Source: a virus
Lineage: Duplodnaviria; Heunggongvirae; Uroviricota; Caudoviricetes
IMG/VR virus record: IMGVR_UViG_2778261387_000002
Direction: 5' to 3' (one strand)
Length of the DNA: 5,065 bases
Shown here: piece by piece, positions 1 to 5,065 of the stretch
Layout of the letters: the number at the start of each line of letters is the position of its first letter
How positions within the stretch are numbered: position 1 is the stretch's first letter
The notes under the pieces: model-generated
The model's input: the letters and a program-made list of their open reading frames with translations, nothing else
Told to the model about the DNA's origin: nothing
Databases searched by the model: none
Made by a program: the position numbers and the translations under genes

Positions 1-1460
1 GTACTGAGTAACGGTATTTTCTCCCCGCTTGTGCCGAGTTCTCGTAAACCGAGGTATTCGATAACGGCAGCAACGGTCGATTTCGCAAGAATATCCCGCC
101 CGACTTTTGTCAGGGTTGCCAGGCTGGCGACATCATTCCCCGTAAAATACGGAAACTTGCCTGCCGCAGTAGTAAGTCCGGCCAGCGCCGTCAGGGTGGC
201 ATCTTTCGGTTGCTTACCCGCAAGCGCGTTAGTCATGGTGGTCGCAAAATTCGGGTCGTTGCCCAGCGCCGCAGCCAGCTCGTTCAGCGTGTTCAGTGCA
301 TCAGGTGACGAATCTACAAGGGCGGCAATCGCAGCCATAACGAAAGCCGTGCTTGCGATTTGGGTATTATTCGTTCCCTGTCGCGCAGTTGGTGTTGTTG
401 GCGTTCCGGTCAGTGCAGGACTATTTAAGGGCGCTTTCTTGTTCGTTTCATCCATTACCGCCTTAACAGCTTTCGATGTCGCGGCCAGTGTTTCAGACGT
501 GCTGTTGGTGGCACTACTGAGCTGGACTATCCCTTTTTGTGCCGTCGTGGCGTCCTGAGCGGTATATTTTGCGTTAGCAAGGTCATACGCGGCCTTTACT
601 GCTTTCGGCGTTGCAGCCTGCGTTTCAGACGTGCTGTTGGTGGCGCTACTGAGCTGGACAAGGCCTTTTCGCGTCGTGCTGGCATCCTGCGCAGTATATT
701 TACCGTTAGCAAGGTCATACGCGGCCTTTACTGCTTTCGGCGTTGCAGCCTGCGTTTCAGACGTGCTGTTGGTGGCGCTACTGAGCTGGACAAGGCCTTT
801 TCGCGTCGTGCTGGCATCCTGCGCAGTATATTTACCGTTAGCAAGGTCATACGCGGCCTTTACTGCTTTCGGCGTTGCAGCCTGCGTTTCAGACACGCTG
901 TTAGTGGCGCTACTGAGTTGAACAAAGCCTTTTGCGGTCAGCGAGGCGTCCGGGTGACGTCGTGACTGTTCATGCTCTTTCAGTTTGTCATCCACGTAAT
1001 CCACTGTGGCCATCACCATGGTGTTATCCACGGTAAGCACCACGGTGGCAGTGCTGGATACGGTCAGAATGGTGCGAAATGTTTGTGCACGACCGGACCC
1101 TTCGGCAACGGCTGGCTTGTAACTTTCGGCAGTATTGCCCACCGCGATTAAATCGCCGTGCTCATCAAATACACCAATTTCCCGGATCCAGAATCCGCCC
1201 GTTTCAGGAGGAATAACCAGCTCCGCAATAATGCGGTTCTGATGTGTTGCGTCCAGGATGACGCGATTAACAGTATGTCGCCACACCTCATGCACCAGAC
1301 GGGTCTGCTTACTGTCTGGTGTGGGCAACGTGCCGCCACCGTCGCCCACGGCCATATGAGTCAGGCGGACAGGCTTACCATCTGGCGCGGCTGCCTGAGC
1401 TAATTTTTTGGCACCCGTATCGGTGATAACGGTTTTAAATTTACGTGTTGTGGTACTCAT
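1..1460 (-). CDS. H: Tail fiber protein, N-terminal ~486 codons; gene is truncated by the window edge and continues beyond position 1
   Basis: Hand translation of the minus strand from ATG at 1460-1458 is open to the window edge. It begins MSTTTRKFKTVITDTGAKKLAQAAAPDGKPVRLTHMAVGDGGG..., which matches the conserved N-terminal baseplate-attachment domain of P2 H / lambdoid side tail fiber proteins. It then carries 44-aa repeats (KGLVQLSSATNSTSETQAATPKAVKAAYDLANGKYTAQDASTTR) of the phage tail-fibre repeat type, and the conserved tail fiber block ...NALAGKQPKDATLTALAGL...VGRDILAKSTVAAVIEYLGL. It is absent from the ORF track only because it has no stop inside the window. Start is 2 nt after the stop of gene I. 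Confidence 0.9.
   Translation of the reverse strand, partial: MSTTTRKFKTVITDTGAKKLAQAAAPDGKPVRLTHMAVGDGGGTLPTPDSKQTRLVHEVWRHTVNRVILDATHQNRIIAELVIPPETGGFWIREIGVFDEHGDLIAVGNTAESYKPAVAEGSGRAQTFRTILTVSSTATVVLTVDNTMVMATVDYVDDKLKEHEQSRRHPDASLTAKGFVQLSSATNSVSETQAATPKAVKAAYDLANGKYTAQDASTTRKGLVQLSSATNSTSETQAATPKAVKAAYDLANGKYTAQDASTTRKGLVQLSSATNSTSETQAATPKAVKAAYDLANAKYTAQDATTAQKGIVQLSSATNSTSETLAATSKAVKAVMDETNKKAPLNSPALTGTPTTPTARQGTNNTQIASTAFVMAAIAALVDSSPDALNTLNELAAALGNDPNFATTMTNALAGKQPKDATLTALAGLTTAAGKFPYFTGNDVASLATLTKVGRDILAKSTVAAVIEYLGLRELGTSGEKIPLLS
39..64. other. Candidate DNA-invertase crossover site (gix/hix/pix/cix-like) inside the tail fiber coding sequence
   Basis: Plus-strand sequence TTCTCGTAAACC-GA-GGTATTCGATAA consists of two 12-bp imperfect inverted half-sites (9 of 12 positions symmetric) around a 2-bp core. 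By my recollection of the Mu gixL site (TTCCTGTAAACCGAGGTTTTGGATAA) it matches at 22 of 26 positions, including the central AAACCGAGGT. It encodes ...VIEYLGLRELG..., the constant/variable junction region of invertible tail fiber genes. Confidence 0.45.
469..960. repeat. 132-bp in-frame tandem repeat array (about 3.7 copies) within the tail fiber gene, with a perfectly identical core
   Basis: Copies at 601-732 and 733-864 are identical at all 132 positions by direct comparison. Perfect periodicity extends over about 573-894. Flanking copies at 469-600 and 865-960 are diverged at scattered positions. Each unit encodes one 44-aa tail-fibre repeat. Confidence 0.95.
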
Positions 1461-1462
1461 GC

Positions 1463-1993
1463 TTAATCGTCCGGATAAATGGTAATGACTTCGCCGTCGT
1501 AAGTTGCTGCCGCCGCGAAAATATCTCCCTGAATCTCCTGAATGATATTCAGCCCTGTCATGTGGCGGCTGACCGGGCGGGCATCAGCAATCAACCGCTC
1601 CATTTCCAGATACATTTCCTCCGTCACGCCACTGTCCAGCGTGCCGACTTCAACGGTAAATGTTCCCGGTTCTCCGCCGAACTCCCACCACTCAGACACG
1701 CGAATGAGGTATCCCAGCGGCTCAATGGCCCGGCGCAGTGCGCTGATGGTCCCTTTGTGTCGGTGTATCAGCCATGCATCACGAATCACCTGTCGCTTTG
1801 TCTCTTCCGGCCAGTTGCGATCCCAGCGGTCAACGGAAAATGCCCAGGCGAGATAAGGCAGCAGATGCACCGGGCAGGTGTCCGGTGACCACAGCGTGTT
1901 GAGGTCTACCGGGATGTCTGTAATGCGCGCTCCGACAGCTTCGGCGCAACGCATGAAATTGCTGGCTGATGGCGGTAACAGTGAATTACTCAT
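1463..1993 (-). CDS. I: Baseplate assembly protein I (P2 gpI family), 176 aa
   Basis: Track ORF 1463..2026. The product (MSNSLLPPSASNF...LWSPDTCPVHLLPYLAWAFSVDRWDRNWPEETKRQVIRDAWLIHRHKGTISALRR...) is recognisably P2 gpI-like. I place the start at ATG 1993 rather than 2026: it has a Shine-Dalgarno AAGGTGG 4-5 nt upstream, gives the 176-aa length of P2 gpI, and overlaps the J stop as ATGAGTAA. The 2026 start is a GTG with no ribosome-binding site. Confidence 0.9.
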   Translation of the reverse strand: MSNSLLPPSASNFMRCAEAVGARITDIPVDLNTLWSPDTCPVHLLPYLAWAFSVDRWDRNWPEETKRQVIRDAWLIHRHKGTISALRRAIEPLGYLIRVSEWWEFGGEPGTFTVEVGTLDSGVTEEMYLEMERLIADARPVSRHMTGLNIIQEIQGDIFAAAATYDGEVITIYPDD

Positions 1994-2882
1994 TACGCCC
2001 ACCTTCGCTGATGGTGAATGACTCACAGCGCGCCGCCTGTATGTCGCTGATGGCCATATTCTGTGTGGGTTCGATTATCTCCACGCGTTGCACGCCGTGC
2101 ACATGAAGTGCGGCAGCAATGGCTGACAACGCCACGTCCTGACCAATAAGCCCCTGCTCAGCCAGCCACTTCCTGAACGACGATTCAGCCGCAGCCAGAA
2201 TAGGTTCGGATTCCGGGCCGGGGTAAAAGTACAGTTTTGCATTCAGCCGCCATGTCACGATGCTGGCGCTCTGTACGGTCAGTCGGTCGGCCACCGGGCG
2301 GGTATCCTCTGCATTCAGAACGGCGCGAACGGTATTAAGCAACGCCTCCGTTGCTGTGCCGTCGCCTTCAGTGGACAGAATGGAAACCGTCACACAGGCC
2401 GGAGACGGGCTGATGGCCCGCGCATCACGCACCAGACCGCTGGCGCTGCGTGCAAAATACTCGTATGCACCTGACGGGCCAGCAACACTCAGGCCGTCAT
2501 ACGCCCGCTGCGCCCGCAGTCTCAGCGAGGTGTCGCTCTCCATCACCGCGTCGGTGGTATCCGTTGCCGGAGTGATAACCAGGCGCTTTGTGTTCATATT
2601 GCCCGCGAGGTTGTCCAGGTTTGTCCCTGAACCGTGGCTTAACATGCAGGCGCGTGCGCCCTCGTTAACCCGCTGGCGTAACAGCATTTCACGAAACGAC
2701 ATGGTTTGAGCGATAACGTTCAGGGGTTCTGATTCCAGCTCCAGCGCGGCGGAGACGGCTTCACGCTGTTCGGCAGGATAGGACGCAATCATCATGGCCT
2801 TTGTGTCAGCCAGAATTGCCTCAAAATCAGGCTCCGCGATGATGGCGGGTTCCGGTAACTGGGAAAGATCAACAGCAGGCAT
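1986..2882 (-). CDS. J: Baseplate assembly protein J (P2 gpJ family, baseplate wedge), 298 aa
   Basis: Track ORF 1986..2882. N-terminus MPAVDLSQLPEPAIIAEPDFEAILADTKAMMIASYPAEQREAV and the body (GLSVAGPSGAYEYFARSASG...SPSPACVTVSILS...YFYPGPESEPI...HVHGVQRVEI) are colinear with P2 gpJ as I recall it. ATG start lies 3 nt after the W stop. Confidence 0.92.
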   Translation of the reverse strand: MPAVDLSQLPEPAIIAEPDFEAILADTKAMMIASYPAEQREAVSAALELESEPLNVIAQTMSFREMLLRQRVNEGARACMLSHGSGTNLDNLAGNMNTKRLVITPATDTTDAVMESDTSLRLRAQRAYDGLSVAGPSGAYEYFARSASGLVRDARAISPSPACVTVSILSTEGDGTATEALLNTVRAVLNAEDTRPVADRLTVQSASIVTWRLNAKLYFYPGPESEPILAAAESSFRKWLAEQGLIGQDVALSAIAAALHVHGVQRVEIIEPTQNMAISDIQAARCESFTISEGGRNE

Positions 2883-2885
2883 GAT

Positions 2886-3236
2886 TTACTCTCTCAGCGT
2901 GATGGTTAATTCAACATTCTGCATGGTCTGCATGACAGTGCCCGACAGCGTCACCCCGGCGCGGCCTCCTGCCTTCCAGACAACGTCGATGGCGTCCAGG
3001 GCAATGCGGGGTTCCCATCGTGTCAGCGCAATCACGGCAGCACTCATGCATTGCAGACGCGTGGTGTTATTCATGGGTTCGTCAATCAAATCAGGCACAA
3101 GGCTGCCATATTCCCGTCGCATAACCCGGCTTGCCAGCGGGGTGATCAGGATGTCCCTGACTGACTGTTTCAGGTGCTCCATATCGTTCAGGTTTCCCGT
3201 CCCGTCCGGGTTCATTCCTGTGTAGCGGGTTGTCAC
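2886..3236 (-). CDS. W: Baseplate assembly protein W (P2 gpW / T4 gp25-like), 116 aa
   Basis: Track ORF 2886..3236. Product MTTRYTGMNPDGTG...SVRDILITPLASRVMRREYGSLVPDLIDEP... resembles P2 gpW (MTARYLGMNR...VMRRDYGSL...). GTG start preceded by a strong Shine-Dalgarno AGGAGG at a 5-nt spacing; it overlaps the V stop as GTGA. Confidence 0.9.
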   Translation of the reverse strand: MTTRYTGMNPDGTGNLNDMEHLKQSVRDILITPLASRVMRREYGSLVPDLIDEPMNNTTRLQCMSAAVIALTRWEPRIALDAIDVVWKAGGRAGVTLSGTVMQTMQNVELTITLRE

Positions 3237-3814
3237 TGCGGGCCTCCTGTCGAATCGCTGCCACCTTTAACGCCACCGTGCTTATGCGTATGCACGGTAA
3301 TGCCGTTTGAGGTGAAATTGCCGCCGCTGTGCGTGATATTGCCGCTCATCTTTCCCTCTTTTGTGACGTCAAGCGTCGCCGTTCTCAGAAGGTTTGTGCA
3401 TTCCACGACGGGCGTATCCAGTGTCACGCTGACGGATGCCTGCAGGGTGGCTGTTTTCATGCCGCTGGCGCTCAGTGCGCCAGCGTCTGCGTCGTAGCGG
3501 AACACCGCGCCATCCGGCGCGCTGACCACGATTTCTTTCAGGCTTTTGCCGGGGGCCGGACTGGCATCACTCCACAGGCTGCCAATTATCATGGCGGTTT
3601 CCGGGTTGCCGCCAATGCAGGCAATTACCACCTGTTCGCCTGGTGATGGCGGCAGCCACACATTGAAGGCTCCCGCGCGCGTGGTGTTCCAGCGCAACCA
3701 GCCTGTTTCCAGTTCGCCGCTGCGAACGCGCACGCGCCAGGACTTCTCATCAACTTCAGAGATGATCCCGGTGCGGATGATGTTGCTCAGCAGTCGCATG
3801 AGTTCTGCGCTCAC
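3233..3814 (-). CDS. V: Baseplate central spike protein V (P2 gpV family), 193 aa
   Basis: Track ORF 3233..3814. Product has the gpV-like N-terminus (...LLSNIIRTGIISEVD...) and the C-terminal VHTHKHGG motif. GTG start preceded by Shine-Dalgarno GGAGG at a 7-nt spacing; it overlaps the stop of the S-like gene as GTGA. Confidence 0.9.
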   Translation of the reverse strand: MSAELMRLLSNIIRTGIISEVDEKSWRVRVRSGELETGWLRWNTTRAGAFNVWLPPSPGEQVVIACIGGNPETAMIIGSLWSDASPAPGKSLKEIVVSAPDGAVFRYDADAGALSASGMKTATLQASVSVTLDTPVVECTNLLRTATLDVTKEGKMSGNITHSGGNFTSNGITVHTHKHGGVKGGSDSTGGPQ

Positions 3815-4446
3815 CGTACAGCCTCCGCAATCCGGCCCAGCACCGTGTTATAAATCAGGCGCTCATCTGCCTGGCTGATACCCAACAGCTCACGTACCGG
3901 GTAATCGGTGAAAATGCCCGGCGCAACCTGATCGCGCTCACCGAACTGATGAACGCGTGCAATACGTGCGGCCACGCCGCTGTAACCCACCGTCACACCG
4001 GAGGCATCTGCACGGGCTTTCAGGTAGCGGGCGGTGCGCAGTTTTACGAACATGGGGACGCGCTTTGTGCTGTCCTGGTTGATGCGCCGGGTGCGTATTT
4101 CCAGAAAACGGTCGATGTCATCCCGGTAAAACGTGCGGATATTGTTTTTATCCTCATCCCACCCGGTAATGGTTCGCCCGTATTTCCCTGTGTCGTGATG
4201 CCAGTTTTTCAGCGTGCGTGCTTCGTTATTCCAGATAAAGCGAATGCGCTCCTGTATCCGGGTTACGCGGCGTCTGCGTGGTGTCCATTCGGTCCCGTCC
4301 GGCGCTTTTTGTGACCGGATACGTGCCTGCTGGGCGCGACGTAAATCCTGTGCCAGCTTTCTGGCGATGTTATTGATGGCCTGCTGATTCAGGCTGTCGC
4401 GGATAGCCTCAAAGGTTTCATCCACGCGGGTGAATGCCTTATCCAT
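3811..4446 (-). CDS. Phage virion morphogenesis / tail completion protein (P2 gpS / Mu gpG family), about 211 aa
   Basis: Track ORF 3811..4455. The motif ...ARKLAQDLRRAQQARIRSQKAPDGTEWTPRRRR... matches the virion-morphogenesis family as I recall it. I prefer the ATG at 4446 (Shine-Dalgarno GGGGTGA about 6 nt upstream; overlaps the R-like stop as ATGGATAA) over the GTG at 4455 used by the track. The position matches P2 gene S; the size is larger than P2 gpS. Confidence 0.78.
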   Translation of the reverse strand: MDKAFTRVDETFEAIRDSLNQQAINNIARKLAQDLRRAQQARIRSQKAPDGTEWTPRRRRVTRIQERIRFIWNNEARTLKNWHHDTGKYGRTITGWDEDKNNIRTFYRDDIDRFLEIRTRRINQDSTKRVPMFVKLRTARYLKARADASGVTVGYSGVAARIARVHQFGERDQVAPGIFTDYPVRELLGISQADERLIYNTVLGRIAEAVR

Positions 4447-4906
4447 CGCTTTCACCCCACGTCACATCCTGGAATACATGCGACCAGTCGCCTTCGGAAG
4501 AAGGCAGACGGGGTTTTGGCTCCGGCAGGTGTTCTGCCTGCGGTGTGCCCTGACTGTTGCGCGTGATGCGAACGCGTTCCCGCAGGGGGAGCGTAAACAG
4601 GAGATCGGCGCTGTCATCGTCATTGATAACGGCAGAAAATTTGATGTCCTGATTACGCTCCGGATTGAGCAACAACTGTGGCTGATTTTCGGATAACCAC
4701 GCCAGCAGCGGCAGCGTGAGGTCGTCCAGCTCTCCGGCGTAATCCATGACAAACATCACCATCTGATAGCGGTAAACAAACGAGGGCGCTTCTCCGGTCG
4801 TTTCAATGTTGCCGCTCTCCACGAAAATGGTGAATTTCTCGGGATTAGCCTGGCACCACCGACACCCATGAAGCATGGACTCTCGCAGACTGTTTGTCTT
4901 AAGCAT
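4439..4906 (-). CDS. Tail completion protein R-like (P2 gpR family), 155 aa
   Basis: Track ORF 4439..4906. Same length as P2 gpR and occupies its position. The pattern MLK..SLR...ANPE.F.IFVESGNI...LPLLAWLSENQP is consistent with my recollection of gpR. ATG start with Shine-Dalgarno GGGAGAG about 8 nt upstream. Confidence 0.72.
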   Translation of the reverse strand: MLKTNSLRESMLHGCRWCQANPEKFTIFVESGNIETTGEAPSFVYRYQMVMFVMDYAGELDDLTLPLLAWLSENQPQLLLNPERNQDIKFSAVINDDDSADLLFTLPLRERVRITRNSQGTPQAEHLPEPKPRLPSSEGDWSHVFQDVTWGESDG

Positions 4907-4930
4907 CTGTTTTGCTCTCCTGCTCTTCCT

Positions 4931-5065
4931 TATGCTGCGGGATTATTGATTTCCAGCACCAGGCTGCCGATATCGACGCCGTACGCGGCATTTTTAGTGA
5001 TATCAGTTAACGTCAGCGCATTCAGCCCCAGTGTCAGACTGTCTTTTATGACCTGGAATGCCGGG
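4931..5065 (-). CDS. 3' end of an upstream gene of unknown function; C-terminal 44 codons only, gene begins beyond the window end
   Basis: The minus-strand frame ending at stop TAA (plus-strand 4931-4933) is open to the window edge and reads ...PAFQVIKDSLTLGLNALTLTDITKNAAYGVDIGSLVLEINNPAA*. The other two minus-strand frames have stops. It has the same orientation as the operon and sits about 25 bp from the R-like start. I cannot assign a family from this fragment. Confidence 0.35.

Follow-up and report, generated by a model that had tools for sequence, protein, structure and literature searches.

A probable Gin/PinB-type inversion crossover site in the tail fibre gene of a P88-like Escherichia coli prophage

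The 26 bp at positions 39-64 of the DNA analysed here (a stretch of 5,065 nucleotides from IMG/VR record IMGVR_UViG_2778261387_000002, hereafter the window) are very probably the fibre-proximal recombination site of a serine DNA invertase system of the Gin/PinB type, carried by a P88-like prophage of E. coli; we put the probability of this reading at about 0.93. The site lies within the tail-fibre gene, at the point where a constant N-terminal part gives way to an exchangeable tip. The partner site, the two fibre cassettes and the invertase all lie outside the window, and we infer their presence in the window's own source from its identity to related prophages, whose left flank it would share.

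Results

The sequence at 39-64 is TTCTCGTAAACCGAGGTATTCGATAA, which can be written TTCTCGTAAACC-GA-GGTATTCGATAA: an inner half-site TTCTCGTAAACC at 39-50, a 2-bp GA core at 51-52, and an outer half-site GGTATTCGATAA at 53-64. The 26-bp element is recognised as a Din-family (gix/bix-type) crossover site by its match to gix and bixL. When TTCTCGTAAACC is set against the reverse complement of the right half, TTATCGAATACC, the two agree at 9 of 12 positions around the GA core, so that the architecture proposed in a preliminary description of this DNA, two imperfect inverted half-sites of 12 bp about a 2-bp core, is confirmed, and the whole fits the family pattern (TTC....AAAC. /.A /.GT.......A). 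Both gix sites of phage Mu (NC_000929) read TTCCTGTAAACCGAGGTTTTGGATAA, the same gix sequences as are given in Table 3 of PMC3241671 for the Din-family sites, and the window site agrees with them at 22 of 26 positions; the figure that the preliminary description had quoted for gixL was therefore correct. The agreement with bixL, listed in the same table as TTCCTGTAAACC GA GGTATTCGATAA, is closer still, at 24/26. We estimate the chance of a match with at most 4 mismatches in 26 at about 3e-6 for 10 kb searched on both strands. The window has no other copy of the site at 3 or fewer mismatches, and 200 shuffles gave none.

The gene that holds the site is the minus-strand tail-fibre gene H. Its constant N-terminal part, of the P2 gpH type and 52% identical to P2 H, occupies 65-1460 on the minus strand, with the ATG at 1460-1458, and the reading frame runs on across the site and is still open at the left end of the window. 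Of the 486 fibre codons in the window, those around residue 466 cover the 26 bp and read ..IEYLGLRE.. in translation, as expected from the earlier claim that the site is inside the fibre reading frame and specifies EYLGL. In relatives the gene is annotated 'tail fiber protein' and has the Pfam domains Phage_tail_fib and Phage_fiber_2, while an NCBIfam search of the fibre N-terminus and of the invertase described below gave sub-threshold hits only or none. By comparison of the arms in the locus of E. coli 4/1-1 (L001), positions 1-38 (minus strand) are the first 38 bp of the invertible segment and the start of the exchangeable fibre C-terminus. Because these 38 bp fall in a 70-bp stretch common to both arms in the ST131 relatives, the window does not reveal which of the cassettes is attached.

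To which virus does the window belong? It is 99.5% identical to complete E. coli genomes, and its lineage is that of the P88-like phages (genus Xuanwuvirus, Peduoviridae), a P2-related prophage of E. coli. The sensible long reading frames of the window are all on the minus strand and make up a P2-type tail and baseplate block of gpR, gpS, gpV, gpW, gpJ and gpI, followed by the tail fibre. Among phage records, P2 itself matches the window in the fibre gene H only, at 85%; the remaining genes match the invertase-bearing Xuanwuvirus lineage, not P2. Outside one tandem repeat the window equals loci L007, L009, L011 and L013-L015 at every alignable base, and the mismatches between the window and the common ST131 prophage are all found where that repeat is aligned out of register.

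The repeat in question, a unit of 132 bp (44 aa) in 3.6 copies, lies inside the constant part at 460-933 on the minus strand. Its copies at 592-723 and 724-855 are identical, and the 44-aa unit contains ..GLVQLSSATNSTSETQAATPKAVKAAYDLANGKYTAQDASTTRK... The window has one copy more than every otherwise identical ST131 relative; this extra copy is the sole difference from these relatives and is no part of the switch. Relatives with the same gpJ protein as the window have the three-copy repeat only, and a search of 5,426 complete E. coli genomes for the four-copy version at 100% did not find it, the best match being EC361 at 98.7%. Since the relatives are one copy short, the length of the fibre shaft appears to vary through gain and loss of repeats; alternatively, the extra copy could be an artefact of assembly.

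At the other end of the window, positions 4930-5065 (minus strand) hold the 3' end of a gene for a 625-aa protein with SASA (sialate O-acetylesterase-like) and DUF6645 domains. In the ST131 prophage this gene is found between the lysis genes and gpR. Phages P88 and 520873 do not have this gene, which has the appearance of inserted cargo; their similarity to the window ends at 4858-4864.

The region beyond the window start can be read in the relatives. In the locus of E. coli 4/1-1, the tape-measure gene and gpU come first. Next is a gene on the opposite strand whose 199-aa product is annotated 'recombinase family protein', then a fibre gene that is only partial ('missing N-terminus') with a chaperone gene after it, then another chaperone gene, encoded on the opposite strand, and lastly the fibre gene in full. 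The stretch that separates the recombinase gene from the partial fibre gene holds an inverted partner site, TTCTCGTAAACC GA GGTTTTAAATAA, at L001 4291-4316; it is on the other strand, has the same core, and is 2.7 kb from the window-type site. The partner site is present in relatives L006-L009, L011, L013 and L014 as well. Compared with the window-type site it has 3 differences, every one of them in the outer half, and at the partner this half is non-coding. That a non-coding outer half should keep the half-site pattern indicates that the DNA is conserved, and not merely the EYLGL peptide. The segment in L001 is flanked by an inverted repeat of 170 nt, 89% identical, whose arms are fully identical over 6986-7055 (70 bp). 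The chaperones are of 175 aa and 177 aa, one for each fibre form.

Wherever the contig reaches far enough, the loci identical to the window all have the partner, the invertase and the convergent tail-gene layout, and the colinear order of H, G and tail sheath (FI) without partner or recombinase was seen in no window-identical locus that extends so far. In the source of the window, the left flank is predicted to carry an inverted site that would read TTATTTAAAACC-TC-GGTTTACGAGAA. Two draft contigs, L015 and L016, end inside the fibre gene at 12806 and 12694, level with the crossover site or a little beyond it; breakage of short-read assemblies by the inverted repeat, or by a mixture of orientations, would produce such ends. 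The start of the window is itself only 38 bp past the site.

The recombinase of the relatives is a 199-aa protein with Resolvase (PF00239) and HTH_7 (PF02796) domains. With Mu Gin it shares 85% identity, and Ser9 is found in the sequence MLIGYVRVS. Over its first 170 nt the gene has 2 differences from Mu gin, and near-identity to Mu spans the DNA from the site to nt 230 of the gene. The sis enhancer of Mu lies in this 5' part of gin, where Kahmann and colleagues reportedly placed it in 1985. The elements that the preliminary description expected to find past the window start, namely an inverted partner site, two opposed sets of fibre C-terminus plus chaperone, and a serine invertase of about 190 aa, are thus all present in the relatives, the partner in prophages identical to the window. 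Its proposal that the fibre C-terminus and its chaperone lie on an invertible segment beginning at the window start gains support by the same route.

Does the segment flip? When the 4/1-1 locus is inverted in silico from core to core, each orientation yields a complete in-frame fibre, of 740 aa or 661 aa, and the two are identical up to residue 465; the site thus does stand, in the relatives, at the junction of constant and exchangeable parts where it had been placed. Junction queries of 1.1 kb, made for each orientation, were run against the 5,426 complete E. coli genomes. At identities of at least 99% there were 129 flipped and 103 unflipped junction records, and both orientations also occur at 100%. 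Each set holds strains of the same ST131 clone with the prophage at the same chromosomal position, so that near-clonal complete genomes show both orientations; JJ1886, for instance, is an exact flip of 4/1-1, and once the 4/1-1 locus is flipped the two align colinearly over 9100 bp at 99.88% identity. Because the ST131 arms share 70 identical bp, the comparison of 4/1-1 with JJ1886 alone does not separate site-specific from homologous exchange.

A second pair of prophages settles the point. Phage 520873 (L002), whose fibre-side site is identical to that of the window, and the IHE3034 prophage (L018) are in opposite orientations, and their arms share only the 12 bp GTAAACCGAGGT. The inversion breakpoints lie inside the two 26-bp sites: the inner half-sites (39-50 in the window) go with the cassettes, and the outer halves (53-64) remain with the constant fibre part. 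The breakpoints are placed within the 12 common bp, and an exact cut at the dinucleotide is beyond the resolution of sequence comparison. Flipped relatives of the IHE3034 type were reached with a longer flipped query; a chimeric junction query based on 520873 returned mostly static P2-type prophages without invertase, and was rejected.

Discussion

How might the switch work? By analogy with the Gin/Hin paradigm, an invertase dimer would bind the site in the window, and a second dimer would occupy the inverted partner, some 2.7 kb past the start of the window. Synapsis of the dimers would take place at a Fis-bound enhancer within the invertase gene, both sites would be cut at the central GA/TC dinucleotide, and strand exchange by subunit rotation would leave the segment inverted. 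Inversion would join the constant part of H (65-1460) in frame to one of two C-terminal receptor-binding parts, each followed by its own assembly chaperone, and the phage particles of one lysogen would then carry either of two fibre tips. The catalytic details, the dependence on Fis and the consequence for host range are modelled on Mu and Hin.

One might ask whether the 26 bp have been kept only as fibre coding sequence (..IEYLGLRE..), a solitary or fossil site in a source with no partner, no invertase and no inversion. Such sites do exist. The gpH gene of P2 has TTCCTGTAAACCGAGATATTCGATAA at the same place (L005 2996-3021) with no invertase, and a P2-type prophage of E. coli C2 has an intact-looking site, TTCCTGCAAACCGAGGTATTCGATAA (L017 5121-5146), where H and G are colinear and no recombinase is encoded within 5 kb; neither of these gix/bix-like sites has a partner nearby. 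The window, for its part, ends 38 bp beyond its site. In view of these solitary sites in P2 and in invertase-less P2-type prophages, a site by itself is a lead and is not diagnostic of a switch. What decides for a switch is the identity of the window to invertase-bearing prophages: the window equals ST131 loci which have partner and invertase wherever the contig extends there, its genes other than the fibre gene fit the invertase-bearing Xuanwuvirus and not P2, and the non-coding outer half of the partner retains the half-site pattern. A site without inversion, which the preliminary description had held in reserve, is therefore real in P2 and P2-type prophages and does not occur in those loci identical to the window that extend far enough; for the window itself we regard it as very improbable.

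Could the inversions instead be the work of RecA-dependent homologous recombination between the 170-bp inverted repeats, the invertase-like site being incidental? The ST131 arms would serve well enough for this, with 89% identity over 170 nt and 100% over the 70 bp around the site, and the flip from 4/1-1 to JJ1886 can be placed only to within those 70 bp. The breakpoints are still inside the 26-bp sites, however, in the related prophages whose arms share 12 bp only, and a Gin orthologue with Ser9, and with a 5' region nearly identical to that of gin, adjoins the segment. The two orientations are, moreover, about equally frequent within one clone, and a preprint (bioRxiv 10.1101/2022.05.07.487787) describes switching within single isolates; both observations are more readily explained by a dedicated enzyme than by a rare recombination event over 70 bp. 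We judge homologous exchange to be, if anything, even more improbable than a fossil site, and take up below the Gin/PinB-type switch as the reading of choice.

The closest published counterpart is the PinB/B segment of Shigella boydii (bixL and bixR; GenBank D00660 as listed in PMC3241671). The bixL site has the same GA core and the same outer half GGTATTCGATAA as the window site, and the two inner halves differ at positions 4-5 (TC versus CT). At the invertase side, the half-site of the ST131 relatives is GGTTTTAAATAA versus GGTTTTAGATAA of the PinB system. In phage P88 (L003), the type phage of the window's genus, the sites at 5996-6021 and 2925-2950 are the published bixL and bixR, which suggests that the classical B segment lies in a P88-like prophage remnant.

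The Gin/G segment of Mu (gixL, gixR, sis, S-U / S'-U') has the same layout, namely a constant part, a site, two opposed cassettes, a second site and the invertase, and a large share of the segment in the relatives is similar to it. The chaperones of the relatives are 90% identical to U and 97% identical to U'. Of the two fibre tips, that of the 661-aa form is 88% identical to Mu S' and goes with the chaperone that matches U' at 97%; the other chaperone is the 90% match to U. The tip of the 740-aa form shares only 51% identity with Mu S, over its last 80 aa. The systems differ in their carriers, which are a P2-related myovirus prophage here and a transposable phage in the case of Mu, and in the constant part, which here is gpH-like, unlike Mu Sc. 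A further difference is a flanking inverted repeat of 170 bp, in the 4/1-1 locus, in place of the sites alone that phage 520873 has.

Gene H of P2 is an instructive contrast, as it has a homologous constant part and, at the same position, a site-like sequence that agrees at 23/26, yet partner and invertase are both absent, and gene G comes next in colinear order. P2 has A, not G, as the second base of the right half-site; G is found at that position in all of the Gin, Hin, Cin, Pin, Min and PinB sites of Table 3 of PMC3241671. Solitary sites of this kind may be fossils, or may be entry points for the exchange of cassettes.

Inversion in P2-like prophages has been reported before. From read data, Goldberg et al. 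2014 (PMC4272514) described phase variation of the inversion type in P2-like prophages of EPEC E2348/69. The preprint bioRxiv 10.1101/2022.05.07.487787, on ST131 wound isolates, describes reversible inversion within single isolates in an 'Entero_P88' prophage, between gpH-type and Mu S-type fibre parts, with a phage DNA invertase and 70-bp flanking repeats, and confirmation by PCR and XmnI restriction digest; the occurrence of both orientations is thereby extended from near-clonal genomes to single ST131 isolates. The 'Entero_P88' element is apparently the same prophage as that described here, and the 70-bp repeats match the 70-bp identical stretch of the arms in the 4/1-1 locus. The preprint terms its repeats 'direct', but in the relatives studied here they are inverted. 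In the passages of PMC4272514 and bioRxiv 10.1101/2022.05.07.487787 consulted, the 26-bp crossover site is not named, nor is it compared with gix or bix. As inversion in the ST131 'Entero_P88' prophage has been published, the finding would appear to be already known, and these EPEC and ST131 reports bear out the remark in the preliminary description that the mechanism is not a new one.

There is a further setting in which the same site is found. A lambdoid prophage in the same ST131 chromosome (L019; E. coli AR_0086, NZ_CP032201.1 3638372-3650450) has sites at 6054-6079 and 2973-2998. One is identical to the window's 26-bp site and lies inside a 941-aa side tail-fibre gene, and its partner is identical to bixR. 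There are two opposed chaperone genes, and the only recombinase is a 60-aa pseudogene. The ST131 preprint (bioRxiv 10.1101/2022.05.07.487787) also describes inversion in an invertase-less 'BP-4795' prophage. Does the one intact Gin-like invertase of the P88-like prophage also invert the lambdoid, L019-type segment in trans, and are the solitary P2-type sites likewise entry points for cassette exchange between prophages resident in the same cell? We advance this only tentatively, as an idea with somewhat less than even odds. If it is true, one enzyme would control the host range of several phages, and would generate fibre mosaics.

The module is found in a more elaborate form in two loci with the same gpJ protein as the window, L012 (12615-15698; GCA_053799835.1) and L010 (12615-15144), where the sites are of the Min type with an AA core, and where one site is the published p15B mixQ''R'. 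L012 has five Min-type sites together with several short Collar-domain cassettes, a shufflon-like, multi-inversion version of the same module.

What does the switch mean for this prophage family? The mechanism has been a textbook one since Mu, P1 and e14, and as inversion has, it seems, been reported in this very prophage, no new question is opened. There are consequences for annotation all the same. The fibre gene is properly described as a constant part with two switchable tips, and the 'partial' tail-fibre pseudogene beside the invertase in RefSeq is the silent cassette. Short-read assemblies are expected to break or to be mis-joined at the segment. By analogy with the known systems, ST131 lysogens would release a mixture of particles with two receptor specificities.

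Follow-up and report, generated by a model that had tools for sequence, protein, structure and literature searches.

The tail fibre gene in a 5,065-nt stretch of prophage DNA (hereafter the window) has probably gained, by a genuine tandem duplication, one extra 132-bp unit encoding a 44-residue PF03406 shaft module. The window represents the tail module of a P2-like prophage, of the type that E. coli ST131 strains carry. Comparison with the three-unit allele showed exactly one added period of the repeat, which turns the order of units from A-B-D into A-B-B-D and leaves the fibre gene otherwise unchanged. The ancestral allele is the A-B-D form, since it was present on at least 2,000 contigs and also in the diverged phages P88 and 520873. 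An earlier reading made from the sequence only had described a recently expanded, in-frame tandem repeat in a tail fibre gene, an interpretation that proved correct in all essentials. The present analysis adds that the gene lies on the minus strand, that the repeat is a known Pfam family, and that a 59-nt homology tract explains the junction.

All the real genes in the window were found on the minus strand. Family matches identified genes R (tail completion; 4439–4906, PF06891), S (virion morphogenesis/tail completion; 3811–4455, PF05069), V (spike; 3233–3814, PF04717, PF18715 and PF18946), W (gp25-like wedge; 2886–3236, PF04965), J (baseplate J; 1986–2882, PF04865) and I (tail protein I, 176 aa in the source contig; 1463–1993, PF09684). 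These lie in P2 order and are followed by gene H, giving R-S-V-W-J-I-H, the tail gene order also seen in P2, P88 and 520873. Gene H codes for a P2 gpH-type tail fibre; its 5′ part (486 codons; 1–1460, minus strand) begins with an ATG at 1460–1458 and runs past the left end of the window. The translated product starts with a baseplate-attachment (‘tail-collar fibre’) domain (aa 1–170; 951–1460, minus strand), recognized by PF12571 (aa 6–153, E 1.2e-53) and 96–100% identical in many IMG/VR P2-like contigs. Four stretches matched PF03406 (‘Phage tail fibre repeat’) with a score of 271.7 bits (the gathering cut-off is 22 bits) and E 1.2e-82; the best one, aa 261–302, covered positions 1–42 of the 42 in the profile. 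The presence of PF12571 and of four PF03406 stretches, together with the P2-type V-W-J-I-H synteny, confirmed the earlier assignment of the repeat to a tail fibre gene. The complete fibre in the source contig (locus L026) has 705 aa (WP_102776473.1); its C-terminal receptor-binding part and the downstream Tfa (Caudo_TAP, PF02413) genes lie outside the window and are present in that contig.

After the repeats, fibre residues 368–436 (approximately 153–359, minus strand; ALVDSSPDALNTLNELAAALGNDPNFATT...) matched a chain of solved structure, 9d93 (‘Tail collar fibers, gp4’), with E 5.6e-11; the segment is a second widely shared fibre motif. A Resolvase/HTH_7 gene encodes a DNA invertase that switches the C-terminal part of the fibre; beside it lie a partial fibre gene in inverted orientation and another Tfa gene. 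The switched C-terminus was observed in loci L007, L026 and L108, and the invertase region is located just left of the window (1338–6029 in L007; 4001–8560 in L108). The two forms generated, of 740 aa (P0118) and 661 aa (P0070), begin to differ about 25 codons past the left edge of the window, and the four-unit allele was seen only in the 661-type orientation. An 810-aa protein labelled Enterobacter cloacae (P0008) contained the 740-type C-terminal part up to ‘...FRINYK’, a restart at ‘TLTKVGRDIL...’, and then the C-terminus of the 661 type; either the two invertible variants are fused in it or the sequence was misassembled. These fibre motifs were reportedly described earlier by Sandmeier (Mol Microbiol, 1994), and the sequence of the P2 H gene was reportedly given by Haggard-Ljungquist et al. 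(J Bacteriol, 1992).

Direct comparison within the window showed segments 601–732 and 733–864 to be identical at all 132 positions, as the sequence-only reading had stated. The perfect identity was wider than two units: 572–762 equals 704–894, a 191-nt match at an offset of 132 nt whose origin by chance is impossible, and the 132-nt periodicity is strict across 572–894. The flanking units were diverged, also as claimed, with 20 of 132 sites differing between 469–600 and 601–732, and 49 of 132 between 865–996 and the identical units, the likeness of the former being limited to approximately 865–933. The segment 337–468 was unrelated to the repeat unit (38/132). Tandem Repeats Finder reported a single array at 460–933, with a period of 132, 3.6 copies, 91% matches, no indels and a score of 752. 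The extent given earlier for the array, 469–960, is roughly right but cuts the last unit, as the protein units span 423–950.

The 132-nt period corresponds to 44 codons in frame on the minus strand, which is the coding one. The four 44-aa PF03406 (Phage_fiber_2) units of the fibre shaft were named A (aa 171–214; 819–950), B (B1; aa 215–258; 687–818), B′ (B2; aa 259–302; 555–686) and D (aa 303–346; 423–554), all on the minus strand. At the protein level, B and B′ are one residue apart, within the last six (GKYTAQ versus AKYTAQ). The perfectly periodic tract at 572–894 can be written as T-Y-T-Y-T, where T has 59 nt and Y has 73 nt. The three copies of T are located at 572–630, 704–762 and 836–894, the first of them encoding SETQAATPKAVKAAYDLAN, the conserved segment that forms the helix of the unit. 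The copy at 704–762 is the only one with Y on both sides, and the 61-mer at 703–763 is not in the three-unit allele; it was found only in L026 and in L005, the diverged four-unit locus of strain 99-3165. The extra 132 bp can be any single T-Y period inside 572–894. Segment 601–732 was taken as the nominal extra unit, its deletion restoring the three-unit ST131-type prophage allele. Two plus-strand ORFs, 537–965 (142 aa) and 631–921 (96 aa), overlap the array; they were rejected as genes, being periodic shadows of the repeat with neither a family match nor other support.

Once 601–732 was removed, the window was identical to the prophage of E. coli strain 4/1-1 (L007) at 1328 of 1328 positions in the fibre gene, and at 4932 of 4933 over its whole length. 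The sole difference, at position 4118 in gene S, is a T in the window and a C in strain 4/1-1; the window's base is common to the two-unit loci L108–L111 and to the three-unit loci L010 and L021. The last two, which are IMG/VR contigs, matched the shortened window exactly from end to end. The 100% identity of the fibre gene, minus one unit, to the three-unit ST131-type prophage allele agrees with the earlier claim of a very recent event. When an 801-bp query was compared with 5,426 complete E. coli genomes, it covered a span of 669 bp, i.e. three units, in each of the best 60, among them the ST131 strains EC958 and JJ1886.

The sequence-only reading had proposed either duplication or gene conversion as the origin of the identical units. 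The first of these stood, the window being exactly 132 bp longer than its identical relatives, while the second did not. Conversion could have evened out two differing units of an older four-unit array, and the mean likeness of adjacent units within arrays (0.79, versus 0.73 between arrays) does fit some concerted evolution. However, conversion changes bases and not length, and the window differs from relatives that are otherwise 100% identical by the addition of 132 bp, not by substitutions. Further, no near-identical four-unit relative with two different middle units was found in this background. Gene conversion is therefore hardly credible here, and is effectively refuted by the difference in length.

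In the three-unit allele, the periodic tract is reduced to T-Y-T: the 59-nt T occurs in unit A and again, at a distance of 132 nt, in unit B, and the array has no longer exact repeat (L007). The sum of 59 and 132 is 191, the length of the perfect run seen in the window. The tract T of the three-unit allele and the 191-nt run in the window point to misaligned recombination or slippage within T. The two T tracts would pair out of register, and either unequal sister-chromosome exchange or replication slippage may then have added 132 bp. As expected for misaligned pairing, the insertion is exactly one period long, its junction lies inside a pre-existing identical 59-nt tract, and the reciprocal deletion product is present in an identical background. 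Such a product, arising from misaligned pairing with the opposite sense, would be a two-unit allele whose first unit has the head of A and the tail of B. The corresponding two-unit proteins were constructed for both orientations of the invertase switch and found exactly, that of 696 aa on 15 contigs and that of 617 aa on 52 contigs (about 67 in total). At the DNA level, taking 264 bp out of the whole window gave the two-unit allele without a single mismatch. The complete chromosome AP026479.1 carries this allele, as do contigs of 0.37–1 Mb. In the prophage of AP026479.1 (L109), IS1 genes were found directly downstream of the fibre gene (5935–6581), at the position usually occupied by the Tfa chaperone, and the invertase gene is truncated, so that this prophage copy is probably decaying.

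One identical background thus contains alleles with two units (about 67 contigs), three units (at least 2,000 contigs) and four units (one contig), these numbers being population snapshots. An anchored-gap scan of IMG/VR with the window's flanks detected the two-unit form at two loci and the three-unit form at seventeen, with none for four or five units. The comparison of relatives at this locus, which the sequence-only reading had proposed as a check, did reveal copy-number polymorphism. The series of two, three and four units in an identical background, and the one to eight units present in relatives, also bear out its claim that copy number can change in frame without breaking the ORF.

Deletion between tracts demonstrably happens, as the two-unit alleles show, and four-unit arrays are present in other prophages, those of strains 99-3165 and A1. 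It could hence be argued that the four-unit form is the older state, and that the three- and two-unit alleles arose from it by successive deletions. This order of events is very unlikely: the two B units of the window are identical at 132 of 132 positions whereas the other four-unit arrays are diverged, the A-B-D structure is common to P88 and 520873, which are 2–3% diverged, and the four-unit form is a singleton. Duplication in a three-unit ancestor remains the preferred explanation.

The insertion in silico of one B unit into the 661-aa ST131-type prophage fibre gave exactly the 705-aa protein WP_102776473.1. The sole contig recorded for this protein is PGHA01000059.1 (6,691 bp), from the draft E. 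coli assembly GCA_002886295.1. Once reverse-complemented, one end of this contig is exactly the window, which corresponds to bases 1–5065 of locus L026 in reverse orientation. PGHA01000059.1 is recorded for ‘2 samples’, which may or may not be independent, and UniRef gives n = 11 for the 705-aa protein, a count that may include fragments falling short of spanning the array. The right end of the window (5065) is the end of the source contig (position 1 of L026), and an unrelated metagenome scaffold (L111) begins at the identical base; short-read assemblies seem to break repeatedly at this point, presumably because of a repeat that another prophage also has.

The four-unit allele was not detected in this background in any of the 5,426 complete E. 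coli genomes inspected by megablast, nor did anchored fixed-gap DNA patterns detect it in IMG/VR contigs, JGI metagenome contigs or GTDB representative genomes (zero in each). A collection of 15 billion proteins contained neither the 784-aa four-unit form expected for the other invertase orientation nor the exact 486-aa fibre fragment, and five-unit forms in this background were not found either. The homologue search scored only 8,000 word-tied candidates and missed the true 705-aa protein; it is no census.

The sequence-only reading had warned that perfect repeats of this size are prone to misassembly, and the warning was justified, given that the four-unit allele was found nowhere other than in a 6.7-kb draft contig. 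The isolate may in fact have three units, a de Bruijn assembler with a final k of 59 or less having gone twice round the loop formed by T; this is possible, if rather unlikely. The product of a double traversal of T-Y would equal the window base for base. The contig of origin is short, comes from a draft assembly and covers a region where many short-read assemblies break up; in 41 of the 63 blocks of the two-unit allele the longest contig has 5–10 kb, and many ‘partial’ fibre proteins come from contigs of about 5 kb. In addition, the four-unit allele is a singleton as against the at least 2,000 three-unit contigs, and is absent from all the complete genomes checked. However, such an artefact needs not only a k of 59 or less but also the failure of read threading over a 59-nt repeat, which reads of at least 75 nt normally resolve. 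With k above 59 there would be no loop, since no read from a three-unit genome would show T between two copies of Y. As T is shorter than typical Illumina reads, and as thousands of three-unit assemblies are correct, over-traversal by the assembler should be uncommon. Further, real gain and loss of the T-Y unit is seen in complete chromosomes (AP026479.1, with two units; U12A, with five), so a rare four-unit isolate is to be expected. Similar perfect expansions in finished or independent genomes (U12A; L044 and L046; P0001, P0006 and P0007) lend support to a genuine duplication in the window as well.

The number of units could be scored at 78 of 80 IMG/VR loci that encode a related N-terminal domain. 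One unit was present at seven loci, two at 23, three at 30, four at 12, five at one, seven at two and eight at one; no unit was detected at two of the 78. Perfect runs of at least 132 nt at an offset of 132 were found at three of the 80. The five units of U12A include a perfect run of 245 nt, and the close relatives P0001, P0006 and P0007 contain the B unit three times. Two otherwise alike IMG/VR loci, L044 and L046, have eight and seven units, respectively, the additional one being an identical copy, while locus L035 shows a duplication of two units (264 bp). Judging from these three loci, the array also changes by other steps in other lineages. A search of the literature on PF03406, P2 gpH and tail-fibre tandem repeats found no paper on copy-number variation of this array.

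The closest known system is the fibre of the ST131-type P2-like prophage with three units (P0070, 661 aa; P0118, 740 aa). Its DNA is identical to that of the window bar the 132 bp, and its gene order, N-terminal domain and A, B and D units are the same; B is present twice in the window (705 aa), and in one draft contig only. Like the window's phage, P2 (gpH, NP_046775) and the Xuanwuvirus phages P88, 520873 and Shae_phiSM have fibres in which PF03406 units repeating every 44 aa come after PF12571; the fibre gene belongs to a V-W-J-I-H operon, and a gene for a Tfa chaperone lies downstream. The number of units is two in P2 and Shae_phiSM, three in P88 and 520873, and four in the window. In Citrobacter phage Shae_phiSM the first unit is a hybrid with the head of A and the tail of B, as expected from a deletion in tract T.

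More distant proteins contain the same repeat in other arrangements. The S protein of phage Mu (PDB 5yvq, 8ju3 and 9ki1) has the same motif of about 42 aa as the window, KG.VQLSSATNS.SET.AATPKAVK; residues 102–152 of Mu S align to one unit of the window protein, and just one unit of this kind is found in the Mu fibre chains of known structure. PF03406 also occurs in lambdoid side tail fibres and in collagen-like prophage fibres, and this type of domain has been named Pf2 in the prophage fibres of EHEC (PMC3368898). In contrast to the one or few isolated units of Mu S and of the lambdoid and collagen-like fibres, the window has a head-to-tail array of variable number. In EHEC prophage fibres, the lengths of the collagen and heptad regions vary by multiples of the repeat (PMC3368898), and intragenic tandem repeats are reported in Legionella (PMC2639597). 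In these systems, as in the window, an in-frame change in copy number alters the length of the protein without a frameshift. The window differs from them in that its unit is long (132 bp) and in that a 59-nt homology tract, not short-unit slippage, would drive the change.

The unit is a module of the shaft, which links the N-terminus that binds the baseplate to the receptor-binding C-terminus that the invertase switches. With one more unit the trimeric shaft should be longer by one module, and both ends of the fibre would remain unchanged. An AlphaFold2 model of the monomeric array, run with no alignment, showed a repeating strand-then-helix pattern per unit; its mean pLDDT of 39.7 is too low for a search by fold and for deriving the added length per unit. 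By default, the extra module is expected to be a length variant that is neutral or almost so. It is quite unlikely, if conceivable, that the array is a selected length switch, in which the 59-nt tract would let a prophage population gain and lose 44-residue modules at appreciable frequency. Were that so, the reach of the fibre would be tuned to the thickness of the O-antigen or capsule layer of the host, and the series of two, three and four units would be standing adaptive variation and not neutral noise.

The phenomenon is already known in kind: the repeat is catalogued in Pfam, in-frame tandem duplication is textbook knowledge, and the protein is in RefSeq. The four-unit allele is of little importance on its own, and may even be an assembly error. 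It does serve as a warning for the annotation of draft E. coli genomes, in which 44-aa differences in fibre length at this locus need confirmation at the level of reads. For the biology of these phages, the alleles with two, three and four units in otherwise identical DNA would make up a natural isogenic series in which a possible effect of shaft length on adsorption or host range could be sought.
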